Virus genome (UHGV): UHGV-0227640
Direction: 5' to 3' (one strand)
Length of the DNA stretch: 11,035 bases
From: a virus
Shown: positions 1 to 11,035 of the stretch, piece after piece
How the letters are laid out: the number at the start of each line of letters is the position of its first letter
How positions within the stretch are numbered: the first letter of the stretch is position 1
Notes under the pieces: generated by a model
The model's input: only the letters and a program-made list of their open reading frames with translations
The model's database searches: none
Told to the model about the DNA's origin: nothing
Made by a program: the position numbers and the translations under genes

Positions 1-215
1 ACCCGTGCGTTACTGAAAAACGGCAGCAATGTTTTGTCTTCCACCAGCGGCTGGCGAACGGCAGGAACGACCCCGGACGGCAGATTACGCATGCTTTTCG
101 GTTCCGGCTCCACCAGTACCCGGGTATTGTGGAATACCGGCATGGATTCACGGCCTAGTTTAAGGACCACCAGCCCAAGCTCTGGCACCAGAACAGGTCT
201 AAGTAATACCCGCAC
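1..215 (-). CDS. Partial CDS running off the left edge (5' end only); hypothetical protein
   Basis: Manual translation of minus strand from GTG at 215-213: VRVLLRPVLVPELGLVVLKLGRESMPVFHNTRVLVEPEPKSMRNLPSGVVPAVRQPLVEDKTLLPFFSNAR... stays open to position 1. GGAGG lies 4 nt upstream, overlapping the TAA stop of the 217-495 gene. The plus-strand ORF 34-477 looks like its antisense shadow. Could instead be a frameshifted continuation of the 217-495 gene. Confidence 0.35.
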   Translation of the reverse strand, partial: MRVLLRPVLVPELGLVVLKLGRESMPVFHNTRVLVEPEPKSMRNLPSGVVPAVRQPLVEDKTLLPFFSNAR

Positions 216-216
216 G

Positions 217-495
217 TTACCTCCAGATCCGTTGCTGGAAAGTGCGGGACGCACGTGGTGGGCGTTCGGAATAAGGCAGCCTGACAGAGATTATCCAGTG
301 CCGATAGTCGAGACTGAGAGCTTTCTTAACCTCGAACCCGCGCCTGCGGTAAGAATGAATCAGCCATTCGGCCTGTTCTTCAGTGCATGGGGGATGCTGG
401 TACCAATCAGATTTAAATGCGTGAGAGCGCCGCCCGTGCCTGCTGGCAAAGACGGCAGAATCATCAGAATTGTGTAATTTGGTATCGTGCGCCAT
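217..495 (-). CDS. Hypothetical 92-aa protein
   Basis: ORF-track ORF (MAHDTKLHNSDDSAVFASRHGRR...). Weak SD. Sits just downstream of the terminator of the HTH-peptidase operon. No motif recognised. Confidence 0.45.
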   Translation of the reverse strand: MAHDTKLHNSDDSAVFASRHGRRSHAFKSDWYQHPPCTEEQAEWLIHSYRRRGFEVKKALSLDYRHWIISVRLPYSERPPRASRTFQQRIWR

Positions 496-562
496 CGGTT
501 GTCTCTGCTGGCGCAGCAGGTGCCAGTTGTTCAGGCTGGCCTGTGGATTGTAAACCAGAATA

Positions 563-590
563 CGTAAAACAAAAACCCGCCGAGGCGGGT
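563..590 (-). terminator. Rho-independent terminator of the two-gene operon
   Basis: Minus-strand hairpin ACCCGC-cucg-GCGGGU (plus 575-590) followed by UUUUUGUUUU, 12 nt after the TAA stop at 602-604. Confidence 0.6.
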
Positions 591-601
591 ATGAATGAGA
601 A

Positions 602-1747
602 TTATTTTTGTTTTATGGTAAATGAAATAACATTGTCAGAATGAATCATATCTGATTCTTTAAATCGTGTAATTGCAGATAACTCATTTAAGGGAAGAGC
701 AAAGATATCAGTTAACTCAGTTACCTTTATGATTGAATGCTTATCAAGAAGTAAAAGTAACTTATTAAGTAACTCAGGCTCTTCTTTTGGGATTGCATCA
801 TCTAACGGCTCCCTACGATGGAATGGCGCTAATTGCTTAAATATATAGCTTTTCTGATTATCGCTGATTAACTTAAGGCTATGACTCCTCATGGCAATAC
901 TACCGATAGATGTAATCCAACGTAGTTTTAATCGTTCTAACGCTGATAAATTTGGACTATAAAATTCACGCCCGAAAGTGGTGGCTGGCATTAAAAAGCT
1001 GGAGGCAAAATAATCGGCCTGCAACTCCACCAGGTCGAATAATTCTTTATCATTCAGGTAGTCATCCTCCACTGCCCTATGCATAATTAAATGGCCAAGT
1101 TCATGAGCAAGACTAAATCGCATGCGAACAGCCGTCTTCGAGCTATCTAACATAATTAAAGGCCGCCCATTATGCCAGAACGAAAAGGCATCAACTTTCT
1201 CACCAGAAGGTAAATGAGAAACCACGATTCCTTTATTTTCAACAAGTCTAGTTAAATTGAGTATTGGACCATCACCTAACCCCCAAAAACGCCTTAATTG
1301 GGTGGACATATCCTCAATATCAGATAGAGACAGAACCTCAAAATCAATAATATCGAATTCAGGCAGAACCACATCTGGTAATTGAGCATATTTTAGACAT
1401 TCATCCAATATTAATGCCGCCCAACGCCCACGTGTTTTCCCTGTAACTCGAGCCTTTTTGGTCGCAGTTGAACGACTTCTAAAATGAATCGCCCCCTCCA
1501 GAGATGGAGAAGCACTGGAGGCTAAGAAAAATCGTTCTGGAAATCCTAACACCTTGGCTATTGCAGAAAGTGTATCAGCAGAGGGAGACTTCAACCCCTT
1601 CTCAAATGACGAAATAGCTTGTCTTGAAATATTGAGCACTCTGGCAAGTTCAGCCATCGTCAACCCTTTTGCCTCTCTTGCCTCCTCAAGGCGACGAGGA
1701 TTAAACGATTTATCAGTAAATGGTGTTTGTGCGATATTCATGCTCAT
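602..1747 (-). CDS. XRE-family HTH fused to ImmA/IrrE-type (COG2856 / M78-like) zinc metallopeptidase; candidate antitoxin/regulator
   Basis: 381-aa ORF. N-terminal XRE HTH (GLTMAELARVLNISRQAISSFEKGLKSP). HEXXH motif HELGHLIMH at about residue 232, as in the ImmA/IrrE family. Start ATG overlaps the upstream stop (ATGA at 1744-1747). Terminator follows. Confidence 0.85.
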   Translation of the reverse strand: MSMNIAQTPFTDKSFNPRRLEEAREAKGLTMAELARVLNISRQAISSFEKGLKSPSADTLSAIAKVLGFPERFFLASSASPSLEGAIHFRSRSTATKKARVTGKTRGRWAALILDECLKYAQLPDVVLPEFDIIDFEVLSLSDIEDMSTQLRRFWGLGDGPILNLTRLVENKGIVVSHLPSGEKVDAFSFWHNGRPLIMLDSSKTAVRMRFSLAHELGHLIMHRAVEDDYLNDKELFDLVELQADYFASSFLMPATTFGREFYSPNLSALERLKLRWITSIGSIAMRSHSLKLISDNQKSYIFKQLAPFHRREPLDDAIPKEEPELLNKLLLLLDKHSIIKVTELTDIFALPLNELSAITRFKESDMIHSDNVISFTIKQK

Positions 1748-2358
1748 GATTGCTGTGATTTAATTATTTGTTCGGTAAGAATCTTGATTTTATCTTCAAT
1801 CTCAGAATCCACATTTTCTGCTTCAACTTCTACCATCGTCATAATTGGTAAAGACTCAGTATAAAGAATCCCGTAATTATCCGAAGAAGGAACAGTTAAA
1901 TTCAGTTTGGACAAGTGCTGATTACTGCCATCATGTAACATATAAACATGTCCACCAGACGCTCTCCCATCCAGGGAGTCGGCATTTTCATCCCCAAAAT
2001 TCAATTCATAATTTTGATTAGCGTAAACAGCTCTATACAATGCCTGCTTAGGAAGTGGCGCATTACCCGATAAATGATGTGCCGTCATTTTCCAGTTGTT
2101 CGAGTGAATCGCAATGTGTTTACAATTTTTAGCAGCATTGCTACCGACTTCAAAATCCAGCCCCACACGCTTAGCCGCATTCTCAAGCAATGCATCGGCA
2201 TAAAACCAGCGCAAATATGACTGTGCTTGAGCCCAAAAAGAACCAAACTCTTTTGCCTTCATATGCGAATGAAGATAAGCCTGTGCTAACGCGATCGAAA
2301 GCTCTTTGCGGCACTCCTTGTCATATGCTTCTAACAACTGTTGAGATAAATTCTGCAT
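1744..2358 (-). CDS. Hypothetical 204-aa protein, first gene of the operon; candidate toxin/effector partner of the HTH-peptidase
   Basis: 204-aa ORF. AAGGA about 12 nt upstream of ATG at 2358. Stop overlaps start of downstream gene. No transmembrane segment or catalytic motif I recognise (His/Asn-rich centre HIAIHSNNW...HHLSGN...GGHVYMLHDGSNQH, acidic C-terminus). Visibly more A+T-rich than the phage core genes. Confidence 0.75.
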   Translation of the reverse strand: MQNLSQQLLEAYDKECRKELSIALAQAYLHSHMKAKEFGSFWAQAQSYLRWFYADALLENAAKRVGLDFEVGSNAAKNCKHIAIHSNNWKMTAHHLSGNAPLPKQALYRAVYANQNYELNFGDENADSLDGRASGGHVYMLHDGSNQHLSKLNLTVPSSDNYGILYTESLPIMTMVEVEAENVDSEIEDKIKILTEQIIKSQQS

Positions 2359-2383
2359 GACCGTAATATCCTTGTTGTTTTGG

Positions 2384-2423
2384 TGTCAACCATATTTCCA
2401 TTTAACATCGACTTTGTCAACCA
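2384..2423. promoter_or_regulatory. Putative promoter/operator of the two-gene operon
   Basis: Minus strand reads GGTTGACA (plus 2415-2423) and again GGTTGACA (plus 2384-2392): a TTGACA -35-like hexamer plus a second copy 31 bp downstream near the expected transcription start. The -10 is weak (AAATAT/GAAATA). Possible autoregulatory site for the XRE HTH. Confidence 0.25.
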
Positions 2424-2435
2424 GGTAGATGCTAG

Positions 2436-2456
2436 AAAAACCCGCCGAAGCGGGTT
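2436..2456 (-). terminator. Rho-independent terminator downstream of hok
   Basis: Minus-strand hairpin AACCCGC-uucg-GCGGGUU followed by UUUUU. Core 20 bp AAAAACCCGCCGARGCGGGT is nearly identical to the terminator at 571-590. Confidence 0.6.
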
Positions 2457-2524
2457 AAGCGCGGGTGCATTGAGGATGCCTGACTCATCAGAGGTGGCGA
2501 GGGATTTCTCCCCCGCCTAGTCTC

Positions 2525-2680
2525 TTACTCCTCAGGTTCGTAAGCTGTGAAGACAGCGACCTCCGTCTGGCCGGTTCGGATTCGTACCTCGCAGAGGTCT
2601 TTCCTCGTTACCAGTGCCGTCACTATGACGGTTAAACAGATGACGATCAGGGCGATTAACATCGCCTTTTGCTGCTTCAT
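2525..2680 (-). CDS. hokD: Hok/Gef-family type I toxin (small membrane-depolarising peptide), HokD/RelF-like
   Basis: Not in ORF track (51 aa). Manual translation of minus strand 2680->2525: MKQQKAMLIALIVICLTVIVTALVTRKDLCEVRIRTGQTEVAVFTAYEPEE. AAGGAG 9 nt upstream. From memory this matches HokD (RelF) of E. coli K-12. No relB/relE upstream. Confidence 0.8.
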   Translation of the reverse strand: MKQQKAMLIALIVICLTVIVTALVTRKDLCEVRIRTGQTEVAVFTAYEPEE

Positions 2681-2938
2681 AGCCTGCTTCTCCTTGACCT
2701 TTCGGTCCGTAAGAGGCTAATCTCTATGTGTCGCATAGATATGGCCTCAGATTAATGTTAAGCGTCTTGCAGGACGCGTAATGTTAACTGGGGCTTTTCT
2801 CTATCTGCCTTTTGGTGTTCATGCCTGAGACAGATAGCCTCAAGCACCCGCAGTCATTCTACTTAACTAAGATTTCCCCGCAAACCGTTTTTGTCCGGCA
2901 CAGTAAATATCCAACTAAACCAATGGCGTTCGCTGTAT
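2677..2938 (-). promoter_or_regulatory. hok mRNA leader region; expected position of mok-like coupling ORF and antisense Sok-like RNA
   Basis: 258 bp with no long ORF. A 19-codon uORF (minus 2736->2677, MRHIEISLLRTERSRRSRL) ends in an ATGA overlap with the hok start. Plus-strand TTGACC (2694-2699), 18 bp, TAATCT (2718-2723) could drive an antisense RNA. Inverted repeat CTATCTG/CAGATAG at 2801-2837. Confidence 0.3.
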
Positions 2939-3118
2939 TTACCGCCAGTATTCAATGCACATGACCGCCATGAACACCCCTAAAAAAAGGGCATTTATAT
3001 ATCCAAATATTAATATCAAAACATCAACTTTTTCCATATACCTTGCTGTGAAGATGATGGGCATACATGATACGAACAACCAGAACGCAACAAACAAAAA
3101 CTGCAATGCGTTTTTCAT
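2939..3118 (-). CDS. Small hydrophobic protein (59 aa, two predicted transmembrane helices)
   Basis: MKNALQFLFVAFWLFVSCMPIIFTARYMEKVDVLILIFGYINALFLGVFMAVMCIEYWR. Strong SD (AGGAGG) 4 nt upstream of ATG at 3118. The ORF-track N-terminal extension to 3157 lacks an SD. Embedded in a strongly A+T-rich stretch (about 2950-3290). Confidence 0.55.
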   Translation of the reverse strand: MKNALQFLFVAFWLFVSCMPIIFTARYMEKVDVLILIFGYINALFLGVFMAVMCIEYWR

Positions 3119-3288
3119 TATTCCTCCTACAATCAATGTGCAATTACATTTAAACACACCTCAATTTGGCCGGACATATAAATATCTAAACCAGAAAAAA
3201 TCACTTACATAGCGTTACAAACTCTTTAGTCTAAATATTCATCGTAAAACATTCCCCATACTTATCAGCCCGTTCTGCGCCAGGTAGC

Positions 3289-3605
3289 TCATTGCCTTAT
3301 CTGGGAATCTGTAATCAGGTTTCCGGATGCTGGTGGATTTTCGCGTTTTAGTTGTTCATAAAAGTGCACAGCTTTAACCAGTTCTTCTGATGTAACCGGG
3401 ACTGGCGGGGCAGTGAATAAGGCCTGAATTTCATAGTTCGGCCTGTCGTTACAATCCTCTTTTTTCGGTACATATTTCCAGTCACCAGACCACTACTTCC
3501 CCTGAAAGTCCGTAACGCCTTTTTTTTCACGTAGCGATATCGCCATGCCACTGTTTTTGCTTGCCCCGCCGTTTCATGCCCTTCCTGATAATTAACCTCG
3601 CTCAT
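3289..3605 (-). pseudogene. Decayed Ea22-like paralog (frameshift plus in-frame stop)
   Basis: 5' end (GTG/ATG at 3605, MSEVNYQ...) is DNA-similar to the 5' ends of the Ea22-like genes at 6470 and 7092. After about 20 codons the listed frame turns implausible (basic, low complexity), while the +1 frame carries protein-like WSGDWKYVPKKEDCNDRPNYEIQALFTAPPVPVTSEELVKAVHFYEQLKRENPPASGNLITDSQIRQ ending at 3289, preceded by TAG. Homopolymer runs (T8 at 3520-3527, T6 at 3470-3475) are likely slippage sites. Confidence 0.4.
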
Positions 3606-3778
3606 TCATCGCCCCACTCATCACAATATGCTTCGACCGGAGTTTTTCCTGCTTCATAATCATCACGCCATGCTTCAGCATCAGCAGCACTGCCACCACG
3701 TAACTCTGCATAGTCCATTAACAGTTCATGCCATGCTTCAAAACTGACGTTGTATTTAGTTGAACCAAAATCAGCCAT
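3602..3778 (-). CDS. Small acidic protein (58 aa), hypothetical
   Basis: Manual translation: MADFGSTKYNVSFEAWHELLMDYAELRGGSAADAEAWRDDYEAGKTPVEAYCDEWGDE. GAGG about 10 nt upstream. Start overlaps stop of the 3771-3953 gene and its stop overlaps the start at 3605 (ATGA). Below ORF-track cutoff. Confidence 0.5.
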   Translation of the reverse strand: MADFGSTKYNVSFEAWHELLMDYAELRGGSAADAEAWRDDYEAGKTPVEAYCDEWGDE

Positions 3779-3953
3779 TTTGCTCTTCCTCTTCGTCTTT
3801 TATTTCGTGATATGAGTAATTGCAGTAGTTAAAGAAAATATCTTTTGCTTCGTCATGTATTTCATCAGGCGTCGCATCATCATCCACTTCGAATTCATCC
3901 TCGAAATCTCCACCGGCTATTCCCGTTTCAATAATTATTTTAAACTTTCGCAT
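3771..3953 (-). CDS. Small highly acidic protein (60 aa), hypothetical; possible DNA-mimic
   Basis: ORF-track ORF MRKFKIIIETGIAGGDFEDEFEVDDDATPDEIHDEAKDIFFNYCNYSYHEIKDEEEEQNG; about 20 of 60 residues are Asp/Glu. Preceded by a structured leader (hairpins at 3961-3976 and 3991-4009). Confidence 0.55.
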   Translation of the reverse strand: MRKFKIIIETGIAGGDFEDEFEVDDDATPDEIHDEAKDIFFNYCNYSYHEIKDEEEEQNG

Positions 3954-4046
3954 TTAACTACCGCCCTTTCGGGCGGCCTCCTGATGTTCTGAGGGTGCAG
4001 AAATCCCTCCGGTTAAGGATTAAATTTTTAACAGAGCTAAATTTAA

Positions 4047-4403
4047 TTATTCAGTTCTGGATTTTGTCGCCCTGCGTATCCGCGCTTTCGCGTTACGCTC
4101 AATCTGAATTAGCTTTTCTATATTTTTTCGCCTTTCCTGTTCCTCCTGGCGCAATAGCCTTACATCATCTGCCAGTCTGGTTTCTCTTTTCGCCACAGAG
4201 AGCATCCAGTCAAATGGTTCCACAACTGCACCGCAGATTTTACAGCGGACCTGACGCTCTTTTTCGTCAACCCGGACAGAGGCGTGATGACAATATGGTC
4301 TTTCCGATGGCTCATAAAGAAAATTAACCTGATTACGAGGGTCATCCTCTTTTACCGGAAATAAAACGATATTGCTTAACTCATCCTCTGGTTTTATTTC
4401 CAT
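4047..4403 (-). CDS. Hypothetical protein (118 aa) with zinc-ribbon-like Cys/His cluster and basic coiled-coil tail
   Basis: Internal start MEIKPEDE... at 4403 with AAGGAGAGGAG upstream; the ORF-track extension to 4460 lacks an SD. PYCHH...CKICG motif. C-terminus rich in R/K/E (RRKNIEKLIQIERNAKARIRRATKSRTE). Confidence 0.6.
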   Translation of the reverse strand: MEIKPEDELSNIVLFPVKEDDPRNQVNFLYEPSERPYCHHASVRVDEKERQVRCKICGAVVEPFDWMLSVAKRETRLADDVRLLRQEEQERRKNIEKLIQIERNAKARIRRATKSRTE

Positions 4404-4524
4404 GCTCCTCTCCTTTGATGCGAATGCCAGCGGTAATTGAAGCCTGATAGCTAATTTCACTCACAGTACCGCCTCCTGAAAATTTAATGAACAATTCAAT
4501 ACGTTCTTTGGTAATAGTGGTCAT
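4381..4524 (-). pseudogene. Chimeric 47-codon ORF / deletion scar of an Ea22-like gene
   Basis: MTTITKERIELFIKFSGGGTVSEISYQASITAGIRIKGEEHGNKTRG. The first 21 bp match the 5' end of the gene at 5207 (19/21). The middle contains the TTTTCAGGAGG module. Then an Ea22-like N-terminus (VSEISYQA) is fused directly to the Ea22 C-terminal codons (AGIRIKGE; DNA CCGCTGGCATTCGCATCAAAGGAGAG identical to 5726-5751). Confidence 0.3.
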
Positions 4525-4534
4525 GTGTTACTCC

Positions 4535-4798
4535 TTAACCCGCAGTGCTTTCAACTGATGAGGGGAACAAAATCTTTTCATCAAACCCTGCATTCATATC
4601 ATGAACAGCAACACACCAATCCATCGACGAACGATTATCAAGAGCCTCCATGATTTCATCCATGCGGCGCAGGTCATACAGGTAAATGCTTTTATCGCCA
4701 ATGGTGTAAAAACCAATTTTTTTCGGTGATGGGCAGCGATCAAGAACGTCCTGTAATTCGTTCAACCATGCCCGTTCTTTTTTTGTTAAAGTTGCCAT
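4535..4798 (-). CDS. Hypothetical phage protein (87 aa)
   Basis: Internal start MATLTKKERAWLNELQDVL... at 4798 with AAGGAGAG SD; upstream stop at 4800-4802. The ORF-track extension to 4858 overlaps the upstream gene. Confidence 0.6.
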   Translation of the reverse strand: MATLTKKERAWLNELQDVLDRCPSPKKIGFYTIGDKSIYLYDLRRMDEIMEALDNRSSMDWCVAVHDMNAGFDEKILFPSSVESTAG

Positions 4799-4799
4799 A

Positions 4800-5207
4800 T
4801 CACTCTCCTTTCCCATGAAGCATAGCGGCGCGGCAGGCGTTCCATATTTCGGCAGCAATATCGCGCTCGCTATCGGTTAATTTGTACGTGGAAACATAGC
4901 CAGAGAGCATTTCTACGTTTTCCGGAGTTGCTTCTTCCGGCACTATCGGCGCTGGAGGGGCGGCAAATAGATATCCGCCAAAGTCAGGAAGCTCTCCAAT
5001 GGCCTGTACGAACTTTTGTTTGCCTACGTCAACTCCTAATGGGTAATGAGCTATAATCTTTGCCACCGGCTCTGCTTCCAGCGATACCAGTGCAATTCGT
5101 GCCAGTTCTTCCGCTTCTTCTGCTGGCAGTACAACGTTGCTACCCGGTCCGTATGTTTCGCGCCACTGCTTGATTGTCAGCAGTCGCCCTTTGGTAATAG
5201 TGATCAT
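4800..5207 (-). CDS. Hypothetical phage protein (135 aa)
   Basis: ORF-track ORF MITITKGRLLTIKQW...; ATGA overlap with the upstream gene at 5204-5207. Confidence 0.65.
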   Translation of the reverse strand: MITITKGRLLTIKQWRETYGPGSNVVLPAEEAEELARIALVSLEAEPVAKIIAHYPLGVDVGKQKFVQAIGELPDFGGYLFAAPPAPIVPEEATPENVEMLSGYVSTYKLTDSERDIAAEIWNACRAAMLHGKGE

Positions 5208-5719
5208 GCCGCGTTTCCTTCTTTCTTATTAACAATCACACCGTCATATATTTCATTAAGGTGCCCTCTCAACTCCATGCGCCTTAATGCAGATAACATG
5301 TAATCGCATTCAACCTGCTTATTCCCAGTAAATGGCTTATCGTCAGGATTACCCCAACAGCAATTACCCCTGGGCCATCCATGTACTTTCCGTACTCTTC
5401 CGTTAACAACGTGAAGTAATCCCCAGCCGGGAGGTAAATCCTCAACTGAAATAATTTCCGGCTCACTAATAAAGAATCGCCAGTCGCCCATGCCAAGTGA
5501 GGGATTTTTACGGAAACGCTTTTTTCTATCTGCCAACAAGTCAGCACGAGAACACTTCGCCTCTATCAGGCATGATGCTGAATTTCTGAATCCCATAGCA
5601 TCTGGCTGTTCTCCGGTACTGGTTACAGCAACAAAGCGGTCATGAAAGCAAACCTTGAACCCGTTGCGCTTAAGGAACTTGTACGCAATCTGACAGAGTT
5701 CGCGGTGTGTTAACGCCAT
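5204..5719 (-). CDS. Hypothetical phage protein (171 aa), possible PD-(D/E)xK-type nuclease fold
   Basis: ORF-track ORF. Pattern ...QPDAMGF...CLIEAKCSRADL resembles the D...ExK catalytic signature. Assignment tentative. Confidence 0.65.
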   Translation of the reverse strand: MALTHRELCQIAYKFLKRNGFKVCFHDRFVAVTSTGEQPDAMGFRNSASCLIEAKCSRADLLADRKKRFRKNPSLGMGDWRFFISEPEIISVEDLPPGWGLLHVVNGRVRKVHGWPRGNCCWGNPDDKPFTGNKQVECDYMLSALRRMELRGHLNEIYDGVIVNKKEGNAA

Positions 5720-5720
5720 A

Positions 5721-6470
5721 TCACTCTCCTTTGATGCGAATGCCAGCGGCGCGGATTGCAGCGATGACTTCAGAAACTTTGTATGCCATTACCGTTTGGT
5801 AATCATCGTGAAAATCTGTTCGATGAAGCATGCTGCTACGTTCCGGGAGCGATATTTCCCGAGCATCCAGTTCCTTAACGCGTTCCTCCAGTTCGTAGAC
5901 CCTGCATTGTTCTCTATCATCAATCAGATATAACCCAAGACATTCGCTTTCTACCCAACCGCCAAAATCATGATCGTAACGCTCACATGAAAACTCACCG
6001 TCACCGTCCTTTGTTGGAATGGTGTAACTATCTAATGGGCCACCATATGTCGGCACATTCCCCAATGTTGGATGCTCAATCCACATGAAAAATGCACGTC
6101 CGGTTATTGGGCAAATATCTGGCCGCCATTGGTTACGAACAGCCTTGGTTTCGGATAATTCTTCAGCGTGTTGTTTTACTTCCTCAAGCTCAACTCTCAG
6201 CTTCCCTACCGTTAGCGCAATATCCTCGTTCTCCTGGTCGCGGCGTTTGATGTATTGCTGGTTCCTTTCCCGTTCATCCAGTAGTGCCAGCACGGTTTCT
6301 GGTCCGGTCAGAAATTTGAAGGCATTGAGCGCATCAATATCCACACCGTAATCTTTAAGTTCCTGTTCACTTAACAAATCATCATCAGTTGGCAACATTA
6401 ACAGGCGTTCCATTGCTGGAATTGCACGTTCTGCTGCCTCACGCAGTGCCTGGTAATTAATTTCGCTCAC
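5721..6470 (-). CDS. Ea22-like (ead/Ea22 family) early protein, 249 aa
   Basis: GTG start at 6470 with AAGGAGG upstream. N-terminus MSEINYQALREAAERA is characteristic of lambdoid Ea22-like proteins as I recall them. Coiled-coil-like middle. C-terminus ...AGIRIKGE. Confidence 0.7.
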   Translation of the reverse strand: MSEINYQALREAAERAIPAMERLLMLPTDDDLLSEQELKDYGVDIDALNAFKFLTGPETVLALLDERERNQQYIKRRDQENEDIALTVGKLRVELEEVKQHAEELSETKAVRNQWRPDICPITGRAFFMWIEHPTLGNVPTYGGPLDSYTIPTKDGDGEFSCERYDHDFGGWVESECLGLYLIDDREQCRVYELEERVKELDAREISLPERSSMLHRTDFHDDYQTVMAYKVSEVIAAIRAAGIRIKGE

Positions 6471-6910
6471 TGGTTGCCTCCTTTGCGAAGCTCTGCGGCT
6501 AAATACTCCAACGCCATTACCGGGACGCCAACAAGCACAGTTCCTTTAAACTTCTTATGCAGGTGCTCGATAGCTGTATCCACGCCCTGCGCCCGTACTT
6601 CAGCCAGGAAAGCATCGGTGGCCGGAGTTTCAGGAATCCGTCTCCTCATCAGTTCTATTGCATGATTGAACCCGAAATCTTCAGCAAGAGATACGTCATC
6701 CATATTGTCATTGTCGTCCTCAATATCCCGTGGTTCTGGAATTGCAGACTTTATTACCGCATTCTCCGCCGCCAGCGCCGCGCACTTGGCCTCAAGAGCG
6801 GCAACCACTTCCTGATGGTCTTTGTACTTAACGTATGAGCCGGAGATGTCATCACCTTCGGTGTTTAGCCATGCGTCATTGCAATTCACTGCGTAGGTTC
6901 TGATGCTCAT
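6467..6910 (-). CDS. Hypothetical phage protein (147 aa); possibly the C-terminal part of a split Ea22-like gene
   Basis: Start MSIRTYAVNCND... at 6910 with GGGAGAG upstream; ATGA overlap with the stop of the 61-aa ORF. The ORF-track extension to 6967 is read in the frame overlapping that ORF. Confidence 0.55.
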   Translation of the reverse strand: MSIRTYAVNCNDAWLNTEGDDISGSYVKYKDHQEVVAALEAKCAALAAENAVIKSAIPEPRDIEDDNDNMDDVSLAEDFGFNHAIELMRRRIPETPATDAFLAEVRAQGVDTAIEHLHKKFKGTVLVGVPVMALEYLAAELRKGGNQ

Positions 6911-7092
6911 GTTGATGCTCTCCCGCCCCTGACAGACGCCAGGCCAGTCAATAAAGTATCCGCACAATGCCTACCCTCAGACGTGCGCGCAGGATAAATG
7001 CCGTTATGACCCGGCAAAATATATGCTACCCATTCATCTTGCGTTGCCTGTTCCGCCGCCTCGCGCAGTGCCTGATAGTCAATCTTGCTCAC
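6907..7092 (-). CDS. Ea22-like N-terminal fragment (61 aa); truncated paralog or 5' part of a frameshifted gene spanning 6467-7092
   Basis: GTG start at 7092. MSKIDYQALREAAEQATQDEW matches the N-terminus of the 249-aa Ea22-like protein. DNA at 7040-7092 is about 80% identical to 6421-6470. Confidence 0.45.
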   Translation of the reverse strand: MSKIDYQALREAAEQATQDEWVAYILPGHNGIYPARTSEGRHCADTLLTGLASVRGGRAST

Positions 7093-7573
7093 TGGTCGCC
7101 TCCTTCATAAAAATAATCCAGTGGGTCTTGTCACCCTTTCCTGTTCGTTGACCGATAACAGGCTTTCTGTCGGTCAGTGCCAATATCTGGCGAACAGGTA
7201 TTTGCGTTTCATTCCATTTAAAAATCAGAACGCTGTATGGCCGCAACACACGAAAGGCTTCTTTAAATCCCTGCCGCAAATCATCACGCCAGGTATCTTT
7301 ATTCAGCCGTCCATATTTCTTTCCCATCCAGGCGTTATCACCAACACGCTCAAGATGCGGAGGGTCGAATACAACAACCGGAAACGATGCGTCTGCAAAT
7401 GGTAATGCACGAAAATCTGCTATCAGGTCAGGGCTAATTATCAGTCTTCGTCCATCACATAATGTGTGCTCTTCCTTTCTGATATCGCTAAATATCGCCC
7501 GGTCGTCATTCTTATCGAACCAGAACATGCGGCTGCCACAGCACATATCAAGAATGGTTGCCGGTGCACTCAC
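7079..7573 (-). CDS. Small SAM-dependent DNA methyltransferase (orphan; N6-adenine or N4-cytosine type)
   Basis: 164-aa ORF. Motif I-like ILDMCCGSRMFWFD near the N-terminus and motif IV-like VVVFDPPH. GTG start overlapping the upstream stop (GTGA). No adjacent restriction enzyme gene. Confidence 0.6.
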   Translation of the reverse strand: MSAPATILDMCCGSRMFWFDKNDDRAIFSDIRKEEHTLCDGRRLIISPDLIADFRALPFADASFPVVVFDPPHLERVGDNAWMGKKYGRLNKDTWRDDLRQGFKEAFRVLRPYSVLIFKWNETQIPVRQILALTDRKPVIGQRTGKGDKTHWIIFMKEATSEQD

Positions 7574-7992
7574 TGCGCTACCTCCTGAAAATTACCCTGA
7601 TAAAACGACAATATGCGCTGCATAACTTCGCTCTTCCGGCACTCGCGACAGATTATGTTCTGACGCCTGTCGTAGCGGCGTATTTCGCCGTCTGGTAATA
7701 GCCAGATAAGGTCCGGATCAACCACAGATGGTTTCTTCAGCTTTGCCCTTGAGAGTTTTTTGCGGGCGTTTTGCCAGTCCTTGCGCGCCTGCTCAGACGG
7801 GAATACTCCGTAACCGGAATTGTAAACATCACCACTGGCGGCCAGCTCCATGCATAAACGACCGACAGACGCATGACTGACACCAATTTCATCCGATAAC
7901 TGCCGAATCGTGCCTCGTCCGTTAAGGCGTACGAATTCCACGATCAGCCCTTTAATTTTTTCCCGCTCTTCTTGTGTAAAAACTTTTGCCAC
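7570..7992 (-). CDS. HTH (winged-helix-like) DNA-binding protein, 140 aa
   Basis: ORF-track ORF. GTG start with GGAGG 5 nt upstream. HTH-like segment GTIRQLSDEIGVSHASVGRLCMELA. Confidence 0.6.
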   Translation of the reverse strand: MAKVFTQEEREKIKGLIVEFVRLNGRGTIRQLSDEIGVSHASVGRLCMELAASGDVYNSGYGVFPSEQARKDWQNARKKLSRAKLKKPSVVDPDLIWLLPDGEIRRYDRRQNIICRECRKSEVMQRILSFYQGNFQEVAQ

Positions 7993-8032
7993 AAGCCCTC
8001 CTGAAAATTACCTCATGACCAGAAATTAACAC

Positions 8033-8995
8033 TTACCCCCTGAAGCCCGGCGGAATTTCAGTGTCCGGTTCAGAAATGTGATTCACGCAACGCTGCGCAG
8101 GCGAACGCCCCAGGCGGATAACCAGTTCATCCCATTTTTCCCGGAGTTTTGCCGGACTCATGATGTTTTTTACCCAGAACGAATCCCGCTGGAGACGCCC
8201 AAACATTTCACAAATTTGTCTGTGAGTTCTGCCATCCAGCATCCGCATTGTGCGAACGTCATTGGCCCATGCTGTCCAGTTGGGTTCTTTCGGTCTAGTG
8301 ATCTCGCCATCATAGCTGGCCGCCTGCTCGTAAAGACTCACGATTCGTCCCCAGATCCACTGTGCGCACACCAAATCTTCCTGACTTCCCCACTGGCGTT
8401 TTTTCGCACTGAACACAACCGCGTCAGGGTGTCGGGTTAAAAAATCCTGTTCAGCCGTCTGCGGGTCCGGTTGCGAAGCGTCCGGACAAGAAGATCTTTT
8501 ATCTGACGGATCAGGTTTTAATACTGACGGATCGGGGTCAATCATCGGCCCCCTAATCGGCAGTTTTTTATCAACAGTTGATCCATCAAAATTTGACGGG
8601 TCAACCGTTGAGGGGTCAATATTTGACGGGTCAACTGTTAACGGGTCATTTTTTGCCGGGCTAATTTTTCTTTTCGGTTTATATGACTCACGCGCCGCCG
8701 CCGCAGCTGCTTCGAGTTTTTCCACATTAAGCCGATAGATATTGCTTACATTACGCCCACCGACCTTACGCTCTTCCTTCGTCAGCCAGCCCTCTTTCGC
8801 CAGTTCTGCAATAGCCGATTTCACTGTGGATTCACTTCTTGCACCGATCTGACGCCGGATAGTTTCAATGGCAGGCCATGACACGCCCTCGTCATTGCTG
8901 TAGTCTGCAAGACGGGCCATAACCGCCACCCTGGATAAGATCATGCCGGTGAAGGCGCACCCTTCCCAGACAAGACCATGAAGCTTGCTGCTCAT
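8033..8995 (-). CDS. Phage replication initiator (lambda O-like): N-terminal winged-helix DNA-binding domain, repetitive linker, C-terminal domain
   Basis: N-terminus ...MARLADYSNDEGVSWPAIETIRRQIGARSESTVKSAIAELAKEGWLTKEER. Linker with repeats DPLTVDPSNIDPSTVDPSNFDGSTVD encoded by the DNA iterons. ATG at 8995 with a G-rich SD preferred over GTG at 9010. Confidence 0.75.
   Translation of the reverse strand: MSSKLHGLVWEGCAFTGMILSRVAVMARLADYSNDEGVSWPAIETIRRQIGARSESTVKSAIAELAKEGWLTKEERKVGGRNVSNIYRLNVEKLEAAAAAARESYKPKRKISPAKNDPLTVDPSNIDPSTVDPSNFDGSTVDKKLPIRGPMIDPDPSVLKPDPSDKRSSCPDASQPDPQTAEQDFLTRHPDAVVFSAKKRQWGSQEDLVCAQWIWGRIVSLYEQAASYDGEITRPKEPNWTAWANDVRTMRMLDGRTHRQICEMFGRLQRDSFWVKNIMSPAKLREKWDELVIRLGRSPAQRCVNHISEPDTEIPPGFRG
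8500..8690. repeat. Iteron array plus A+T-rich segment: putative phage origin of replication inside the initiator gene
   Basis: About six copies of TGACGG(G/A)TCA and variants at 8504, 8525, 8594, 8609, 8624 and 8638, some spaced 15 bp apart, followed by the A+T-rich stretch 8649-8685 (TTTTTTGCCGGGCTAATTTTTCTTTTCGGTTTATATG). Confidence 0.55.
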
Positions 8996-9017
8996 AAAAC
9001 CCCCGAACACCGTGCTT

Positions 9018-9443
9018 TTAGTGCATCACCACAGCATTCCCTGCCGGGCCGCCGCGATTCATCTGGTCATACAAAACAACCGCTGACGCAACAAAATCAT
9101 CGACATCCTTCACCAGCCGATCCCTCCGTTCGACGATCTCACGGTAATATTCAGAACTGTGGCTGCGCATACGGGCCACCAGCAAAGGCGGCATCGCCTT
9201 TTCGATCGCCGGTAACAGAGCCTGCATTTTTTCAACAGCATCAGGGGTGTCTTTATCCAGCCAACGGAAAATTTTCTGGGTATTACGGGCCAGGGCTTCC
9301 GGATGGCTGTCGTCATACAGTTCCGGGAACGTCATTCCCAGCTCGAAATACGCTTTGGTAATTTTCGCAGCCGGCACTTTTTCGCCGTCCGGATGCGCCC
9401 AGACATTCATCGCCATGCGGATGTGTTCATGCTTGATTTTCAT
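9018..9443 (-). CDS. YdaT-like (CII-like) regulatory protein, 141 aa
   Basis: ORF-track ORF MKIKHEHIRMAMNVWAHPDGEK.... The position (between the Cro-like and replication genes) and the N-terminus resemble E. coli Rac YdaT as I recall it. Confidence 0.6.
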   Translation of the reverse strand: MKIKHEHIRMAMNVWAHPDGEKVPAAKITKAYFELGMTFPELYDDSHPEALARNTQKIFRWLDKDTPDAVEKMQALLPAIEKAMPPLLVARMRSHSSEYYREIVERRDRLVKDVDDFVASAVVLYDQMNRGGPAGNAVVMH

Positions 9444-9708
9444 GAATCAAGCTCCTAGAAAGTGGTTGTGTTAACGTTTTGGTATCTTCCAGCTCGGGCC
9501 AAATATTCATCCAATCAAAAGGCCTTAGTTGCTGACGTGTAACTTCACCATTACTGGCTCGCTCAATAAGGACACATAACGATGCCCCTAACACTTGACC
9601 TTTACTCAATGCCTTTCTTAGATAACCGATGCTGGTACCACACTCGCATGCAAACATACGCTGTTCATCTGACGAAAGAGAATTGAGAAATATTCTTAAT
9701 TCTTCCAT
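9427..9708 (-). CDS. Cro-like / YdaS-like HTH regulator, 93 aa
   Basis: ORF-track ORF. AAGGAG 6 nt upstream of ATG at 9708. HTH-like segment CECGTSIGYLRKALSKGQVLGASLCVLIERAS. Divergent from the repressor gene. Confidence 0.7.
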   Translation of the reverse strand: MEELRIFLNSLSSDEQRMFACECGTSIGYLRKALSKGQVLGASLCVLIERASNGEVTRQQLRPFDWMNIWPELEDTKTLTQPLSRSLIHENQA

Positions 9709-9732
9709 AGCTACTCCTTAGTAAACACAGCA

Positions 9733-9802
9733 AAGAATACCCACAGGTAAACAAAAGTCAATACCCACAGGTTGTTTACCTTGCGGTAATCGCATCTATT
9801 AT
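9733..9802. promoter_or_regulatory. Immunity switch: divergent promoters with operator-like sites
   Basis: Sites TACCCACAGGTA (9738-9749) and TACCCACAGGTT (9762-9773), 24 bp centre to centre. Inverted repeat AGGTAAACAA / TTGTTTACCT (9746-9755 / 9771-9780). Leftward promoter TTGACT (9761-9756), 16 bp, TATTCT. Rightward TTTACC (9775-9780), 16 bp, TATTAT (9797-9802), placing the transcript start at or next to the ATG at 9809 (leaderless, no SD). Confidence 0.5.
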
Positions 9803-9808
9803 TTACCT

Positions 9809-10228
9809 ATGGACAAATATGAATTTAGACGACAGCAACTCATCAAAATTCGTGATGAGAAATGCGATGGTAAAGCGGTTAACGTGGCCAGAAAGATCGG
9901 GCGCGAGCCTTCTTATGTATCAAGAATGTTGTACCCAGAGGGGAAAAAGGGAAAAAAACGGATCGCTGATGATATGGTGGAGATTATCGAAGAGTCCTTT
10001 GGGTTACCCCGGGGATGGATGGATGGTATCGTTTCATCATCAACGAACACAGCCTCCAGTTATGAAACAAGGGTTCTAACGCCACGACAACGTATTTTTT
10101 TAGATCTCTTAGACGAACTGCCAGAAAGTGAAGCGGATAAATTATTAAAAACTCTTGAAGAGAAAAAACAGTATTACAATATGATCTACGAAGAAATCCG
10201 TAAAAAGAAAGCACAAAACGCATCATAG
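9809..10228 (+). CDS. Prophage repressor-like HTH protein (positional equivalent of CI/DicA/RacR), 139 aa
   Basis: ORF-track ORF. HTH-like segment AVNVARKIGREPSYVSRMLYP. C-terminal ...LDELPESEADKLLKTL resembles the DicA C-terminal region as I recall it. No S24 peptidase domain. Confidence 0.7.
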   Translation: MDKYEFRRQQLIKIRDEKCDGKAVNVARKIGREPSYVSRMLYPEGKKGKKRIADDMVEIIEESFGLPRGWMDGIVSSSTNTASSYETRVLTPRQRIFLDLLDELPESEADKLLKTLEEKKQYYNMIYEEIRKKKAQNAS

Positions 10229-10270
10229 CTCACCAAACAACTAGTCACCAGTTAAGACACCGCAAAAATT

Positions 10271-10307
10271 TACCCATGGGTATTTACTTTTTAAATACCT
10301 ATGGGTA
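10271..10307. promoter_or_regulatory. Second pair of operator-like sites upstream of the ydfA-like operon
   Basis: Perfect palindrome TACCCATGGGTA (10271-10282) and TACCTATGGGTA (10296-10307), 25 bp centre to centre, same consensus as the sites at 9738-9773. Confidence 0.4.
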
Positions 10308-10493
10308 TCCTTCTTTTCATACCAACCCACCCCGCCCCACAGAACGCCAGGCAATACTTCGAGTTACCCGGCAGTGGTCAGGGGTTAAGTAGCCAGCCCG
10401 AGGCGTATGAACATGACGGCGGGAACACTTTATATAACAGCGCAGCAGTTTTTTAGTTCCGCTACCCCGGCGTTAAGGGGAAATGAGGTCAGC

Positions 10494-10649
10494 ATGGATA
10501 CTATCGATCTTGGCAACAGCGAATCTCTGGTATGTGGCGTGTTCCCCAACCAGGACGGTACGTTCACCGCAATGACGTATACCAAAAGCAAAACGTTTAA
10601 AACCGAAAATGGTGCCCGTCGCTGGCTGGAAAGAAACTCAGGTGAGTGA
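10494..10649 (+). CDS. ydfA: YdfA/YdaF-family (DUF1391) small protein, 51 aa
   Basis: Internal start MDTIDLGNSESLVCGVFPNQDGTFTAMTYTKSKTFKTENGARRWLERNSGE with GAGG 6 nt upstream. Matches YdfA of the K-12 dicB operon from memory. The ORF-track extension from 10407 lacks an SD. Confidence 0.6.
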   Translation: MDTIDLGNSESLVCGVFPNQDGTFTAMTYTKSKTFKTENGARRWLERNSGE

Positions 10650-10650
10650 T

Positions 10651-10779
10651 ATGGATTTTGACACAATCATGGAAAAGGCTTACGAAGAATACTTCGAAGG
10701 CCTTGCCGAAGGCGAAGAAGCTCACAGCTTCAACGAATTTAAACAGGTGCTTTCCAGTTCGGCAAAATCTAACGGCTGA
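10651..10779 (+). CDS. ydfB: YdfB-like small protein, 42 aa
   Basis: Manual translation MDFDTIMEKAYEEYFEGLAEGEEAHSFNEFKQVLSSSAKSNG. Start is 1 nt after the upstream TGA. Size and position match ydfB. Below ORF-track cutoff. Confidence 0.5.
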   Translation: MDFDTIMEKAYEEYFEGLAEGEEAHSFNEFKQVLSSSAKSNG

Positions 10780-10808
10780 TAAGCGAAACAGCACCGCGAG
10801 GAATCAGT

Positions 10809-11027
10809 ATGCAGAAACGAGAACCCGTCATCATCGCGCCAGACTATACCGATGATGAACTTTATGAGTGGATGCGCCAGAAAATTAATGCAGCGCAGGA
10901 TCTGAAATGGGCCAATGAAGCCAGGACTAAGCAGGCTGAAAATCTGTCCGCTCTGGAGCAGGATATCACCAGGCTGGAAAAAGCAGCGGCATTAAGCATT
11001 GCCAGAATGGTTACATACCCACGTTAA
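10809..11027 (+). CDS. ydfC: YdfC-like protein, 72 aa
   Basis: ORF-track ORF MQKREPVIIAPDYTDDELYEWMRQKINAAQDLKW.... GAGGAA SD. Size and position match ydfC of the dicB operon from memory. Confidence 0.55.
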   Translation: MQKREPVIIAPDYTDDELYEWMRQKINAAQDLKWANEARTKQAENLSALEQDITRLEKAAALSIARMVTYPR

Positions 11028-11035
11028 TAGCTAAC

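Follow-up and report, generated by a model that had tools for sequence, protein, structure and literature searches.

A RosmerTA moron in an E. coli lambdoid prophage, bracketed by two terminator-centred repeat units and probably inserted by short-homology crossover at the hok terminator

Described systems of exchangeable phage cargo

Phage morons, in the definition of Juhala and Hendrix and as known from the lambdoid phages HK97 and HK022 (Cumby et al. 2012, PMC3594210), are autonomous promoter–gene–terminator units located between genes that are adjacent in relatives, with deviant base composition, expression from the prophage and a benefit to the host. The two-gene cassette described here, found in an 11,035-nt stretch of the virus genome UHGV-0227640 (hereafter the window), resembles them in position and base composition, and probably also in transcriptional autonomy, prophage expression and benefit to the host. 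Unlike in classical morons, cargo goes in at one particular resident terminator that is duplicated around it, and many different cargos occupy that same point. The moron concept and the RosmerTA type of cassette, to which ours belongs, are both already known.

A second parallel is offered by T4-type phages, whose promoter-early stem-loop (PeSL) cassettes (Arbiol et al. 2010, PMC2839356) have a short repeated terminator stem-loop/promoter unit around variable genes; as at our locus, the unit is present in two copies when a site is occupied and in one when it is empty. Homologous recombination between units, possibly via mini-circles, has been proposed as the mechanism (PMC2839356). The hyperplastic regions of virulent T4-like phages contain ~50 PeSL units per genome, each spanning ~100 bp (PMC2839356), whereas the unit in the window spans ~20-45 bp, is confined to one temperate lambdoid hotspot at one or two copies per prophage (two in the 11-kb window, one or two in related loci), has the hok mRNA terminator at its core and flanks defence/TA cargo. 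It is composed of the terminator, a T-run and a -35-like TGGTTKACAA, with a full predicted promoter only at the hok-side copy.

The hotspots of P2 and P4 (PMC9122126; PMC13586616) likewise hold interchangeable defence systems at a fixed position between conserved genes, but they belong to another phage family and another genomic position, and exchange there has been ascribed to the conserved genes on either side; one of these two papers (PMC13586616) mentions neither a terminator, a stem-loop, a direct repeat nor short homology. In the open-access literature, we found no description of a terminator serving as a cassette-exchange site in lambdoid prophages.

Chromosomal hok loci reportedly have IS elements just downstream, and in our data too insertions recur just 3' of hok, with an IS10 copy inside the hok-terminator hairpin of one locus (L058). 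Unlike at those loci, the insertions at issue here are promoter–terminator cassettes without transposases, and the hok terminator stays intact through its duplication. The cassette also differs from transposons and IS elements in lacking a transposase gene, terminal inverted repeats and a duplication of fixed length.

The bracketed operon and its prophage

The initial annotation had described two near-identical hairpins around an operon and its promoter-like site, and this arrangement was confirmed down to the coordinates and the one mismatch. The two 20-mers, AAAAACCCGCCGAGGCGGGT at 571-590 and AAAAACCCGCCGAAGCGGGT at 2436-2455, differ in a single loop base, and enclose two minus-strand open reading frames with an ATGA overlap, preceded by a 77-bp leader with a promoter-like site. 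The downstream gene, rmrA (602..1747, minus strand), encodes a 381-aa antitoxin in which an XRE-type HTH at the N terminus is combined with an ImmA/IrrE M78 Zn-peptidase domain carrying HELGH (Pfam HTH_3, 2.4e-16; Peptidase_M78, 9.7e-19), and it matches the PADLOC RmrA profile PDLC03947 at full length (residues 11-380, 5.5e-102). The upstream frame, rmrT (1744..2358, minus strand; from the ORF list), whose stop codon overlaps the rmrA start, encodes a putative toxin of 204 aa with a weak match to the PADLOC RmrT profile PDLC03933 (7.5e-10) and, like the 92-aa protein encoded beyond the operon, no Pfam match. From these features we identify 591-2435 as a RosmerTA defence cassette comprising a predicted promoter, a putative rmrT, rmrA and a predicted terminator.

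In the RosmerTA systems described so far (Millman et al. 2022, bioRxiv 10.1101/2022.05.11.491447; Ernits et al. 2023, PMC10440598), a toxin gene similarly lies upstream of an HTH plus ImmA/IrrE antitoxin gene, in a two-gene operon whose toxin is of unknown function; the strong RmrA profile match adds to the likeness. RosmerTA is an experimentally established defence/TA family: toxicity, neutralisation and phage protection have been shown for other members, and delta-rmrA constructs were not transformable (bioRxiv 10.1101/2022.05.11.491447; PMC10440598). Unlike known RosmerTA toxins, the RmrT of the window comes from a tiny family (10 homologue clusters at 90% identity) that matches known RmrT profiles weakly; rmrT stands upstream of rmrA in all 10 clusters, and the pair is kept in every homologue context. 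AlphaFold2 modelling of RmrT from a 9-sequence alignment gave a mean pLDDT of 38.6, and a search with RmrA against one genome per species returned no confirmed relative.

Alignment of six genomic contexts of the cassette delimited a predicted promoter and candidate operator at 2384..2423 (minus strand), with a -35 box TTGACA (2415-2420), a 17-nt spacer ending in TG and a -10 box AAATAT (2392-2397). The motif TGGTTGACA occurs twice in the leader, at 2415-2423 and 2384-2392, 31 bp apart. Together with TGGTTGACAAA it is invariant across the six contexts, four of which are without hok, and the sequence upstream is unconserved, placing the conserved left edge of the cassette at 2423. A consensus promoter scan did not list this promoter. 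By analogy with other members of the family, the operon would be transcribed independently in a lysogen, and RmrA would neutralise RmrT. The two TGGTTGACA repeats overlap the -35 box and the predicted start of transcription, and it is probably through them that RmrA also represses its own promoter. When another phage infects, the toxin would be expected to become free and the infection to be abortive.

The element that carries the cassette is a Tritos/Qin-like lambdoid E. coli prophage, and the cassette sits in its early-right (nin) region. The window contains cI-like, cro-like, cII-like, O-like, Ren-like and methyltransferase genes, followed by hok/sok, and matching genomes continue past the 92-aa gene with ydfU, rusA and the Q-type antiterminator gene ydfT. 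The cassette lies between the hokD mRNA terminator, which it directly follows, and the conserved 92-aa gene (217..495, minus strand; RefSeq annotations), which precedes ydfU (DUF968), serves as the downstream anchor of the hotspot and has 589 relatives in IMG/VR. On the other side, hokD (2525..2680, minus strand) encodes a 51-aa type I toxin (Pfam HOK_GEF, 1.2e-23; annotated hokD by RefSeq in matching genomes), and the sok antisense RNA/hok mRNA leader was located at 2678..2849 on the minus strand (Rfam RF01794, 106.7 bits, E = 5.5e-24); this neighbour thus has both the Hok/Gef peptide and the sok antisense/leader RNA of a hok/sok type I system.

The Tritos prophage of E. coli LF82 is 99.9% identical, and both cassette genes are listed there as morons (PMC9928086, Table 1). 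Transcription in the Tritos lysogen was 14-fold (LF82_280) and 30-fold (LF82_281) above prophage background, and that of hok was 3792-fold above background (PMC9928086). Cassette transcription in LF82 could partly be read-through from hok; the cassette promoter is a predicted one.

The enclosed DNA had also been called A+T-rich relative to the phage core on its right, and the contrast in composition holds, with a G+C content of 39.9% in the cassette (591-2435) against 47.1% in all DNA to the right and 54.6% in the left flank (1-570). The cassette is the lowest-G+C 1845-bp window of the 11 kb, and windows lying wholly to its right all reach at least 42.0%. The suggested codon comparison agreed, with GC3 values of 0.33 for rmrA and 0.37 for rmrT against 0.42-0.67 in most neighbouring genes. 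The description as phage core has to be amended: the region is the early-right replication/nin region, itself mosaic and with other A+T-rich patches (e.g., 2851-3300, at 35-38% G+C).

Hairpins, repeat units and occupancy of the site

Read on the minus strand, both hairpins have the form ACCCGC-yTCG-GCGGGT followed by a T-run, with six G+C pairs in the stem and four nucleotides in the loop. The left hairpin (ACCCGC-CTCG-GCGGGT, 575..590, minus strand, U-tract at 563-574) was recognised from its sequence, a terminator scan and its fold (-12.1 kcal/mol, z = -3.3). The right one (ACCCGC-TTCG-GCGGGT, 2440-2455) folds at -13.9 kcal/mol (MFE), or -11.8 for the stem-loop alone (centroid structure); it was unlisted by the consensus scan that listed the left hairpin, and fits the same pattern by eye. 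Searching the window for the 20-mer revealed no third match, even with 3 mismatches permitted, and two matches arose in 0 of 200 dinucleotide-preserving shuffles.

The two hairpins play different parts. The left one is the predicted terminator of rmrTA, 11 nt past the rmrA stop codon, at about the position where relatives of the cassette carry a terminator of their own, with the same stem and different loops, 10 nt past the stop (ACCCGCTTTATGCGGGT in L097, ACCCGCTCTCTGCGGGT in L380). The right hairpin is no part of the cassette and terminates the hokD mRNA at its 3' end. It starts 69-70 nt past the hok stop codon at empty and occupied sites alike, and ~410 nt separate it from position 2849, where the Rfam match to the sok/hok leader has its 5' end, a span that presumably corresponds to a full-length hok mRNA, taking the R1 hok/sok system as a guide. 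The pair of hairpins would keep three transcription units apart, insulating the cassette from the very strongly expressed hok mRNA on one side and from the phage genes downstream on the other.

The repeat exceeds the 20-mer first noticed. It forms an imperfect direct-repeat unit of ~42 bp in the order hairpin, T-run, spacer and TGGTTKACAA, with copy 1 on the hok side (2414-2455, minus strand, ending in TGGTTGACAA) and copy 2 on the side of the 92-aa gene (548-590, minus strand, ending in TGGTTTACAA). In pairwise alignments, both units align with the single unit of an empty site (L002), and junction sequences showed that copy 2 runs straight on into the flank known from empty sites. The spacers of the two copies are much diverged, indicating either that the event is old or that two different alleles were involved.

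An empty site has one hairpin in the 166-167 bp that then separate hokD from the 92-aa gene. The comparison of related prophages proposed in the initial annotation found this state more often than any other single one in both IMG/VR samples, at ~46 of 72 classifiable loci when the 92-aa gene served as anchor and at 50 of 117 when the hok terminator did. The cassette itself was present in 41 of 5426 complete E. coli genomes, in each case at ≥99.5% identity and in one and the same context; the opposite pattern, an operon always present with varying flanks, is absent. We found no empty site with the right-flank allele of the window, the exact 34-mer occurring only in 12 cassette-bearing contigs; a variant longer by one T flanks a different RosmerTA in L181.

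The same hairpin was also sought around other cargo, and at least five further unrelated cargos lie between two copies of it, bringing those at the hok site to at least six: three RosmerTA types, an HTH/peptidase pair, a Fic/Doc pair and a lipoprotein-like gene. The alternation of one and two copies recurs in three resident downstream flanks (TGGTTTACAA, K-12 rem and Salmonella dinI alleles), and the Fic/Doc cargo with its distal hairpin is found in front of three different ones. Exceptions are K-12 rem and a 290-bp A+T-rich segment, each with one hairpin, and a 1.2-kb cargo with none; these three cargo types indicate that other routes into the site exist.

Rare carriers, low G+C and common empty sites, together with the listing of both genes as morons in Tritos (PMC9928086), bear out the earlier proposal that the operon was gained as a unit. 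The opposite history, in which the cassette or a predecessor is ancestral and empty sites are deletion scars between units, finds a foothold in the empty site itself, where TGGTTTACAA matches 10 of the 11 bases of the invariant TGGTTGACAAA at a matching distance past the terminator and could be a promoter remnant. We nevertheless regard it as improbable, given that carriers are few and near-identical, that the G+C content of the cassette is ~7-15 points below that of its flanks, that those flanks differ by ~7% between lineages and that many different cargos occupy the site. A rare, near-invariant, low-G+C cassette within flanks of ~7% divergence fits a recent single gain.

Breakpoints and the origin of the repeats

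The exact hairpin 19-mer ACCCGCTTCGGCGGGTTTT has at least 120 matches in unrelated bacteria, including Pseudomonas, Burkholderiales, Serratia and Saccharibacteria, and 1 of the 120 among the matches listed adjoins hok. A hairpin specific to hok or to the hotspot was ruled out on this ground. As the sequence is a generic terminator, its identity alone is no proof of common origin; the comparative data supply that proof.

Window and L181 have common flanks around different RosmerTA cargos, and their homology ends at hairpin 1 plus four T and restarts at the first base of hairpin 2. Distal hairpins at the hok site are identical in 16 of 16 positions across six unrelated cargos. An 87%-identical cassette in Salmonella phages lies between two copies of the terminator of that other site, where, of 30 contigs sharing the left flank, 29 have no cargo and one terminator copy. 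Both copies carry the local TGCG loop in L097, and a point change affects one copy in L098 and in L378/L379; loops thus track the terminator resident at each site, being TGCG on either side in Salmonella and TTCG in E. coli. At a resident site without an ACCCGC-type terminator (L380-L385), no flanking repeat of ≥11 nt was found, and in all the cassette lacks a flanking repeat in four other contexts.

These data bear on the idea that convergence alone made the hairpins alike, independent generic terminators having met when the cassette landed by illegitimate recombination or by selection for a harmless site, with the hairpin uninvolved. The recurrence of the 19-mer across bacteria speaks for it, as do ACCCGC...GCGGGT hairpins with other loops elsewhere in these phages and the same-stem terminator already carried by relatives of the cassette. 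It is hard to reconcile with distal hairpins identical for six cargos when the cassette family elsewhere has other loops or hairpins, with loops that follow the resident terminator, with homology breakpoints exactly at hairpin edges and with a repeat that reaches past the hairpin into T-run, spacer and TGGTTKACAA. We therefore judge convergence as the sole cause rather unlikely, although the similarity of the hairpins could partly be functional convergence, the 19-mer recurring convergently across bacteria.

Insertion at a hairpin with direct repeats on both sides, and a single copy when empty, is also what a dedicated hairpin-targeting element or recombinase with target-site duplication would produce, be it integron-like attC recombination, an IS200/IS605-type single-strand transposase or retroelements that target terminators, such as class C group II introns, and the IS10 copy in L058 indicates that the site tolerates insertions. 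Yet the cargo consists of rmrT and rmrA only, with no transposase, integrase or reverse-transcriptase gene and no terminal inverted repeats seen; unlike a fixed target-site duplication, the repeat varies with the cargo (~21, 22, 27 and 28 bp, up to ~42 bp with indels), and the repeat-free contexts do not fit either. We give this explanation hardly any credence. A fixed target-site duplication and a cassette-borne recombination site were both ruled out by the variable repeat lengths and the repeat-free contexts.

We consider it likely that the cassette is a RosmerTA moron, with a function drawn from its family, that was inserted by short-homology crossover at the hok terminator unit. The initial annotation had raised recombination between terminator-like repeats as a possibility; the one- and two-copy pattern and the breakpoints support it, and the mechanism is one that we infer. 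The breakpoint positions strongly suggest a crossover at the terminator, and the direction of the event (insertion or deletion) and the enzymes are likewise deduced. The hok terminator, a generic UUCG-tetraloop hairpin, would act with its T-run and TGGTTKACAA as a short-homology recombination site: the native terminator of the cassette has the same ACCCGC/GCGGGT stem as the resident one, and the -35/operator motif of the cassette matches TGGTTTACAA 3' of the resident terminator. Through a crossover within this ~20-45 bp unit, the cargo would enter the site and come to lie between two copies of the unit. The crossover could be of the Campbell type, from a circularised cassette, or an unequal one between the genomes of two phages; the reverse crossover would restore the empty site, and the same process would swap cargos among phages.

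More tentatively, hok terminators and similar ACCCGC-type nin terminators, with their T-run and -35-like motif, might form a portable exchange site comparable to PeSL, at which short-homology recombination, most plausibly catalysed by phage recombinases, captures defence/TA operons, excises them (perhaps in circular form) and exchanges them among phages of E. coli and Salmonella. If so, there would be a general, sequence-defined route to the defence repertoires of lambdoid prophages, and widespread UUCG-tetraloop terminators would double as recombination sites.

Prophage defence systems turn over fast, and their entry and exit outside P2/P4 have mostly been ascribed to conserved-flank or illegitimate recombination. 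The locus described here, which holds a predicted defence system of the Crohn's disease-associated strain LF82 and of further clinical and avian E. coli, makes such turnover testable at a defined site, where a unit centred on a terminator is single in the absence of cargo and double around at least six cargos. If the terminator is indeed the crossover site, this would explain the frequent position of morons between a terminator and a promoter, provide a search rule (cargo between duplicated terminators downstream of hok) and extend the PeSL idea from virulent T4-like to temperate lambdoid phages.

The bracketed operon in its prophage setting

The window corresponds to the early-right arm of a lambdoid prophage, with leftward transcription along the minus strand: a plus-strand repressor gene (9809–10228) is followed by minus-strand cro-like (9427–9708), cII-like (9018–9443) and O-like replication (8033–9010) genes, a Ren-like gene and a DNA methyltransferase gene, nin-type small genes, and the type I toxin–antitoxin locus of hok (hokD; 2525–2680, minus strand) and sok (2678–2849, Rfam match). 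Beyond the rmrT–rmrA cassette lies a conserved 92-aa gene (217–495, minus strand), after which matching genomes carry ydfU (DUF968), rusA and the antiterminator gene ydfT. The 92-aa gene, always found ahead of ydfU/DUF968, has 589 relatives in IMG/VR, conserved and without any family match, and a 69-aa homologue takes the same position in Salmonella phages (L097, 6718–6927). A second mosaic boundary (2850–3350) is seen just upstream of hok/sok, where homology to strain GABEEC10 stops at 2869; the 500 bp past this end have 35–38% G+C, a 72-aa hydrophobic ORF without Pfam match lies at 2939–3157, and GABEEC10 has a QueH gene on the corresponding side of hokD instead. Just downstream of the repressor-like gene, a long near-perfect palindrome of 16 pairs (10271–10307; TACCCATGGGTATTTA...TAAATACCTATGGGTA, then T-rich sequence) could serve as a terminator or bind a protein.

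The initial annotation had described two near-identical terminator hairpins enclosing a two-gene operon of deviant, A+T-rich composition, and this was confirmed. AAAAACCCGCCGAGGCGGGT at 571–590 and AAAAACCCGCCGAAGCGGGT at 2436–2455 are the sole matches in the window with up to three mismatches tolerated, and two matches occurred in none of 200 dinucleotide-preserving shuffles of the window. Read on the minus strand, both give ACCCGC-(C/T)TCG-GCGGGT and then a T-run. The six G+C pairs of the stem, closed by a UUCG-type tetraloop, have the classic form of an intrinsic terminator, with predicted RNA stabilities of −12.1 kcal/mol (left) and −13.9 kcal/mol (right, MFE; −11.8 for the stem-loop alone). 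Between them lie two minus-strand ORFs, rmrT (1744–2358, 204 aa) and rmrA (602–1747, 381 aa), sharing an ATGA overlap and preceded by a 77-bp leader. The enclosed DNA has 39.9% G+C (left side, 54.6%; right side, 47.1%) and is the lowest-G+C 1845-bp segment of the 11 kb; GC3 is 0.33 in rmrA and 0.37 in rmrT. Over 595–2435, identity to phage Tritos, from the Crohn's-disease-associated strain LF82, is 99.9%.

The 381-aa protein combines an XRE-type HTH with an ImmA/IrrE M78 Zn-peptidase domain (Pfam) and matches the PADLOC RmrA profile over its full length (5.5e-102); the 204-aa protein is without a Pfam match, and its PADLOC RmrT match is weak (7.5e-10). On these profile matches we assign the pair to RosmerTA, a TA-type anti-phage defence system of a Zn-peptidase antitoxin and a variable toxin (Millman et al., bioRxiv 10.1101/2022.05.11.491447; Ernits et al., PMC10440598), and the cassette would act as an abortive-infection module of this kind. 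The window-type RmrT family is very small (10 clusters, from E. coli, Salmonella, Yersinia and a few metagenomes), and structure prediction for the 204-aa protein gave a low pLDDT of 38.6. RmrA probably represses its own operon through two TGGTTGACA repeats, a candidate operator, located 31 bp apart within 2384–2423 over the −35 box and the predicted rmrT transcription start; both copies are invariant across six genomic contexts of the cassette family, and TGGTTGACAAA-like repeats also precede two unrelated RosmerTA types (L181, L144). In a Tritos lysogen, the two cassette genes were expressed 14-fold and 30-fold over background, and hok 3792-fold (PMC9928086); the two terminators would keep transcription of the cassette separate from that of hok, which is very strong, and from that of the downstream Q-operon genes.

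Terminator copies at empty and occupied hok sites

The right hairpin starts 69–70 nt downstream of the hok stop codon at all related loci, cargo or no cargo, and the 5' end of the hok leader is ~410 nt away; this makes it the terminator of the hok mRNA and no part of the cassette. The left hairpin, 11 nt past the rmrA stop codon, is the positional equivalent of the native cassette terminator, found ~10 nt past this codon in relatives, and its loop differs from the resident hok loop by a single base. The native terminator shares the hok terminator's stem in L097 (ACCCGCTTTATGCGGGT) and L380 (ACCCGCTCTCTGCGGGT), and is an unrelated hairpin in L381 and L383. At the other edge, alignment of the six contexts revealed an invariant TGGTTGACAAA, AAATG.AAA and TGGTTGACA, with nothing conserved upstream of TGGTTGACAAA, which places the start of the cassette proper at 2423.

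The cassette is present in exactly 41 of 5426 complete E. coli genomes (≥99.5% identity), in the same context in all 41, as one place in each covers at least 80% of a 3.3-kb flank-plus-cassette query. Empty sites, in which a single hairpin lies in the 166–167 bp separating hok from the 92-aa gene, made up ~46 of 80 IMG/VR loci sampled by anchoring on the 92-aa gene, and 50 of 117 loci anchored on the hok terminator were likewise empty with a single hairpin. This is the opposite of an operon always carried with varying flanks. The empty-site unit consists of the hairpin, a T-run, CCTAGCATTC and TGGTTTACAA; the window has two such units, at 2414–2455 and 548–590, both aligning to it over their full length. 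The rule of one copy when empty and two when occupied was seen at three resident flank alleles.

The same hairpin also surrounds other cargo, a prospect raised in the initial annotation: five further cargo types were found at the hok site, each between two copies of ACCCGCTTCGGCGGGT. These are unrelated RosmerTA systems in L181 (RmrT 5.5e-93, RmrA 2e-155) and L144 (RmrT 4.6e-25, RmrA 6e-105), an HTH plus M78-peptidase pair (L004/L159), a small-protein plus Fic/Doc pair (L165/L168/L208; PF02661, 1.6e-11), and, in L052 and others, a lipoprotein-like ORF on a 665-bp cargo whose hok-side hairpin copy is truncated to ACCCGCTTCGGCG followed by a T-run. Exceptions were K-12 rem and a 290-bp A+T-rich segment, with one hairpin each, and a 1.2-kb cargo in place of the hairpin. 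The L144 insertion lies upstream of a K-12-type rem flank, making K-12 Qin the empty site for this cargo. One IMG/VR locus with the lipoprotein-like cargo (L058) has its hok terminator hairpin split after ACCC by an insertion ending in CTGATGAATCCCCTAATGATTTT, presumably an IS10-like end.

The window and L181 have both flanks in common and different RosmerTA cargos; their homology ends after hairpin 1 and four T, and restarts with the first base of hairpin 2. Across all two-copy cases, the distal cargo junction lies at most 1 base from the 5' edge of the hairpin.

Related cassettes at a second terminator and elsewhere

A related cassette (87% DNA identity to the window in IMG/VR contigs L097 and L098; RmrT 92% identical in L378, a Salmonella enterica genome) occupies a different lambdoid nin region, between a DUF551-like or dNTP-pyrophosphohydrolase gene and dinI. 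Homology to the window starts precisely at the rmrA stop codon (602) and ends 2 nt past the hok-side hairpin (2457). At this Salmonella-type site, two copies of AACCCGCTGCGGCGGGTTTTT (loop TGCG) enclose the cassette; they are identical in L097 and differ by a point change in one copy in L098 and L378/L379; 29 of 30 contigs with the same left flank have one such hairpin and then the dinI flank directly. The one-/two-copy rule is thus valid at a second, independent terminator, and the hairpin loop sequence tracks the local resident terminator.

Independent evolution of a generic terminator has real support as an origin of the window hairpins, the 19-mer being present in at least 120 unrelated genomes, with hok as neighbour in only one among the matches listed. 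Convergence alone, however, leaves unexplained the locally matching loops, the identical distal hairpins of six cargos and the positions of the breakpoints. Insertion by a dedicated hairpin-targeting element is unlikely, given that the cargo has no recombinase gene, that repeat lengths vary between cargos and that the cassette lacks repeats in other contexts: in L380–L385, whose resident context is free of ACCCGC-type terminators, flanking repeats of ≥11 nt are absent.

Window-type RosmerTA was also observed in other classic accessory positions (L381/L382, L383, L385): between the cI repressor and N antiterminator genes of a Yersinia prophage (L381/L382), which in lambda is the place of rexAB, next to the primase gene of an island, and alongside Shedu-like (SduA_C) and Peptidase_U49 genes in a defence island. 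Downstream of the cassette's own terminator, L097 (5147–5334) and L380 (5780–5960) retain a 190-bp remnant resembling, by a motif read by eye, a C5 DNA-methyltransferase-like C-terminus, which suggests that, in this lineage, a methyltransferase moron has largely given way to the cassette.

Proposed cargo exchange through shared terminators

Cargo would enter and leave by recombination within a short shared unit of terminator stem and T-run, both with homologous counterparts in the cassette's own terminator; at the hok site this unit would also take in TGGTTKACAA, homologous to the −35/operator motif of the cassette. Resident DNA has the terminator upstream of TGGTTTACAA and the cassette has the motif upstream of the terminator; with this opposite order, the product topology would fit Campbell-type insertion of a circularised cassette or, alternatively, unequal exchange between two phage genomes, and either event would duplicate the unit. 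Lambdoid-phage recombinases reportedly tolerate short, diverged homology. Because the empty site keeps a promoter-like remnant, ancestral presence followed by secondary loss is possible for the site in general; for the window cassette it is unlikely, given its rarity, near-invariant sequence and foreign composition. Presence and absence in relatives, the copy rule, the breakpoints and low G+C together support the original proposal of a moron-like cassette acquired as a unit, possibly through terminator-repeat recombination, a step that we infer.

RosmerTA, morons and prophage defence hotspots are already known, and both cassette genes have been listed as Tritos morons (PMC9928086). In the open-access literature, we found neither an account of lambdoid prophages repeatedly taking up cargo at the hok terminator nor a one-versus-two terminator rule, and no link of lambdoid hok-site cargo to shuffling of the type proposed for the PeSL (promoter-early stem-loop) regulatory cassettes of T4-type phages (Arbiol et al. 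2010, PMC2839356), the logic of which is the same as that inferred here.

The 19-mer hairpin also occurs twice in direct orientation, with extended flank similarity, in Stutzerimonas chloritidismutans (L325; 25–43 and 1017–1035), flanking ~1 kb with a cold-shock-like gene on the opposite strand, and in Serratia (L267; 3003–3172), within a tandem duplication adjoining an apparent tRNA-gene 3' end. Terminator-bracketed segments may extend beyond lambdoid phages.

What the first reader, a model, noticed from the sequence alone, without database searches (positions are those of the whole stretch)
602..2358. Two-gene operon: unknown 204-aa protein coupled to an XRE-HTH + ImmA/IrrE metallopeptidase fusion - candidate novel toxin-antitoxin / anti-phage module
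Seen: two co-directional genes with a 4-bp ATGA stop-start overlap, own promoter region and own terminator. The second protein has an N-terminal XRE HTH and a HELGH zinc-peptidase motif. The first has no motif I can recognise. The cassette is visibly more A+T-rich than the surrounding phage genes and sits beside a hok toxin in prophage cargo. Established: fused Xre-COG2856 proteins act as antitoxin or regulator partners for diverse toxins (for example the RosmerTA defence family), and ImmA-type peptidases cleave cognate HTH repressors. Inference: the 204-aa protein is a toxin/effector held in check by the HTH-peptidase, possibly an abortive-infection system of an undescribed effector family.
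Basis: partly seen in the sequence, partly recalled or inferred. Interest (0 to 1): 0.85.

Follow-up and report, generated by a model that had tools for sequence, protein, structure and literature searches.

The report
RosmerTA toxin-antitoxin defence cassette in prophage
The two genes are a member of the already described RosmerTA family of toxin-antitoxin anti-phage modules, carried as self-expressed cargo in E. coli lambdoid prophages; the find is ordinary in kind, but this toxin lineage has never been tested and its mode of action is unknown.

Summary
Two minus-strand genes (204 aa at 2358..1744; 381 aa at 1747..602) overlap by ATGA. They have their own promoter and terminator, are AT-rich (40% GC against 51-54% in the flanks) and lie next to hokD/sok. 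The module is not new. The 381-aa protein matches PADLOC's RmrA models over its full length (E=5.5e-102) and is 31% identical to the experimentally verified RmrA. The "unknown" 204-aa protein matches RmrT models (E=7.5e-10), and all 60 of its distant relatives hit RmrT model PDLC03933 (best 1.8e-53). So this is a RosmerTA system (Millman 2022). The identical cassette occurs in 41 of 5,426 complete E. coli genomes and in phage Tritos of strain LF82, where both genes are transcribed in the lysogen. New points: this toxin lineage is unrelated in sequence to the verified RmrT; it has no membrane segment; its confident AlphaFold model weakly resembles restriction-endonuclease-fold proteins but lacks their catalytic motif. 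A pair of GGTTGACA repeats over the -35 element and the transcription start is conserved from E. coli to Firmicutes, which suggests autoregulation by the HTH domain. Toxicity, defence and mechanism remain inferred. Interest is modest.

The parts
1744..2358 (-). rmrT: 204-aa predicted toxin of the PDLC03933-like RmrT lineage; soluble and acidic, with no transmembrane segment
   Evidence: ORF. PADLOC RmrT PDLC03933 E=7.5e-10 and PDLC03934 E=6e-8. All 60 remote homologs hit PDLC03933. PHROG 35814 matched full length, function unknown. AF2 model pLDDT 87. Maximum Kyte-Doolittle score over 19 residues is 0.7; pI 5.7.
602..1747 (-). rmrA: 381-aa predicted antitoxin/regulator, made of an XRE HTH, an M78 Zn-peptidase and a C-terminal region of about 90 aa
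   Evidence: PADLOC RmrA PDLC03947 E=5.5e-102, aa 11-380. Pfam HTH_3 plus Peptidase_M78. 31% identity over 354 aa (E=4e-41) to the verified E. coli OLC-716 RmrA.
1529..1690 (-). XRE-type helix-turn-helix domain of RmrA (aa 20-73)
   Evidence: Pfam HTH_3 E=2.4e-16. The recognition-helix motif SRQxIS is conserved in all partners of this toxin lineage.
887..1240 (-). M78 (ImmA/IrrE-type) metallopeptidase domain of RmrA (aa 170-287); HELGH lies at nt 1091-1105
   Evidence: Pfam Peptidase_M78 E=9.7e-19. H215, E216, H219, E241 and D245 are invariant from E. coli to a Firmicute homolog.
2384..2422 (-). Predicted promoter/operator: distal GGTTGACA (2422..2415, with -35 TTGACA at 2420..2415), a 17-nt spacer, -10 AAATAT (2397..2392), then proximal GGTTGACA (2391..2384) at the predicted transcription start
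   Evidence: Direct repeat 31 bp apart. These are the only two GGTTGACA copies in the window, against 0.3 expected. Both are invariant in five cassettes whose proteins are 45-66% identical. The same layout occurs in Zymomonas, Agathobaculum, Enterococcus-phage and Lacticaseibacillus-phage cassettes. The function is inferred.
565..590 (-). Intrinsic terminator of the operon (stem 590..575 followed by a T-run)
   Evidence: Terminator scan: 6-bp stem with 5 GC pairs, loop of 4, tail TTTTGTTTTA.
2436..2456 (-). Upstream hairpin plus T-run (the hokD terminator) that insulates the cassette from read-through
   Evidence: Read directly from the sequence: AACCCGC-TTCG-GCGGGTT-TTT on the minus strand. 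An equivalent hairpin with a T-run precedes the promoter in variants L027 and L029.

Best explanation
This is a RosmerTA-family two-gene toxin-antitoxin module carried as an autonomously expressed moron in E. coli lambdoid prophages. The operon is transcribed in the lysogen from its own sigma-70 promoter, whose -35 element lies inside the distal GGTTGACA repeat. The second repeat sits at the transcription start. Inferred step: the XRE HTH of RmrA binds both repeats and autorepresses the operon. RmrT (204 aa) is a soluble growth-arresting effector, and RmrA is translationally coupled to it through the ATGA overlap and keeps it inactive. Inferred step: RmrA does this by binding RmrT and/or cleaving it with its intact HEXXH metallopeptidase, possibly with ClpXP clearing the product, as reported for other Rosmer systems. 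Inferred step: infection by another phage disturbs this balance, RmrT is released and the infection aborts, protecting the lysogen population. The effector has an alpha/beta core that weakly resembles the restriction-endonuclease (PD-(D/E)XK) fold. It carries conserved Asn, His, Thr and Arg residues instead of the canonical acidic/lysine triad. My best guess is therefore a non-canonical nucleic-acid-directed activity or a protein-binding activity, not membrane depolarisation.
For: Family identity: RmrA full-length E=5.5e-102; RmrT E=7.5e-10. All 60 remote toxin homologs hit RmrT PDLC03933, best 1.8e-53. RmrA is 31% identical over its full length to the verified RmrA.
Conserved pairing: in all 29 evaluable loci (about 13 distinct lineages: Enterobacterales, Zymomonas, Agathobaculum, Enterococcus and Lacticaseibacillus phages) the toxin is immediately followed by an RmrA gene.
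Mobility: the module sits at different sites, namely the nin-region next to hokD, between cI and N, after a primase, in a tRNA-Gly island and on a plasmid.
Expression: in LF82/Tritos, whose cassette is 99.9% identical, both genes are transcribed 30-fold and 14-fold above prophage background in the lysogen (PMC9928086 Table 1).
Active site: HELGH, E241 and D245 are invariant.
Promoter/operator: conserved across phyla.
Family precedent: a verified RosmerTA defends E. coli and delta-rmrA could not be transformed (Millman preprint). rmrA is essential in three Pectobacteriaceae, as is clpX. ClpX or ClpP dependence was reported for RipAB and the E101 module.
Against: Nobody has tested this toxin lineage for toxicity, neutralisation or phage defence.
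The one RmrT verified by Millman (PDLC03935 type) shows no sequence similarity to it. "RmrT" is a positional label covering unrelated families, so function cannot be transferred from toxin to toxin.
The window protein's own RmrT match is partial (aa 47-161).
The RmrA partners of this lineage fall below the spr1629/RipB equivalog cutoff (187-223 bits against 335). The DnaN and ClpX findings therefore come from a different sub-lineage.
In PD-lambda-2 the Xre-peptidase itself was the toxic component, so the roles could be reversed here.
I could not run PADLOC's or DefenseFinder's system-level rules.
Confidence: 0.78

Rival explanations
1. It is a plain addiction or stabilisation module, or a stress-response TA, that helps keep the prophage region in the chromosome and has no role against other phages.
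For: TA architecture with translational coupling. rmrA is essential wherever Rosmer systems are present in Pectobacteriaceae. RipAB in S. pneumoniae is linked to competence and replication stress rather than to phage defence. The neighbouring hok/sok is a classical post-segregational killing system.
Against: Two RosmerTA systems, from E. coli OLC-716 and Gordonia phage Kita, do protect against phages. The cassette sits in typical prophage moron positions and moves between unrelated elements, and RosmerTA is among the systems enriched in phage genomes. Addiction and defence do not exclude each other.
Confidence: 0.12
2. The roles are reversed or different. The HTH-peptidase is the harmful or effector component, as PD-lambda-2B is, and the 204-aa protein is its inhibitor, sensor or substrate.
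For: In PD-lambda-2, overexpressing the Xre-peptidase alone was toxic and the upstream HigB-like protein rescued it. The 204-aa protein has no recognisable catalytic motif. PADLOC gives a weak PD-Lambda-2_B hit for RmrA (E=0.002).
Against: In verified Rosmer systems the upstream gene is the toxin: delta-rmrA could not be transformed, RipA is toxic and RipB rescues it, Vmi480 is strongly toxic and Vmi470 is its antidote, and the E101 suppressor maps to the upstream gene. The PD-lambda-2_B match is far weaker than the RmrA match (1e-102).
Confidence: 0.06
3. The HTH-peptidase is the prophage's own ImmA-like anti-repressor or induction switch, acting on the 9809-10228 repressor.
For: ImmA/ImmR, IrrE/DdrO and CapP/CapH are M78 peptidases that cleave XRE repressors. 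PADLOC gives capP E=1.5e-21 and capH E=1.7e-10.
Against: The cassette block (window 1-2868) is 99.3% identical in three prophages whose repressors differ. The Tritos CI is only 39% identical with a different N-terminal half, and the Ecol_316 repressor is unrelated. Relatives sit in a tRNA-Gly island, on a Zymomonas plasmid, and in phages with S24 LexA-type repressors. The HTH and peptidase are fused, and the upstream 200-aa partner is invariably linked. The conserved operator lies in the cassette's own promoter.
Confidence: 0.03

Closest known systems
RosmerTA (RmrT/RmrA) of E. coli OLC-716, verified by Millman et al. 2022
   Same: Gene order is toxin then antitoxin. RmrA has the same HTH + M78 + C-terminal architecture and is 31% identical over 354 aa. 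Both proteins match PADLOC Rmr models. Both are E. coli accessory elements.
   Different: The toxins are unrelated in sequence: BLASTP finds nothing and hhalign gives probability 0.1. They match different PADLOC models, PDLC03935/03932 for OLC-716 and PDLC03933/03934/03937/03940 for the window. Defence has been shown for OLC-716 only.
RipA/RipB (Spr1630/Spr1629) of Streptococcus pneumoniae, a Rosmer-family TA whose toxin acts on the DnaN sliding clamp and needs ClpX for containment (PMC12795458)
   Same: The antitoxin is an Xre-HTH + ImmA-like protein, homologous to the window's RmrA (NCBIfam NF052239, 187 bits, E=4.8e-55). The toxin is the upstream gene.
   Different: The window's RmrA and every RmrA paired with this toxin lineage score 187-223 bits against a cutoff of 335, and all best match a different PADLOC RmrA model. 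RipAB is chromosomal, not prophage-borne. I could not obtain the RipA sequence, so toxin homology is untested.
RmrTA of Gordonia phage Kita (Ernits et al. 2023, PMC10440598)
   Same: It is phage-encoded, has an ImmA-protease RmrA antitoxin, and gives narrow anti-phage defence.
   Different: The Kita toxin (D5) has a predicted membrane-localised C-terminus and depolarises the membrane. The window toxin has no hydrophobic segment (maximum KD 0.7) and is predicted to be a soluble alpha/beta protein.
Vmi480/Vmi470 of Vibrio mimicus and the E. coli E101 prophage module WP_001179380.1/WP_000481765.1, which makes clpP essential (Luo 2015; Rousset 2021)
   Same: A toxin of unknown function lies upstream of an HTH + Zn-peptidase antidote, the genes are tightly linked, and the elements are a genomic island and a prophage.
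   Different: The accessions differ from the window's (WP_001180546.1/WP_000062344.1). I could not retrieve the sequences, so whether they belong to the same toxin lineage is unknown.
ImmA/ImmR (ICEBs1), IrrE/DdrO (Deinococcus), CapP/CapH (CBASS regulators)
   Same: They use the same two domains, an M78 metallopeptidase and an XRE HTH, and the HTH represses a promoter.
   Different: There the two domains are separate proteins, and the peptidase cleaves the repressor to induce an element, a regulon or a defence operon. Here the domains are fused, paired with a toxin, and independent of the prophage immunity region.

Membership tests
RosmerTA (Millman 2022; PADLOC/DefenseFinder definition) | RmrA: a protein of about 360-400 aa with an N-terminal XRE HTH and an M78 Zn-peptidase carrying HEXXH | tested here: met
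   PADLOC RmrA PDLC03947 E=5.5e-102, full length. Pfam HTH_3 + Peptidase_M78. HELGH, E241 and D245 are invariant. 31% identical to the verified RmrA.
RosmerTA (Millman 2022; PADLOC/DefenseFinder definition) | An adjacent co-directional gene that matches one of the RmrT toxin models | tested here: met
   PDLC03933 E=7.5e-10, PDLC03934 E=6e-8, PDLC03937 E=1.5e-4. All 60 remote homologs hit PDLC03933. The genes overlap by 4 bp. PADLOC's system-level thresholds could not be run.
RosmerTA (Millman 2022; PADLOC/DefenseFinder definition) | Sequence homology of the toxin to the experimentally verified RmrT (E. coli OLC-716) | tested here: not met
   BLASTP finds no similarity and hhalign gives probability 0.1. 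The verified toxin hits other models, PDLC03935/03932. The family is defined with several unrelated toxin clusters, so this does not exclude membership.
RosmerTA (Millman 2022; PADLOC/DefenseFinder definition) | The toxin arrests growth and RmrA neutralises it | not testable with these tools
   Only indirect support exists: precedent in other Rosmer systems and strict gene linkage.
RosmerTA (Millman 2022; PADLOC/DefenseFinder definition) | Protection against phage infection | not testable with these tools
   Shown for the OLC-716 and Kita systems only.
spr1629/RipB equivalog (NCBIfam NF052239) | Score at or above the curated cutoff of 335 bits | tested here: not met
   The window RmrA scores 187.2 bits. 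The RmrA partners of the same toxin lineage score 210-223 bits.
ImmA/ImmR-type anti-repressor of a mobile element | The peptidase acts on, and co-varies with, the element's own separately encoded repressor | tested here: not met
   The identical cassette sits beside three different repressors. Relatives occur in non-phage islands and on a plasmid. The HTH is fused to the peptidase.
PD-(D/E)XK (restriction-endonuclease-like) nuclease superfamily, considered for the 204-aa toxin | The alpha-beta-beta-beta-alpha-beta core fold | tested here: inconclusive
PD-(D/E)XK (restriction-endonuclease-like) nuclease superfamily, considered for the 204-aa toxin | The catalytic D...(D/E)-x-K motif | tested here: not met
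   The family-wide conserved residues are Y28, N74, N78, H81, T92, R/K104, R109, N116, H142 and E181. No conserved acidic/lysine triad lies on the strands.
Membrane-depolarising RmrT (Kita D5 type) | A predicted transmembrane or membrane-anchoring segment | tested here: not met
   The maximum 19-residue Kyte-Doolittle score is 0.7. The model is a soluble alpha/beta protein with an acidic linker.

The most novel reading that the evidence does not exclude
The PDLC03933-like RmrT lineage may be a new kind of effector: a restriction-endonuclease-fold derivative that has swapped the metal-binding D/E/K triad for a conserved Asn-Asn-His-Thr-Arg-His constellation. It might act as a metal-independent nuclease or as a non-catalytic binder of a replication or translation factor. 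It would be held in check by RmrA proteolysis coupled to ClpXP, and the whole sub-lineage would share an ancient GTTGACA direct-repeat operator read by the RmrA HTH domain. That would give a first mechanism for the most widespread soluble RmrT class and explain why ClpX or ClpP becomes essential in Rosmer-carrying strains.
Probability: 0.3. Interest if true: 0.55.

Novelty: new member of a known kind. Interest (0 to 1): 0.3.

Why it matters
The cassette itself adds one more catalogued defence/TA system to a prophage. Current tools (PADLOC, and probably DefenseFinder) would flag it, although RefSeq and the Tritos/LF82 annotation still call the toxin "hypothetical" and the LF82 moron study did not recognise the pair. 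Its value is as an accessible model. An identical copy sits in the well-studied AIEC strain LF82 (prophage Tritos) and is expressed in the lysogen. The toxin belongs to a broad lineage (Proteobacteria and Firmicutes) that has not been characterised. Working out its target, the role of the M78 peptidase, the suspected ClpXP link and the conserved operator would clarify how RosmerTA systems work in general. That is still largely unknown beyond one membrane toxin and one clamp-targeting toxin.

Tried and rejected
1. AlphaFold on the shallow 9-sequence alignment gave an unusable model (pLDDT 40). It was replaced by the 60-sequence run.
2. Foldseek against afdb50 was unavailable.
3. Both scans of reference genomes (genome contigs), with enterobacterial and Lactobacillales toxin alignments, found no confirmed relative.
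4. I tried to decide whether the toxin is homologous to pneumococcal RipA (Spr1630), to the E101 toxin WP_001179380.1 or to Vmi480. I could not obtain those sequences. Cluster look-ups of 20 family representatives returned only "hypothetical protein" from Morganella, Alcaligenes and Pseudomonas. Millman's supplementary tables list neither LF82 nor per-genome model names for S. pneumoniae in the stored part. The question stays open. Indirect evidence from RmrA sub-family scores suggests RipAB is a different sub-lineage.
5. The word-indexed protein search with the 60-sequence profile returned only 12 hits and added nothing.
6. NCBIfam and Pfam scans of all 60 family members found no family. A PDB sequence search with the profile found nothing.
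7. I considered a DnaN clamp-binding motif at the toxin N-terminus (QQLLEAY). I dropped it because it does not fit QL[SD]LF, lies in a predicted helix, and is not conserved across the family.
8. I considered a third gene. The 92-aa ORF at 217-495 lies after the terminator, and the downstream genes differ among relatives, so the module has two genes.
Full report
OBSERVATION. The minus strand carries two ORFs, 2358..1744 (204 aa) and 1747..602 (381 aa). The stop of the first overlaps the start of the second in ATGA. An intrinsic terminator (stem 590..575 plus T-run) follows the second gene by 12 nt. A second hairpin with a T-run at 2456..2436 ends the neighbouring hokD transcript and insulates the cassette (read). 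The cassette is 40% GC, against 54% in the left flank, 51% in the right flank and 47% in the rest of the window. The neighbour at 2525-2680 is a genuine Hok (PF01848, E=1.2e-23) with its sok RNA (Rfam RF01794, 2678-2849).

IDENTITY. The 381-aa protein has HTH_3 (aa 20-73) and Peptidase_M78 (aa 170-287). It matches PADLOC's RmrA models end to end (PDLC03947, E=5.5e-102). It is 31% identical over 354 residues (E=4e-41) to the RmrA of E. coli OLC-716, the RosmerTA operon that Millman et al. verified experimentally. The 204-aa protein has no Pfam or NCBIfam hit, but it matches four PADLOC RmrT models (best PDLC03933, E=7.5e-10). To test that modest match, I built a profile from close homologs and searched 1.84 billion cluster representatives. 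That gave 78 hits, mostly 200-220 aa. All 60 full-length hits match PDLC03933 (best E=1.8e-53), and many also match PDLC03940, 03938, 03934 and 03937. The protein is therefore a divergent member of a catalogued RmrT lineage, and the pair is a RosmerTA system.

DISTRIBUTION AND CONTEXT. The cassette is 100% identical in 41 of 5,426 complete E. coli genomes, including LF82, and in Escherichia phage Tritos. There it lies between hokD and a 92-aa ORF, a DUF968 gene and the Q antiterminator of a Qin/Rac-like lambdoid prophage integrated near rspB. RefSeq names the proteins WP_001180546.1 (hypothetical) and WP_000062344.1. E. coli also carries two further alleles, 56% and 45% toxin identity, in another prophage and in a tRNA-Gly island. 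More distant members occur in Salmonella, Citrobacter, Yersinia, Morganella, Alcaligenes, Pseudomonas, Zymomonas (on a plasmid), Agathobaculum, and Enterococcus and Lacticaseibacillus phages. In every locus with enough sequence (29 of 29, about 13 lineages), an RmrA gene follows the toxin directly, usually overlapping it. The insertion site differs between elements: next to hokD, between cI and N, after a primase, or beside a holin/amidase pair. The two genes therefore travel as one unit.

NOT AN ANTI-REPRESSOR. Window 1-2868 is 99.3% identical to Tritos and to the Ecol_316 prophage. The next 4.7 kb and the immunity region are different. The window's repressor (9809-10228) is only 39% identical to the Tritos CI, with a different N-terminal half, and is unrelated to the Ecol_316 repressor. 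This contradicts an ImmA/ImmR-type switch tied to the prophage's own repressor.

EXPRESSION AND REGULATION. RNA-seq of LF82 showed LF82_281 (hypothetical) at 30-fold and LF82_280 (ImmA/IrrE) at 14-fold above the prophage background in the lysogen. The authors listed both as morons but did not recognise them as a TA or defence pair (PMC9928086). Upstream of rmrT, GGTTGACA occurs twice, 31 bp apart. These are the only two copies in the window, against 0.3 expected. The distal copy contains a perfect -35 TTGACA. Seventeen nt downstream lies AAATAT, and the proximal copy follows immediately, at the expected transcription start. Both copies are invariant in five cassettes whose proteins are only 45-66% identical, while the surrounding DNA has diverged. 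The same layout (GTTGACA, about 14 nt, nAAtAT, then GTTnACA) recurs in Zymomonas, Agathobaculum, Enterococcus-phage and Lacticaseibacillus-phage cassettes. The RmrA partners share the recognition-helix motif SRQxIS. I infer that RmrA binds these repeats and autorepresses the operon. This is not shown.

THE ANTITOXIN. H215, E216 and H219 (HELGH, nt 1091-1105) plus E241 and D245 are invariant from E. coli to a Firmicute homolog, so the peptidase is probably active. No solved structure is closer than CapP (E=1.8e-5).

RELATION TO CHARACTERISED ROSMER SYSTEMS. The verified OLC-716 RmrT (239 aa) has no detectable similarity to the window toxin or its family profile, and it hits different PADLOC models. 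"RmrT" therefore covers unrelated toxins. In S. pneumoniae, RipA/RipB (Spr1630/Spr1629) is a Rosmer TA whose toxin acts on the DnaN clamp, and ClpX is needed to contain it. A prophage Rosmer-like module makes clpP essential in E. coli E101. clpX and rmrA are essential only in the Pectobacteriaceae strains that carry RosmerTA. The window's RmrA, and every RmrA paired with this toxin lineage, score 187-223 bits on NCBI's spr1629 model (cutoff 335), and all best match PDLC03947. RipAB is thus probably another sub-lineage. I could not retrieve the RipA, E101 or Vmi480 toxin sequences, so their homology to this toxin is untested.

VERDICT. This is a RosmerTA-family toxin-antitoxin module carried as prophage cargo. 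Shown here: family membership by homology, strict gene linkage, mobility, independence from the immunity region, an intact peptidase motif and a conserved promoter/operator. Shown by others: expression in the lysogen. Inferred: toxicity, neutralisation by binding or proteolysis, ClpXP involvement, abortive-infection defence and the toxin's biochemical activity. Novelty: a new member of a known kind. Interest is modest (0.3). The main value is that a widespread, uncharacterised soluble RmrT lineage is available in the tractable LF82/Tritos system.

Noticed in passing
window 2384-2422; also L003, L005, L007, L009-L012, L014, L027, L029-L031 upstream of the toxin gene: The promoter layout (GTTGACA at -35, about 14 nt, nAAtAT, then a second GTTnACA at the transcription start) is conserved in RosmerTA cassettes of this lineage from Gammaproteobacteria and Alphaproteobacteria to Firmicutes. 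This suggests an ancient operator for the RmrA HTH domain. I found no description of it in the papers I read.
   Followed up: partly
window 2525-2849: A complete hok/sok type I TA lies right next to the cassette: HokD-like 51-aa toxin (PF01848) and sok RNA (Rfam RF01794, 106.7 bits). In LF82, HokD is the most highly expressed Tritos moron (3792-fold above background).
   Followed up: partly
window 2868/2869 and about 7587: Sharp mosaic junctions. Window 1-2868 is 99.3% identical to Tritos and the Ecol_316 prophage. Window 2869-7587 has no counterpart in either, and similarity returns only in patches of 75-95% identity.
   Followed up: partly
window 5204-5719 (-): This 171-aa ORF has no Pfam hit but carries a textbook PD...E-x-K signature (EQPDAMGF ... 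CLIEAKCS), so it looks like an unannotated PD-(D/E)XK nuclease in the prophage early region.
   Followed up: no
window 7079-7573 (-): This 164-aa ORF has no Pfam hit at E<=0.001. It contains a DPPH motif (VVVFDPPH) typical of N6-adenine/N4-cytosine DNA methyltransferases and may be a small orphan prophage methyltransferase.
   Followed up: no
window 5721-6470 and 6907-7092 (-): Two ORFs begin with nearly the same Ead/Ea22-like N-terminus (MSEINYQALREAAERA and MSKIDYQALREAAEQA). The second is only 61 aa and overlaps the 166-aa ORF at 6467-6967, which suggests a duplicated or frameshifted Ead/Ea22 module.
   Followed up: no
L009 2839-3990 (NZ_CP027312.1): RefSeq annotates the rmrA homolog as 353 aa starting at locus position 3900. 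The ORF actually runs to 3990 (383 aa) and abuts the toxin stop as in the other cassettes, so the start is probably mis-called.
   Followed up: partly
window 217-495 (-): A 92-aa ORF (WP_015912508.1, hypothetical, no Pfam hit) always accompanies the identical cassette in E. coli, between rmrA's terminator and the DUF968 gene. It is absent from more distant cassettes.
   Followed up: partly
L013 (Paenibacillus phage Dash, OP503990.1): An RmrA homolog (38% identity) has no toxin of this lineage upstream; an S8 peptidase gene precedes it. It may be paired with a different partner, possibly a downstream one.
   Followed up: no

What the first reader, a model, noticed from the sequence alone, without database searches (positions are those of the whole stretch)
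2525..2938. Stand-alone hok/gef-type toxin gene (not in ORF track) with a long leader and a 19-codon coupling uORF
Seen: a 51-aa peptide with a hydrophobic N-terminus and conserved Hok-like C-terminus, an SD, a terminator, and a 258-bp upstream leader containing a short uORF whose stop overlaps the hok start (ATGA). No relBE-like genes precede it. Established (from memory): hok family toxins are controlled by a mok coupling frame and antisense Sok RNA; in K-12 the hokD (relF) copy sits behind relBE and is thought to lack its own regulatory region. Inference: this may be a more complete hok/mok/sok locus.
Basis: partly seen in the sequence, partly recalled or inferred. Interest (0 to 1): 0.55.

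Follow-up and report, generated by a model that had tools for sequence, protein, structure and literature searches.

The report
Known prophage hok/sok toxin-antitoxin locus
This is an ordinary, already annotated hok/mok/sok (hokD/hokW-type) toxin-antitoxin cassette in an E. coli lambdoid prophage, complete with its RNA control elements; its one small oddity is that the upstream coupling reading frame is 19 codons long instead of the usual 70.

Summary
Window 2525-2680 (-) encodes a 51-aa Hok/Gef peptide (Pfam 1.2e-23) identical to E. coli HokD. It is preceded by a leader that matches Rfam RF01794 (106.7 bits, E 5.5e-24).

- K-12 hokD shares homology only from the hok Shine-Dalgarno onward; relE replaces the leader there.
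- This copy keeps the promoter, tac, ucb, mok SD/ATG, dcb, fbi, terminator and a ~69-nt antisense Sok gene (2730-2798, +).
- Folding reproduces the R1 switch: tac/fbi in the full-length RNA, tac/ucb plus mok-SD/dcb after 3' trimming. The tac/fbi stem covaries across genera.

It is not new. RefSeq annotates identical copies as hokD, and phage 933W (91% identical) carries annotated mokW/hokW/sokW. hokW-sokW of Sp5 has been shown experimentally to be a type I TA.

Corrections: the transcribed leader is about 169 nt (+1 near 2849), not 258. The 3' UTR (2436-2524) lies outside the stated coordinates.

The 19-codon uORF is the mok homologue in a minority reading frame. In 77 of 93 distinct relatives the same ATG opens an in-frame 68-71-codon Mok. 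The exact allele is widespread in E. coli. Low interest.

The parts
2856..2884 (-). Putative hok mRNA promoter: -35 TTTGCG 2884-2879, 17-nt spacer, -10 TAGAAT 2861-2856
   Evidence: Read. The AAACGGTTTGCGG...GTTAAGTAG(A/G)AT block is conserved in 933W and other phage copies, and TA-AT lies before +1 across genera. It falls below the threshold of the consensus scan. Inferred, not shown.
2436..2849 (-). Full-length hok mRNA (about 413 nt), +1 near 2849 to the terminator U-run
   Evidence: The Rfam sok/hok-leader model starts at 2849. The 5' end aligns with the R1 +1 region GGCGCUUGAGGC. MFE -170.1 kcal/mol, z -7.97, with the 5' end paired to the 3' end.
2837..2849 (-). tac (translational activator element), GGGUGCUUGAGGC
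   Evidence: Pairs with fbi in the full-length fold and with ucb in the 3'-trimmed fold. Nearly invariant in 34 loci.
2788..2798 (-). ucb / anti-SD of mok, AAAAGCCCCAG
   Evidence: Pairs with the mok SD region in the full-length fold: 92% of cells paired, with AU/GC and GC/AU switches at two flanking pairs. Pairs with tac after trimming. Element definition from PMC9841398.
2745..2748 (-). mok Shine-Dalgarno GAGG, 8 nt before the mok ATG
   Evidence: Homologous to the R1 GAGG mok SD (nt 104-107, PMC9841398) in alignment A2.
2677..2736 (-). mok homologue: 19-codon uORF (MRHIEISLLRTERSRRSRL) whose TGA overlaps the hok ATG
   Evidence: The ATG is positionally homologous to the mokW, mokC and R1 mok starts.
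2713..2717 (-). dcb core GCCUC, within the conserved UAGCCUCUUAC at 2719-2709
   Evidence: Pairs with mok SD GAGGC in the trimmed-RNA fold and in the RNAalifold consensus. 96% of cells paired against 40-59% when slid.
2690..2693 (-). hok Shine-Dalgarno GGAG
   Evidence: Invariant AAGGAG in alignment A2. K-12 hokD homology begins here.
2525..2680 (-). hok CDS, 51 aa, identical to E. coli HokD (WP_000813254.1)
2496..2517 (-). 3' stem-loop GGCGGGGGAGAAAUCCCUCGCC, the expected 3' end of the processed, active mRNA
   Evidence: Conserved, with compensatory changes (cols 402-429). Role inferred from R1 (PMC9841398).
2463..2479 (-). fbi (fold-back inhibition element), GCAUCCUCAAUGCACCC
   Evidence: Pairs with tac through 12 bp with one bulge. 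Pair col 44-471 is U-A in 22, C-G in 9 and U-G in 3 sequences.
2436..2456 (-). Intrinsic terminator of the hok mRNA (AACCCGCUUCGGCGGGUUUUU)
   Evidence: Conserved in K-12, CFT073 and phage copies. Synteny with other prophages breaks immediately after it, at 2437/2438.
2694..2723 (+). Putative Sok promoter: -35 TTGACC 2694-2699, 18-nt spacer, -10 TAATCT 2718-2723
   Evidence: Read. Same position as the R1 Sok promoter (the -10 overlaps dcb, PMC9841398) and upstream of the annotated sokW start. Below the consensus-scan threshold. Inferred.
2730..2798 (+). Sok antisense RNA (about 69 nt): 5' tail complementary to the mok start, long hairpin, U-run
   Evidence: Projection of the annotated 933W sokW (L139 577-647) through alignment A3. 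Same geometry as K-12 sokC. Fold -30.8 kcal/mol, z -5.54.

Best explanation
This is a canonical type I toxin-antitoxin cassette of the hok/mok/sok family (hokD/hokW subtype). It sits between the early-gene block and the DUF968/RusA/Q region of an E. coli lambdoid prophage.

Proposed mechanism, inferred from R1 and supported here by sequence, folding and covariation:
1. A weak constitutive promoter makes a roughly 413-nt hok mRNA (2849 to 2436, minus strand).
2. That RNA is inert. Its 5' tac element pairs with the 3' fbi element, and the mok Shine-Dalgarno is sequestered by ucb.
3. Slow 3' trimming removes fbi. tac then pairs with ucb, and the mok SD pairs with dcb, forming the Sok-target hairpin that displays the mok start.
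4. The abundant, unstable antisense Sok RNA (about 2730-2798, plus strand) binds that region. The duplex is degraded, so mok is not translated, and hok is not translated either.
5. If Sok is lost or its synthesis stops, ribosomes translate mok across the hok SD and reach the hok AUG. Hok, a 51-aa inner-membrane toxin, is then made.

In this allele mok is only 19 codons, and its UGA overlaps the hok AUG (AUGA). Coupling would therefore work by termination-reinitiation rather than by read-through of a 70-codon overlapping frame.

The likely biological role is prophage-linked: addiction or maintenance, and/or assistance in lysis and phage release on induction, as reported for hokW-sokW of Sp5.
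For: Shown here:
- Hok family membership. The peptide is identical to HokD.
- Rfam RF01794 match, 106.7 bits against a gathering score of 59.
- 91% DNA identity to the annotated mokW/hokW/sokW locus of 933W.
- The full-length fold pairs tac with fbi and ucb with the mok SD, z -7.97.
- The trimmed RNA ending after the 3' stem-loop refolds to tac/ucb plus mok-SD/dcb, with the mok AUG in the enclosed hairpin.
- In 34 loci from Escherichia, Kluyvera, Citrobacter, Photorhabdus, Pantoea, Erwinia and an R1-like plasmid, the RNAalifold consensus recovers these stems. 20 of 57 pairs show compensatory changes.
- Tested stems are 89.6% paired (FL) and 97.4% paired (Tr), against 29-59% for slid controls.
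- The Sok candidate folds as a 5' tail plus a long hairpin plus a U-run, z -5.5.
- In 92 of 93 distinct canonical leaders an ATG lies 56-58 nt before the hok ATG, and the ORF always reaches the hok start.

From the literature:
- In R1, only translation of mok up to the hok initiation region is needed. Stops beyond the hok start have no effect (PMC9841398).
- HokW is toxic, sokW RNA neutralises it, and mutating the sokW promoter unmasks the toxicity (PMC8621323).
Against: - There are no expression data for this copy.
- Both promoters fall below the threshold of the consensus scan.
- The mok frame is shorter here than in 933W, K-12 mokC and R1. A stop that overlaps the hok AUG itself was not the case tested in R1.
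- Chromosomal hok loci (hokA, hokB, hokC) were reported not to mediate post-segregational killing (cited in bioRxiv 10.1101/2025.08.07.668861). Activity of a chromosomal or prophage copy therefore cannot be assumed.
- The tac/ucb and SD/dcb stems are almost invariant, so they are supported by conservation rather than covariation. The few 'both sides changed' cells probably come from the non-homologous L030 leader.
Confidence: 0.9

Rival explanations
1. This is a decaying or silenced copy. The net 1-nt frame change turns the usual 70-codon Mok into a 19-codon peptide, and this is an inactivating lesion. Termination at the hok AUG would couple poorly, so little Hok could ever be made. On this reading the locus is a relic, like several K-12 hok loci.
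For: - 77 of 93 distinct relatives keep the in-frame 68-71-codon form, and only 6 have the 19-codon form.
- K-12 hok loci are known to be inactivated in various ways, and chromosomal loci failed PSK tests (literature cited).
- K-12 hokD itself has lost its leader.
Against: - Every other element is intact and the peptide is unchanged.
- The exact 90-nt allele is found in up to 777 E. coli records.
- The same -56 arrangement arose independently in hokC of E. ruysiae and E. whittamii (L017, L019).
- R1 genetics shows that translation beyond the hok start is dispensable (PMC9841398).
- AUGA stop-start overlaps are a classic efficient coupling signal (general knowledge).
Confidence: 0.12
2. This is a stand-alone toxin or membrane peptide gene expressed directly from its own SD. 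There is no functional antisense RNA, and the upstream ORF is a chance ORF.
For: The consensus promoter scan finds no sigma-70 site on either strand in 2380-3200. K-12 hokD exists without a Sok.
Against: - The leader matches the curated covariance model at E 5.5e-24.
- The homologous region of 933W is annotated as sokW, and sokW RNA was detected and shown to be functional in Sp5 (PMC8621323).
- The uORF ATG is conserved in position in 92 of 93 leaders and always stays open as far as hok.
- The hok start region is base-paired with covarying partners (cols 230-240 with 359-370).
Confidence: 0.02
3. The molecular mechanism is the same, but the main role is anti-phage abortive infection rather than prophage maintenance or release. 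Infection shuts off host transcription, Sok decays and Hok kills the cell. The cassette would then form a small defence island with the adjacent RosmerTA module.
For: A RosmerTA pair (RmrA 5.5e-102, RmrT 7.5e-10) lies directly next to the hok terminator. R1 hok/sok has been reported to exclude T4 (my knowledge; role in phage defence cited).
Against: - The bioRxiv survey found no enrichment of hok near defence systems.
- In most relatives the RosmerTA insert is absent, so the adjacency is allele-specific.
- The only experimental study of this subtype points to phage release after induction (PMC8621323).
Confidence: 0.2

Closest known systems
mokW/hokW/sokW of Stx2 phages 933W and Sp5 (VT2-Sakai)
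   Same: - Same position in a lambdoid prophage.
- 91% DNA identity over about 440 nt.
- Same promoter block, tac, ucb, mok SD/ATG position, dcb, hok SD and fbi.
- The annotated sokW maps onto window 2730-2798.
- HokW is toxic and sokW neutralises it (PMC8621323).
   Different: - MokW is a 70-aa in-frame N-terminal extension of HokW. Here the frame is shifted by a net -1 (2 nt fewer in the hairpin loop, 1 nt more in the next hairpin), giving 19 codons that end on the hok ATG.
- The Hok C-terminus reads FTAYEPEE here and FVDYESEK in HokW.
- The Sok-target hairpin sequence differs.
- 933W lacks the terminator hairpin seen here.
E. coli K-12 hokD (relF) in the Qin prophage
   Same: The 51-aa peptide is identical. 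DNA is near-identical from the hok SD to the terminator, fbi included.
   Different: K-12 has relB-relE directly upstream. Homology stops at the hok SD, so there is no promoter, tac, ucb, mok or Sok. The window has the complete leader and no relBE.
E. coli K-12 hokC/mokC/sokC (gef)
   Same: The architecture is the same, with about 82% peptide identity. sokC starts a few nt inside the 5' end of mokC, the same geometry as here.
   Different: mokC is a 69-codon in-frame extension. The locus is chromosomal rather than prophage-borne, and in K-12 it is flanked by IS186.
hok/mok/sok (parB) of plasmid R1
   Same: Same set of elements and the same predicted refolding pathway (PMC9841398). The mok ATG lies 58 nt before the hok ATG in R1, against 56 nt here.
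   Different: - Only about 45% peptide identity.
- R1 mok is 70 codons in the other overlapping frame.
- The cassette is plasmid-borne and mediates post-segregational killing.
- The Sok stem-loop region differs in length.

Membership tests
Hok/Gef toxin family (Pfam PF01848) | Significant match to the HOK_GEF profile above the gathering score | tested here: met
   82.9 bits against a cut-off of 22, E 1.2e-23, residues 6-47 covering the full profile. PHROG 251 'MokW-like host killing', 2.8e-33.
Hok/Gef toxin family (Pfam PF01848) | Peptide of about 50 aa with an N-terminal hydrophobic helix and the conserved TRKxLCE motif | tested here: met
   The sequence has LIALIVICLTVIVTALV followed by TRKDLCEV. 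TRKDLCEV is conserved in nearly all relatives recovered.
Hok/Gef toxin family (Pfam PF01848) | Kills or arrests cells when overexpressed | not testable with these tools
   The identical peptide is K-12 HokD. The 92%-identical HokW arrests growth on induction (PMC8621323).
hok/mok/sok type I TA locus (R1 parB paradigm) | Long-range 5'-3' pairing (tac/fbi) that locks the full-length mRNA | tested here: met
   12 bp in the MFE fold. Recovered by RNAalifold across 34 loci with a U-A/C-G switch (22/9) at one pair.
hok/mok/sok type I TA locus (R1 parB paradigm) | mok SD sequestered by ucb in the full-length RNA; tac/ucb and mok-SD/dcb stems after 3' trimming | tested here: met
   The predicted structures switch as in R1 when the last ~60 nt are removed. 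Stems are 92-99% paired across loci against 29-59% when slid. This is conservation only, not covariation, for the trimmed-form stems.
hok/mok/sok type I TA locus (R1 parB paradigm) | Upstream mok frame with its own SD, translated through the hok initiation region | tested here: met
   GAGG lies 8 nt before ATG 2736, and the ORF is open to the hok ATG. The ATG position is conserved in 92 of 93 leaders. Translation itself was not tested.
hok/mok/sok type I TA locus (R1 parB paradigm) | mok overlaps most of hok (about 70 codons) | tested here: not met
   Here mok is 19 codons and stops at 2679-2677 on the hok ATG. R1 genetics indicates that the overlap beyond the hok start is dispensable (PMC9841398). 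I therefore treat this as an allele difference, not as exclusion from the family.
hok/mok/sok type I TA locus (R1 parB paradigm) | cis-encoded antisense Sok RNA with its own promoter, complementary to the mok initiation region | tested here: inconclusive
   The sequence features are present: TTGACC-18-TAATCT, a hairpin plus U-run, z -5.5. The annotated sokW and sokC map to the same place. The promoter is below the scan threshold, and no transcript data are available.
hok/mok/sok type I TA locus (R1 parB paradigm) | 3' exonucleolytic processing that activates the mRNA; RNase III cleavage of the Sok duplex | not testable with these tools
   Truncated hokW RNAs and RNase III dependence are reported for Sp5 (PMC8621323).
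relBE-hokD operon arrangement (K-12 Qin) | hokD immediately downstream of relE, with no leader of its own | tested here: not met
   The alignment shows the window diverging from K-12 upstream of the hok SD. No RelB/RelE-like ORF lies upstream.

The most novel reading that the evidence does not exclude
The 19-codon mok with an AUGA stop-start overlap may be a selected alternative coupling mode rather than a neutral frame slip. It would deliver ribosomes to the hok AUG by termination-reinitiation and avoid making the 70-aa Mok-Hok fusion that the in-frame alleles (933W, mokC) must produce. More broadly, the mok ATG is fixed in position, but all three reading frames are used across the family (77 in frame, 9 R1-type, 6 short). 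This is comparative evidence that only ribosome transit to the hok start is under selection. It could also tune how much toxin is released.
Probability: 0.35. Interest if true: 0.25.

Novelty: already known. Interest (0 to 1): 0.13.

Why it matters
It matters little as a discovery. The cassette is annotated in RefSeq (hokD) and GenBank (mokW/hokW/sokW of 933W), is captured by Rfam and Pfam, and has been studied experimentally in Sp5. The check has three uses.
- It confirms that K-12 hokD is the truncated derivative of this complete prophage cassette.
- It gives exact coordinates for every regulatory element in this window.
- It documents that the mok frame is not conserved while the position of its start codon is. 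A recent survey said it could not annotate mok reliably, so this may help automated annotation of mok.

Tried and rejected
- The consensus promoter/terminator scan of 2380-3200 found nothing. I rejected it as evidence of absence. Both promoters have 8 or fewer of 12 consensus matches, yet they are homologous to functional R1 and sokW promoters. The terminator hairpin is plain in the fold.
- I first thought the uORF shared the R1 mok frame. Counting showed ATG-to-ATG distances of 58 nt in R1 (ATG 116 and 174, PMC9841398), 57 nt in most relatives and 56 nt here.
- The R1-like plasmid copy I fetched (L004) has the 57-nt, in-frame form, unlike R1 itself.
- The apparent compensatory changes in the tac/ucb and SD/dcb stems are single cells. 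They probably come from L030, whose leader is the non-homologous relE-type sequence, so I do not count them.
- The first trimmed-RNA fold, ending at 2484, paired the mok SD with the leftover 3' tail. Ending the RNA right after the 3' stem-loop, as in R1, gave the SD/dcb stem.
- A literature search on the mok gene names returned only Monascus papers.
- The NCBIfam scan failed because the 19-aa peptide is below the size limit, and I did not repeat it.
- I did not use the large protein-database, structure-prediction or fold-search tools. The identity of the locus was settled without them.

Full report
**Observation**

The minus strand of window 2525-2680 encodes MKQQKAMLIALIVICLTVIVTALVTRKDLCEVRIRTGQTEVAVFTAYEPEE. 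This matches Pfam HOK_GEF over the whole profile at 82.9 bits, E 1.2e-23, and PHROG 251 'MokW-like host killing'.

Upstream on the same strand there is a GGAG Shine-Dalgarno and a 19-codon ORF (ATG 2736, MRHIEISLLRTERSRRSRL). Its TGA (2679-2677) overlaps the hok ATG as ATGA. Downstream there is a GC-rich hairpin followed by U5 at 2456-2436.

An Rfam scan of the whole window gave a single hit: RF01794 (sok/hok leader) on the minus strand at 2849-2678, 106.7 bits against a gathering score of 59, E 5.5e-24.

Two boundaries need correcting.
- The covariance model and the alignment to R1 and 933W put the 5' end of the transcript near 2849. The leader is therefore about 169 nt, not 258. The stretch 2850-2938 holds the promoter (-10 TAGAAT 2861-2856, -35 about 2884-2879) and spacer.
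- The functionally important 3' UTR (2436-2524) lies outside the stated coordinates.

**Context**

The window is the early/replication region of an E. coli lambdoid prophage, with genes on the minus strand: YdaT, DUF977, Ead/Ea22-like proteins and a methyltransferase. The 601 nt around hok match 4,938 of 5,426 complete E. coli genomes, with a median of 2 places per genome. At 99.3% identity they match CFT073 and many others, where the ORF is annotated 'hokD: type I toxin-antitoxin system toxin HokD', WP_000813254.1.

In phage records the same cassette appears as 'host killer protein', 'MokW protein' or 'HokD toxin'. [quoted passage not shown] A recent survey reports that hok is enriched in prophages (bioRxiv 10.1101/2025.08.07.668861).

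**Is it more complete than K-12 hokD?**

Yes. I aligned the window, CFT073 and MG1655 relB-relE-hokD. K-12 is essentially identical from AGGAGAAGCAGGCT-ATG (window about 2697) through the CDS, fbi and the terminator. Immediately upstream, K-12 has the end of relE and no similarity to the window. The window and CFT073 carry the whole leader.

**Regulatory anatomy**

Element definitions follow the R1 system as summarised in PMC9841398. With them, every element can be placed on the minus strand:

| Element | Sequence | Window coordinates |
|---|---|---|
| tac | GGGUGCUUGAGGC | 2849-2837 |
| ucb / anti-SD | AAAAGCCCCAG | 2798-2788 |
| mok SD | GAGG | 2748-2745 |
| mok ATG | ATG | 2736 |
| dcb | GCCUC, in UAGCCUCUUAC | 2717-2713 (2719-2709) |
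| hok SD | GGAG | 2693-2690 |
| hok ATG | ATG | 2680 |
| 3' stem-loop | GGCGGGGGAGAAAUCCCUCGCC | 2517-2496 |
| fbi | GCAUCCUCAAUGCACCC | 2479-2463 |
| terminator | AACCCGCUUCGGCGGGUUUUU | 2456-2436 |

Folding supports the R1 refolding pathway.
- The full-length RNA has an MFE of -170.1 kcal/mol, z -7.97. It pairs tac with fbi (12 bp, one bulge) and ucb with the mok SD.
- The RNA trimmed to the 3' stem-loop refolds. tac now pairs with ucb, and the mok SD pairs with dcb around a small hairpin that carries the mok AUG.
- This is the closed-to-open switch described for R1.

On the plus strand, TTGACC (2694-2699), an 18-nt spacer and TAATCT (2718-2723) precede a predicted RNA. That RNA has a short 5' tail complementary to the mok start, a long hairpin and a U-run (-30.8 kcal/mol, z -5.5). 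Projecting the annotated 933W sokW through the alignment gives Sok at about 2730-2798. K-12 sokC has the same geometry relative to mokC.

**Comparative test**

I collected 53 genome loci and 80 viral loci encoding relatives. I aligned 34 diverse ones: E. coli phages, Shigella, E. ruysiae, Kluyvera, Citrobacter, Photorhabdus, Pantoea, Erwinia, Kalamiella and an R1-like plasmid.

- RNAalifold recovers the tac/fbi stem, the 5' hairpin, the mok-SD/dcb stem, a long-range pairing of the hok start region with the distal coding region, and the 3' stem-loop. 20 of 57 pairs show compensatory changes.
- In tac/fbi, one pair is U-A in 22 sequences, C-G in 9 and U-G in 3. The C-G cases are Photorhabdus, Pantoea, an Erwinia locus and the R1-like plasmid.
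- The full-length stems are 89.6% paired against 29-48% when the partner is slid.
- The trimmed-form stems are 97.4% paired against 40-59%. They are almost invariant, so this is conservation, not covariation. The isolated 'double changes' there probably come from L030, whose leader is the non-homologous relE-type sequence.

**The 19-codon uORF**

This uORF is the mok homologue, not an extra element. Its ATG sits in the same arm of the same hairpin as the start of mokW, mokC and R1 mok.

I examined 93 distinct loci with a canonical leader. In 92 of them an ATG lies 56-58 nt before the hok ATG, and in every case the ORF stays open at least to the hok start. The frame, however, varies.

| Distance to hok ATG | Outcome | Distinct loci | Examples |
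|---|---|---|---|
| 57 nt | In-frame N-terminally extended Hok of 68-71 aa | 77 | mokW, mokC |
| 58 nt | Long out-of-frame overlap | 9 | Same distance as R1 (ATG 116 vs 174, PMC9841398) |
| 56 nt | 19 codons ending in ATGA | 6 | This window |

- The window allele differs from the commonest one by 2 fewer nt in the hairpin loop and 1 extra nt in the next small hairpin.
- The exact 90-nt allele occurs in up to 777 E. coli records.
- The same 56-nt arrangement also occurs in hokC of E. ruysiae and E. whittamii, so it has arisen more than once.
- In R1, stop codons in mok beyond the hok start do not affect hok expression, whereas stops before the hok SD abolish it (PMC9841398).

From this I infer that the short allele is functional and couples by termination-reinitiation. 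That inference has not been tested.

**Mechanism and role**

The best explanation is the standard hok/sok mechanism given in the Best explanation section. Shown here are family membership, all sequence elements, the predicted refolding switch, covariation of tac/fbi and other stems, and conservation of the mok start. Inferred are promoter activity, 3' processing, Sok expression and turnover, coupling at the AUGA, and the biological role.

For the role, the only direct data on this subtype point to help with phage release after SOS induction (PMC8621323). Prophage addiction and abortive-infection defence remain possible.

**Novelty**

None for the locus, which is already known and annotated. 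The only mildly new point is the frame plasticity of mok with a fixed start position. This is consistent with published R1 genetics and with the remark in the 2025-26 survey that mok is hard to annotate. I found no paper that tabulates it, but I could not search the subscription literature (for example Pedersen & Gerdes 1999), so I do not claim priority.

**Verdict**

The locus is already known, and interest is low (0.13).

Noticed in passing
window 602-2358 (-), insert about 560-2437: A two-gene RosmerTA anti-phage module lies directly after the hok terminator. RmrA (602-1747) is an HTH plus M78 peptidase, PADLOC 5.5e-102. RmrT (1744-2358) scores 7.5e-10 and matches PHROG 35814 at 3e-146. Synteny with CFT073 and E01 prophages breaks exactly at 2437/2438, and the roughly 1.86-kb insert accounts for the 17% of the window missing from the best genome matches. 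Two viral loci (L126, L106) share the same junction.
   Followed up: partly
window 2939-3118 (-): An unannotated 59-aa hydrophobic ORF (MKNALQFLFVAFWLFVSCMPIIFTARYMEKVDVLILIFGYINALFLGVFMAVMCIEYWR) has a strong SD (GGAGGA) and ends 54 nt upstream of the hok promoter's -35 box. It is intact in about 20 related loci with a few conservative substitutions. It has no Pfam, PHROG or PADLOC match and is not annotated in the RefSeq neighbours examined. It is probably a real small membrane protein gene.
   Followed up: partly
window 2722-2745 (-) and the homologous columns 164-192 of alignment A2: Among loci that encode the identical HokD peptide, the hairpin carrying the mok ATG is hypervariable: CCATATCTATG, CCCAATCTATG, CTCAATCCATG, CCAATTTCATG, CCCCTATATG and others. 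This hairpin is also the target of the Sok 5' end. The flanks are invariant. Genomes carry up to 9 copies, so this looks like diversification of Sok/target specificity that would avoid cross-talk between copies.
   Followed up: no
L030 (Kluyvera sp. CHPC 1.2972) 1321-1500; also L005, L009, L090, L094: The K-12-type arrangement, with the relE 3' end fused to the hok SD and no leader, is not confined to K-12. A Kluyvera locus has the same relE-like sequence upstream of a 70%-identical hok. The relBE-hok fusion is therefore older or more mobile than a K-12 accident.
   Followed up: no
window 2536-2546 (-), hok codon 47 (TAC 2542-2540): The motif UUACGAA around Tyr47 is invariant in all 34 aligned loci (cols 372-378). 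It matches the TadA-type UACG editing context. The bioRxiv survey states that hokC, hokD and hokE mRNAs undergo A-to-I recoding to Cys at the equivalent position, so this copy is probably also a Tyr-to-Cys editing substrate.
   Followed up: no
L004 (pMTY1886_IncFII) 434-503: An IncFII plasmid copy encodes a Hok peptide identical to the R1 Hok sequence I supplied from memory as the query. Its mok ATG lies 57 nt before the hok ATG, in frame and 71 codons long. In R1 itself the distance is 58 nt. The mok frame therefore differs even between near-identical plasmid loci.
   Followed up: partly

Follow-up and report, generated by a model that had tools for sequence, protein, structure and literature searches.

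The Qin prophage of Escherichia coli K-12 carries, according to the RefSeq annotation of NC_000913.3, rem, hokD, relE and relB on the minus strand, ydfV and flxA on the plus strand, ydfW, ydfX and dicC on the minus strand, and dicA, ydfA, ydfB, ydfC, dicF, dicB and ydfD on the plus strand. The phage Tritos forms plaques and virions, and in its lysogen the genes of RmrA, RmrT and HokD are transcribed 14-, 30- and 3,792-fold over the prophage background; hybrid phages from co-resident prophages have been isolated in LF82 (PMC9928086). Prophage CP-933P has been described as defective, and the motif and position of the high-affinity operator OM have been footprinted for YdaT (PMC9986795). Finally, antirepressor-driven induction of a repressor lacking the S24 domain has been shown for DicA and Rem (PMC10448788).

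The window analyzed here, i.e. the whole 11,035-nt stretch of the UHGV virus genome UHGV-0227640, covers the region of control, replication and accessory genes in an ordinary lambda-like prophage of E. coli, whose family includes the decayed Qin of K-12. We are highly confident that this prophage is a lambdoid mosaic of the family carrying dicBF, that the window is its central control region, and that Qin is a deletion-and-replacement remnant of this family. The initial annotation gave the Qin gene order correctly, and its comparison of the window with Qin is correct as well, but the phenomenon is already well known. The blastn search of the window against Qin produced three matches with conserved order and strands: positions 1–512 to the 5' end of ydfU and its upstream region (90.4% identity), 2436–2694 to hokD (97.7%) and 10455–11034 to ydfA-ydfB-ydfC (96.4%). 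In tblastn, Hok was identical to K-12 HokD in 51 out of 51 residues (E 2e-30), and YdfA, YdfB and YdfC had 96% (E 3e-31), 93% (E 1.6e-22) and 96% (E 4.7e-44) identity to the Qin proteins. The hok and ydfABC-like genes, with products 93–100% identical to those of Qin, thus keep their Qin positions, as had been suggested. The starts of hok and ydfA are 7.8 kb apart in the window versus 3.2 kb in Qin, and the YdaT, O-like, methyltransferase and Ea22 genes expected in this interval were all found by profile matches. They belong to a lambda-style early-right arm, consisting of Cro-like, YdaT, O-like initiator, Ren-like DUF977, methyltransferase, Ea22 and hok/sok genes, which fills the interval. The immunity, replication and cargo genes had no DNA similarity to Qin by blastn, and the Qin likeness within the window was limited to the three short cassettes. 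Since hok-type sequences occur in 4,938 of 5,426 genomes (median of 2 places per genome), the cassettes shared with Qin are poor lineage markers.

At the left end, where all genes are on the minus strand, the window edge cuts a nin/Q-region gene of the DUF968 (ydfU-like) type, whose 5' end (1–215) is collinear with the annotated ydfU of the related locus L005. It is followed by a 92-aa conserved phage ORF with no assigned function (217–495; phrog_1212, 1.2e-35), 85% identical to an intact, unannotated K-12 Qin ORF between ydfU and rem. The next two genes, placed in the slot of Qin rem, form the operon that had been considered as cargo absent from K-12; it is a RosmerTA defense system. The first gene of the operon, rmrT (1744–2358), encodes the candidate toxin RmrT with a partial match to the PADLOC RmrT profile (7.5e-10) and no Pfam family match, and has a 4-nt overlap with rmrA (602–1747). 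The latter encodes the antitoxin RmrA, which matched the PADLOC RmrA profile in full length (5.5e-102) and combines an XRE-type HTH (Pfam HTH_3, 2.4e-16) with an M78/ImmA zinc peptidase (Peptidase_M78, 9.7e-19). The pair was present, with 99.6–100% conservation, in 41 of the 5,426 complete E. coli genomes and in none of the K-12 strains, in agreement with the proposed absence. The hok toxin gene (2525–2680; Pfam HOK_GEF, 1.2e-23) adjoins the sok antisense RNA and hok mRNA leader (2678–2849; Rfam RF01794, 106.7 bits, full model), i.e. the hok/sok locus of the window is complete, while no match to sok, its regulatory half, was found in the K-12 Qin locus, the similarity to which ends at 2694. 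The type I toxin-antitoxin hok/sok and the anti-phage RosmerTA would represent two lysogen-expressed cassettes between the replication and nin genes.

The minus strand continues with a block of small accessory ORFs (2939–5719), taken from the ORF list and belonging to PHROG families without known function: a 72-aa hydrophobic protein, a pseudogene (3289–3605, frameshifted in the RefSeq annotation of identical DNA), a 58-aa ORF, a DUF7167 protein (7.9e-15), a zinc-ribbon protein and ORFs of 47, 107, 135 and 171 aa. Three Ead_Ea22 ORFs span positions 5721–7092, including a 249-aa Ead/Ea22-like gene (5721–6470; Pfam PF13935, 3.1e-29) and a second gene (6467–7092) split into overlapping 61-aa and 166-aa ORFs, which matched positions 1–45 and 38–138 of the PF13935 profile, respectively. 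The split gene, together with the frameshifted pseudogene, means that the present copy is not pristine. Further genes encode an orphan DNA methyltransferase of 164 aa (7079–7573; PADLOC MTase_II, 2.6e-73; oMTase, 3.8e-49) with a DPPH motif in the sequence VVFDPPH, and a DUF977/Ren-like homologue of Rac YdaW (7570–7992; Pfam DUF977, 2.7e-31; phrog_142 "Ren-like exclusion protein," 2e-43). The O-like replication initiator gene (8033–9010, starting at 8995 in the annotation of the relatives; phrog_391, 4.4e-115, whole profile; Pfam HTH_36) contains approximately six tandem iterons (TCAAnnnTTGACGGG) at 8571–8660, with a 15-nt spacing in the repeat search and a period of 15 with 5.2 copies in Tandem Repeats Finder; this array is a candidate origin of replication. 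The window lacks a helicase-loader gene after the O-like gene. In many relatives, a DnaC-like loader gene comes after the same O allele, as in the related loci L010 and L025 (98.8% identical allele), where DUF1627 accompanies it; therefore, the replication competence is only putative. The "intact replication/early module" of the initial annotation can be upheld for the presence of the O-like, YdaT and Cro-like genes, but not for its intactness.

The immunity repressor of 139 aa (9809–10228, plus strand; phrog_5736 "transcriptional regulator," 6.4e-70) has no S24 autocleavage domain, and its gene occupies the position of DicA and lambda CI. Its C-terminal 47 residues are 32% identical to DicA (tblastn, E 1.6e-5), the N-terminal part is unrelated, and neither a Pfam family nor a solved homologue was found. 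The assembly index lists 18,489 blocks with the exact protein, which lies beside differing integrases and attachment sites. In divergent orientation, the early-right operon opens with the gene of a Cro-like (YdaS-like) regulator (9427–9708, minus strand; phrog_35, 4.8e-23), which matched Pfam YdaS weakly, below the cutoff, and had no tblastn match to DicC. The view that the repressor/Cro pair is unlike that of Qin was thus substantiated. The near-palindromic 13-nt motif ATACCYAYRGGTA had 7 matches in the window versus 0.74 expected, all of them within 9737–9773 or 10270–10308. The former region contains OR-like candidate operators, with two strong copies (ATACCCACAGGT) 24 nt apart and weaker copies up to 9812, among divergent promoter-like hexamers; in the promoter scan, promoter-like sites were no more frequent than in shuffled sequence. 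The latter region contains OL-like candidate operators with the palindromic copies TACCCATGGGTA and ATACCTATGGGTAT of the same motif. Judging by position, these ATACC operators are probably bound by the 139-aa repressor, which would act as DicA or lambda CI. The first place, in the promoter region from which the repressor and Cro-like genes diverge, would correspond to lambda OR, and the second, directly 5' of ydfA, to lambda OL and Qin dicBp.

According to this scheme, both early arms would be silent with the repressor bound, and derepression would switch on the minus-strand arm with the Cro-like, YdaT, O-like, Ren-like DUF977, methyltransferase, Ea22 and small accessory genes in the direction of the nin/Q region. 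YdaT (PF06254; 9018–9443, minus strand; phrog_163 "CII-like transcriptional activator," 3.2e-47) was identical in residues 2–141 to the crystallized YdaT of CP-933P (PDB 8bt1). The OM sequence TTGATTN6AATCAA had a single exact match in the window, at the Cro-like/ydaT gene junction (9433–9450), agreeing with the footprinted operator in both motif and position (PMC9986795), and YdaT is predicted to work there as the functional equivalent of lambda CII. The plus-strand arm would start with the homologues of ydfA (10494–10649; Pfam DUF1391, 8.8e-28), which heads the dicBF-type early-left operon, ydfB (10651–10779) and ydfC (10809–11027, annotated as ydfC in the relative L001), and would probably continue outside the window with DicF, dicB, ydfD, exonuclease, xis and int.

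Thirty related loci, collected via three unrelated anchor proteins (the repressor, RmrT and p171), were compared with the window. The hokD, ydfA, dicB and ydfD genes were located on a common backbone in 28–29 of them and also in the nearest relatives, L001 and L005, and in Tritos, while relE, relB, ydfV, flxA and ydfW were present neither in the 30 loci nor in these three. Of 24 non-K-12 loci tested by blastn, 23 contained DicF. In L001, which has no mismatch to window positions 2520–11035, DicF (Rfam, 71.5 bits) and dicB lie 925 and 2,030 nt, respectively, beyond the position of the right edge of the window; dicB is farther away than in Qin owing to additional genes in between, and its identity to K-12 DicB is only 64%. 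The expectation of dicF and dicB just past the right edge thus probably holds, and int and the attachment site are likewise predicted from the relatives. The window had also been regarded as a less decayed relative of Qin: the 30 loci support Qin as a decayed form of this layout, but the relationship is one of mosaic family rather than of lineage, and Tritos is closer to Qin.

It is possible, although rather doubtful, that the prophage is as defunct as Qin and just larger, i.e. domesticated, non-replicating and non-inducible, and kept for hok/sok, RosmerTA, the methyltransferase and the dicBF arm. Such a state would agree with the missing helicase-loader gene next to an O allele elsewhere paired with it, the split Ea22 gene and the pseudogene, the YdaT shared with a prophage called defective (PMC9986795) and the repressor without S24 domain. 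However, the nearest relative has a full late gene set (terminase, lysis genes, Q, integrase and excisionase), the plaque-forming Tritos also has O directly followed by DUF977 without a DnaC-like gene, the iterons and operators are intact, and S24-less repressors are inducible via antirepressors, as with DicA and Rem (PMC10448788).

We consider it unlikely that the window is a CP-933P-type or ompW-site lambdoid prophage having only circulating linker cassettes (hok, ydfABC, DUF968) in common with Qin, in which case recombination would have spread these among most E. coli lambdoid prophages and the "less decayed Qin relative" would merely mean a lambdoid prophage with a dicBF arm. The Qin landmarks are not scattered: ydfU, the 92-aa ORF, the cargo slot and hok, and then ydfA-ydfB-ydfC-DicF-dicB-ydfD-exonuclease, form a single backbone in nearly all relatives. 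Moreover, Qin ydfX is a YdaT-family stump in unchanged position, and the left 2.7 kb of the window are identical to a prophage at the Qin attachment site beside rspB. These observations stand against the identical CP-933P YdaT, the identity of the right 8.5 kb to a prophage integrated at ompW and not at the Qin site, the varied integrases and attachment sites beside the repressor, the ubiquity of hok-type sequences and the dissimilarity of the immunity, replication and cargo DNA. Rac bears on both sides, its YdaF being 86% identical to the window YdfA, while hok, ydfB, ydfC and dicB are lacking.

In its sequence, the window exactly combines two known prophages, with the join inside hok: it has 0 mismatches to the rspB-site (1–2696) and ompW-site (2520–11035) prophages, both in strain E01, and the switch is within a 177-nt stretch common to both. 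That the 2.5 kb on the left and the 8.5 kb on the right are non-adjacent in any real genome and were joined in the assembly at the near-identical hok/sok of two resident prophages is improbable, despite the absence of the junction from all 5,426 complete E. coli genomes and from the genome_contigs, viral_contigs and metagenome_contigs collections: lambdoid mosaics arise exactly by homologous exchange at such common cassettes, RosmerTA occurs on at least five distinct immunity/replication backbones, hybrid phages of co-resident prophages are known from LF82 (PMC9928086), and the two E01 hok copies are mutually inverted and 366 kb apart, so that one inversion would give exactly the join of the window. 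With an artificial join, RosmerTA would not be cargo of the present immunity/replication backbone; the Qin parallel holds either way, because both parent prophages have that layout.

Returning to the window as a member of the dicBF-carrying family, Qin has retained the outer landmarks ydfU, hokD and ydfABC-dicF-dicB, while the part from mid-ydaT through sok was exchanged for relBE-ydfV-flxA and rem is found in the slot held by RosmerTA in the window prophage. Of a YdaT-type protein, Qin ydfX comprises no more than 93 N-terminal residues (approximately 38% identity), in the same position as YdaT. The real "intact Qin" is the plaque-forming phage Tritos, the closest prophage to Qin itself, to which nearly all Qin segments aligned at 95–99%. 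Its gene order is ydfU, a hypothetical gene, RmrA, RmrT, HokD, cargo, DUF977, O, YdaT and Cro, and then CI, ydfABC, DicF, dicB, ydfD, exonuclease, xis and int.

The blastn comparison of the window with K-12 Qin (NC_000913.3 1632277–1652745) produced three matches with conserved order and strands: the ydfU 5' end with its upstream DNA (window 1–512, 90.4% identity), hokD (2436–2694, 97.7%) and ydfA-ydfB-ydfC (10455–11034, 96.4%). In the protein comparison Hok (2525–2680) was identical to HokD in 51 of 51 residues, and YdfA, YdfB and YdfC (genes at 10494–11027) were 96, 93 and 96% identical to the Qin proteins with E values of 1e-22 to 1e-44. The initial annotation considered the window a less decayed relative of Qin; since the similarity of the Hok and YdfABC products to Qin is significant, this parallel stands, provided that "relative" means family and not lineage. 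The Qin gene order on which it relied also agrees with the RefSeq annotation of NC_000913.3: rem, hokD, relE and relB (-), ydfV and flxA (+), ydfW, ydfX and dicC (-), and lastly dicA, ydfA, ydfB, ydfC, dicF, dicB and ydfD (+). Both elements share the order and orientation of ydfU, a 92-aa ORF, a cargo slot and hokD, next a divergent repressor/Cro pair, and then ydfA-ydfB-ydfC. As in Qin-type prophages, hok of the window lies on the early-right strand, with the replication/accessory genes on one side and the DUF968-Q (nin) region on the other, and ydfA-ydfB-ydfC comes directly 3' of the immunity repressor gene and shares its strand. The 92-codon ORF is intact in K-12 Qin between ydfU and rem but absent from the annotation (13310–13585 (-) in the Qin copy L003, NC_000913.3 about 1644309–1644584), and it encodes a protein with 85% identity to the one from window 217–495 (phrog_1212).

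The two elements differ in the interval between hok and ydfA, which, measured start to start, spans 7.8 kb in the window and 3.2 kb in Qin. The YdaT-like, O-like, methyltransferase and Ea22 genes previously assigned to this interval were all recovered with Pfam, PHROG and PADLOC profiles. In contrast, Qin has no O-like gene, DUF977, methyltransferase, Ea22 genes or sok, and carries relBE-ydfV-flxA-ydfW in their place; it also carries the antirepressor gene rem in the slot occupied by a two-gene operon in the window, and its ydfX is a 96-aa YdaT stump (about 38% identical to the first 93 residues of YdaT-type proteins).

Genomic contexts were gathered with exact-protein anchors (the repressor, RmrT and a 171-aa ORF) and supplemented with the ompW-site and rspB-site prophages of strain E01 and phage Tritos, which gave 31 loci, i.e., 30 relatives and K-12 Rac as comparator, counting neither the window nor the Qin copies (L002, L003). 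Nearly all relatives had a common backbone, consisting in its left half of int, xis, exonuclease (YdfE), YdfD, DicB, DicF, (YdfC, YdfB), YdfA and the repressor, and in its right half of Cro, YdaT, O, (DnaC-like), DUF977, variable cargo, sok/hok, variable cargo, the 92-aa ORF, DUF968, (RusA) and Q. Searching the 30 relatives with each Qin protein by tblastn matched HokD, DicB and YdfD in 29 each and YdfA in 28 (Rac YdaF matched as well), Rem in a single one (L014), and RelE, RelB, YdfV, FlxA and YdfW in none; by blastn, the K-12 DicF was found in 23 of the 24 non-K-12 loci examined. It follows from the backbone and these counts that Qin is a version of the backbone in which relBE-ydfV-flxA has taken the place of everything between mid-ydaT and sok, so that the gene counts of the relatives lead to the same view of Qin as a decayed or replaced form of the window's layout.

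Between 9708 and 1 every gene of the window is encoded on the minus strand, which gives a lambda-like early-right arm headed by a Cro-like regulator (9427–9708; phrog_35, 4.8e-23). The divergent gene (9809–10228, +) encodes a 139-aa repressor (phrog_5736, 6e-70) without an S24 domain and with zero matches in either Pfam or the solved-structure search. Both Qin and the window have such a short S24-less repressor over a ydfA-headed early-left operon, its control in the window being suggested by position. However, Qin is of the DicA/DicC immunity type and the window has another repressor/Cro pair: only the C-terminal 47 residues of the repressor were weakly DicA-like (32%, E 1.6e-5), and the Cro-like protein had zero matches to DicC in a tblastn-type protein comparison with Qin. 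The Qin similarity begins only 39 nt 5' of the ydfA start codon (blastn), which rules out a conserved DicA-type operator upstream of ydfA; the operator DNA of the window therefore differs from that of Qin, and this fits a different immunity specificity. By the comparison of repressor, Cro-like protein and operator DNA the window does not have the DicA/DicC specificity, but since the immunity type varies within the family, this mismatch excludes identity with Qin and not family membership.

The motif ATACCYAYRGGTA occurred seven times in the window against 0.74 expected, with all matches either at 9737–9773, between the divergent repressor and Cro-like genes, or at 10270–10308, between the repressor and ydfA. 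Such a two-place distribution resembles the OR/OL arrangement of lambda, and the same operator arrangement is present in Qin in the DicA control of dicBp (PMC10448788). Judging from their position, the ATACCYAYRGGTA sites are putative operators to which the 139-aa repressor would bind. A promoter scan of the window found promoter-like sites no more common than in shuffled sequence.

The ydaT gene (9018–9443, -; PF06254; phrog_163 "CII-like transcriptional activator") directly follows the Cro-like gene, overlapping its end, and residues 2–141 of its product have no differences from PDB 8bt1, the crystallised YdaT of CP-933P. The latter is described as the functional equivalent of lambda CII, and its binding site TTGATTN6AATCAA is located where the ydaS coding region ends (PMC9986795); a single exact copy of this operator was found in the window at 9433–9450, at the Cro-like/ydaT junction and in the position as published. 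The toxin function implied by the Pfam and RefSeq names was rejected, because the protein is identical to this characterised DNA-binding CII equivalent.

The initial annotation also assumed an intact replication module. Of such a module, the O-like initiator (8033–9010, -; phrog_391, 4.4e-115, full profile) was recovered, and the 15-nt unit TCAAnnnTTGACGGG is repeated in tandem about six times within its gene (8571–8660), matching the pattern of lambda with its origin iterons inside the O gene. A helicase loader was not recovered: no loader or helicase gene (P, DnaC-like or DnaB-like) is present in the window 3' of O, and the DUF977/Ren-like gene (7570–7992, -; Pfam DUF977, 2.7e-31; phrog_142) begins 40 nt past the O-like stop codon. 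In two relatives (L010 and L025) a 98.8%-identical O allele is followed by a DnaC-like gene and DUF1627, and their DUF977 allele is 81% identical to that of the window. This O allele occurs in two settings, paired with the DnaC-like gene and DUF1627 in some prophages and directly preceding the other DUF977 allele in the rest, among them the window. A simple deletion of the DnaC-like gene was rejected because the adjoining DUF977 allele differs as well, which makes the loader difference a module swap. In the plaque-forming phage Tritos, O is likewise followed directly by DUF977 with no loader gene, so the loader-less arrangement can be functional.

Downstream of the replication genes, all on the minus strand, are an orphan DNA methyltransferase (7079–7573) with a DPPH motif (PADLOC MTase_II, 2.6e-73), three Ead_Ea22 ORFs (5721–7092; PF13935) and small ORFs of PHROG families and DUF7167 with no assigned functions (2939–5719). 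To the left of hok the window contains the two-gene operon and the conserved 92-aa ORF, and its edge cuts a DUF968 (ydfU-like) gene, of which the 5' end at 1–215 is 90% identical to ydfU. Two signs of wear were evident: an Ea22 gene is broken into two ORFs of 61 and 166 aa, corresponding to Pfam profile positions 1–45 and 38–138, and DNA identical to window 3289–3605 is marked by RefSeq as a frameshifted pseudogene. A 62-nt direct repeat (82% identical; 6422–6483 and 7044–7105) marks where two Ea22-like genes encode their conserved N-termini; the upstream one of them is the split gene.

Among loci L005–L033, hok/sok was flanked family-wide by two variable cargo slots, corresponding to window 513–2435 and 2850–7570. 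The slot between the 92-aa ORF and hok was empty or contained Rem, RosmerTA or an uncharacterised 130-aa protein, while the slot between sok and DUF977 contained QueH, an FRG-domain gene, a 932-aa Cap4-nuclease/AAA_22/SEC-C protein, a DUF551 set or the methyltransferase/Ea22 block. One locus (L009) had no hok, and an S8 peptidase and an AAA ATPase spanned its whole stretch from the 92-aa ORF to DUF977. The block of Ea22, 171-aa, 135-aa and 87-aa ORFs, placed 3' of the replication genes in the window (4535–6470), was found in locus L027 (9214–11185) in the early-left arm adjoining xis and int; this block is shuffled between prophage arms.

The hok gene (PF01848, 1.2e-23, above the curated cutoff) together with sok occupies 2525–2849 (-). 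The sok match at 2678–2849 (-) covered the full-length model RF01794 with 106.7 bits against a gathering score of 59, and adjoins and overlaps the hok 5' end; sok was present in the window, in Tritos and in the rspB-site prophage of E01, with zero matches in K-12 Qin. At 513–2435, the two-gene operon takes up precisely the slot that separates the 92-aa ORF from hok. Its first gene, rmrT (1744–2358, -), encodes a candidate toxin of 204 aa with a weak and partial match to the RosmerTA toxin model (PADLOC RmrT, 7.5e-10), RmrT toxins being diverse (PMC10440598). It overlaps by 4 nt with the downstream rmrA (602–1747, -), whose product contains HTH_3 and Peptidase_M78 domains and matches PADLOC RmrA at 5.5e-102 over model positions 7–381 of 383. 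This is the architecture of RosmerTA, in which a toxin gene is followed by an antitoxin with an HTH and an M78/ImmA zinc peptidase domain, and the pair is accordingly identified from its sequence as RosmerTA, a predicted toxin-antitoxin/anti-phage system. The RosmerTA defence system was reportedly described by Millman et al. in 2022. The operon interior occurred in 41 of the 5,426 complete E. coli genomes, always with at least 99.6% identity, and none of them was a K-12 strain; its description as cargo absent from K-12 was therefore correct. Transcription in the Tritos lysogen exceeded the prophage background 14-fold for the identical rmrA, 30-fold for the identical rmrT and 3,792-fold for hokD (PMC9928086).

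The dicF and dicB homologs, predicted to lie just beyond the right edge, were located in the nearest relative, the ompW-site prophage of E01 (L001), which has zero mismatches to window 2520–11035. There, DicF (Rfam, 71.5 bits) starts 925 nt and dicB 2,030 nt past the position of the window's right edge, separated by two hypothetical ORFs and an IsrK/C4-RNA/Rha module, while dicB is followed by a ydfD-like gene, a 3'-5' exonuclease, xis, int and then ompW. The DicB of this prophage is 64% identical to that of K-12. The relatives thus give good support to the predicted DicF and dicB beyond the right edge, with dicB expected at a distance of about 2 kb and not directly next to it. In the same prophage, at 22338–23192, an IsrK-like RNA (22389–22465) and a C4 antisense RNA (22490–22577) overlap the 5' part of a Rha/ASH-family gene; the module resembles those of P1/P7 and Gifsy and is a candidate antirepressor induction route for the S24-less repressor. 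The late region of this prophage contains two copies of the STnc100 sRNA (7207–7395 and 7671–7864; 132 and 138 bits) near iraM and tRNA genes.

The left side of the window matches another prophage. The rspB-site (Qin-site) prophage of E01 was identical to window 1–2696 with zero mismatches, and the overlap with the zero-mismatch span of the ompW-site prophage puts a crossover into the shared 177 nt (2520–2696), which include the hok coding region 2525–2680. Both parent prophages co-reside in strains such as E01 and Ecol_316. The junction was found in none of the 5,426 complete E. coli genomes, the exact rmrT-hok-upstream junction pattern gave zero matches in genome_contigs, viral_contigs and metagenome_contigs, and in exact-protein look-ups with the repressor, RmrT and the 171-aa ORF RosmerTA occurred together with the window's early region in 0 of 27 contexts. 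There is neither an integrase gene nor a chromosomal flank within the window. The hok copies of E01 have opposite orientations and are separated by 366 kb, and a single inversion of about 366 kb between the ompW-site and Qin-site prophages could have produced the junction; a hybrid phage could have produced it as well. An assembly error or chimera could also join the two spans. The parallel with Qin holds under inversion, hybrid or chimera, because both parent prophages share the layout. A real exchange between co-resident prophages within the 177-nt hok stretch, which would have moved RosmerTA to another immunity and replication backbone with hok/sok as a conserved recombination linker, is proposed here only tentatively and is rather doubtful. 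If such an exchange did take place, hok/sok with cargo slots on both sides would serve to shuffle defence and moron cargo among Qin-like prophages.

Overall, the Qin-type parallel of the initial annotation is supported, with the corrections that the relationship is one of family and not lineage, that the replication module, having no loader gene, is at most putatively intact, and that dicB would lie about 2 kb away. For annotation this means that the window shows how Qin looked before its decay: relBE-ydfV-flxA came in as a replacement in the K-12 lineage, ydfX is what remains of a YdaT gene, and hokD is a hok that lost its sok. The dicBF operon, known from work on K-12, is the usual early-left arm in a prophage family that is still active. 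In gene naming, YdaT should be treated as a CII equivalent and not a toxin, and the pair of an "HTH protein plus hypothetical" as RosmerTA.

In comparison with known systems, Tritos (prophage 3 of LF82; OV696610.1, a siphovirus), and not the window, is the member closest to Qin, with 95–99% identity over almost every Qin segment. It produced virions and formed a plaque once (PMC9928086). Tritos covers 41% of the window at 95.9% identity, sharing RmrA, RmrT, HokD, sok, DUF977, the loader-less O, YdaT, Cro, CI and ydfABC, and possesses DicF and dicB; its repressor/Cro pair is not that of the window, its O is a 356-aa variant, and an FRG-domain gene occupies the cargo slot in which the window has the methyltransferase/Ea22 block. 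CP-933P of E. coli O157:H7, whose YdaS/YdaT switch was reportedly studied by Jurenas et al. in 2021 and Prolic-Kalinsek et al. in 2023, shares with the window the identical YdaT (residues 2–141) and the OM operator, the same in sequence and in position at the end of the Cro-like gene, but carries the PaaR2 repressor and the paaA2-parE2 toxin-antitoxin in its immunity region, where the window has the other, 139-aa repressor and no such pair. According to its gene table, one of the relatives (L030) has a PaaA2/ParE-type pair like that of CP-933P together with the YdaT, O-like, DUF977, methyltransferase and Ea22 series of the window. The K-12 Rac prophage has a similar early-right arm with ydaS (Cro-like), ydaT, ydaU (initiator) and ydaW (DUF977), and its DUF1391 gene ydaF, 86% identical to YdfA of the window, adjoins the repressor; however, its YdaT is only 31% identical to that of the window, a DnaC-like ydaV is present, and kilR and sieB are found instead of hok, ydfB, ydfC and dicB. 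Every component of the window belongs to a described family: the dicBF lambdoid prophages, hok/sok, RosmerTA, the YdaS/YdaT switch and the iteron-bearing O initiator. Intact relatives such as Tritos and the component systems are already published, and the window adds no new biology to them. Its combination differs from Qin in immunity type and completeness and from Tritos in the immunity, O-gene and cargo modules, differences which represent normal lambdoid mosaicism.

What the first reader, a model, noticed from the sequence alone, without database searches (positions are those of the whole stretch)
2939..3290. A+T-rich island with a small two-helix membrane protein gene
Seen: a 59-aa very hydrophobic ORF with a strong AGGAGG SD in a markedly A+T-rich 350-bp stretch that differs in composition from both flanks. 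Inference: moron-type cargo; small phage membrane proteins of this kind often act in superinfection exclusion or as toxins.
Basis: inference. Interest (0 to 1): 0.4.

Follow-up and report, generated by a model that had tools for sequence, protein, structure and literature searches.

The report
Unannotated small prophage membrane protein gene
The A+T-rich patch holds what is very probably a real gene for a 59-residue two-helix membrane protein that standard annotation skips; it is an optional cassette next to the hok/sok toxin module in E. coli lambda-like prophages, and what it does is untested.

Summary
On the minus strand, ATG 3118-3116 to TAA 2941-2939 encodes a 59-aa hydrophobic protein behind AGGAGG (3128-3123), in a stretch of 36.6% G+C against 46.3% for the window.

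ORF length alone is not significant: 10% of shuffles give 59 codons or more. The case for a gene rests on a second subfamily (P0060). It is 59 aa, 41% identical, gap-free with the same start and stop, and only 59% identical in DNA. Differences by codon position are 25/16/31 and pN/pS is 0.33/0.72. Neutral drift keeps such a frame in 0.3% of simulations.

AlphaFold2 predicts a helical hairpin. No Pfam, PHROG, NCBIfam, PADLOC or PDB match exists, and the RefSeq records inspected leave it unannotated.

The family is confined to E. coli/Shigella: subfamily A in 1549 and B in 1043 of 5426 complete genomes. Both lie just upstream of hok or a hok remnant.

The cassette (~2893-3238) fills a variable slot that holds relBE in K-12 Qin and other genes elsewhere. 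I found no own promoter or terminator, so "moron" is only partly supported.

Superinfection exclusion or toxicity is untested. Recent polymorphism (9 nonsynonymous, 1 synonymous) shows no strong purifying selection. Modest interest.

The parts
2939..3118 (-). 59-codon ORF plus stop codon, encoding a two-helix inner-membrane protein (subfamily A; identical to the 59-aa core of CFT073 c1418)
   Evidence: sequence; exact protein on at least 1000 contigs; names include 'Hypothetical protein c1418 [CFT073]' and 'putative membrane protein [UMNF18]'; conserved against subfamily B in this frame only; helix-turn-helix model; intact in 114 of 115 contigs.
3123..3128 (-). Shine-Dalgarno AGGAGG, 4 nt upstream of the ATG
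   Evidence: In 115 anchored contigs it reads AGGAGG in 64 and AGGGGG in 48 (the A-to-G change still allows a G-U pair with the anti-SD). It is lost (GTCGGAGAT) in the decayed copy L207.
3119..3238 (-). A+T-rich spacer (30.8% G+C) between the stop of the upstream gene and the ORF; no convincing promoter
   Evidence: It has 13 single-base polymorphic positions in 120 nt once one recombinant haplotype seen in 2 loci is set aside (my count from the table).
2893..2938 (-). Short spacer between the ORF stop and the hok promoter; no terminator. The first ~35 nt can still be aligned with subfamily B.
   Evidence: Homology with hokW of phage 933W ends at about window 2892.
3239..3605 (-). Upstream nin-region gene, a pseudogene here (frameshift and internal stop); intact 171-aa versions elsewhere end at the same stop (3241-3239)
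   Evidence: PGAP: frameshifted; internal stop; intact WP_001289994.1; C-terminal translation.
2678..2849 (-). hok mRNA leader / sok antisense region of the adjacent hok/sok module
   Evidence: Rfam RF01794 sok, 106.7 bits, E 5.5e-24, full-length model.
2856..2883 (-). Putative hok promoter (TTGCGG, 16-nt spacer, TAGAAT) just upstream of the hok mRNA 5' end
   Evidence: Read from the sequence relative to the start of the Rfam model at 2849. Inference: the tool's 9-of-12 scan did not list it.
2525..2680 (-). hokD toxin CDS (51 aa), the module the cassette is always linked to
   Evidence: Pfam HOK_GEF E 1.2e-23; PGAP hokD WP_000813254.1.
2955..3212 (+). 85-codon antisense shadow ORF, annotated 'hornerin' or 'hypothetical protein' in some phage records; judged not a gene
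   Evidence: annotations; this frame has 2 stops in subfamily B and pN about equal to pS.
2982..2988 (-). T7 homopolymer inside the ORF (codons 44-46), apparent source of the recurrent frameshifted 55-aa variants
   Evidence: variants ...NALFFRGVHGGHVH, mostly from read-archive assemblies; the run is T6 in L207.

Best explanation
It is a genuine gene for a 59-residue inner-membrane helical hairpin, overlooked by annotation. It belongs to an undescribed family confined to E. coli and Shigella. It travels as an optional ~350-bp cassette (spacer, ORF, spacer; window ~2893-3238) in the variable slot between the last nin-type gene and the hok/sok module of Rac/Qin-like lambdoid prophages.

Shown: a strong ribosome-binding site and an ATG; protein-level conservation against a 41%-identical subfamily of the same length, with no gaps; a predicted two-helix hairpin; presence/absence among related phages; and linkage to hok in both subfamilies.

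Inferred: no promoter or terminator of its own is detectable, and it lies on the same strand as the cro-to-Q early-right genes. It is therefore most likely made from the delayed-early (PR to nin to Q) transcript after induction or infection, rather than as a lysogen-expressed moron. The basic N-terminus (MK/MRK) and the neutral-to-acidic loop suggest that both termini face the cytoplasm and the loop faces the periplasm.

The conserved blocks S17-C18-x-P20-I-I-x-T24 and F38-G39-x-x-N42-A43-L44-x-x-G47-V-F (a GxxxAxxxG small-residue ladder with an Asn) flank the loop. They point to specific helix-helix packing, either with itself or with a host inner-membrane protein. The most likely consequence is a membrane-level effect, such as blocking entry of a superinfecting phage genome or perturbing the membrane. 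This last step is a guess (about 25% for exclusion, about 15% for toxicity). The link to hok is best explained by common descent of a two-gene block, not by a shown functional dependence.
For: Translation signals: AGGAGG 4 nt before the ATG. In 115 anchored contigs the SD reads AGGAGG in 64 and AGGGGG in 48.

Second subfamily: phmmer against 1.84 billion representative proteins found P0054/P0060, 59 aa, 41% identity over residues 1-59, E 3.7e-9.

Coding signature between subfamilies: 59% nucleotide identity, no indels, same start and stop. Differences by codon position are 25/16/31; NG86 gives pN 0.33 and pS 0.72 (ratio about 0.19 after JC correction). Four of the other five frames carry stops in both genes; the fifth is open in the window but has 2 stops in subfamily B.

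Neutral simulation of 73 substitutions: no internal stop in 2.8%; start and stop also kept in 0.3%; at least 24 of 59 residues identical in 0.5%. The flanks need several gaps to align, the ORF none.

Intactness: 114 of 115 IMG/VR contigs anchored on a flanking DNA pattern keep the 59 codons.

Structure: helices 2-27 and 31-58, pLDDT 72.8; GRAVY 1.31.

Distribution: subfamily A in 1549 and subfamily B in 1043 of 5426 complete E. coli genomes. It is also present in inducible phages vB_EcoS-640R1, 813R8 and PhiR42_1.

Variable slot.

Linkage to hok: all 84 loci have the hok leader downstream. Subfamily B is followed by a truncated hok remnant, 77-80% identical to hokD.

No promoter, terminator or structured RNA.
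Against: Within subfamily A, 10 segregating sites fall in the ORF: 9 nonsynonymous and 1 synonymous. This fits neutral or relaxed evolution. By my hand calculation it would be unlikely (about 0.002) under a typical dN/dS of 0.2.

Within subfamily B all 3 ORF variants are nonsynonymous.

Polymorphic residues do not avoid positions conserved between subfamilies: 5 of 14, against 5.7 expected (my count).

One divergent copy (L207) has lost the SD and carries frameshifts, although its HokD protein is identical.

Frameshifted 55-aa variants at the T7 run are not rare in read-archive assemblies.

PGAP leaves the ORF unannotated in every RefSeq record inspected.

No expression data of any kind were found. 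The codon-position skew alone is only marginal (chi-square about 4.75, 2 d.f., my arithmetic). The family has just two lineages, so everything rests on one deep comparison.
Confidence: 0.6

Rival explanations
1. True moron for lysogenic conversion. The cassette has its own weak or non-canonical promoter in the A+T-rich spacer. It is expressed in the lysogen, and the hairpin protein excludes superinfecting phages at the DNA-entry step, as T4 Imm and HK97 gp15 do.
For: Low G+C against the flanks. Optional presence in a variable slot among related phages. A 120-nt A+T-rich spacer precedes it instead of the overlapping stop/start junctions seen between several neighbouring ORFs. Subfamily B has a TG-n-CATAAT extended -10-like site 74 nt upstream and stays intact in a dead prophage remnant whose neighbours are pseudogenes. 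The neighbourhood carries defence cargo: hok/sok and a Rosmer-like pair.
Against: No sigma-70-like promoter at 9 of 12 matches, and only poor 8-of-12 matches upstream of the window ORF. No terminator before the hok promoter. No similarity to any exclusion or defence family. No expression or phenotype data.
Confidence: 0.2
2. Not a functional gene: a chance or decaying ORF in A+T-rich, T-biased spacer DNA that hitch-hikes with the selfish hok/sok module. Its apparent conservation reflects recent common ancestry.
For: 9.9% of shuffles give an ORF this long, and an 85-codon shadow ORF exists on the other strand. Polymorphism is 9 nonsynonymous to 1 synonymous. The copy in L207 has decayed. There are frameshift variants at the T7 run. 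PGAP does not call it. There are no family hits.
Against: A canonical AGGAGG lies at a workable distance. An open, gap-free frame of the same length is kept across 41% nucleotide divergence, with the second codon position most conserved and pN well below pS in this frame only. Neutral simulation gives 0.3-0.5%. The SD and the frame are lost together in L207, as expected for decay of a once-functional gene. 114 of 115 contigs are intact.
Confidence: 0.13
3. Membrane toxin, or a partner of Hok. The hairpin either permeabilises the inner membrane itself (like the two-helix toxin GhoT or type I toxins) or modulates Hok in the membrane, which would explain why the two genes have stayed adjacent in both subfamilies.
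For: Adjacency to hok or a hok remnant in both subfamilies, despite 41% nucleotide divergence of the ORF. Size and two-helix architecture resemble GhoT-type toxins (from my knowledge of that family). A conserved GxxxAxxxG ladder with Asn is compatible with oligomerisation.
Against: Each gene survives without the other. The ORF is intact where an IS sits exactly at the hok ATG (about a third of subfamily A loci) and where hok is truncated (subfamily B). Hok is intact where the ORF has decayed (L207). No antisense promoter, terminator or Rfam RNA lies opposite the ORF. No Pfam hit to the Hok/Gef family or to any other Pfam toxin family. An unregulated toxin would be unlikely to persist intact in more than 1000 genomes inside a dead remnant.
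Confidence: 0.07

Closest known systems
Small accessory membrane proteins of temperate phages that act in superinfection exclusion (T4 Imm; HK97 gp15)
   Same: Very small, phage-encoded, predicted to sit in the inner membrane (T4 Imm also has two membrane helices, from my knowledge), optional cargo, compositionally distinct from neighbours.
   Different: No sequence or profile similarity. It sits in the nin/early-right region rather than in a tail or immunity region. No own promoter or terminator was detected. No exclusion phenotype has been tested.
Morons as defined for lambdoid phages (Hendrix/Juhala: an extra gene with its own promoter and terminator, inserted between genes that are adjacent in related phages)
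   Same: An extra ~350-bp block present in some and absent from other related prophages, at a fixed slot and with lower G+C.
   Different: The autonomous promoter and terminator that define a moron were looked for and not found. It is on the same strand as the surrounding early operon.
Hok/Gef type I toxins (PF01848), its immediate neighbour
   Same: Small hydrophobic inner-membrane protein on the same strand; physically linked to hok in both subfamilies.
   Different: Two helices rather than one; no PF01848 match; no mok-like leader frame, no Sok-like antisense RNA and no fold-back mRNA elements.
GhoT/OrtT two-helix membrane toxins (57 aa)
   Same: Nearly the same length and a predicted two-helix hairpin (resemblance recalled from knowledge of GhoT; architecture).
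   Different: No Pfam match at E up to 10; no adjacent GhoS-like antitoxin gene; toxicity untested.
DUF4212 / TIGR03647 small subunits of sodium:solute symporters
   Same: Two-helix small membrane proteins. Subfamily B gives weak hits: Pfam E 0.032, NCBIfam E 0.031 (14.5 bits against a cut-off of 26.05).
   Different: Below threshold, absent for subfamily A, and there is no symporter gene nearby. Most likely a compositional match.

Membership tests
Moron (autonomous extra transcription unit in a lambdoid phage) | Present or absent between genes that are otherwise neighbours in related phages | tested here: met
   The slot between the ...LISxxxxLR* gene and the hok promoter holds this cassette, relBE (K-12 Qin), HP5, or neither, with the 181-aa gene itself abutting hok.
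Moron (autonomous extra transcription unit in a lambdoid phage) | Base composition different from the flanks | tested here: met
   36.6% G+C against 46.6% and 50.5% in the flanks; lowest 2.3% of windows.
Moron (autonomous extra transcription unit in a lambdoid phage) | Own promoter upstream and own terminator downstream | tested here: not met
   No promoter-like site on the minus strand and no terminator-like site in 2400-3700. A relaxed scan gave only poor 8-of-12 matches. The downstream spacer folds no better than shuffles (z -0.65). Consensus scans cannot exclude a weak or non-sigma-70 promoter.
Hok/Gef type I toxin | Match to PF01848, and a single membrane helix with the conserved Hok core | tested here: not met
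   No Pfam hit at E up to 1 or 10. Two helices predicted.
Type I toxin-antitoxin locus (general) | Antisense or divergent small RNA gene with its own promoter and terminator overlapping the toxin mRNA | tested here: not met
   No plus-strand promoter or terminator in 2893-3290. No Rfam match in the island at E up to 1. An undescribed RNA cannot be excluded.
Holin (class II / pinholin) | Two membrane helices plus a charged C-terminal tail, located in a lysis cassette with an endolysin | tested here: not met
   The C-terminus is only EYWR. There are no holin Pfam or PHROG hits. In the related prophage L001 the class II holin and lysozyme genes lie several kb beyond Q, not next to this ORF.
Known anti-phage defence or exclusion proteins (PADLOC-DB, PHROGs) | Profile match to a catalogued defence or exclusion protein | tested here: not met
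   PADLOC gave 0 families. PHROGs gave only phrog_2720 at E 0.93.
New 59-aa hairpin family (subfamilies A and B) | 59 residues, gap-free alignment, invariant W13, S17-C18-x-P20-I21-I22-x-T24, F38-G39, N42-A43-L44, and E56-x-W58-R59 | tested here: met
   Alignment A1; phmmer E 3.7e-9 between subfamilies.
New 59-aa hairpin family (subfamilies A and B) | Located immediately upstream of a hok gene or hok remnant, on the same strand | tested here: met
   Subfamily A: all 84 loci. Subfamily B: truncated hok remnant 60-120 nt downstream.
New 59-aa hairpin family (subfamilies A and B) | The protein is made and inserted in the inner membrane | not testable with these tools
   Only prediction is available. 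No ribosome-profiling or proteomic record was found.

The most novel reading that the evidence does not exclude
The hairpin protein and Hok form an old functional pair rather than two genes linked by descent. For example, the 59-aa protein could gate, anchor or neutralise Hok in the inner membrane, which would add a protein-level layer to the classical RNA-controlled hok/sok system. A related possibility is that the subfamily B copy, kept intact inside a dead prophage remnant at the Rac attachment site in about a fifth of E. coli genomes, has been domesticated as a host membrane regulator. My data do not exclude either reading: adjacency is conserved across the only deep split in the family. 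The data do show that each gene can persist without the other.
Probability: 0.07. Interest if true: 0.6.

Novelty: new member of a known kind. Interest (0 to 1): 0.33.

Why it matters
Small membrane proteins are the class of bacterial genes most often missed by annotation. This family is absent from the RefSeq annotations inspected and from the two K-12 loci checked (the Qin hokD region and the right end of Rac), which are the sites where the two subfamilies lie in other strains. That may help explain why it appears unstudied.

Its two subfamilies are found in 1549 and 1043 of 5426 complete E. coli genomes respectively, including uropathogenic strain CFT073 (as c1418) and inducible phages. If translated, it is a cheap, well-defined candidate for phage-host membrane biology such as exclusion, lysis timing or membrane stress. 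It also marks a variable cargo slot next to hok/sok, which in this window also carries a Rosmer-like defence pair. If it proves inert, it becomes a useful example of how far a strong ribosome-binding site and a clean hairpin can mislead.

Tried and rejected
Family and structure searches, all negative:
- Pfam, PHROGs, NCBIfam and PADLOC for the ORF and for subfamily B gave nothing above noise. The weak DUF4212/TIGR03647 hits for subfamily B are below cut-off and are treated as compositional.
- A PDB profile search gave 0 hits at E up to 10.
- Foldseek against viral models gave only generic hairpins, all at E above 1.

Wider homologue searches found only the two subfamilies:
- A profile search of 5.8 billion proteins.
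- A metagenome scan.
- The GTDB species-representative scan, which gave 3 loci, all labelled E. coli or Shigella.
- tblastn against phages and plasmids.

Signals around the ORF, none found:
- Rfam found nothing inside the island.
- Promoter and terminator scans, including a relaxed one of my own, were negative.
- RNA folding of the 5' region and the downstream spacer gave z-scores near 0.

Tests that did not support constraint:
- Antisense 85-codon ORF ('hornerin'): rejected, because it has stops in subfamily B and pN about equal to pS.
- Helical-wheel test: conserved residues do not cluster on one face (P 0.64 and 0.93), so I make no interface-face claim.
- Polymorphic residues do not avoid conserved positions (5 of 14 against 5.7 expected).

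Literature and K-12:
- A peptide-string search, 'c1418', hok/nin/small-membrane-protein term searches, and the supplementary tables of the Sakai ribosome-profiling paper found nothing relevant. The 'C1418' hit is narX in another numbering.
- K-12 Qin and Rac loci hold no copy of either subfamily.

Full report
**Context.** The window is the early-right/nin region of a Rac/Qin-like lambdoid E. coli prophage, with its genes on the minus strand. In order these are:
- a cI-like repressor at 9809-10228 (+);
- cro-like, YdaT-like/cII-like and replication genes;
- a run of small nin-type ORFs;
- a frameshifted gene at 3239-3605;
- the finding;
- a complete hok/sok module;
- a two-gene insertion (602-2358).

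Rfam places the hok leader/sok region at 2678-2849 (106.7 bits, E 5.5e-24). Pfam confirms HokD at 2525-2680.

**Observation.** The ORF runs on the minus strand from ATG 3118-3116 to TAA 2941-2939, giving 59 aa. AGGAGG at 3128-3123 lies 4 nt upstream. The interval 2939-3290 has 36.6% G+C against 46.3% for the window, which puts it in the lowest 2.3% of equal-sized windows. The flanks are 50.5% and 46.6%.

T occupies 32 of 59 second codon positions, so part of the A+T richness is simply the hydrophobic coding. The 120-nt spacer upstream is lower still, at 30.8%.

ORF length alone is not significant: 9.9% of shuffles reach 59 codons, and an 85-codon shadow ORF lies opposite.

**Is it a gene?** No Pfam, PHROG, NCBIfam or PADLOC family matches. 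PGAP leaves the stretch empty in every RefSeq record inspected. Two phage records annotate the opposite-strand ORF instead.

The word-indexed search found only relatives at about 91% identity or more over the full length (lower values belong to truncated or chimeric entries), all from E. coli or Shigella.

The exhaustive phmmer search of 1.84 billion representatives was decisive. It found a second subfamily (P0054/P0060), also 59 aa, 41% identical over residues 1-59 without gaps, E 3.7e-9.

At the DNA level the two genes compare as follows:
- They are 59% identical, with no indel and the same start and stop.
- Differences fall 25/16/31 on codon positions 1/2/3.
- NG86 gives pN 0.33 and pS 0.72, a ratio of about 0.19 after correction.
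- Four of the other five frames carry stops in both genes; the antisense 'hornerin' frame is open in the window but has 2 stops in subfamily B.

I simulated 73 neutral substitutions. The frame stays free of internal stops in 2.8% of runs. It also keeps its start and stop in 0.3%. It reaches 24 or more identical residues in 0.5%. The flanks need several gaps to align; the ORF needs none.

In a sample anchored on a flanking DNA pattern, and therefore not selected on the ORF, 114 of 115 IMG/VR contigs keep all 59 codons. The SD reads AGGAGG in 64 and AGGGGG in 48.

I put the probability that this is, or recently was, a translated gene at about 0.8-0.85.

**Evidence that tempers this.**
- Within subfamily A, the ORF has 10 segregating sites, 9 nonsynonymous and 1 synonymous. 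The four common ones are V16A, V31I, I37M and Y40H, mostly conservative changes.
- Within subfamily B, the ORF has 3 rare variants, all nonsynonymous, against 25 variable sites in 720 nt of flank.
- There is thus no sign of strong purifying selection on the recent time scale.
- A divergent copy (L207) has lost the SD and is frameshifted, while its HokD is identical.
- A T7 run (2982-2988) generates recurrent 55-aa frameshift variants, mostly in read-archive assemblies, where sequencing error cannot be excluded.

**Anatomy of the protein.** AlphaFold2 on the seven-sequence alignment gives helix 2-27, a three-residue turn and helix 31-58, mean pLDDT 72.8. GRAVY is +1.31, or +1.37 for subfamily B.

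Across the seven-sequence alignment A1, 19 positions are invariant. They include W13, S17-C18-x-P20-I21-I22-x-T24, L36, F38-G39, N42-A43-L44 and E56-x-W58-R59. G47-V48-F49 are also identical between the two reference sequences, but each varies in one rare allele included in A1. G39, A43 and G47 form a GxxxAxxxG ladder.

The two conserved blocks flank the variable loop. The basic N-terminus and the neutral-to-acidic loop suggest an N-in/C-in hairpin; this is inference. Conserved residues do not cluster on one helical face, so I claim no specific interface. Fold and PDB searches are uninformative.

**Distribution and context.** Subfamily A occurs in 1549 of 5426 complete E. coli genomes. It is also found in inducible phages vB_EcoS-640R1, 813R8 and PhiR42_1. 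It corresponds to CFT073 c1418 in its 72-aa GTG-start version.

Subfamily B occurs in 1043 of 5426 genomes, including the type strain ATCC 11775. There it always sits in a decayed prophage remnant at the Rac attachment site. The remnant lies between dbpA-ttcA on one side and uspF-ompN on the other, and holds an integrase remnant, a DUF1627 remnant, the ORF, a truncated hok and a sitD remnant. The ORF is unannotated there as well.

K-12 lacks both subfamilies at the Qin and Rac loci. That may be one reason no experimental data could be found.

**The cassette and hok.** In all 84 loci first collected, the ORF is followed by the hok leader. Subfamily B is followed by a hok 3' remnant 77-80% identical to hokD. 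The ORF-hok arrangement therefore predates the split of the subfamilies.

The two genes are nevertheless separable:
- An IS sits exactly at the hok ATG in about a third of subfamily A loci, and the ORF is intact there.
- hok is truncated in subfamily B.
- hok is intact in L207, where the ORF has decayed.

I therefore read the linkage as descent of a compact block rather than demonstrated co-function.

The slot upstream of hok is variable. It holds relBE in K-12 Qin, an unrelated 87-aa protein in phage Rac 442/2, and a 181-aa gene abutting hok in vB_Apl-pPE4. Homology with hokW of 933W ends at about window 2892. The upstream gene ends at 3239. The cassette is therefore about 2893-3238.

**Expression model.** No sigma-70-like promoter or intrinsic terminator is detectable around the ORF. 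The 5' region and the downstream spacer fold no better than shuffles. Rfam finds nothing in the island.

The ORF is on the same strand as the early-right genes and lies 56 nt upstream of the hok -35 element. The simplest model is co-transcription with the delayed-early operon after induction or infection. A weak lysogenic promoter in the A+T-rich spacer cannot be excluded; subfamily B has a TG-n-CATAAT site 74 nt upstream.

It is a new, undescribed family within a familiar category, the small accessory membrane proteins of temperate phages. Interest is modest, at 0.33. It is a clean, common, annotation-blind candidate, but nothing about it is mechanistically surprising so far.

Noticed in passing
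window 602-2358 (minus strand): A two-gene Rosmer-like anti-phage defence pair is inserted directly downstream of hokD. The 381-aa protein is HTH plus Peptidase_M78 and matches RmrA (PADLOC E 5.5e-102). The 204-aa protein is a weak RmrT match (E 7.5e-10). G+C is 40% for the pair as a whole, with 200-nt stretches down to about 33%. Homology with most other prophages stops at about window 2437.
   Followed up: partly
L055 2935-4330, and about a third of loci L005-L084 (junction equivalent to window ~2679): An IS encoding a 437-aa transposase is inserted exactly at the hok start codon (…AAGCAGGCTAT|TGTTAACACC…). It inactivates hok and leaves the 59-aa ORF and the sok region intact. PhiR42_1 also has a transposase downstream of the ORF.
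   Followed up: partly
L208 3900-4300 (E. coli PU-1; same locus in 1043 complete genomes): A decayed prophage remnant at the Rac attachment site (ttcA side) keeps an intact 59-aa paralogue next to a truncated hok, between an integrase stub and a frameshifted sit-type permease. PGAP annotates nothing on the small ORF.
   Followed up: yes
window 2955-3212 (+): The opposite-strand 85-codon shadow ORF is deposited as 'hornerin' in vB_EcoS-640R1 and 813R8, and as 'hypothetical protein' in PhiR42_1. This is a likely misannotation on the wrong strand.
   Followed up: yes
window 2982-2988 (minus strand, T7 run in codons 44-46): Recurrent 55-aa frameshift variants (…NALFFRGVHGGHVH) map to this homopolymer. 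They come mostly from read-archive assemblies, so they may be sequencing error or real slippage. The run is T6 in the decayed copy L207.
   Followed up: partly
window 2435-2516 (minus strand): A sub-threshold Rfam match to isrK, a Hfq-binding sRNA (26.1 bits against a gathering score of 50, E 0.024), covers the 3' end and terminator hairpin of the hok transcript. This could mean isrK-like RNAs derive from hok 3' ends, or it could be chance.
   Followed up: no
window 3239-3605 (minus strand): The gene upstream of the cassette is a pseudogene here (PGAP: frameshifted, internal stop). It is intact (171 aa, WP_001289994.1) in other strains, and many loci differ from the window by a length difference of about 40 bp near window 3312-3325.
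   Followed up: partly
window 2680-2735 (minus strand), compared with L085 3422-3634: The mok-like leader frame ends at a TGA overlapping the hok ATG in the window. Other alleles have 1-2-nt indels in the leader (at 2697, 2813 and near 2732), and gene callers there report a 70-aa Hok_Gef product. The mok/hok frame relationship therefore differs between alleles.
   Followed up: no

Follow-up and report, generated by a model that had tools for sequence, protein, structure and literature searches.

A multiply lesioned accessory gene of lambdoid prophages with a length-polymorphic homopolymer

In an 11,035-nucleotide stretch of a virus genome (UHGV-0227640; the window hereafter), positions 3239-3605 of the minus strand very probably hold a small accessory gene of lambdoid prophages that has been irreversibly inactivated, with slippage in its homopolymer acting as neutral drift after the death of the gene. 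The locus lies in the early-right operon, between the replication genes and hokD. A preliminary description, made from the letters of the window, had called this a decayed gene, and the comparison with other genomes bears this out. Strain Ecol_316 is 100% identical across our 651-bp query (positions 2437-11035 of the window are 99.93% identical to that chromosome), and its RefSeq PGAP annotation marks the identical locus, BE963_RS29450 (NZ_CP018957.1 3483216-3483532), as a pseudogene, 'hypothetical protein; frameshifted; internal stop', while intact homologues form a single open reading frame (ORF). The pseudogene is thus already known through the RefSeq flag, and it is widespread and carries multiple lesions. 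Among complete E. coli genomes the 651-bp query matched 2,234 records, 587 of them at ≥99% identity.

Dead and live alleles of the gene are both common. The 171-aa forms of the live gene are abundant, with 569 members in the cluster of the sequence used here for comparison and the exact sequence on at least 1000 contigs; the exact 85-aa product of the dead allele is likewise found on at least 1000 contigs. A successful prophage carrying the decayed allele along as a hitch-hiker could account for its very wide spread, although this spread also leaves a small probability to a use of the truncated product. The biological weight of these observations is small, and their use lies in annotation hygiene: an 85-aa 'hypothetical protein' (e.g. 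UniRef A0A3W4Z061_ECOLX), its 36-, 40- and 70-aa variants and a 152-aa Shigella protein are all artefacts of a single decaying gene.

Layout of the remnant and its lesions

With 367 nt, the remnant falls short of the 516 nt of the intact homologue (171 aa); it passes through three successive frames (Table 1). Its ATG (3605-3603) overlaps the stop codon of an upstream 58-aa gene (ATGA, 3605-3602), and the gene reads MSEVNYQ from position 3605 on the minus strand. The homologous frame is left after codon 28, at the A8 run, which places the break at codon 28/29 and not after the roughly 20 codons first described. Homologous coding picks up directly past the run in the -1 (equivalently +2) frame, with GVTDFQGK, a TAG, WSGDWKYVPKKEDCNDRPNYEIQALF and further residues up to a TGA at 3289-3291; past the TAG this frame reads WSGDWKYVPKKEDCNDRPNYEIQALFTAPPVPVTSEELVKAVHFYEQLKRENPPASGNLITDSQIRQ in full before it reaches that stop. 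The coding frame had been thought to resume in +1 after the TAG, but it resumes before the TAG and, followed in the direction of translation, in -1. The window's ORF listing holds no ORF of ≥30 aa in the resumed frame.

Table 1 Features of the pseudogene remnant, with positions counted from the first letter of the window
Feature	Position	Strand	Remarks
Full pseudogene remnant	3239..3605	-	Three successive frames; DNA alignment to strain S8 (intact allele) and to other alleles
Segment 1, start frame, codons 1-28, MSEVNYQEGHETAGQAKTVAWRYRYVKK	3522..3605	-	Homologous coding
A8 homopolymer (T8 on the + strand), first frame break	3520..3527	-	+2 relative to A6 of intact alleles
In-frame TAG, ninth codon past A8 in the homologous -1 frame	3493..3495	-	Translation and alignments
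Segment 2, -1 frame, GVTDFQGK-stop-WSGDWKYVPKKEDCNDRPNYEIQALFTAPPVPVTSEELVKAVHFYEQLKRENPPAS	3323..3519	-	Translation
A6 run (T6 on the + strand) inside segment 2	3460..3465	-	KK here, TK in other alleles; no lesion
Single remaining AATCCRCCAG direct-repeat copy	3330..3339	-	Marks the 90-bp (30-codon) in-frame deletion, junction 3331/3332
Junction of the 61-bp out-of-frame deletion, second frame break	3322..3323	-	Alignments and coordinate mapping
Segment 3, third frame, KPDYRFPDKAMSYLAQNGLISMGNVLR-stop, last 27 codons, C-terminal module	3239..3322	-	Ends at the ancestral TGA, 3239-3241
Mechanical 85-aa ORF	3348..3605	-	First 28 residues real, other 57 out-of-frame junk

The A8 run (T8 on the plus strand) is the only homopolymer of ≥8 nt in the window, which contains 20 runs of ≥6 nt. 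Both the T8 and a T6 run had been placed at the transition between frames. This holds for the T8, which is the break itself, but not for the T6, which lies inside the resumed frame and has the same length in 47 of the 48 sampled alleles of this lineage (the remaining one could not be scored).

The nature of the lesions emerges from an uninterrupted 516-nt gene that occupies the same slot in strain S8 and encodes the 171-aa protein WP_001289994.1. This gene follows a DUF7167 gene and a 58-aa gene, and it is collinear with the whole remnant. Compared with it, the window copy has A8 in place of A6 and TAG in place of CCG, and it lacks 90 bp and 61 bp. The intact allele carries two copies of AATCCRCCAG exactly 90 bp apart, and the 90-bp in-frame deletion, a further lesion, would have arisen between these 10-bp direct repeats. 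As to the 61-bp deletion, the KL53 allele retains 57 of the 61 deleted bases, with extra stop codons. The interval originally assigned to the gene, 3289-3605, ends at the TGA at 3289-3291; the remnant, however, reaches 3239, and the two deletions had been missed. The ends of BE963_RS29450 coincide with the same 3289-3605, such that PGAP also stops at the TGA at 3289 whereas the homologous remnant goes on to 3239.

By this comparison at least three independent lesions would have disabled the gene: the change from A6 to A8 (+2), the TAG 24 nt further on and the 61-bp deletion. The number may, however, be two (A8 and TAG) and not three, and the deletions alone need not have killed the gene, because both occur in alleles that are open. 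The 90-bp deletion is also present in an open 141-aa ORF (P0035), and an open 104-aa ORF from IMG/VR contigs, with A6 and with CTG in place of the TAG, combines the two deletions. When the window copy is repaired, its translation of 104 codons is identical to this 104-aa open allele at 96 of 104 positions. The 104-aa protein probably served as the PGAP reference, which would explain why the PGAP feature ends at 3289.

Ribosomes probably still initiate at the ATG, because the ATGA overlap couples its translation to that of the upstream gene, and would then produce a peptide of 85 aa, out of frame over its last 57 residues. Past the A8 run the 85-aa ORF encodes a basic sequence with no protein-family match, and its match to phrog_660 is confined to residues 2-31.

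Intact relatives and the Ea22 question

The intact 171-aa homologue matches phrog_660, a family of 'unknown function', with an E-value of 4e-75. The window remnant is of the phrog_660 type by collinear alignment, and its repaired translation also aligns; an uninterrupted phrog_660-type ORF was not found in the window copy, which is broken by the +2 frameshift, the TAG and the 61-bp deletion. At the position of the TAG, other alleles have CCG, CAG, ATG, CTG or TGG.

TGG is the codon of an allele from Shigella dysenteriae that is identical to the window copy around this position. On S. dysenteriae chromosomes L005-L008 (gene 1501-1959), A8 is the sole lesion, the codon is TGG and there are no deletions. 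The annotation of this allele, a 152-aa 'bacteriophage protein', begins at an internal ATG of the -1 frame, with IS elements in the vicinity. A separate rearrangement is seen in E. coli MEI1-1023 (H25) and 190 (H84), where a 'DUF977 family protein' annotation overlies the pseudogene match, which points to a possible deletion of the intervening genes that fused the DUF977 gene to the remnant.

The gene had been described as a third, decayed paralog of the Ea22-like genes in the window. Lambda Ea22 is a pro-lysogenic protein (PMC7093339, PMC10834534) for which a central coiled coil and tetramerisation have been described (PMC10834534). Membership in the Ead_Ea22 family was judged by the Pfam PF13935 gathering score of 27 bits. 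Three ORFs of the window exceed it (5721-6470, 102.7 bits, 3e-29; 6907-7092, 54 bits, 4e-14; 6467-6967, 42.8 bits, 1e-10), whereas the intact 171-aa homologue of the pseudogene has no Pfam match to Ead_Ea22 even at E ≤ 1. Scans of the intact protein with NCBIfam and PADLOC likewise gave no match. We therefore rejected family membership, as the Pfam and NCBIfam scans return no Ead_Ea22 match in the intact homologue and the similarity is N-terminal only.

The resemblance at the start is nonetheless real, though limited to the first 7 codons. The genes share MSE-I/V-N/D-YQ, corresponding to ~22 nt (RTGAGCRAGRTTRAYTAYCAGG), and diverge from there on in the DNA alignment; BLASTP against the neighbouring Ea22-like protein aligned 29 residues, 13 of them identical. 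In strain 2013C_3964 an Ea22-like gene occupies the same slot, and homology breaks off directly after codon 7. The shared start is thus a mosaic junction between prophage modules, which is insufficient for family membership and gives no evidence of paralogy.

The Ea22 idea still has a grain of truth, through modules common to prophage proteins. By exhaustive HMMER search, the 171-aa protein consists of approximately three modules that are found separately in many prophage proteins, and among 150 of its distant relatives 12 carry Ead_Ea22 and 4 carry DUF551. The likeness to Ead/Ea22-like proteins therefore consists of the start motif, the same slot in another strain and these 12 of 150 relatives. 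Other candidate assignments of the intact protein were discarded: a Pfam match to AphA_like was below threshold (E = 0.24), and a sequence search of the PDB returned designed proteins together with a weak helicase-loader hit (E = 0.13), which we judged to be chance. AlphaFold2, given a 33-sequence alignment, modelled the intact homologue poorly (pLDDT 52.6, pTM 0.30), at a quality too low for a fold search.

Homopolymer length among alleles and alternative explanations

Complete E. coli genomes were searched for exact matches to 77-79-mers that cover both the run and the TAG. The combination of A6 with TAG was the commonest state (475 records), A8 with TAG was found in 339 records, and A7 with TAG was the rarest (61 records). 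A query combining A8 with TGG had no match in these genomes (no shared 28-nt exact word), from which such an allele is accordingly absent. With A6 and TGG, no exact full-length match came out on top in the same genomes; the rows listed were TAG alleles at 98.7% identity, and two records in the ≥99% band, ranked below these rows, are probably partial alignments.

A gapped pattern scan of IMG/VR gave a complementary view, for which we scored the first 120 matches listed (not a random sample). At 72 of these loci the codon at the TAG position was CCG, CAG, ATG or CTG, and all 72 runs were A6, with neither A7 nor A8; the ORF lengths in this group were mostly 171 or 119 aa among the matches listed. 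The TAG/TGG lineage made up the other 48 loci, with A6 at 22, A7 at 6 and A8 at 20. Runs of A7 or A8 therefore account for 26/48 loci inside the lineage versus 0/72 outside it among the first 120 matches listed (Fisher p = 2e-13, uncorrected for relatedness). Within the same 120 matches, 3 of the 20 A8 alleles of the lineage had TGG and no deletions, and all alleles reading as 171-aa ORFs (35/35 among the matches listed) had A6. Near-identical alleles differ in run length, and the A6, A7 and A8 alleles of the lineage yield ORFs of 36, 40 and 85 aa, respectively. Because A6-TAG, A8-TAG and A8-TGG all exist and the two sites are 24 nt apart, change must have recurred at one site at least; the homopolymer is the obvious candidate for the site that changed repeatedly.

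These distributions qualify the earlier proposal of a pseudogene produced by slippage. The run is polymorphic (A6/A7/A8), which is a signature of slippage, but slippage would not be the sole cause of inactivation, given the TAG, the 61-bp deletion and the predominance of A6 with TAG. Run length would instead change by replication slippage as neutral drift in a gene that was already dead, and the confinement of run-length variation to the TAG/TGG lineage fits such drift and not phase variation. In the first 120 matches listed, the homopolymer keeps its in-frame length where the codon is sense and drifts once the gene is dead; run-length polymorphism alone is therefore no sign of phase variation.

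A phase-variable contingency gene, in which slipped-strand mispairing would toggle expression on and off through the length of the A-run, had been offered as one reading of the locus. The run-length polymorphism among near-identical alleles is what such loci show between strains, and the T8 is also the longest homopolymer in the window. Here, however, the polymorphism is found only in dead or frameshifted alleles, and the gene is open at none of the run lengths: even the in-frame length, A6, still meets the TAG nine codons on and ends as a 36-aa ORF, this combination is the commonest state of all, and the window copy has the 61-bp deletion in addition. Alleles outside the lineage uniformly keep A6 in the IMG/VR matches listed, and a run of 8 nt is short for an efficient contingency locus. 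We consider phase variation highly improbable. Much the same applies to programmed -1 ribosomal frameshifting or transcriptional slippage at A8, the other mechanism suggested at the outset, by which the protein would be restored. The sequence GTG AAA AAA AAG does contain, in the correct phase, the same heptamer as the dnaX site (A_AAA_AAG), and the frame of the homologues lies exactly at -1; A-AAA-AAG is slippery in E. coli (PMC1851650, PMC5009743). In contrast to dnaX, the site lacks a stem-loop and any visible element resembling a Shine-Dalgarno sequence upstream, and the RNA around and after the run folds no more stably than its shuffled versions (MFE -19.5 versus a shuffle mean of -19.8 kcal/mol, z = 0.10), so that no stimulatory structure is apparent. 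The few ribosomes that might slip -1 on the heptamer would halt at the TAG, which closes this frame after 9 codons and leaves a product of 37 residues, and a second frame break would follow at 3322/3323. Full-length open homologues have A6, lack the heptamer and need no shift. A programmed shift in the window copy accordingly has a very low probability in our estimation. A weaker form of the idea, in which the lineage passed through a stage with low-level full-length protein from -1 ribosomal or transcriptional slippage, or in which Shigella is still at that stage, is very unlikely but draws on the Shigella allele with TGG, where A8 is the sole lesion and A_AAA_AAG is in phase. If it were true, the gene would be an adventitious one in which the frameshift is tolerated, and the window allele would be a later fossil, closed by the TAG and the deletion.

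Three further explanations were considered: two genes, a sequencing or assembly error, and a newly acquired function. A genuine split gene, with two independently expressed and conserved ORFs, might be read from the presence of the layout in hundreds of E. coli genomes and from annotations that call proteins from its parts (P0030, P0121). The copies with this layout nevertheless represent one allele lineage at ~99% identity and not independent conservation, and intact relatives are single ORFs. Past the TAG, no ATG, GTG or TTG gives more than 26 codons (the first in-frame start leaves 26), and the ATG used for the 152-aa Shigella call leaves just 17 codons in the window copy. The split copies among the orthologues are hence the same dead allele, with a downstream part that has no usable start, and we regard two expressed genes as exceedingly improbable. 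Nor does a homopolymer error in sequencing or assembly offer much: such runs are error-prone in long-read assemblies, and some of the 61 A7 records, the rarest state, could be errors, but A8 with TAG is exact in 339 complete genomes, and an error of this type would explain neither the TAG nor the deletions. Because at least 1000 contigs of varied origin carry the exact 85-aa product, A8 itself is almost certainly not a sequencing error. Finally, the 85-aa ORF, or its N-terminal 28-37 residues, could have gained a function of its own, considering how widespread the ORF is and that its start codon is coupled. Against this, residues 29-85 have no family match, and the tails differ widely between A6, A7 and A8 alleles, so that none is conserved in the lineage; we attach scarcely any probability to a function gained in this way.

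Other features of the window

Several further features of the window surfaced during the analysis. A pair of overlapping genes at 602-2358 (minus strand) is similar to the PADLOC anti-phage defence system RmrT/RmrA. A 381-aa protein with HTH_3 and Peptidase_M78 (IrrE-like) domains matches RmrA at 5.5e-102, and the 204-aa protein encoded upstream of this RmrA-like gene matches RmrT at 7.5e-10. The pair lies just beyond hokD, within positions 1-2436, where the match to Ecol_316 ends; Ecol_316 has a hypothetical gene, DUF968 and RusA in place of this part. By its sequence context, the pair looks like defence cargo swapped into a prophage hot-spot.

Two overlapping ORFs at 6467-7092 on the minus strand split a single Ead_Ea22 profile between them, with the ORF at 6907-7092 (61 aa) covering profile positions 1-45 and the ORF at 6467-6967 covering 38-138. 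A second Ea22-like gene, split or frameshifted, may lie here; in the PGAP annotation the two ORFs are separate Ea22-like proteins without a pseudogene flag. In the near-identical sequence of Ecol_316, PGAP flags two pseudogenes at 5541-5719 and 5073-5207 on the minus strand ('frameshifted' and 'incomplete, missing C-terminus'), and the ORF listing of the window has open ORFs of 171 aa (5204-5719) and 135 aa (4800-5207) there. Several early-operon genes of this prophage may thus be decayed or mosaic.

Between the pseudogene and hokD, an unannotated ORF of 59 aa rich in hydrophobic residues (MKNALQFLFVAFWLFVSCMPIIFTARYMEKVDVLILIFGYINALFLGVFMAVMCIEYWR) lies at 2942-3118 on the minus strand. It had no match in Pfam, PHROG or PADLOC and is not called by PGAP in the identical sequence of Ecol_316; an AGGAGG is located 4 nt upstream of its ATG.

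Follow-up and report, generated by a model that had tools for sequence, protein, structure and literature searches.

DNA mimics are a functional class rather than a homology family and have no common fold. Their surface carboxylates are arranged in the manner of DNA phosphates, usually on an oligomer, and they bind competitively to the DNA site of a DNA-binding protein. Ocr (gp0.3), with about 116 aa, imitates bent B-DNA as an elongated, all-helical dimer, ArdA has about 165 aa, and T7 gp5.9 and lambda Gam are RecBCD-inhibiting DNA mimics encoded beside phage exonuclease genes. The T7 host inhibitors 5.5, 5.7, and 5.9 are located between the genes for DNA polymerase and exonuclease. Two further phage inhibitors of host proteins have about 60 residues each, namely the RNA polymerase inhibitor Gp2 of T7, whose residues Arg56 and Arg58 in the last strand are needed for polymerase binding, and the antitoxin Dmd of T4. 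In anti-CRISPR (Acr) loci, a small acr gene precedes an aca gene for an HTH regulator. AriAB is triggered by anti-restriction proteins of the Ocr type. Ocr itself is sensed by PARIS (PMC11464382).

In this study, we analyzed a stretch of phage DNA of 11,035 nucleotides (the window) with two adjacent genes for proteins of 60 and 58 aa, designated A60 and B58 in the following. A preliminary description of this DNA had proposed them as possible DNA-mimic anti-defense factors. Like Ocr and ArdA, which are two to three times larger, A60 and B58 are small, strongly acidic, and encoded by mobile elements, from which they are predicted to be expressed early.

Location of A60 and B58 in a lambdoid prophage

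The window is part of a lambdoid prophage of the Rac/Qin type from Escherichia coli. Several E. coli strains, e.g., Ecol_316, have chromosomes that are 100% identical to it at positions 3300-4500, and 83% of the whole window could be matched to those genomes, at 99.2%. The minus strand represents the rightward (pR-type, delayed-early) lytic operon (Table 1), and A60 and B58 are placed in a nin-like accessory stretch of this unit, between the replication genes and hokD. The pair had previously been assigned to an early operon, which is correct in a broad sense; the operon is the rightward delayed-early pR unit and not the leftward early one. A search of the minus strand between positions 3200 and 4600 yielded neither a sigma-70-like promoter nor an intrinsic terminator.

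Table 1. Positions of genes and translation signals in the window.
Feature	Position	Strand	Remarks
DicC/YdaS-like Cro analogue	9427-9708	-	
YdaT-like protein	9018-9443	-	
Replication-initiator-like HTH protein	8033-9010	-	
DUF977 protein	7570-7992	-	
Orphan SAM-dependent methyltransferase	7079-7573	-	
Three Ead/Ea22-like genes	6907-7092, 6467-6967, 5721-6470	-	
Three genes beside the zinc-ribbon-like gene	5204-5719, 4800-5207, 4535-4858	-	No informative Pfam family
Zinc-ribbon-like protein (phrog_1621)	4047-4460	-	Upstream neighbor of A60; no informative Pfam family
AGGAGG	3977-3982	-	5' of A60
Hairpin, 7 bp, GC-rich, GAAA loop	3960-3977	-	Followed by 6 nt and the A60 ATG
A60, 60-aa DUF7167-family protein	3771-3953	-	ORF, composition, Pfam, PHROG
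B58, 58-aa phrog_519 protein	3602-3778	-	ORF, composition, PHROG
Frameshifted Ea22-type gene	3348-3605	-	85-aa frame, pI 11, starts MSEVNYQ
hokD-like toxin gene	2525-2680	-	
RosmerTA defense pair	602-2358		

The RosmerTA insert is missing from the closest genomes, although the A60-B58 pair is present there. An identical pair was found in the Stx2a phage ArgO145, where it is part of a leftward unit between the recT/exo/ssb genes and int and likewise has Ea22-like genes on its flanks. The usual cassette of E. coli prophages has the order zinc-ribbon protein, A60, B58, and a 171-aa Ea22-N-terminus-type gene: the zinc-ribbon gene was the same upstream neighbor in 70 of 80 IMG/VR loci, and an intact version of the 171-aa gene was located 3' of the pair in 69 of 80. 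RefSeq labels the frame that follows B58 in the window as 'frameshifted; internal stop' in strain Ecol_316, whose sequence is identical in this region. This basic ORF was considered as a partner of the acidic pair and ruled out: it is a frameshifted remnant of the 171-aa gene and therefore not a basic partner protein for A60 and B58.

Overlapping reading frames and translation signals

The two genes had been described as translationally linked, and the arrangement of their reading frames agrees with this. The stop codon of A60 and the start codon of B58 share an overlap of 8 nt (ATGGCTGA, positions 3771-3778, minus strand), and a purine-rich GAGGAAGAG stretch is located directly 5' of it; overlap and purine-rich stretch together have the appearance of a translational-coupling arrangement. 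The overlapping register was kept in 155 of the 157 IMG/VR loci having both genes. At its 3' end, B58 overlaps with the ATG of the next ORF by 4 nt (ATGA, positions 3602-3605, minus strand).

A spacer of 93 nt precedes A60. Its AGGAGG motif has a linear spacing of 23 nt to the A60 ATG, which is more than a normal Shine-Dalgarno sequence allows. The hairpin located in between was present in both the MFE and the centroid structure calculated with RNAfold. When folded, it would reduce the effective spacing between AGGAGG and ATG to about 6-7 nt and might in this way influence translation of A60. No T-run follows the hairpin, which was not called as a terminator.

Conservation and prevalence of the gene pair

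The dN/dS values were 0.02-0.04 for A60 and 0.03-0.11 for B58, using as reference intact copies that differ mainly at synonymous sites. Because of these low values and because protein-level relatives are present in unrelated virulent phages, with identities down to 37-48%, we conclude that A60 and B58 are real genes under purifying selection. In-frame stop codons have arisen in both genes in two prophage remnants flanked by IS elements. With a required coverage of 80% or more of the 352-nt pair, a search of 5426 complete E. coli genomes recovered the pair from 1750 of them, in up to four places per genome. IMG/VR scans with either protein recovered 157 loci, every one of which encodes both; these scans returned solely near-identical copies from E. 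coli prophages. In E. coli lambdoid prophages, A60 and B58 are a fixed, translationally coupled pair of the delayed-early unit. Outside of E. coli-type prophages the two families were found apart, which led us to reject an obligate two-component system for these elements, and neither family has a neighbor that is conserved across lineages.

Acidity of A60 and B58

A60 contains 9 Asp and 11 Glu residues, and the earlier estimate of roughly one third Asp/Glu was thus accurate (20 of 60 residues, 33.3%). With only 5 Lys/Arg residues, its net charge is -15 and its pI 4.05. B58, which had also been called acidic, has 7 Asp and 8 Glu residues (15 in total, 25.9%), a net charge of -11, and a pI of 4.06. 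The corresponding charge densities are -0.25 and -0.19 per residue, and the two proteins rank first and second in acidity among the 19 minus-strand ORFs taken as genes within the window. For comparison, 14 phage or plasmid loci contained 238 ORFs of at least 100 aa, whose Asp/Glu fraction averaged 0.114 with a standard deviation of 0.051. Among the ORFs of 50-80 aa in these loci, 11 had an Asp/Glu fraction of at least 0.25, and each of these belonged to the A60 or the B58 family. Phage accessory regions often encode hypothetical proteins that are small and acidic.

The high negative net charge of a DNA mimic was also found in the relatives of both proteins: it ranged from -10 to -15 in the full-length members of the A60 family and from -6 to -13 (median -10) in 32 members of the B58 family. 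Conserved acidic sites of A60 are E9, E22, the D24-D26 turn, D30/E31, D38, and the glutamates of the C-terminal tail. At the positions D33, E35, D39, D40, E42, D53, and E54 of B58, an acidic residue is present in 27-32 of the 32 family sequences. Acidity is a trait of both families.

A60 belongs to the DUF7167 family

A60 matched the Pfam family DUF7167 (PF23768) with an E-value of 7.9e-15 and 55.1 bits (gathering cutoff 24.4). Its residues 2-53 cover positions 1-60 of the 60 profile positions, making it a full-length member, and the RefSeq name of the identical protein is 'DUF7167 family protein'. The only other Pfam match at E ≤ 0.1 was a sub-threshold one to AnkX_ins. Among the PHROGs, A60 matched phrog_1997 (E = 9e-31). 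The preliminary description had suggested structure prediction as a check, and neither protein was predicted to be disordered by AlphaFold2 with family alignments, the mean pLDDT being 78.6 for A60 and 87.9 for B58. The predicted A60 structure comprises the strands beta1 (residues 2-9) and beta2 (16-23), a helix (29-40), strand beta3 (46-51), and the acidic C-terminal tail KDEEEEQNG. A fold search against BFVD returned just uncharacterized small phage proteins for A60, none of them at E ≤ 1e-3.

Relatives of A60 were detected by tblastn in 38 phage records. They included Klebsiella lambdoid phages (70% identity), Klebsiella Guernseyvirinae (48-51%), Enterococcus Brockvirinae (about 42%), and Phapecoctavirus and the Pseudomonas phage PsgM04F (37%). 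The family extends over both temperate and virulent phages, with Enterobacteria, Pseudomonas, and Enterococcus as hosts; on plasmids it is rare (15 records). In Guernseyvirinae, the A60 homolog overlaps with the start of a gene for a DUF2800/PD-(D/E)XK nuclease and is part of the replication module. In a Klebsiella phage, a gene for the nucleotide-modification protein Nmad5 is located two genes upstream of the A60 homolog. The neighbor of the Enterococcus homolog annotated as 'exonuclease' is a DUF3850/ASCH protein. In 37P2, the label 'PD-(D/E)XK phosphodiesterase' on a 55-aa gene looks as if it was misplaced from the adjoining gene.

B58 and its relatives in phages and plasmids

No Pfam or NCBIfam family was found for B58. 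It matched phrog_519 (E = 2e-22) at positions 76-137 of the 143 profile positions. We considered that B58 might be the C-terminal fragment of a longer protein and rejected this, as a phmmer search of 1.84 billion representative proteins yielded only 58 clusters, nearly all of them free-standing proteins of 50-85 aa. One of the homolog searches was performed with an artificial, concatenated alignment of the A60 and B58 families; the matches cover one half of it, and the coverage values of this search refer to the concatenate.

B58 and its homologs of Kuttervirus, Taipeivirus, KP34-like phages, and plasmids have the signature F-x-E-W-H...GGSAADA-x-AW-R-x-DY-x-x-GKTP...A-W/Y-x-D-E-W-G in common. 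The residues W16, L20, A24, W37, G44, and G56 of B58 are invariant in 32 family members, and W16, W37, Y41, and W55 form a conserved Trp/Tyr core. In the AlphaFold2 model, B58 is a three-helix bundle with helices at residues 13-26, 34-42, and 47-55. On these predicted helices, acidic residues would be exposed in i/i+4 rows (E14-E18-D22-E25 and E35-D39-E42), a pattern that is suggestive but not specific.

Relatives of B58 were present in 198 phage records. In Ackermannviridae, the gene is located just 3' of the major capsid gene, a position that looks late rather than early. In the KP34-like podovirus phiKDA1, it lies between the genes for DNA polymerase and 5'-3' exonuclease, and a further relative was found in a Klebsiella Lastavirus. 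Of the 561 plasmid records with B58 relatives, 516 represent conjugative plasmids. About 420 of the records showed 80-90% identity, and those inspected were IncI2 plasmids of ~60 kb. There, the B58 homolog is located downstream of repA, after the genes for a CaiF/GrlA-type regulator and a DUF1187 protein, and heads a long block of SPFH/NfeD/T4SS genes. The remaining records include large MOBH plasmids of Klebsiella and Raoultella and an Aeromonas plasmid. A leading-region location of the B58 homolog on plasmids was considered but not adopted, the gene being on the traI/traD side in the MOBH plasmid examined. Finally, two phage-like metagenomic contigs encode a NADAR-B58 fusion protein, a combination suggestive of a connection with DNA ADP-ribosylation or another type of DNA-targeting immunity.

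The sole prior statement that we found on the function of phrog_519 is a prediction by machine learning, without experiment, in which Kuttervirus members of this group were listed as candidate anti-CRISPRs (PMC9409062). Another literature match of phrog_519 (PMC11370258) was a prefix artefact of phrog_5197, and DUF7167 and DUF1187 were not mentioned in the literature searched. The database names of the A60 and B58 proteins are all 'hypothetical' or 'prophage protein', and membership in DUF7167 and phrog_519 gives names but no function. In summary, A60 and B58 are unrelated, compact, strongly acidic single-domain proteins, each belonging to a scattered family of free-standing accessory proteins.

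Possible functions of A60 and B58

We favor, with a probability of roughly 45%, the explanation that A60 and B58 are small acidic proteins inhibiting a basic host protein that probably binds nucleic acids. Each of them, synthesized soon upon induction or entry, would attach through its conserved acidic surface to a positively charged site, probably one for nucleic acids, and block it; the target would be a conserved protein of the bacterial host. The outcome would be host takeover or inhibition of a defense in the manner of T7 Gp2, Gp5.9, Ocr, or small anti-CRISPRs; DNA mimicry aimed at restriction or BREX would be a special case of this. We favor a host target because the two proteins are predicted to be folded acidic domains, have no conserved partner, occur in virulent and temperate phages as well as on conjugative plasmids, and are placed under early lytic transcription in lambdoid phages. 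A second reason is the repeated co-location with accessory genes for DNA modification or related to nucleotides, i.e., the orphan methyltransferase in the operon of the window, Nmad5 in the Klebsiella phage, and the NADAR domain fused to B58.

Proteins of this size and acidity may have many other functions, and arguments from gene context are circumstantial. The main rival is a role internal to the phage or plasmid, in which A60 and B58 would serve as small regulators, chaperones, or adaptors for proteins of replication, recombination, or assembly. The positions of the genes are consistent with such a role: the pair follows the replication genes and lies among Ea22-like genes, the Guernseyvirinae homologs of A60 overlap with the start of the nuclease gene in the replication module, and the B58 homologs are located after the major capsid gene in Ackermannviridae and at the head of the SPFH/NfeD/T4SS block downstream of repA in IncI2 plasmids. 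However, no neighbor is conserved across lineages, so that there is no obvious cognate partner, and the 'exonuclease' next to the Enterococcus homolog is really a DUF3850/ASCH protein. Furthermore, the same 58-aa protein family is common to elements whose replication and morphogenesis systems are unrelated, namely podoviruses, myoviruses, lambdoid prophages, and plasmids, and we regard an internal role as doubtful.

The explanation suggested in the preliminary description, that one or both of A60 and B58 are DNA mimics, appears unlikely in its specific form, in which their carboxylates would, like those of Ocr and ArdA, imitate the phosphate backbone and fill the DNA-binding groove of type I restriction-modification (R-M), BREX, or similar systems. 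It is consistent with the very high charge density conserved across both families and with the acidic i/i+4 rows on the predicted B58 helices, and the presence of A60 relatives in phages of Gram-positive and Gram-negative hosts would fit a generic target. On the other hand, neither protein showed similarity to Ocr, ArdA, or another named family at E ≤ 0.1, and the predicted folds differ from those of Ocr and ArdA. The folded cores have about 45-50 residues and would cover few base pairs unless oligomerized, and no link to R-M or BREX was found in the contexts examined.

It is even less probable that A60 and B58 are prophage morons aiding the lysogen, be it by superinfection exclusion, an influence on host physiology, or control of hokD or RosmerTA. 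Although the pair is very common in E. coli chromosomes and the window has a hokD-like toxin gene and the RosmerTA pair nearby, RosmerTA is absent from the closest genomes carrying A60 and B58, and homologs are abundant in strictly virulent phages. In addition, no own promoter was detected, which argues that the genes are embedded in a repressed lytic operon. The idea that they are chance ORFs or decaying remnants without function, as the in-frame stops in copies from IS-flanked prophage remnants might suggest, is effectively refuted by the dN/dS values of intact copies, the conservation of the proteins in unrelated phages, and the confident fold predictions for both.

If either A60 or B58 proves to be a counter-defense factor, this would provide a function for DUF7167 and for a so far un-named family without a Pfam entry. 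The carriers comprise about one third of the complete E. coli genomes, Stx2a-converting phages, hundreds of conjugative plasmids, and candidate therapeutic phages (Kuttervirus, Taipeivirus, Enterococcus Brockvirinae), and a counter-defense function would bear on the host range in phage therapy and on plasmid spread. More far-reaching, and improbable, is that one or both are founders of new-fold families of nucleic-acid-mimicking or broad-spectrum counter-defense inhibitors common to virulent phages, E. coli prophages, and conjugative plasmids, in which case B58 would help plasmids and phages to establish themselves in defense-proficient hosts. Overall, A60 and B58 are reasonable but ordinary anti-defense candidates, distinguished by their unusually wide spread across types of mobile elements.

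Comparison with known inhibitors

Searches of Pfam, PHROGs, NCBIfam, and PADLOC gave no match of A60 or B58 to Ocr (PF08684), ArdA (PF07275), or other named families, and no PDB sequence was matched at E ≤ 0.1. Unlike Ocr and ArdA, the two proteins are single domains of 58-60 aa, A60 with a predicted beta-beta-alpha-beta fold and B58 with a predicted bundle of three helices, and the all-helical, elongated dimer of Ocr was found for neither of them. Membership in the Ocr or ArdA family was therefore rejected on the grounds of sequence, predicted fold, and size. The fold matches of A60 and B58 were weak and generic.

Acr proteins gave no sequence match to A60 or B58 in Pfam, PHROGs, and the PDB either. 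In contrast to Acr loci, B58 is followed in the window by the frameshifted Ea22-type gene; an HTH_17 protein was found after the B58 homolog only in the Klebsiella Lastavirus ZX1.

With its predicted three-stranded sheet and one helix in about 60 aa, A60 resembles T7 Gp2, and its topology is similar to those of both Gp2 (PDB 2LMC/2WNM) and T4 Dmd (PDB 5HY3). Profile comparison of A60 with Gp2 and Dmd gave no homology signal; for Gp2, whose query sequence was checked against PDB 2WNM, hhalign reported an E-value of 0.27 and a probability of 0.2%. A comparison of the sequences by eye showed that, unlike Gp2, A60 has YSYHEI at the position of the FEVTRVRP strand, and the arginines of this strand are absent.

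Compared to T7 gp5.9 and lambda Gam, A60 and B58 have no similarity in sequence or fold, and the likeness is one of gene position, in a single lineage each. A Gam/gp5.9-like reading of the 'exonuclease' adjacency of A60 was retained for Klebsiella Guernseyvirinae only, given the DUF3850/ASCH identity of the Enterococcus neighbor. In Guernseyvirinae, the replication module is T7-like and has the A60 homolog directly upstream of its nuclease gene, and in phiKDA1 the B58 homolog lies between the polymerase and exonuclease genes, the position of the T7 host inhibitors 5.5, 5.7, and 5.9.

The surroundings of the acidic pair in the window

The acidic pair consists of the 60-aa protein A60 and the 58-aa protein B58, and the features that accompany it or its homologues are listed in the table below.

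Features of the window and of loci with homologues of A60 or B58
Feature	Location	Strand	Characteristics
RosmerTA-type two-gene defence or toxin-antitoxin pair	window 602-2358	-	PADLOC matches
hokD-like type I toxin gene	window 2525-2680	-	Pfam HOK_GEF, E=1.2e-23; phrog_251
85-aa ORF, pI 11	window 3348-3605	-	N-terminus MSEVNYQ
Spacer upstream of A60	window 3954-4046, especially 3960-3982	-	sequence
171-aa protein	window 5204-5719	-	phrog_9263/phrog_631; no Pfam family
B58 homologue and HTH_17 gene	L014 2992-3455		Klebsiella Lastavirus vB_KpnP_ZX1
P0163, 218 aa	L017 1512-2168; L018 1733-2389		NADAR domain (PF08719) and C-terminal B58-family domain
Trio of CaiF/GrlA-type regulator, DUF1187 and B58 homologue	L007 8348-9177		~62-kb IncI2 plasmid pJSMCR1_4
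WP_171270140.1, B58-family protein, two copies annotated	L016 2703-2861 and 3998-4156		Aeromonas media plasmid pAeme3
Acidic-pair copies	L021 and L022 1501-1852		E. coli ET490 and N1286; 88-89% identity
DUF7167 gene, 55 aa	L010 3001-3168		Klebsiella phage 37P2
DUF3850/ASCH-domain protein	L004 3471-4013		Enterococcus phage MDA2

In the spacer upstream of A60, an AGGAGG motif precedes a hairpin (7-bp stem, GAAA loop), after which 6 nt lead to the ATG start codon. Judged from this order of elements, the spacer could represent a structure-bridged Shine-Dalgarno sequence, an arrangement present in phage T4 gene 38. When read in frame, this spacer gives ...SEHQEAARKGGS and a stop codon, and it is the leftover C-terminus of an upstream gene. 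In some strains (proteins P0144, P0146, and P0147), the upstream gene is fused in frame to A60, with GAA replacing TAA.

The basic 85-aa ORF has an N-terminus like that of two Ea22-family genes (5721-6470 and 6907-7092). A frameshift has made it a pseudogene of a 171-aa gene, which is intact in most related prophages, and the ORF is so extremely basic only because it is read out of frame. The hokD-like gene lies downstream of this pair of acidic genes, at a distance of approximately 900 nt. In the protein encoded at 5204-5719, inspection by eye revealed a D...E-x-K pattern (DAMGF...IEAKCSRAD) like those of PD-(D/E)XK nucleases.

The RosmerTA pair is formed by two overlapping ORFs. The ORF 602-1747(-) encodes a 381-aa protein with HTH_3 and Peptidase_M78/ImmA-IrrE domains and matched PADLOC RmrA (E=5.5e-102), and the 204-aa ORF 1744-2358(-), which has no Pfam family, matched RmrT (E=7.5e-10). 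Since coverage of the window in the closest complete genomes is only 83% (we infer which part is uncovered), and since E. coli Ecol_316 carries rem/DUF968/RusA after hokD in place of this pair, the RosmerTA genes are probably an insertion in the window's strain.

Homologues of the acidic pair in phages, plasmids and remnants

The B58 homologue of plasmid pJSMCR1_4 (86% identity) belongs to a trio that lies roughly 1 kb away from repA, before the SPFH/NfeD and T4SS genes, and is conserved in this and about 420 similar plasmid records. In some plasmid records, DUF1187 and the B58 homologue were called as a single fused protein of 127 aa (P0145). On pAeme3, the two copies of WP_171270140.1 are spaced 1.1 kb apart within an array of small hypothetical genes that all point in one direction, with integrase genes at both ends.

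The B58-family domain of the NADAR protein P0163 shares 69% identity with B58. P0163 is encoded on two independent metagenomic contigs that, by their gene content (dUTPase/DCD, Rv2179c-like exonuclease), look like a virulent phage.

The acidic-pair copies of ET490 and N1286 are situated within IS-flanked prophage remnants. In both strains, A60 has an identical in-frame stop at codon 37 and B58 carries a stop and an ATG-to-GTG change, which suggests that these copies represent one old decaying remnant in common.

Two labels in public records are probable annotation slips: the DUF7167 gene of 37P2 is named 'PD-(D/E)XK phosphodiesterase', the function of a neighbouring gene, and the 'exonuclease' of MDA2 is the DUF3850/ASCH-domain protein.

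In vB_KpnP_ZX1, a gene with a WDGH domain lies upstream of the B58 homologue, which is followed after 93 nt by the gene for a 68-aa HTH_17 DNA-binding protein. This order of B58 homologue and HTH_17 gene, found only in the Lastavirus lineage, resembles the acr-aca layout.

Follow-up and report, generated by a model that had tools for sequence, protein, structure and literature searches.

The 11,035-nt stretch of DNA analysed here (virus genome UHGV-0227640, hereafter the window) comes from an E. coli lambdoid prophage of the Rac/Qin-like type. Positions 2437-10300 were 99.9% identical to the chromosome of strain Ecol_316, and mosaic patches of similarity to phage records covered no more than 41% of the window. 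The genes around the feature under study all lie on the minus strand and together form a polycistronic rightward operon. This is the cro-O-Q operon, and the feature occupies the position of lambda's nin region. The operon and its surroundings contain:

9427-9708, minus strand: cro-like regulator, first in transcription order
9018-9443, minus strand: YdaT
8033-9010, minus strand: O-like HTH protein
7570-7992, minus strand: resident intact DUF977 gene, 3 kb upstream of the 47-codon ORF described below
7079-7573, minus strand: methyltransferase
6907-7092, 6467-6910 and 5721-6470, minus strand: three Ead/Ea22-like genes
within 5204-5719, and 4800-5207, minus strand: two ORFs; RefSeq marks one as a frameshifted gene and the other as a pseudogene truncated at its C-terminus
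4535-4798, minus strand: 87-aa gene, directly upstream of the 47-codon ORF
4047-4403, minus strand: 118-aa gene with a weak Zn-ribbon match, downstream of the 47-codon ORF
3771-3953, minus strand: DUF7167
3602-3778, minus strand: 58-aa gene
3289-3605, minus strand: frameshifted pseudogene, before hokD/sok
2678-2849, minus strand: sok antisense RNA of the hokD/sok toxin-antitoxin locus (Rfam RF01794, 106.7 bits)
2525-2680: hokD, adjoining sok

Genes of the Ea22, EaA and 87-aa types (window 5721-7092 and 4381-5207) adjoin xis and int, in the leftward operon, in the prophage of strain BEC1-S17. The leftward operon is their position in lambda-like prophages and in lambda, whose ea22 lies between exo and xis in the leftward early operon, whereas here the rightward operon holds them, with the replication genes on one side and hokD/Q on the other. 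The occurrence of these genes in both positions indicates that accessory genes pass from one early operon to the other. Five tandem 15-bp repeats (TCAACnGTTGAnGGG-like) at 8571-8660, inside the O-like HTH gene, look like origin iterons, by analogy with lambda O. Elsewhere in the window, a minus-strand block at 591-2436 (ORFs 602-1747 and 1744-2358) matched the PADLOC anti-phage system RmrTA. The RmrA match had an E value of 5e-102, with HTH and IrrE/M78 peptidase domains; the RmrT match was weak (E 7.5e-10). The block is flanked by two copies of a hairpin, AAAAACCCGCCGARGCGGGT (571-590 and 2436-2455, 19 of 20 positions identical). The Ecol_316 prophage, 99.9% identical apart from this, lacks the RmrTA insert and has one hairpin, so that the block has the look of a defence 'moron' with a duplicated, terminator-like hairpin at its borders.

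The segment 4381-4524, which the original prediction had singled out as a patchwork junction, has exactly the bounds of a 47-codon minus-strand ORF (MTTITKERIELFIKFSGGGTVSEISYQASITAGIRIKGEEHGNKTRG, then stop), annotated by RefSeq as hypothetical protein WP_000207966.1. These 144 bases are an ordinary phage-shuffling scar, made of the end remnants of three prophage genes. The prediction was right that the segment is composite; it counted three modules, and there are four gene-end pieces. The elements of the ORF and its start region are as follows:

4483-4545, minus strand: piece 1, the 3' flank of an 87-aa gene plus an EaA/DUF550-type start; 100% identical to the 87aa-EaA55 region of the BEC1-S17 prophage
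4531-4536, minus strand: Shine-Dalgarno AAGGAG, 6 nt before the ATG of the 47-codon ORF
4522-4524, minus strand: ATG of the 47-codon ORF, inherited from the EaA-type gene
4483-4524, minus strand: EaA codons 1-14 (ATG ACC ACT ATT ACC AAA GAA CGT ATT GAA TTG TTC ATT AAA)
4483-4484: novel joint, AA common to both parents
4461-4484, minus strand: piece 2, final 24 nt of a DUF977/LygF gene; 100% identical to the 3' ends in phage 640R1 and strain JE86-ST02
4472-4477, minus strand: embedded Shine-Dalgarno AGGAGG, within the DUF977 tail
4408-4464, minus strand: piece 3, mini-Ea22, consisting of Ea22 N-terminal and C-terminal codons
4462-4464, minus strand: mini-Ea22 GTG start, overlapping the DUF977 TGA
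4441-4464, minus strand: eight Ea22 N-terminal codons, VSEISYQA (GTG AGT GAA ATT AGC TAT CAG GCT)
4408-4440, minus strand: eleven Ea22 C-terminal codons, SITAGIRIKGE (TCA ATT ACC GCT GGC ATT CGC ATC AAA GGA GAG)
stop at 4381-4383, minus strand: eight read-through codons overlapping the 118-aa gene (GAG CAT GGA AAT AAA ACC AGA GGA TGA)

On the minus strand the start is preceded by AAGGAGTAACAC, followed by the ATG. Piece 1 was also 99.3% identical to phage 689R5. In protein alignments, residues 1-14 of the ORF equalled EaA proteins (689R5 and Salmonella phage VSe13) and were unrelated beyond. Piece 2 reads (N)FQEAVL plus TGA (4461-4463) in the DUF977 frame; in the 47-codon ORF it supplies six out-of-frame codons, TTT TCA GGA GGC GGT ACT, encoding FSGGGT (residues 15-20). 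The EaA start happens by chance to be in frame with the mini-Ea22 GTG, resulting in the 47-codon chimeric ORF. The usual TGA of mini-Ea22 is missing here, and reading continues to the stop at 4381-4383. The first 23 nt of the 118-aa gene overlap the ORF, and its Shine-Dalgarno lies within the KGE codons of mini-Ea22.

Several of these pieces resemble sequences elsewhere in the window:

5188-5208, minus strand: start of a paralogous 135-codon ORF, 4800-5207 (MITITKGR...ARIALVSLEAEPV); 19/21 identical to 4505-4525
5721-5749, minus strand: 3' end of the resident 249-aa Ea22-like gene (..AAGIRIKGE, then stop), holding a copy of the 26-mer at 5724-5749
6448-6470, minus strand: beginning of an Ea22-like gene (VSEINYQA), paralogous to the start of mini-Ea22, as is 7070-7092
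7570-7596, minus strand: 3' end of the resident DUF977 gene (GNFQEVAQ, then stop), carrying GGTAATTTTCAGGAGG
7997-8012, minus strand: third copy of GGTAATTTTCAGGAGG, in the O-like/DUF977 intergenic spacer, where it gives the Shine-Dalgarno for DUF977

Comparison of the window with itself confirmed significant repeats at the predicted sites, and none of 200 dinucleotide-preserving shuffles reproduced any match. The match of 4505-4525 to the start of the gene at 5188-5208 was 19 of 21 nt, as predicted, and a second match appeared in 0 of 200 shuffles. The sequence CCTCCTGAAAA (reverse complement of TTTTCAGGAGG) had exactly three copies, at 4472-4482, 7581-7591 and 7997-8007 (expected 0.01). The two distal copies were identical over 16 nt (7581-7596 vs 7997-8012), and 4472-4484 matched 7581-7593 over 13 nt. 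The predicted recurrence of TTTTCAGGAGG is thus real, but the sites given for it (7583-7597 and 7996-8010) were off by 1-2 nt, and what had been called a module does not stand alone: it closes DUF977 genes at the 3' end and contains the Shine-Dalgarno used by the following cistron. The 26-mer CTCTCCTTTGATGCGAATGCCAGCGG occurred exactly at 4408-4433 and 5724-5749; its predicted identity with an Ea22 3' end was exact, with the second copy misplaced by 2 nt (5726-5751). The sequence 4442-4464 resembled the starts of Ea22-like genes (83% identical to 6448-6470 and 78% to 7070-7092), bearing out the claim that an Ea22 5' segment is fused to an Ea22 3' segment.

These look-alike copies (78-90% identical, the exact 26-mer apart) are the ends of paralogous genes and not donors; the actual parental arrangements, found in other prophages, match at 100%. 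The 19/21 match reflects paralogy, as ORF 4800-5207 begins with an EaA-type N-terminal module. The copy at 4472-4484 is a stump left from a different allele of DUF977, and the one at 7581-7596 is part of the resident gene. The resident DUF977 gene is bracketed by a 16-nt exact direct repeat, GGTAATTTTCAGGAGG (minus strand), one copy in the spacer before its start and one inside its 3' end. Between its O-like gene and DUF977, ATCC 25922 carries a DnaC-like and a DUF1627 gene, both missing from the window. The upstream copy, 7997-8012, may be a further DUF977-tail stump left by an earlier rearrangement. The intact 135-codon ORF 4800-5207 itself looks like another chimera, its EaA-type N-terminal module being followed by a C-terminal half that equals the end of a 146-aa 'Ea22 protein' of 689R5. 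RefSeq annotates only 5073-5207 of it, as a truncated pseudogene.

Next, the parents of the segment were sought by BLAST against 50,697 phage records, which placed breakpoints at window positions 4432/4433, 4484 and 4483. Stx phages such as ArgO145 matched up to 4432/4433, where a 344-aa Ea22-like gene ends ..AGIRIKGEEHGNKTRG and stop. Phages 640R1 and 813R8 were 100% identical up to 4484, and 606R7 96.8%; in 640R1 the match takes in the last part of LygF/DUF977, with the 118-aa gene immediately after it. From 4483 onward, 689R5 and VSe13 matched; there the 87-aa gene ends and 'EaA' begins, a gene of 55 aa in 689R5 and of 228 aa with DUF550 and DUF551 in VSe13. Both parental arrangements therefore exist uninterrupted: DUF977, mini-Ea22 and the 118-aa gene in 640R1 and strain JE86-ST02, and the 87-aa gene and EaA in 689R5, BEC1-S17 and VSe13. 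The mosaic pieces are traced in this way to distinct arrangements in other prophages, in line with the modular shuffling that had been predicted. The search for an ancestor in related prophages recovered the EaA and DUF977 parental arrangements; the undeleted Ea22 parent was not found among them.

We then aligned the window with the BEC1-S17 prophage (Ea22-...-87aa-EaA55 adjoining xis and int) and JE86-ST02 (DUF977-mini-Ea22-118aa). The window agreed at 100% with the BEC1-S17 parent as far as the joint, and from there on at 100% with the JE86-ST02 parent. Within 60 nt on each side of the joint the two parents, aligned in register, were 15-25% identical; at the joint itself they had only AA (2 nt) in common. 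Their best local alignment scored 11 against a shuffle mean of 11.6. No diverged homology 'shoulders', the expectation for homeologous recombination (PMC2327257), were found within these 60 nt in the three-way alignment. Each flank is thus near-identical to a separately existing parental arrangement, and homology between the parents at the crossover does not exceed a few nt. The 2-nt overlap, near-chance parental identity and lack of shoulders indicate that the EaA|DUF977 join arose by illegitimate recombination. It is interior to both genes, connecting EaA codon 14 to a point 24 nt before the DUF977 stop.

Frequencies were determined in 5426 complete E. coli genomes. The junction of DUF977 to mini-Ea22 was present in 1309 of them and the 87aa-EaA junction in 1004. 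The recombinant EaA|DUF977 joint occurred in 73, with a junction 100% identical throughout, and BLAST found it in none of the 50,697 phage records. Among 18 joint-bearing loci compared, the joint and the whole 47-codon ORF were identical in all 18, which fell into two mosaic backgrounds. The window-type background had at least 4-5.6 kb in common with the window. In the ATCC 25922-type background homology stopped at 4802, on the boundary sequence GGAGAGTGATATGGC, and DUF4014 lay upstream instead. In relatives of both backgrounds the 2.4-kb block 2437-4802 was 97.5-99% identical to the window. The identity of the joint in 18/18 loci, together with this level of divergence in the shared block, indicates a single and not very recent origin with later exchange of the flanks. 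A boundary sequence, ..AAAGGAGAGTGATATGGC, is found at two cistron junctions in the window, 4797-4812 and 5718-5733 (4794-4833 vs 5715-5754). Its coincidence with the 4802 break in ATCC 25922-type relatives is consistent with module exchange at boundary sequences.

Taken together, the segment very probably bears the scars of two recombination events in this Rac/Qin-like prophage's rightward operon, an Ea22 deletion and then a non-homologous EaA-DUF977 join. The original prediction offered an internal deletion or an illegitimate recombination scar, and both are present, as two separate events. In the older event, an Ea22-type gene directly after DUF977 (LygF) would have lost its whole interior, leaving 8-9 N-terminal and 10-11 C-terminal codons as mini-Ea22. 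This loss would have spared the boundary signals, namely the GTGA stop/start overlap and the ..IKGE codons, in which AAAGGAGAG acts as Shine-Dalgarno for the gene that follows. The deletion is presumed older because DUF977 runs continuously into mini-Ea22 in the 1309 genomes above. In the younger event, codon 14 of an EaA/DUF550-type gene would have been joined non-homologously to DUF977 24 nt before its stop, one element contributing ...Ea22s-87aa gene-EaA upstream and the other DUF977 tail-mini-Ea22-118aa gene-DUF7167-...-hokD downstream. The scar was most likely tolerated since the start signals of the 118-aa gene stayed intact.

Other routes to the joint were weighed. Chance or miscounted matches, or an assembly artefact, have practically no probability left, given that no shuffle reproduced any match and that 73 genomes, each finished independently, have the junction at 100% identity. 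A homologous or homeologous exchange at short linker sequences conserved at gene boundaries, a route put forward for some module exchanges of lambdoid phages, would fit the abundance of conserved boundaries here (the Ea22 3' end, equal to lambda's; AAAGGAGAGTGATATGGC; GGTAATTTTCAGGAGG) and the 4802 homology break of ATCC 25922-type relatives on such a sequence. Such an exchange requires a shared stretch of tens of nt, which the parents lack at the crossover: they share 2 nt, identity stays at chance for 60 nt on both sides without shoulders, and the joint lies inside both genes, not at a boundary. We regard this route as highly improbable and reject homologous exchange at a conserved boundary. 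An unequal non-homologous crossover between sister copies of one prophage, giving a tandem duplication of about 2 kb (DUF977tail-...-EaA14) that was trimmed later, is unlikely, if less so. JE86-ST02-type prophages carry both parental sequences in the same orientation 2 kb apart, and their order, reversed relative to the window, is the signature expected of a duplication joint. Yet neither a second copy of the block nor an upstream DUF977-mini-Ea22 junction was present in any of the 18 joint-bearing loci, and at least two further events would be needed for either background. A crossover between two elements would be simpler because one event explains either background, and we infer that two elements recombined.

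The older deletion is read from the gene ends. Members of the Ea22 family have a conserved N-terminal VSxIxYQA start and a C-terminal K/RGE end (PMC7093339), and mini-Ea22, VSEISYQA...AGIRIKGE, carries both signatures. Of the 26-mer, 24 nt were identical to the end of lambda ea22, which closes with GCTGGCATTCGCATCAAAGGAGAG as mini-Ea22 does (the lambda end is also written GCTGGCATTCGCATCAAAGGAGAGTGA; L155, 1048-1075), and the 26-mer is the conserved Ea22 3' end. Mini-Ea22 would be an Ea22-type gene that kept only its two ends; both the endpoints and the mechanism of its deletion are inferred.

The parental gene was looked for in IMG/VR pattern scans, whose figures are samples among the matches listed. 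Every instance of the mini-Ea22 3' half (at least 135) and 5' half (at least 120) was mini-Ea22 again among the matches listed. It was preceded by a DUF977 tail, in several diverged alleles, in 94 of 110 of the matches listed, and by the EaA stump in 16. The pattern scan of the 5' half gave no hit, among the matches listed, that continued as a full-length Ea22. At least two hits had a DUF977 tail followed by an Ea22-like start; one (L156) reads VSEISYQALIAAGIRIKGE with a normal TGA stop, and the ..YQAL of this diverged allele agrees with the ..YQALREAAE.. start of full-length Ea22 proteins. One viral contig (L041) carries two DUF977-mini-Ea22 units (5835-5917 and 9506-9588), 3.7 kb apart. At least 17 haplotypes of mini-Ea22 occurred. 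The distinct changes among them numbered 6 synonymous, of 39 possible, and 12 non-synonymous, of 132 possible; these counts give no clear sign of purifying selection and are too small to be informative. In the protein database mini-Ea22 appears as 40-aa 'hypothetical proteins', each on hundreds of contigs.

The reverse history, in which a short ancestral ORF later received the domains, would agree with one result, that among the IMG/VR matches listed there was no full-length Ea22 allele with the exact mini-Ea22 ends. We consider it less plausible than deletion because the first residues of mini-Ea22 fall within PF13935, a domain that in the resident 249-aa protein (E 3e-29) begins at residue 2. 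As to the 47-codon ORF, it is probably translated, given its good inherited ribosome-binding site, and most likely a by-product with no function of its own beyond sparing translation of the 118-aa gene. That it is instead a real small-protein gene under selection, its resemblances being functional motifs, is very unlikely. PGAP annotates the ORF, its AAGGAG stands 6 nt before the ATG, and the exact, invariant 47-aa sequence occurs on at least 1000 contigs and in 73 complete genomes, in two backgrounds. However, it is built from four unrelated gene fragments, one of them out of frame, and matches no family; its last eight codons are an overlap with the next gene seen also for the 344-aa Ea22 of ArgO145; invariance is the expectation for a single recent origin; and a 39-aa variant with the normal Ea22 stop exists.

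No Pfam family matched the 47-aa ORF at E<=0.01, the Ead_Ea22 model (PF13935) included. With VSe13 gp026 the ORF has no more than residues 1-14 in common, and the DUF550/EaA (PF04447) domain of that protein spans 42-137; of DUF977 (PF06163) only the last 24 nt are present, out of frame. At the joint, no sigma-70-like promoter or intrinsic terminator was found on the coding strand and no Rfam family, the only Rfam hit in the window being sok. The predicted RNA fold at the joint was no more stable than shuffles (z = +1.04), and PADLOC returned nothing relevant to the joint among the neighbouring ORFs.

The universal K/RGE C-terminus of Ea22 has been called 'of unknown significance' (PMC7093339). 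In mini-Ea22 its codons, AAA GGA GAG (4408-4416), form the Shine-Dalgarno of the abutting cistron, AAAGGAGAGTGATATG or AAAGGAGAGGAGCATG (compare 4797-4812 and 5718-5733). The K/RGE end may be a translation signal rather than a protein feature, because these codons equal the Shine-Dalgarno and lambda ea22 has the same nucleotides. A tentative extension, which we think doubtful, is that mini-Ea22 is a maintained 'empty cassette', a 19-codon bridge coupling translation of DUF977 and the 118-aa gene whose conserved ends serve as homology arms for swaps of Ea22 cargo by phage recombinases. Its arms would be 23 nt from the Ea22 5' end and 24-26 nt from the 3' end, the second unchanged even in lambda. 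If so, the K/RGE end would be the Shine-Dalgarno of the next cistron written in protein.

The modular theory of phage evolution is reportedly that of Susskind and Botstein. The younger event is of a well-documented kind, a novel joint of lambdoid mosaicism, and involves no new mechanism or system. Like the novel joints of HK97/HK022 (Juhala et al. 2000; Hendrix et al. 1999; both as cited in PMC2327257), it shows an abrupt switch of about 100% identity between relatives whose parents lack homology there, in an arrangement that survives since operon function is kept. Unlike the classic joints at gene boundaries, the EaA|DUF977 joint lies inside two genes, and both stumps fuse into an annotated ORF. 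Conserved gene-boundary (linker) sequences are described for HK620 (Clark et al. 2001, as cited in PMC2327257). Like these, the Ea22 3' end GCTGGCATTCGCATCAAAGGAGAG is the same in lambda, in Stx phages and in the present prophage, beside unrelated sequence; mini-Ea22 retains just the linker-like boundary pieces, whereas the younger joint used none.

Little is left of the source proteins. Ea22 of lambda and Stx phages (PF13935, Ead_Ea22) is a pro-lysogenic factor (PMC7093339, PMC10834534); mini-Ea22 shares its first eight residues (VSEISYQA; compare VSEINYQA and VSKIDYQA) and last residues with K/RGE, but lacks the N-terminal domain, coiled coil and C-terminal domain. Compared with EaA of P22 and the DUF550 (PF04447, dATP/dGTP pyrophosphohydrolase) plus DUF551 protein, 14 of 228 codons are left and the catalytic domain is gone; these codons and the ribosome-binding site equal those of VSe13 gp026 and of 55-aa E. 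coli 'EaA' ORFs. From DUF977/LygF (PF06163), the last seven codons and stop equal the 640R1 LygF 3' end, a tail only, read in another frame.

What is slightly unusual is that the joint lies inside genes, both parents are extant and the product is annotated as a protein. A 'hypothetical protein' found on at least 1000 E. coli contigs, including ATCC 25922 and O104:H4, is thus a chimera of three stumps and not a gene family, and the 40-aa mini-Ea22 ORFs are to be read likewise as gene remnants. As a clean natural joint with 2-nt microhomology, both of whose parental arrangements are extant, it bears on the debate over illegitimate versus homeologous mosaicism (PMC2327257).

Follow-up and report, generated by a model that had tools for sequence, protein, structure and literature searches.

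A minimal DPPH amino-methyltransferase and a PD-(D/E)xK nuclease-fold protein among the early genes of an E. coli lambdoid prophage

Organisation of the early operon

The window analysed here is the whole 11,035-nt stretch of the virus genome UHGV-0227640, which belongs to an E. coli lambdoid prophage and includes its cro-side (PR-type) early operon. Two minus-strand open reading frames (ORFs) of this operon, at positions 5204-5719 (171 aa) and 7079-7573 (164 aa), were confirmed at the coordinates given in the original prediction. From a cro-like ORF (9427-9708) leftwards, all genes are close-packed in the same orientation and lie downstream of a PR-like sigma-70 promoter match (9734-9761, minus strand; TTGACT-16-TATTCT) that was found upstream of the cro-like gene by consensus scan. 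This pattern match is presumed, from the lambdoid gene order, to serve as the operon promoter for both genes. The co-orientation, the tight packing and the promoter match bear out the description of the region as an early operon.

The GTG start codon of the 164-aa ORF is preceded at 7 nt by a Shine-Dalgarno sequence (AGGAGG) and shares the sequence GTGA with the stop codon of the DUF977 gene before it. Between the two genes are three minus-strand Ead/Ea22 ORFs that were absent from the earlier account: a 61-aa N-terminal fragment (6907-7092; Pfam Ead_Ea22 E 3.6e-14, profile positions 1-45), a C-terminal-type ORF overlapping it in a different frame (6467-6967; 166 aa from a TTG codon, called as 147 aa by PGAP in the RefSeq annotation; E 1e-10, profile positions 38-138), and a 249-aa Ead/Ea22-like protein (5721-6470; E 3.1e-29). 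The 171-aa ORF follows with an AGGAG ribosome-binding site and an ATG located 1 nt past the upstream stop codon, and its own stop codon overlaps the next ATG. Both ORFs are in this way translationally coupled to their neighbours. A near-identical prophage is harboured by the E. coli genome Ecol_316.

The 164-aa methyltransferase

The ORF at 7079-7573 (minus strand) encodes a minimal class I SAM-dependent amino-methyltransferase lacking a target-recognition domain. Motif I, the SAM-binding G-loop ILDMCCGS (residues 7-14; 7532-7555, minus strand), is aligned with LDlaCGvG of PH0226 (PDB 1ve3) and within positions 1-70 of the Methyltransf_25 profile; homologues across phyla all keep L8 and D9, and all or almost all keep G13, and D30 aligns with the strand-2 Asp of 1ve3. 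Motif IV is the catalytic tetrapeptide DPPH (residues 70-73; 7355-7366, minus strand). It is unchanged in five homologues that span five phyla or domains (E. coli, Listeria, Gordonia, Porphyromonas and a Halorubrum virus), and sub-threshold matches of relatives place it at the beginning of the PF01555 (N6_N4_Mtase) profile. Histidine in the fourth place of motif IV is unusual. In the AF2 model (pLDDT 89) DPPH directly follows the strand of residues 64-69, the placement found in exocyclic-amino methyltransferases; a motif of this kind is characteristic of methylation at exocyclic amino groups. The N-terminal half of the model is nearly helix-free, with no helix assigned by DSSP to residues 1-81. 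The model, the 1ve3 alignment and the Methyltransf_11/25 matches, which were obtained for 66/66 family members in Pfam searches, place the protein in the class I (Rossmann-fold) SAM-dependent methyltransferases.

The motifs are arranged in the order motif I, DPPH and motifs V-VI, and the sole insert in the core (residues ~74-94) lies between motif IV and helix D. The catalytic core takes all 164 residues and the protein stops straight after the Rossmann core, so a target-recognition domain is absent. The SAM-binding-like and DPPH motifs and the missing recognition domain, all noted from the translation in the original prediction, therefore stand, and the check proposed with it, alignment of the motifs in profile searches, gave clear matches to PHROG 954 (E 2.7e-87) and to PADLOC MTase_II (E 2.6e-73) in addition to the Pfam matches above. 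The PADLOC models for type II and orphan methyltransferases span the full length of the protein; their MTase_II and oMTase names are themselves predictions.

The family is widespread and highly conserved, with no Pfam or NCBIfam model of its own (an NCBIfam search returned no family for either the 164-aa or the 171-aa protein). Homologues in the sampled phages of Gordonia, Listeria, Streptococcus and Porphyromonas are 47-64% identical to the 164-aa protein, those in haloviruses 34-38%, and the O104:H4 copy 98.8%. The gene was found in 899/5426 complete E. coli genomes (~17%) and the family in 254 phage records. It lies within the replication/recombination module in every phage examined, and immediately after a C5 DNA methyltransferase gene in Gordonia BatStarr and Akkermansia Chantilly. 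A PDB sequence search found no close solved structure, the best match being 1ve3 (E 5e-4, from the family profile), and a literature search found no experimental paper on this methyltransferase family and no demonstrated activity for any member of either family.

Among characterised enzymes, the β-class N6-adenine/N4-cytosine DNA methyltransferases (PF01555; for example M.RsrI, M.PvuII and the prophage enzymes M.EcoGI/M.EcoGII) share with the 164-aa protein the DPP(Y/H) motif, a conserved W and an "RVL.p.G.l" segment. They differ from it in carrying the SAM-binding motif at the C-terminus, whereas the motif order here is unpermuted with motif I at the N-terminus, and in their length of about 350 aa, compared with 164 aa without a target-recognition domain. 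Membership of PF01555 calls for a score of at least 26.7 bits, the Pfam gathering cutoff, along the entire domain with its target-recognition part and C-terminal FxGxG. The 164-aa protein itself has no PF01555 match in Pfam and is not a member by that rule; in 16/66 relatives residues ~61-130, the DPPY-to-motif-VI part, match profile positions 2-70 at 13-23 bits (best E 9e-5), below the cutoff. Identity with M.EcoGI/II was rejected. Those are β-class proteins of 349 aa, and what they match in the Ecol_316 prophage is a different gene (L001, 1996-3045) that encodes a genuine PF01555 enzyme, also 349 aa long.

A second group of enzymes, the m2G/m6A RNA amino-methyltransferases Trm11, TrmN/Trm14, RsmC, RsmD and TrmM, has the same motif order as the 164-aa protein (motif I and then (D/N)PP(Y/F)), and RefSeq at times names the protein "TRM11 family methyltransferase". 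The enzyme might act on RNA or protein instead of DNA, for example on a glutamine, or on an rRNA or tRNA base that is conserved universally (m2G or m6A), with the effect of altering host translation or blocking an RNA-targeting defence; a universally conserved substrate would suit the 47-64% identity across phyla and the 34-38% identity to the halovirus proteins. In structure searches Trm11, TrmN, RsmC and TrmM rank as high as or higher than DNA methyltransferases, but so do generic small-molecule methyltransferases, and because these score as high as the RNA enzymes the structural ranking is only weakly informative. Neither THUMP nor any other RNA-binding domain of such enzymes is present in the protein, which is encoded in a phage early operon. 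Pfam matches to UPF0020 (5/66 family members) and to RsmD-type profiles (1/66), at E 0.1 or worse, are rarer and weaker than those to PF01555, and the gene is always inside phage DNA replication/recombination modules, sometimes clustered with DNA methyltransferase genes. We consider action on RNA or protein unlikely on these grounds. DNA is our best guess for the substrate, as suggested by the names of the matching models, the sub-threshold PF01555 similarity and the genomic context.

If it acts on DNA, the enzyme most likely methylates phage DNA during replication, at adenine N6 or cytosine N4. The high identity across phyla and the lack of a variable domain are consistent with one fixed or relaxed target, and the specificity is probably short, relaxed or dimerisation-dependent, which would give broad cover against restriction. 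Similar enzymes have been described: Hia5, Hin1523 and Nma1821 (PMC3299994) and PamA (PMC12435837) are orphan, phage-borne and small or of relaxed specificity, as we read the 164-aa protein to be. Hia5-type enzymes replace the Mom function of phage Mu, the protection of phage DNA from restriction (PMC3299994); they are α-class enzymes with a target-recognition domain (PMC5778455). PamA is a small prophage Dam of 141 aa with NPPY at residues 64-67 and the target GATC, and it shows that some 140 aa are enough for an active DNA methyltransferase (PMC12435837). By their descriptions, the Hia5 type and PamA belong to other sequence families than the 164-aa protein. Silent promiscuous prophage methyltransferases have precedent in M.EcoGII (PMC5778455) and Hia5 (PMC3299994), and methylome studies of ST131 and of group A Streptococcus report orphan methyltransferases of prophages to be usually silent in the lysogenic state. 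M.EcoGII is a prophage-borne orphan like the 164-aa enzyme and is silent in the lysogen (PMC5778455); by analogy the 164-aa enzyme would also be silent there, and it is most likely produced only upon infection or induction.

We tentatively raise a stronger version, doubtful at present, in which the protein, small by nature and devoid of a target-recognition domain, methylates amino groups of nucleic acids with little sequence specificity or none. It would then be, on DNA, an anti-restriction enzyme of the "methylate everything" kind, like M.EcoGII or Hia5 at half the size, or alternatively a minimal methyltransferase acting on universally conserved host RNA. Either a minimal non-specific DNA enzyme or a conserved-RNA enzyme would explain the 47-64% identity seen across Proteobacteria, Firmicutes, Actinobacteria and Bacteroidetes and the 34-38% to the proteins of haloarchaeal viruses.

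The 171-aa nuclease-fold protein

The ORF at 5204-5719 (minus strand) encodes a PD-(D/E)xK nuclease-fold protein distantly related to MmcB-like and Hjc-type proteins, as judged from the AF2 model, Foldseek searches and matches to PHROG 9263 and 631, both of which are annotated as function unknown. The predicted active site, P39-D40...E53-A-K55 (5555-5605, minus strand; translation PDAMGFRNSASCLIEAK), is aligned with VDVMG...IECK of 3dnx. Among relatives of 33-56% identity D40 never varies, and E53 and K55 are each retained in 90% or more, so the D...ExK-like motif first seen in the translation is upheld. The model (pLDDT 89) contains the elements H5-18, E22-26, E41-45, E48-54, H58-64 and E80-85, with D40 just before strand 41-45 and E53 and K55 at the end of strand 48-54. 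The Foldseek matches (3dnx, Hjc, R2 endonuclease domains and HincII) are all PD-(D/E)xK proteins. The superfamily is defined by an alpha-beta-beta-beta-alpha-beta core bearing the Asp on strand 2 and (D/E)-x-K on strand 3. The core elements, the placement of D40, E53 and K55, their conservation and the Foldseek matches together put the protein in the PD-(D/E)xK superfamily. Some RefSeq records call this "hypothetical protein" a frameshifted pseudogene; the ORF is in fact intact and belongs to a very large family of MmcB/Hjc-like PD-(D/E)xK nucleases in phages. The gene is present in 931/5426 complete E. coli genomes (~17%).

The closest solved structure is 3dnx (SPO1766, of the MmcB-like DNA repair proteins, PF06319), the only significant one (Foldseek E 3.8e-6, TM 0.58/0.67, 24% identity); by sequence alone the match to 3dnx has E 0.42, and no PDB sequence match is significant. 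The two proteins have in common the signature D...E-x-K-x-S-R-x-D-f-x-x-D-x-K. No Pfam match was found for the 171-aa protein, and for PF06319 (gathering cutoff 22 bits) neither it nor 78 close relatives gave a match at E up to 1; 12/57 distant relatives match weakly (best E 2.9e-4), and one phage ORF adjoining a small methyltransferase gene exceeds the cutoff. We read the family as a sister of the MmcB-like proteins and not a member by Pfam's rule. It differs from them in an extra C-terminal helical segment (residues ~119-160) and in being phage-borne; Caulobacter MmcB is encoded by a chromosomal SOS gene. The archaeal Holliday junction resolvase Hjc (PF01870) is, like the 171-aa protein, a small single-domain PD-(D/E)xK protein. 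Weak sub-threshold Hjc matches were obtained for 30/79 close and 21/57 distant relatives (best E 1.3e-4) and none for the 171-aa protein itself, and in Foldseek the Hjc structures score poorly (E 0.04-0.8) over short alignments.

The 171-aa protein would be a Mg2+-dependent protein of the PD-(D/E)xK endonuclease fold, with MmcB-like and Hjc-type nucleases as its nearest kin. Its most likely task is the cutting of branched or damaged DNA in phage replication or recombination. Its gene does not, however, lie beside recombination genes but among moron-like genes (Ead/Ea22, hok, RosmerTA), the family has been found in 642 phage records that include lytic phages, Vi01-like ones among them, and its database names are all "hypothetical". 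These observations would suit a host-takeover or anti-defence nuclease that breaks down host DNA, RNA or signalling molecules; they would also suit a DNA-binding protein without catalytic activity. Against such roles, the catalytic D, E and K are kept across the relatives, which form 3314 clusters at 50% identity and were sampled at 33-56% identity, the nearest folds are the DNA nucleases of the MmcB-like and Hjc types, and the protein is basic (pI 9.15). We judge the takeover or silent roles to be the less probable, and favour the cutting of branched or damaged DNA. The Ecol_316 copy of the prophage already encodes RusA.

Two independent accessory genes

The methyltransferase and the nuclease are independent accessory modules that rarely occur together, and they do not form a restriction-modification pair. 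The nuclease family is present in 4/80 methyltransferase loci and the methyltransferase in 2/80 nuclease loci (IMG/VR), and the arrangement described here was found in only 13 genomes. Neither gene has a conserved neighbour in these 80 + 80 loci. No cognate restriction endonuclease is linked to the methyltransferase, which is not part of a type II system on that count; the original prediction was right in this respect, the sole nearby nuclease-fold gene being the one with these low co-occurrence counts. Its treatment of 5204-7573 as one feature does not hold, since the interval consists of rarely co-occurring modules and the three intervening Ead/Ea22 ORFs.

The two genes are in one operon, 1.4 kb apart, and might be supposed to make up a phage-borne restriction-modification-like pair in which the nuclease cuts unmodified DNA and the methyltransferase protects the phage. 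A nuclease-family ORF adjoins the methyltransferase gene in the four IMG/VR loci with both (L052, L053, L058 and L060), and in Vibrio phage D217 a relative of the nuclease adjoins a PF05869 Dam methyltransferase. The remaining 76/80 methyltransferase loci are nevertheless without the nuclease, and 78/80 nuclease loci without the methyltransferase. The top-ranked Stx-phage and P7 matches cover the nuclease and Ead section only, without the methyltransferase gene, the 642 phage records of the nuclease family, lytic phages included, compare with 254 for the methyltransferase, and the host spectra differ. PADLOC has no match for the nuclease, and the lack of conserved neighbours argues in the same direction. 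The pair was rejected on the co-occurrence counts, and we regard it as highly improbable. The best explanation as a whole, to which we assign a probability of roughly 60%, is two independent accessory genes, one for a DNA methyltransferase and one for a nuclease of branched or damaged DNA.

Both are ordinary prophage accessory cargo, common and uncharacterised phage genes of known kinds, and the chief gain is a better annotation of the 164-aa and 171-aa proteins. If the methyltransferase family is non-specific or recognises a short site on DNA, an enzyme of ~19 kDa could be handy for footprinting, and its activity would account for part of the ability of temperate phages to get past restriction barriers; a family directed at RNA would represent a new kind of phage-host interaction.

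The D217 methyltransferase was rejected as a member of the 164-aa family, having no BLASTP similarity to it. In the few loci that the two families share, however, they are adjacent or close, and in a small share of phages they may be functionally linked, methyltransferases of the 164-aa type or of other types perhaps being paired with an MmcB-like nuclease acting as a modification-sensitive cutter.

Early region of an E. coli lambdoid prophage

The window comes from an E. coli lambdoid prophage. Over positions 2437-11035 it shares 99.93% identity with a prophage of E. coli Ecol_316 (NZ_CP018957), and 5204-7573 is matched at 100% identity in six complete genomes and at 98.8% in O104:H4 strains. 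On the minus strand the gene order starts at a cro-like HTH gene (9427-9708) and passes through a YdaT/cII-like gene (9018-9443), an O-like replication initiator (8033-9010), a DUF977/Ren-like gene (7570-7992), the 164-aa methyltransferase (7079-7573) and three Ead/Ea22 ORFs (6907-7092, 6467-6967 and 5721-6470) to the 171-aa protein (5204-5719), with further small ORFs beyond. A PR-like promoter match (9761-9734) lies ahead of the cro-like gene and is faced by a cI-like gene (9809-10228). Stops and starts overlap or abut, and the methyltransferase and nuclease ORFs carry good Shine-Dalgarno sequences. Because of this tight packing, the ribosome binding sites and the promoter match, "early operon", as the original prediction had it, is a fair term, and we infer transcription of the operon from the lambdoid gene order. 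Between the cro-like and cI-like genes, at 9734-9802, a PR-like promoter match on the minus strand and a PRM-like one on the plus strand stand back-to-back; the lambda cII position is occupied here by the YdaT-family gene.

A small and highly conserved methyltransferase

The original prediction described an orphan DNA methyltransferase and a nuclease-like protein. The observation is confirmed and its interpretation partly supported: the 164-aa protein is a class I amino-methyltransferase and the 171-aa protein a PD-(D/E)xK nuclease, both known kinds and neither categorically new, while the DNA substrate of the methyltransferase is our inference. The SAM-binding-like (ILDMCCGS) and DPPH motifs reported from the sequence are both real, and profile searches align them with methyltransferase motifs. 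PHROG 954 "DNA methyltransferase" matches the protein with an E value of 2.7e-87, the PADLOC profiles MTase_II (2.6e-73) and oMTase (3.8e-49) each match over the full length, and all 66 aligned relatives match Methyltransf_11/25. When the family profile is aligned with PH0226 (1ve3), motif I, the strand-2 Asp and the strand-4 region match up as well.

No close relative was found among solved structures, the best structural matches being generic small-molecule and RNA methyltransferases. Foldseek places Trm11 (E 2.6e-5) ahead of M.TaqI (4.1e-4) and of TTHA0409 (5.3e-4), a putative DNA methylase, so the fold does not distinguish a DNA from an RNA substrate; sequence is more informative. The N-terminal half corresponds to Methyltransf_25 positions 1-78 (motifs I-IV). 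Residues ~61-130 of 16 of the 66 relatives align with positions 2-70 of PF01555 (N6_N4_Mtase), at 13-23 bits and thus below the 26.7-bit cutoff; these positions span the catalytic half, from DPPY to motif VI, of beta-class DNA amino-methyltransferases. Matches to UPF0020 (Trm11/RlmL type, 5/66) and to the RsmD type (1/66) are fewer and weaker than those to PF01555. We put the probability of a DNA substrate at about 0.65, and consider RNA or protein an unlikely target.

As originally noted, there is no target-recognition domain; 164 aa leave no space for one. With this, and with no helix before residue 82 in the AlphaFold2 model, the enzyme is an unusually bare core. In that confident model (m06e85240cc6a) residues 1-81 comprise strands and loops only. 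Class I methyltransferases usually have helices A-C in this region; in their absence, a partner or a second subunit may shield one side of the sheet. A 137-aa ORF at 4047-4460 (minus strand; PHROG 1621, function unknown), with a weak TFIIB-type zinc-ribbon match (E 2.2e-4), was considered as a candidate Trm112-like partner for the methyltransferase.

The family is large, with about 8000 clusters at 90% identity and 254 phage records; out of 5426 complete E. coli genomes, 899 carry the gene. The conservation of the family is striking. Identity is 64% to gp66 of Gordonia phage BatStarr, 56% to a Porphyromonas phage protein, 53% to ORF50 of Listeria phage A118, 47-50% to sampled Streptococcus phage proteins and 34-38% to proteins of haloarchaeal tailed viruses. 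In every phage inspected the gene lies within the replication/recombination module, and in BatStarr and Akkermansia phage Chantilly a C5 DNA methyltransferase directly precedes it. In these methylase clusters (BatStarr locus, 2418-4468; Chantilly locus, 1521-3477) the small enzyme overlaps a C5 cytosine methyltransferase of 500-525 aa.

Our reading is of an orphan enzyme, expressed early, that methylates amino groups in phage DNA and has short or relaxed specificity. The absence of a variable domain, together with cross-phylum conservation, would favor one fixed or relaxed target over host-tailored sites. No experimental study of any family member was found in the literature; depositor labels are all predictions and vary, with "methylates cytosine residues" for A118 at one end and "N6-adenine methyltransferase" for HRTV-28 at the other. 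Of most interest is what so small and conserved an enzyme methylates, and how specifically. Orphan prophage methyltransferases are usually silent in lysogens, and M.EcoGII and Hia5 are promiscuous cases (PMC5778455, PMC3299994, PMC4659465, PMC8597746). Identity with M.EcoGI/II was rejected, as those prophage-borne, non-specific methylases are 349-aa beta-class enzymes (PMC5778455) and the Ecol_316 prophage encodes such a gene separately. This second, beta-class N6_N4 methyltransferase (Ecol_316 locus, 1996-3045, outside the window, after the Q antiterminator; PF01555 E 6.2e-44) has 349 aa, equal in size to M.EcoGI/M.EcoGII.

A widespread PD-(D/E)xK nuclease-fold family

The D...ExK-like motif first seen in the 171-aa protein is real (PD...EAK). 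Sequence searches of Pfam, NCBIfam, PADLOC and PDB with the protein itself gave no match; PHROG 9263 and 631 match, both of "unknown function". Its AlphaFold2 model (pLDDT 89) has the alpha-beta-beta-beta-alpha-beta core of PD-(D/E)xK nucleases. The single significant Foldseek match in the PDB is 3dnx (SPO1766; E 3.8e-6, 24% identity), and the weaker ones are all PD-(D/E)xK proteins (Hjc, R2 endonuclease domains, HincII, Bax1). The family profile (tGeqpDaiGfr..asclIEaKcSRsDllaDrkk) aligns with 3dnx (rGlrvDvmGlg..eiwvIEcKsSRaDfqaDakw), and the aligned 3dnx fragment scores 38.7 bits against PF06319 (MmcB-like).

HMMER, run against all 1.84 billion representatives, returned 3314 clusters at E <=1e-3 and 2506 at <=1e-10. 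Among 57 aligned clusters (33-56% identity) D40 never varies, and E37, E53, K55, S57, D64 and K67 are >=90% conserved; weak matches to Hjc (21/57) and MmcB-like proteins (12/57) also occur. We conclude that this family is a sister to the MmcB-like and Hjc nucleases, that its active site is intact, and that it most likely cuts branched or damaged DNA in phage DNA metabolism. The family is present in 642 phage records, always named "hypothetical" or wrongly, with carriers including Stx phages, P7, Klebsiella and Vibrio siphophages and lytic Vi01-like phages. Out of 5426 complete E. coli genomes, 931 carry the gene, 250 copies being plasmid-borne. At 8870-9516 of the Ecol_316 locus (window 5073-5719; DNA 100% identical) RefSeq/PGAP calls the intact ORF a "frameshifted" pseudogene fragment, and database clusters vary inconsistently in length (111-245 aa), so that mis-calling of the gene is systematic.

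Linkage and neighboring genes

The methyltransferase and nuclease genes are not linked. The entire 2.37-kb arrangement occurs in 13 genomes only, and the top-ranked Stx-phage and P7 matches cover the nuclease and Ead section without the methyltransferase gene. Among 80 IMG/VR methyltransferase loci (up to 10 kb per side) four contain a nuclease-family ORF, adjacent in each case, and two of 80 nuclease loci contain the methyltransferase; neither gene has a conserved neighbor in these loci. We read this adjacency, and that in Vibrio phage D217 described below, as a probable clustering of accessory genes in one mosaic region. The nuclease-family ORF adjoins the small DPPH methyltransferase in the IMG/VR loci L052 (6451-7474), L053 (10001-11009), L058 and L060 (9123-10468). 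The 289-aa nuclease-family ORF of L058 scores above the Pfam MmcB-like cutoff. In Vibrio phage D217 (2391-3582 of its locus) a nuclease relative adjoins a PF05869 Dam methyltransferase, unrelated to the small enzyme.

At 6467-7092 (minus strand) an Ead/Ea22 gene seems to be divided between two ORFs, an N-terminal one of 61 aa (profile positions 1-45) and a C-terminal one (positions 38-138) that overlaps it in another frame, which suggests a frameshift or recombination joint. The 279-aa database protein P0005 is a methyltransferase-Ead fusion. A Hok/Gef family toxin ORF (51 aa, 2525-2680, minus strand; HOK_GEF E 1.2e-23) is annotated as hokD in Ecol_316. Relative to that prophage, 99.9% identical elsewhere, the window carries a 1.85-kb insertion (591-2436) holding a RosmerTA-type defense pair identified by PADLOC on the minus strand (602-1747 and 1744-2358): RmrA, a 381-aa HTH and peptidase protein (E 5.5e-102), and the 204-aa RmrT (E 7.5e-10).

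Follow-up and report, generated by a model that had tools for sequence, protein, structure and literature searches.

The region at 8033–8995 of the analysed stretch (UHGV virus genome UHGV-0227640, 11,035 nt, hereafter the window) belongs to a lambda-like E. coli prophage and is probably a replication module of the oriLambda type, in which the initiator relies on a DnaC-type helicase loader, here the host's own. Four points are new here: the homology of the initiator C-terminal domain to that of lambda O, a terminal tail that matches the host protein DnaT, the tracking of the loader by the tail type, and the existence of near-identical initiators with and without dnaC. The features of the module and its surroundings are as follows.

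8033–8995, minus strand: replication initiator CDS, 320 aa, O-like (phrog_391 over the full length), stop codon at 8033–8035
8681–8995, minus strand: N-terminal winged-helix domain, putatively origin-binding, aa 1–105, Pfam HTH_36 (from Pfam, AF2 and Foldseek)
8480–8674, minus strand: DNA coding for the disordered linker, aa 108–172 (AF2 pLDDT <50), iteron-bearing, proposed origin core
8571–8660: iteron array, five to six head-to-tail 15-bp units with dyad symmetry, unit TCAAnnnTTGACGGG (plus strand), core TTGACGGGTCAA
8504–8534: two distal iterons, TGACGGATCA at 8504–8513 and TGACGGATCG at 8525–8534, with GATC in each
8565–8594: most A+T-rich 30-mer of the initiator gene (77% A+T), at the promoter-distal array edge, a weak candidate unwinding element
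8662–8691: second A+T-rich 30-mer of the initiator gene (73% A+T), at the promoter-proximal array edge
8102–8464, minus strand: helical C-terminal domain, aa 178 to about 298, homologous to the lambda O C-terminal domain
8036–8098, minus strand: disordered C-terminal tail, aa 300–320, AQRCVNHISEPDTEIPPGFRG, matching the E. coli DnaT C-terminus, proposed docking peptide
7993–8032: 40-nt junction between initiator and DUF977 gene, the site of a dnaC-DUF1627 cassette in sister prophages
7570–7992, minus strand: DUF977 / LygF / 'Ren-like' protein, 140 aa, in the ren position (PF06163, E = 2.7e-31; phrog_142, E = 2e-43; weak HTH signal)
9018–9708, minus strand: early-operon genes upstream of the initiator, a cro-position YdaS-family gene (9427–9708) and a cII-like YdaT-family gene (9018–9443)
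9809–10228, plus strand: divergent repressor-like gene, phrog_5736, with a C-terminal DicA-like match

The coordinates of the initiator gene are exactly those of the CDS annotated by NCBI in an identical E. coli prophage (WP_000095675.1). The ATG at 8995, and not the GTG at 9010, was taken as the start because all homologues begin with MSSKL or MSTKL. The protein matches phrog_391 ('replication initiation O-like') over its full length (E = 4e-115) and shares 37% identity with O of the viable phage LLS; NCBIfam gave no family assignment, with sub-threshold matches only, to the HTH region and the tail. The gene sits in the cro/cII early operon of a prophage adjoining ompW, and the identical prophage region offers a lambdoid context with a repressor, cro- and cII-position genes, Q antiterminator, RusA, integrase and excisionase. 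According to the AF2 model, the initiator consists of a winged helix (residues 1–105), a disordered linker (108–172), a helical domain (about 178–296) and a disordered tail, that is, two folded domains joined by a flexible linker as in lambda-O-type initiators. The N-terminal domain is the best-conserved portion of the family and was modelled with pLDDT 74–91. Its only Pfam match is HTH_36 (E = 2.2e-6); Phage_rep_O (PF04492), which lambda O and Gifsy-1 O do match, was not found in it by Pfam. Foldseek related this domain to winged helices of the PaaX/MarR/PadR type, and in the search of the full model against the PDB every match came from the N-terminal winged helix, none being informative on the C-terminal domain.

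TGACGGRTCA iterons had been described within the initiator ORF and read as encoding DPS/TVD peptide repeats, which proved correct when the translation was checked. With at most one mismatch allowed, eight copies occur in the 11-kb window against 1.13 expected (none of 200 shuffles reached eight), and seven of the eight cluster within 8504–8648. Of TTGANNNNTCAA there are four copies, with 0.32 expected, and all of them fall within 8578–8634. A repeat search detected five units at 15-bp spacing in 8571–8660 and two isolated copies at 8503–8515 and 8524–8536, and at least four dyad-symmetric iterons lie within the linker-coding DNA. On the coding strand the array reads ...NDPLTVDPSNIDPSTVDPSNFDGSTVD... 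(DPSxx in the protein). The distal copies read DPDPS and PDPS and encode near-invariant DPS motifs, in which D155, P156 and P163 are invariant and S157, D162 and S164 at least 90% conserved. The comparison with lambda ori inside gene O, made in the preliminary description, is apt, as the repeats occupy the DNA coding for the disordered linker between the winged-helix N-terminal domain and the helical C-terminal domain. Related initiators retain the repeats, a point on which that description had staked its proposal: across 78 homologous genes they are conserved at the DNA level, with the 15-nt consensus TCAAAATCTGACSCR. In the same genes, TCA is used for serine at 50% in the linker versus 17% elsewhere, and codon bias of this kind is more than selection on the peptide alone would give. 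Iteron copy number differs among homologues by steps of five amino acids. The repeat type follows the family of the N-terminal domain (23-bp in HannyBb, 22-bp and lambda-like in Gifsy-1, 15-bp in LLS, whose O protein shares its N-domain family with the initiator studied here), and there are related phages in which both flanks are common and the segment of N-domain and iterons has been exchanged.

The A+T-rich stretch that had been reported next to the iterons was borne out only weakly. The two richest 30-mers of the gene do flank the array, but they are short and modest, and A+T-richer stretches (85%) are present elsewhere in the window. Matches to TTWTNCACA were found only at 8718 and 7973, and two in the window is about the number expected by chance, so DnaA dependence is not argued here.

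The C-terminal half of the initiator connects it with lambda O. BLASTP aligned residues 153–300 with residues 145–277 of lambda O (35% identity, E = 5e-26), and the homology stops just short of the two tails. Where lambda O ends in ...NTDWIYGVDL, the last 20 or so residues of the initiator (…SEPDTEIPPGFRG) match the C-terminus of E. coli DnaT, with 14 of 20 residues identical (E = 1e-7, pairwise BLASTP). The match corresponds to DnaT residues 159–179 (NF002770 profile positions 159–179; PDB 2ru8, 6aep, 9zbt_D) and includes the extreme C-terminal peptide of DnaT, ...SEPDxxIPPGFRG. The domain search of this end that had been proposed earlier yielded a lambda-O-type C-terminal domain followed by a DnaT-type tail. 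Beyond the tail, the initiator showed no similarity to the N-terminal oligomerisation domain of DnaT and no Pfam match to PF17948, the three-helix ssDNA-binding domain of DnaT, and hhalign of the C-domain alignment against DnaT aligned the last 17 residues and nothing else. The body of the C-terminal domain was considered as a homologue of a DnaT domain and rejected, no such relationship being detectable by hhalign. Tails of the DnaT type were found on at least six unrelated initiator backbones, and the initiator of SPN1S, which matches PF17948, has the whole DNA-binding domain of DnaT together with the tail. Literature searches for the IPPGFRG-type motif returned collagen-type matches only, none on replication, and found no partner assigned to the DnaT tail. 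Removal of the last 18 residues of DnaT converts the trimer to a dimer (Szymanski et al., 2013, as summarised in PMC5314882), and trimerisation is the only role reported for these residues.

The absence of a helicase-loader gene, noted in the preliminary description, was upheld. With five DnaC proteins, one lambda-P homologue and E. coli DnaB as queries, tblastn found no homologue of DnaC, lambda P or DnaB in the window. The same queries were equally negative on 27 kb of sequence surrounding the identical prophage region and on the entire genome of phage HannyBb, whose genes are arranged in the same order. The next gene, as stated there, encodes a 140-aa protein with a weak HTH signal, and the domain search that had been suggested for it identified DUF977 (PF06163) and the Ren-like family phrog_142. 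Neither an AAA+ ATPase fold nor a Phage_lambda_P domain was present in this protein, and it showed no similarity to DnaC or P. Modules with a DnaC gene have DUF977 downstream as well (75/02 Stx, PhiR5_2, ST13-OXA48phi12.4 and 40 of 80 IMG/VR contigs), and on these sequence comparisons DUF977 would be no substitute for a loader. Homology to the DnaC-containing architecture extends as far as the stop codon of the initiator gene and is found again from about 10 nt ahead of the DUF977 start. A simple deletion of dnaC was rejected as the origin of this junction, the 40-nt spacer being unique to the loader-less form and the homology breaking at gene borders. The preliminary description was silent on the dnaC cassette found at this junction in sister prophages and on the O-only modules already on record (PMC12315714).

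Tail type and loader vary together across relatives. In a sample of 76 loci from different species, where loaders were sought within 4 kb and the counts are not phylogenetically independent, all 46 species-level relatives with GFR-type tails lacked P, DnaC and DnaB genes, while all seven loci with a lambda-P gene had W..G.(E/D)..L tails like that of lambda O. Tails of the form W..G.E..L were always upstream of a P gene, and the pairing of tail and loader was seen with two distinct C-domain bodies. The 21 loci of a third tail class, WxxIW, were also without loaders, so loader-less operation does not need the GFRG tail. Among named phage records, the GFRG tail is followed by DnaC in Gifsy-1, 75/02 Stx, PhiR5_2, SPN3UB and ST13-OXA48phi12.4 and by no loader in HannyBb, mEp460, Tritos, SPN1S, PAT1, ST11-OXA245phi3.2 and LLS; in none of them is it followed by P. 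At closer range, 80 IMG/VR contigs were scanned, all from close relatives (at least 92% identical). Where the initiator was at least 99% identical, 28 contigs had a DnaC gene 7 nt downstream and 19 went straight to DUF977, and initiator proteins that are 100% identical occur both with and without phage DnaC. Identity between the phage DnaC proteins and host DnaC is about 50% over the full length. Together with the O-only modules of the viable phages LLS and HannyBb, the 46 of 46 relatives with the same tail type show that the loader-less arrangement is not an oddity.

The following sequence of events would account for these observations. The N-terminal winged-helix domain would bind the dyad-symmetric 15-bp iterons, five in tandem and two distal, in the DNA coding for its own linker. 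The resulting nucleoprotein complex would open the DNA nearby, probably helped by early-operon transcription through the site as at oriLambda. Helicase would then be delivered without a phage loader: the disordered peptide that ends the lambda-O-type C-terminal domain stands where lambda O has its P-associated tail, the same peptide ends host DnaT, and this C-terminal end may serve as a docking site for DnaB-DnaC or for a loader of the DnaC type. That loader would be the phage DnaC encoded 7 nt downstream in sister prophages, and the DnaC of the host in the window. DUF977 would be an accessory gene in the ren position with no part in loading. [quoted passage not shown] From the homology to the lambda O C-terminal domain, the co-variation of tail and loader and the identical initiators with and without phage DnaC, we infer the former, whereas the latter was not borne out. 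A role of DUF977 as the missing recruiter is scarcely credible: in its favour are its place directly after the initiator gene, its translation from the same operon and its weak HTH signal, but besides being equally present in DnaC-encoding modules, it is missing from many relatives that have no loader, where methyltransferases or DUF1064 are found instead, and both its match to the Ren-like family and its position are those of lambda ren.

Other roles for the tail must be weighed against docking. The GFRG tail might be a self-association element for cooperative assembly of the initiator on closely packed iterons, with the helicase recruited by the body of the C-terminal domain or by a host factor such as DnaA. 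The effect of tail removal on the DnaT trimer speaks for this reading, as do the disorder of the tail in the AF2 model and the tight packing implied by a 15-bp iteron spacing, and the DnaA-box-like TTTTCCACA at 8718 would suit recruitment by DnaA. Yet pure oligomerisation would not explain why the tail changes type with the presence of a P gene when the C-terminal domain is otherwise unchanged, nor why it lies 2–7 nt upstream of dnaC genes in phages and host alike, and the count of DnaA boxes is at chance level; we regard this explanation as rather unlikely. It is more doubtful still that the tail, as a DnaT mimic, engages the restart primosome (PriA/PriB), so that loading would be PriA-dependent and linked to recombination instead of proceeding by direct DnaB-DnaC docking at the origin. 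The C-terminal domain of DnaT does dock on PriA (PMC13377028), RecBCD enhances the growth of LLS, an O-only phage with a Chi-rich genome (PMC12315714), and the solo initiator of SPN1S combines the DnaT DNA-binding domain with the tail. The initiator in the window, however, has the tail only and lacks the three-helix domain through which DnaT contacts PriA and ssDNA; the descriptions of the PriA interface that were consulted do not include the tail, and the link to adjoining dnaC genes would be left unexplained.

Two further explanations concern the module as a whole, and each has very little probability. If the loader-less arrangement were a decayed remnant that lost the dnaC-DUF1627 cassette and with it autonomous replication, one could understand why sister contigs with identical initiators have dnaC exactly at the junction and why several genes of the identical prophage region in NZ_CP018957 are annotated as frameshifted or incomplete. 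But 29 of the 80 IMG/VR contigs have this junction with an identical 40-nt spacer, and it is a clean module boundary without a scar; 253 complete E. coli genomes are contiguous across it (at least 80% of window positions 7000–10300 in one place), and the complete phage genomes of HannyBb, mEp460 and Tritos have it as well. The absence of loaders from all 46 species-level relatives with GFR-type tails points the same way, and the O-only phage LLS, grown on E. coli K-12, forms plaques. The repeats, for their part, encode a disordered, Pro/Ser/Asp-rich linker of variable length and could be a low-complexity pentapeptide stretch grown by slippage, with the real origin elsewhere. Against this, conservation is stronger in the DNA unit than in the peptide (relatives have SKSDP or SKSDA where the protein here has SNIDP, on the same TCAAAwTyTGAy core), serine codons are skewed to TCA and TCT in the linker only, the units are dyad-symmetric, and a distinct repeat type occupies this place in each of the initiator families examined, among them lambda, whose iterons are defined by experiment.

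Relative to the lambda O/oriLambda/P module, the likeness extends to the position of the initiator after cro and cII in the rightward early operon, the two-domain protein with a flexible linker, the dyad-symmetric iterons in linker-coding DNA, the homologous C-terminal domain and the ren-position gene downstream. Unlike in lambda, the N-terminal domain is HTH_36 instead of Phage_rep_O, the iterons are 15-bp units at 15-bp spacing rather than 18-bp sites at 20–24-bp spacing, there is no P gene and no strong A+T-rich block, and the tail is of the ...IPPGFRG type. Initiators of iteron plasmids such as pSC101 RepA and R6K pi are winged-helix proteins that bind iterons and bring in host DnaB-DnaC with no loader encoded by the element. 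They belong to different protein families, and plasmid iterons are intergenic, usually with DnaA boxes, whereas the iterons here are intragenic and the C-terminal half of the initiator is lambda-O-like. The DnaC-encoding modules of 75/02 Stx (Eru4), PhiR5_2, Gifsy-1 and SPN3UB have an identical or near-identical tail (RCVNHISEPDTEIPPGFRG in 75/02 Stx and PhiR5_2), with DUF977 downstream in 75/02 Stx and PhiR5_2. They differ in encoding a DnaC-like AAA+ loader 3–7 nt after the initiator, on initiator bodies that are unrelated or different, and the dnaC-DUF1627 cassette is absent from the window. E. coli DnaT (primosomal protein I) shares the last 20 or so residues, and dnaT lies 2 nt upstream of dnaC just as, in the sister architecture, the initiator gene immediately precedes one of the dnaC type; however, the initiator has neither the N-terminal domain of DnaT nor PF17948, and DnaT acts at forks through PriA/PriB and not at an origin.

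The module type of the window is also that of the complete lambdoid genomes of HannyBb and LLS. LLS has a single O-homologue gene and no helicase or loader gene, and its O protein shares the N-domain family and 15-bp repeat type and ends in an IPEGFRG tail; it differs in a Phg_2220_C C-terminal domain, where the initiator here has a lambda-O-type one, and in having a methyltransferase gene next instead of DUF977. O-only modules are common, accounting for 34 of 314 lambdoid phages in the only paper on them that we found, which calls their replication 'not yet understood', proposes no mechanism and is silent on the tail (Zheng, Casjens, Davidson, Amundsen & Smith, Genome Res 2025, PMC12315714). 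The window provides a clean test case, since a 1-kb gene is expected to be a self-contained replicon, natural sister alleles differ only by the dnaC cassette, and a 20-residue tail type predicts the loader. If the tail is a docking site for DnaC or DnaB-DnaC, this would explain how these phages replicate, including relatives in the genomes of Shigella serotype-converting and Stx phages, and would bear on the recruitment of DnaB/DnaC by DnaT in replication restart, stated as open by Ducos et al. (2026). If it is not, the module is one more variant of the lambdoid mosaic.

A wider proposal can be made only tentatively, and we would give it somewhat less than even weight: ...IPxGFRG may be a portable docking motif for DnaC or DnaB-DnaC, common to host DnaT and many unrelated phage initiators, that lets O-only phages omit a loader gene. 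In DnaT, the motif would then supply the missing contact through which DnaB-DnaC is passed on to restart forks, and the dnaT-dnaC operon could be a domesticated phage initiator-loader pair minus the origin-binding domain, with SPN1S-type initiators (DnaT domain plus tail) as an intermediate.

A chromosomal protein, DopC (Brezellec et al., 2017, PMC5509034), also combines HTH_36 with the DnaT C-terminal motif. Because DopC, with its DnaT-like C-terminus, partners the P-like DopE, such a C-terminus is not strictly exclusive of P-type loaders. DopC is encoded by a domesticated chromosomal gene with no detectable iterons, whereas the gene in the window is prophage-borne, contains iterons and is accompanied by no P gene.

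The region at 7000-10300 of the window was found to be 100% identical to an ompW-adjoining prophage in several E. coli chromosomes (e.g. NZ_CP018957), and parts of it were found in 4399 of 5426 complete E. coli genomes. This region is the rightward early operon of a lambdoid (Rac-like) prophage, with the following genes:

9809-10228, divergent, repressor-like gene
9427-9708, minus strand, YdaS-family gene in the cro position
9018-9443, minus strand, cII-like YdaT-family gene
8033-8995, minus strand, initiator gene, matching an annotated CDS
7570-7992, minus strand, DUF977 gene
7079-7573, minus strand, SAM-dependent DNA methyltransferase gene, followed by Ead/Ea22-like genes

The cro- and cII-position genes (9018-9708, minus strand) are named 'YdaS toxin' and 'YdaT toxin' in Pfam and filed as a transcriptional repressor and a CII-like activator in PHROGs; in an early-operon context the toxin names look doubtful.

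All homologues of the initiator open with MSSKL or MSTKL, so the ATG at 8995 was taken as its start. The match to phrog_391 ('replication initiation O-like', E = 4e-115, PHROGs) spans the full-length protein, and the only Pfam domain is HTH_36 at residues 30-76. AlphaFold2, given an alignment of 34 sequences, predicted four parts:

residues 1-105, winged-helix domain, confident
residues 108-172, disordered segment
residues 178-296, helical domain, confident
residues 300-320, disordered tail

The N-domain falls among winged helices of the MarR/PadR/PaaX type (Foldseek), and the repeat-coding DNA coincides exactly with the disordered segment. Domain search of the C-terminus revealed lambda-O homology (residues 153-300 versus 145-277 of lambda O, 35% identity, E = 5e-26, BLASTP), which takes in the block WG..EDL..A.W and a second block, PN...WAN[DE][IV]R.M...DGR.H...C..F......FW..N..SPAKLR.KW, and ends just short of the tails of both proteins. 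The C-terminal part of lambda O works with P, as known from classical lambda genetics.

The preliminary description had placed TGACGGRTCA iterons, encoding DPS/TVD peptide repeats, within the initiator ORF after the logic of the lambda origin in gene O, and the present analysis bears this out. With at most one mismatch, TGACGGRTCA occurs eight times in the window (1.13 expected; eight were reached in 0 of 200 shuffles), seven of them inside 8504-8648, while TTGANNNNTCAA occurs four times (0.32 expected), always in 8578-8634. Repeat search identified five units at a spacing of exactly 15 bp between 8571 and 8660, besides two isolated copies (8503-8515, 8524-8536). In the coding sense a unit comprises five codons (e.g. 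CCG TCA AAT ATT GAC for PSNID), the array being translated as DPLTV DPSNI DPSTV DPSNF DGSTV and the distal copies as DPDPS and PDPS. In lambda, experimentally defined iterons occupy the same position within gene O. The A+T-rich stretch reported beside the iterons is the least secure element of that description: although the two 30-mers richest in A+T within the gene adjoin the array on either side (77% and 73% AT), both are short and nothing unusual for the window.

The repeats are also conserved in related initiators. The corresponding site of 78 homologous genes, drawn from different species, mostly holds 3-5 units of 15 nt (range 0-8) with the consensus TCAAAATCTGACSCR, several positions of which are more than 90% conserved, and the encoded pentapeptide drifts (SNIDP, SKSDP, SKSDA, SNSDA). 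Serine codons in the linker are TCA in 50% and TCT in 33% of cases, versus 17% and 9% elsewhere in the same genes; proline codon usage showed no difference between the linker and the rest of these genes. The units are dyad-symmetric (TTGACGGGTCAA with 5-bp arms, or, equivalently, TCA and TGA triplets alternating every 7-8 bp), and homologue lengths step by five residues (320, 315, 310, 305), which indicates that unit copy number varies. Repeat type follows the N-domain family: HannyBb, with the same C-domain and a different N-domain, has repeats of 23-bp period, Gifsy-1 O, with a Phage_rep_O N-domain, has 22-bp lambda-like repeats, and the O protein of phage LLS, whose N-domain is of the same family as the initiator's, has 15-bp units like those of the window. 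That the repeats serve just as a peptide linker is unlikely given the conservation of the DNA unit, the serine codon skew, the dyads, the copy-number steps and the linkage of repeat type to the N-domain; in sequence they behave as iterons.

Related phages have both flanks in common with the window and not the N-domain and iteron segment, their matches covering 7503-8500 and, in 7 of the best 10 records, also about 9000-9456. Judged from these alignments, this segment is a classical lambdoid origin-specificity cassette. Tritos, Evi, vB_EcoM-606R7 and others show about 84-86% identity on both sides of the segment and no match across it, and the mosaic breakpoint lies within the linker, close to the two distal iterons. 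A 299-residue homologue from E. coli O4:H2 (P0071) is a natural chimera, in which an N-domain and iteron linker identical to those of the window are joined to a PhiR5_2-type C-domain unrelated to the initiator's, and the protein still ends in NQRCVNHISEPDTEIPPGFRG.

Searches for homologues of DnaC, lambda P and DnaB were negative both in the window and across the 27-kb stretch surrounding the identical prophage region, and the next gene downstream encodes, as first described, a 140-aa protein rather than a P/DnaC-like loader. Absence of a loader is a common state. Among 76 full-length relatives (one genome per species), a loader gene lies within 4 kb in only eight, as a lambda-P homologue directly downstream in seven and as a DnaC/IstB-like gene in one. 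In the complete HannyBb genome (45 kb), the O-like gene is followed by DUF977 and then a methyltransferase gene, with no loader, and mEp460 and Tritos have the same gene order. In phage LLS, which was grown on E. coli K-12, one O homologue makes up the whole replication module (Zheng et al., Genome Res 2025, PMC12315714); this protein is 37% identical to the initiator overall.

Scanning IMG/VR with the C-domain retrieved 80 contigs whose identity to the C-domain plus tail is 92% or more, in two architectures. In 51 contigs the initiator is followed after 7 nt by a DnaC-like gene, usually a middle gene of about 0.8 kb (read by position as DUF1627) and then, where the contig reaches that far, DUF977; in 28 of the 29 DnaC-less contigs it is followed after 40 nt by DUF977, which is the form of the window. 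Of the initiators with 99% identity or more across the full 320 residues, 28 have the DnaC gene and 19 lack it, and proteins 100% identical to the initiator were found in both states. Between the two architectures, homology is lost from the initiator stop codon up to a point about 10 nt ahead of the DUF977 start; these clean borders indicate alternative cassettes rather than a scarred dnaC deletion. The phage DnaC proteins are 49-51% identical to E. coli DnaC over their whole length.

[quoted passage not shown] For the latter, domain search returned no loader but PF06163 (E = 2.7e-31) and phrog_142, 'Ren-like exclusion protein' (E = 2e-43), and its gene occupies the position of ren in lambda. 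DUF977 lies downstream equally often in DnaC-containing and loader-less modules, and many loader-less relatives have methyltransferases or DUF1064 in its place. Its presence is thus independent of the loader, which makes it a poor candidate for recruiter.

The C-terminal alternative gained from the tail. Lambda O ends in ...KLDLTNTDWIYGVDL and the initiator in ...RCVNHISEPDTEIPPGFRG; the latter agrees at 14 of 20 positions with the very end of DnaT from E. coli and Klebsiella (...VNTVSEPDSQIPPGFRG). This match was obtained independently by NCBIfam, PDB sequence search (2ru8, 6aep, 9zbt), BLASTP and hhalign, and no DnaT resemblance was found elsewhere in the initiator. The same GFRG tail is found on initiators whose bodies are otherwise quite dissimilar, those of LLS (HTH_36 plus Phg_2220_C body), Gifsy-1 (Phage_rep_O shown), SPN3UB (Phage_rep_O from its annotation alone), PhiR5_2 and 75/02 Stx (no Pfam domain, PhiR5_2 tested), Tritos, SPN1S and PAT1; it is a short, portable peptide module. 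In the loader-less initiator of Salmonella phage SPN1S (L089:1748-2563), the tail accompanies a DnaT DNA-binding domain (PF17948, E = 4e-18).

Tail type co-varies with loader type, in locus counts taken without phylogenetic correction. GFR(G/S/T/V) ends were found at 46 of the 76 species-level loci, none with P, DnaC or DnaB nearby; six loci have ...W..(P)..(G/A)WE..L ends and one a lambda-like ...NTDWIDGIENDL... tail, and a lambda-P homologue follows all seven. A third type (W..IW helix) ends 21 of the 76, with no P, DnaC or DnaB gene nearby. The association is kept on two different C-domain bodies, and on the lambda-O-type body the tail alone changes according to whether P is present. Among the phage records inspected, GFRG-tailed initiators are followed by a DnaC-like gene in five cases, by nothing in seven and by P in none. 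The third class, an amphipathic-helix end (e.g. ...GRKAWAGIWQQAAEQAAREV; L015, L017-L024, L047, L053, L054, L062, L072, L073, L078-L083), makes up a second loader-less kind, for which no partner is apparent. At another locus, a DnaC/IstB-like gene (L060:4663-5412) follows an initiator (L060:3777-4679) whose acidic tip, ...IPEGFNQNLPATNQGGTDDDFI, recalls the C-terminal end of SSB.

It is very probable that the gene encodes a lambdoid initiator with internal iterons, a lambda-O-type C-domain and a DnaT-type tail, without a phage loader, and that the origin is correctly assigned. By analogy with oriLambda and from the repeat evidence, the winged-helix domain would bind the iterons as dimers, the complex would destabilise the adjoining DNA, and early-operon transcription would run through the site. 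Because of the tail-loader co-variation and the facultative dnaC cassette, the C-terminal end would bring a DnaC-type loader and DnaB, and recruitment of the host DnaB-DnaC through the C-terminal region is a reasonably likely outcome here. The tail is the best candidate for this contact; its serving as the direct docking site is a tentative proposal. It may instead be an oligomerisation element, as DnaT without its last 18 residues is described as forming dimers, not trimers (Szymanski 2013, as cited in PMC5314882), or may mimic DnaT and engage PriA/PriB, with which the docking of the DnaT C-domain on PriA (PMC13377028) and the enhancement of LLS growth by RecBCD (PMC12315714) are consistent. 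Ducos et al. (2026) favoured the DnaT N-domain, which is absent from the initiator, as recruiter of DnaB/DnaC, stating the mechanism to be unknown, and DopC, with HTH_36 and the DnaT C-terminal motif, is paired with a P-like protein (PMC5509034). Decay of the module is unlikely, since the loader-less state is common and the two architectures are alternative cassettes without a scar.

Iterons within the O gene are classical, and O-only modules are already on record, though unstudied. Several of these phage genes are labelled 'primosomal protein I', showing that annotation pipelines had already met the DnaT-like end. In the searchable literature we found neither the tail as a portable module, nor its co-variation with P versus DnaC or no loader, nor identical initiators with and without a dnaC cassette; together, these make the question of loader-less replication directly testable. 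Host dnaT lies 2 nt upstream of dnaC (E. coli, L005). The same arrangement, with gaps of 3-7 nt, holds for phage initiators and the phage dnaC genes downstream of them, and the dnaT-dnaC operon has the look of an initiator-loader pair that was domesticated from a phage and lost its origin-binding domain.

Within the iterons and next to them there is a cluster of four GATC sites (8493, 8509, 8530, 8580). In the five relatives inspected, the distal iterons have the sequence GATCCGTCA, and one of the two copies varies in L025, L029 and L013. Most relatives have a DNA methyltransferase gene (Dam-like, MT-A70, C5 or ParB-MTase) directly after the initiator, and methylation control of initiator binding is possible. 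One DnaA-box-like sequence, TTTTCCACA, lies at 8718-8726, about 60 bp from the array; the window holds only two such matches, approximately the chance level.

In the left part of the window, the minus strand encodes a 381-aa XRE-HTH and IrrE/ImmA M78-peptidase protein (602-1747) and, upstream of and overlapping it, a 204-aa ORF with no Pfam family (1744-2358). The otherwise identical prophage of NZ_CP018957 has a DUF968 gene at the corresponding place, indicating a different mosaic source for this part. At 2525-2680, also on the minus strand, lies a type I toxin gene of the Hok/Gef family (51 aa), annotated as hokD in a related genome.
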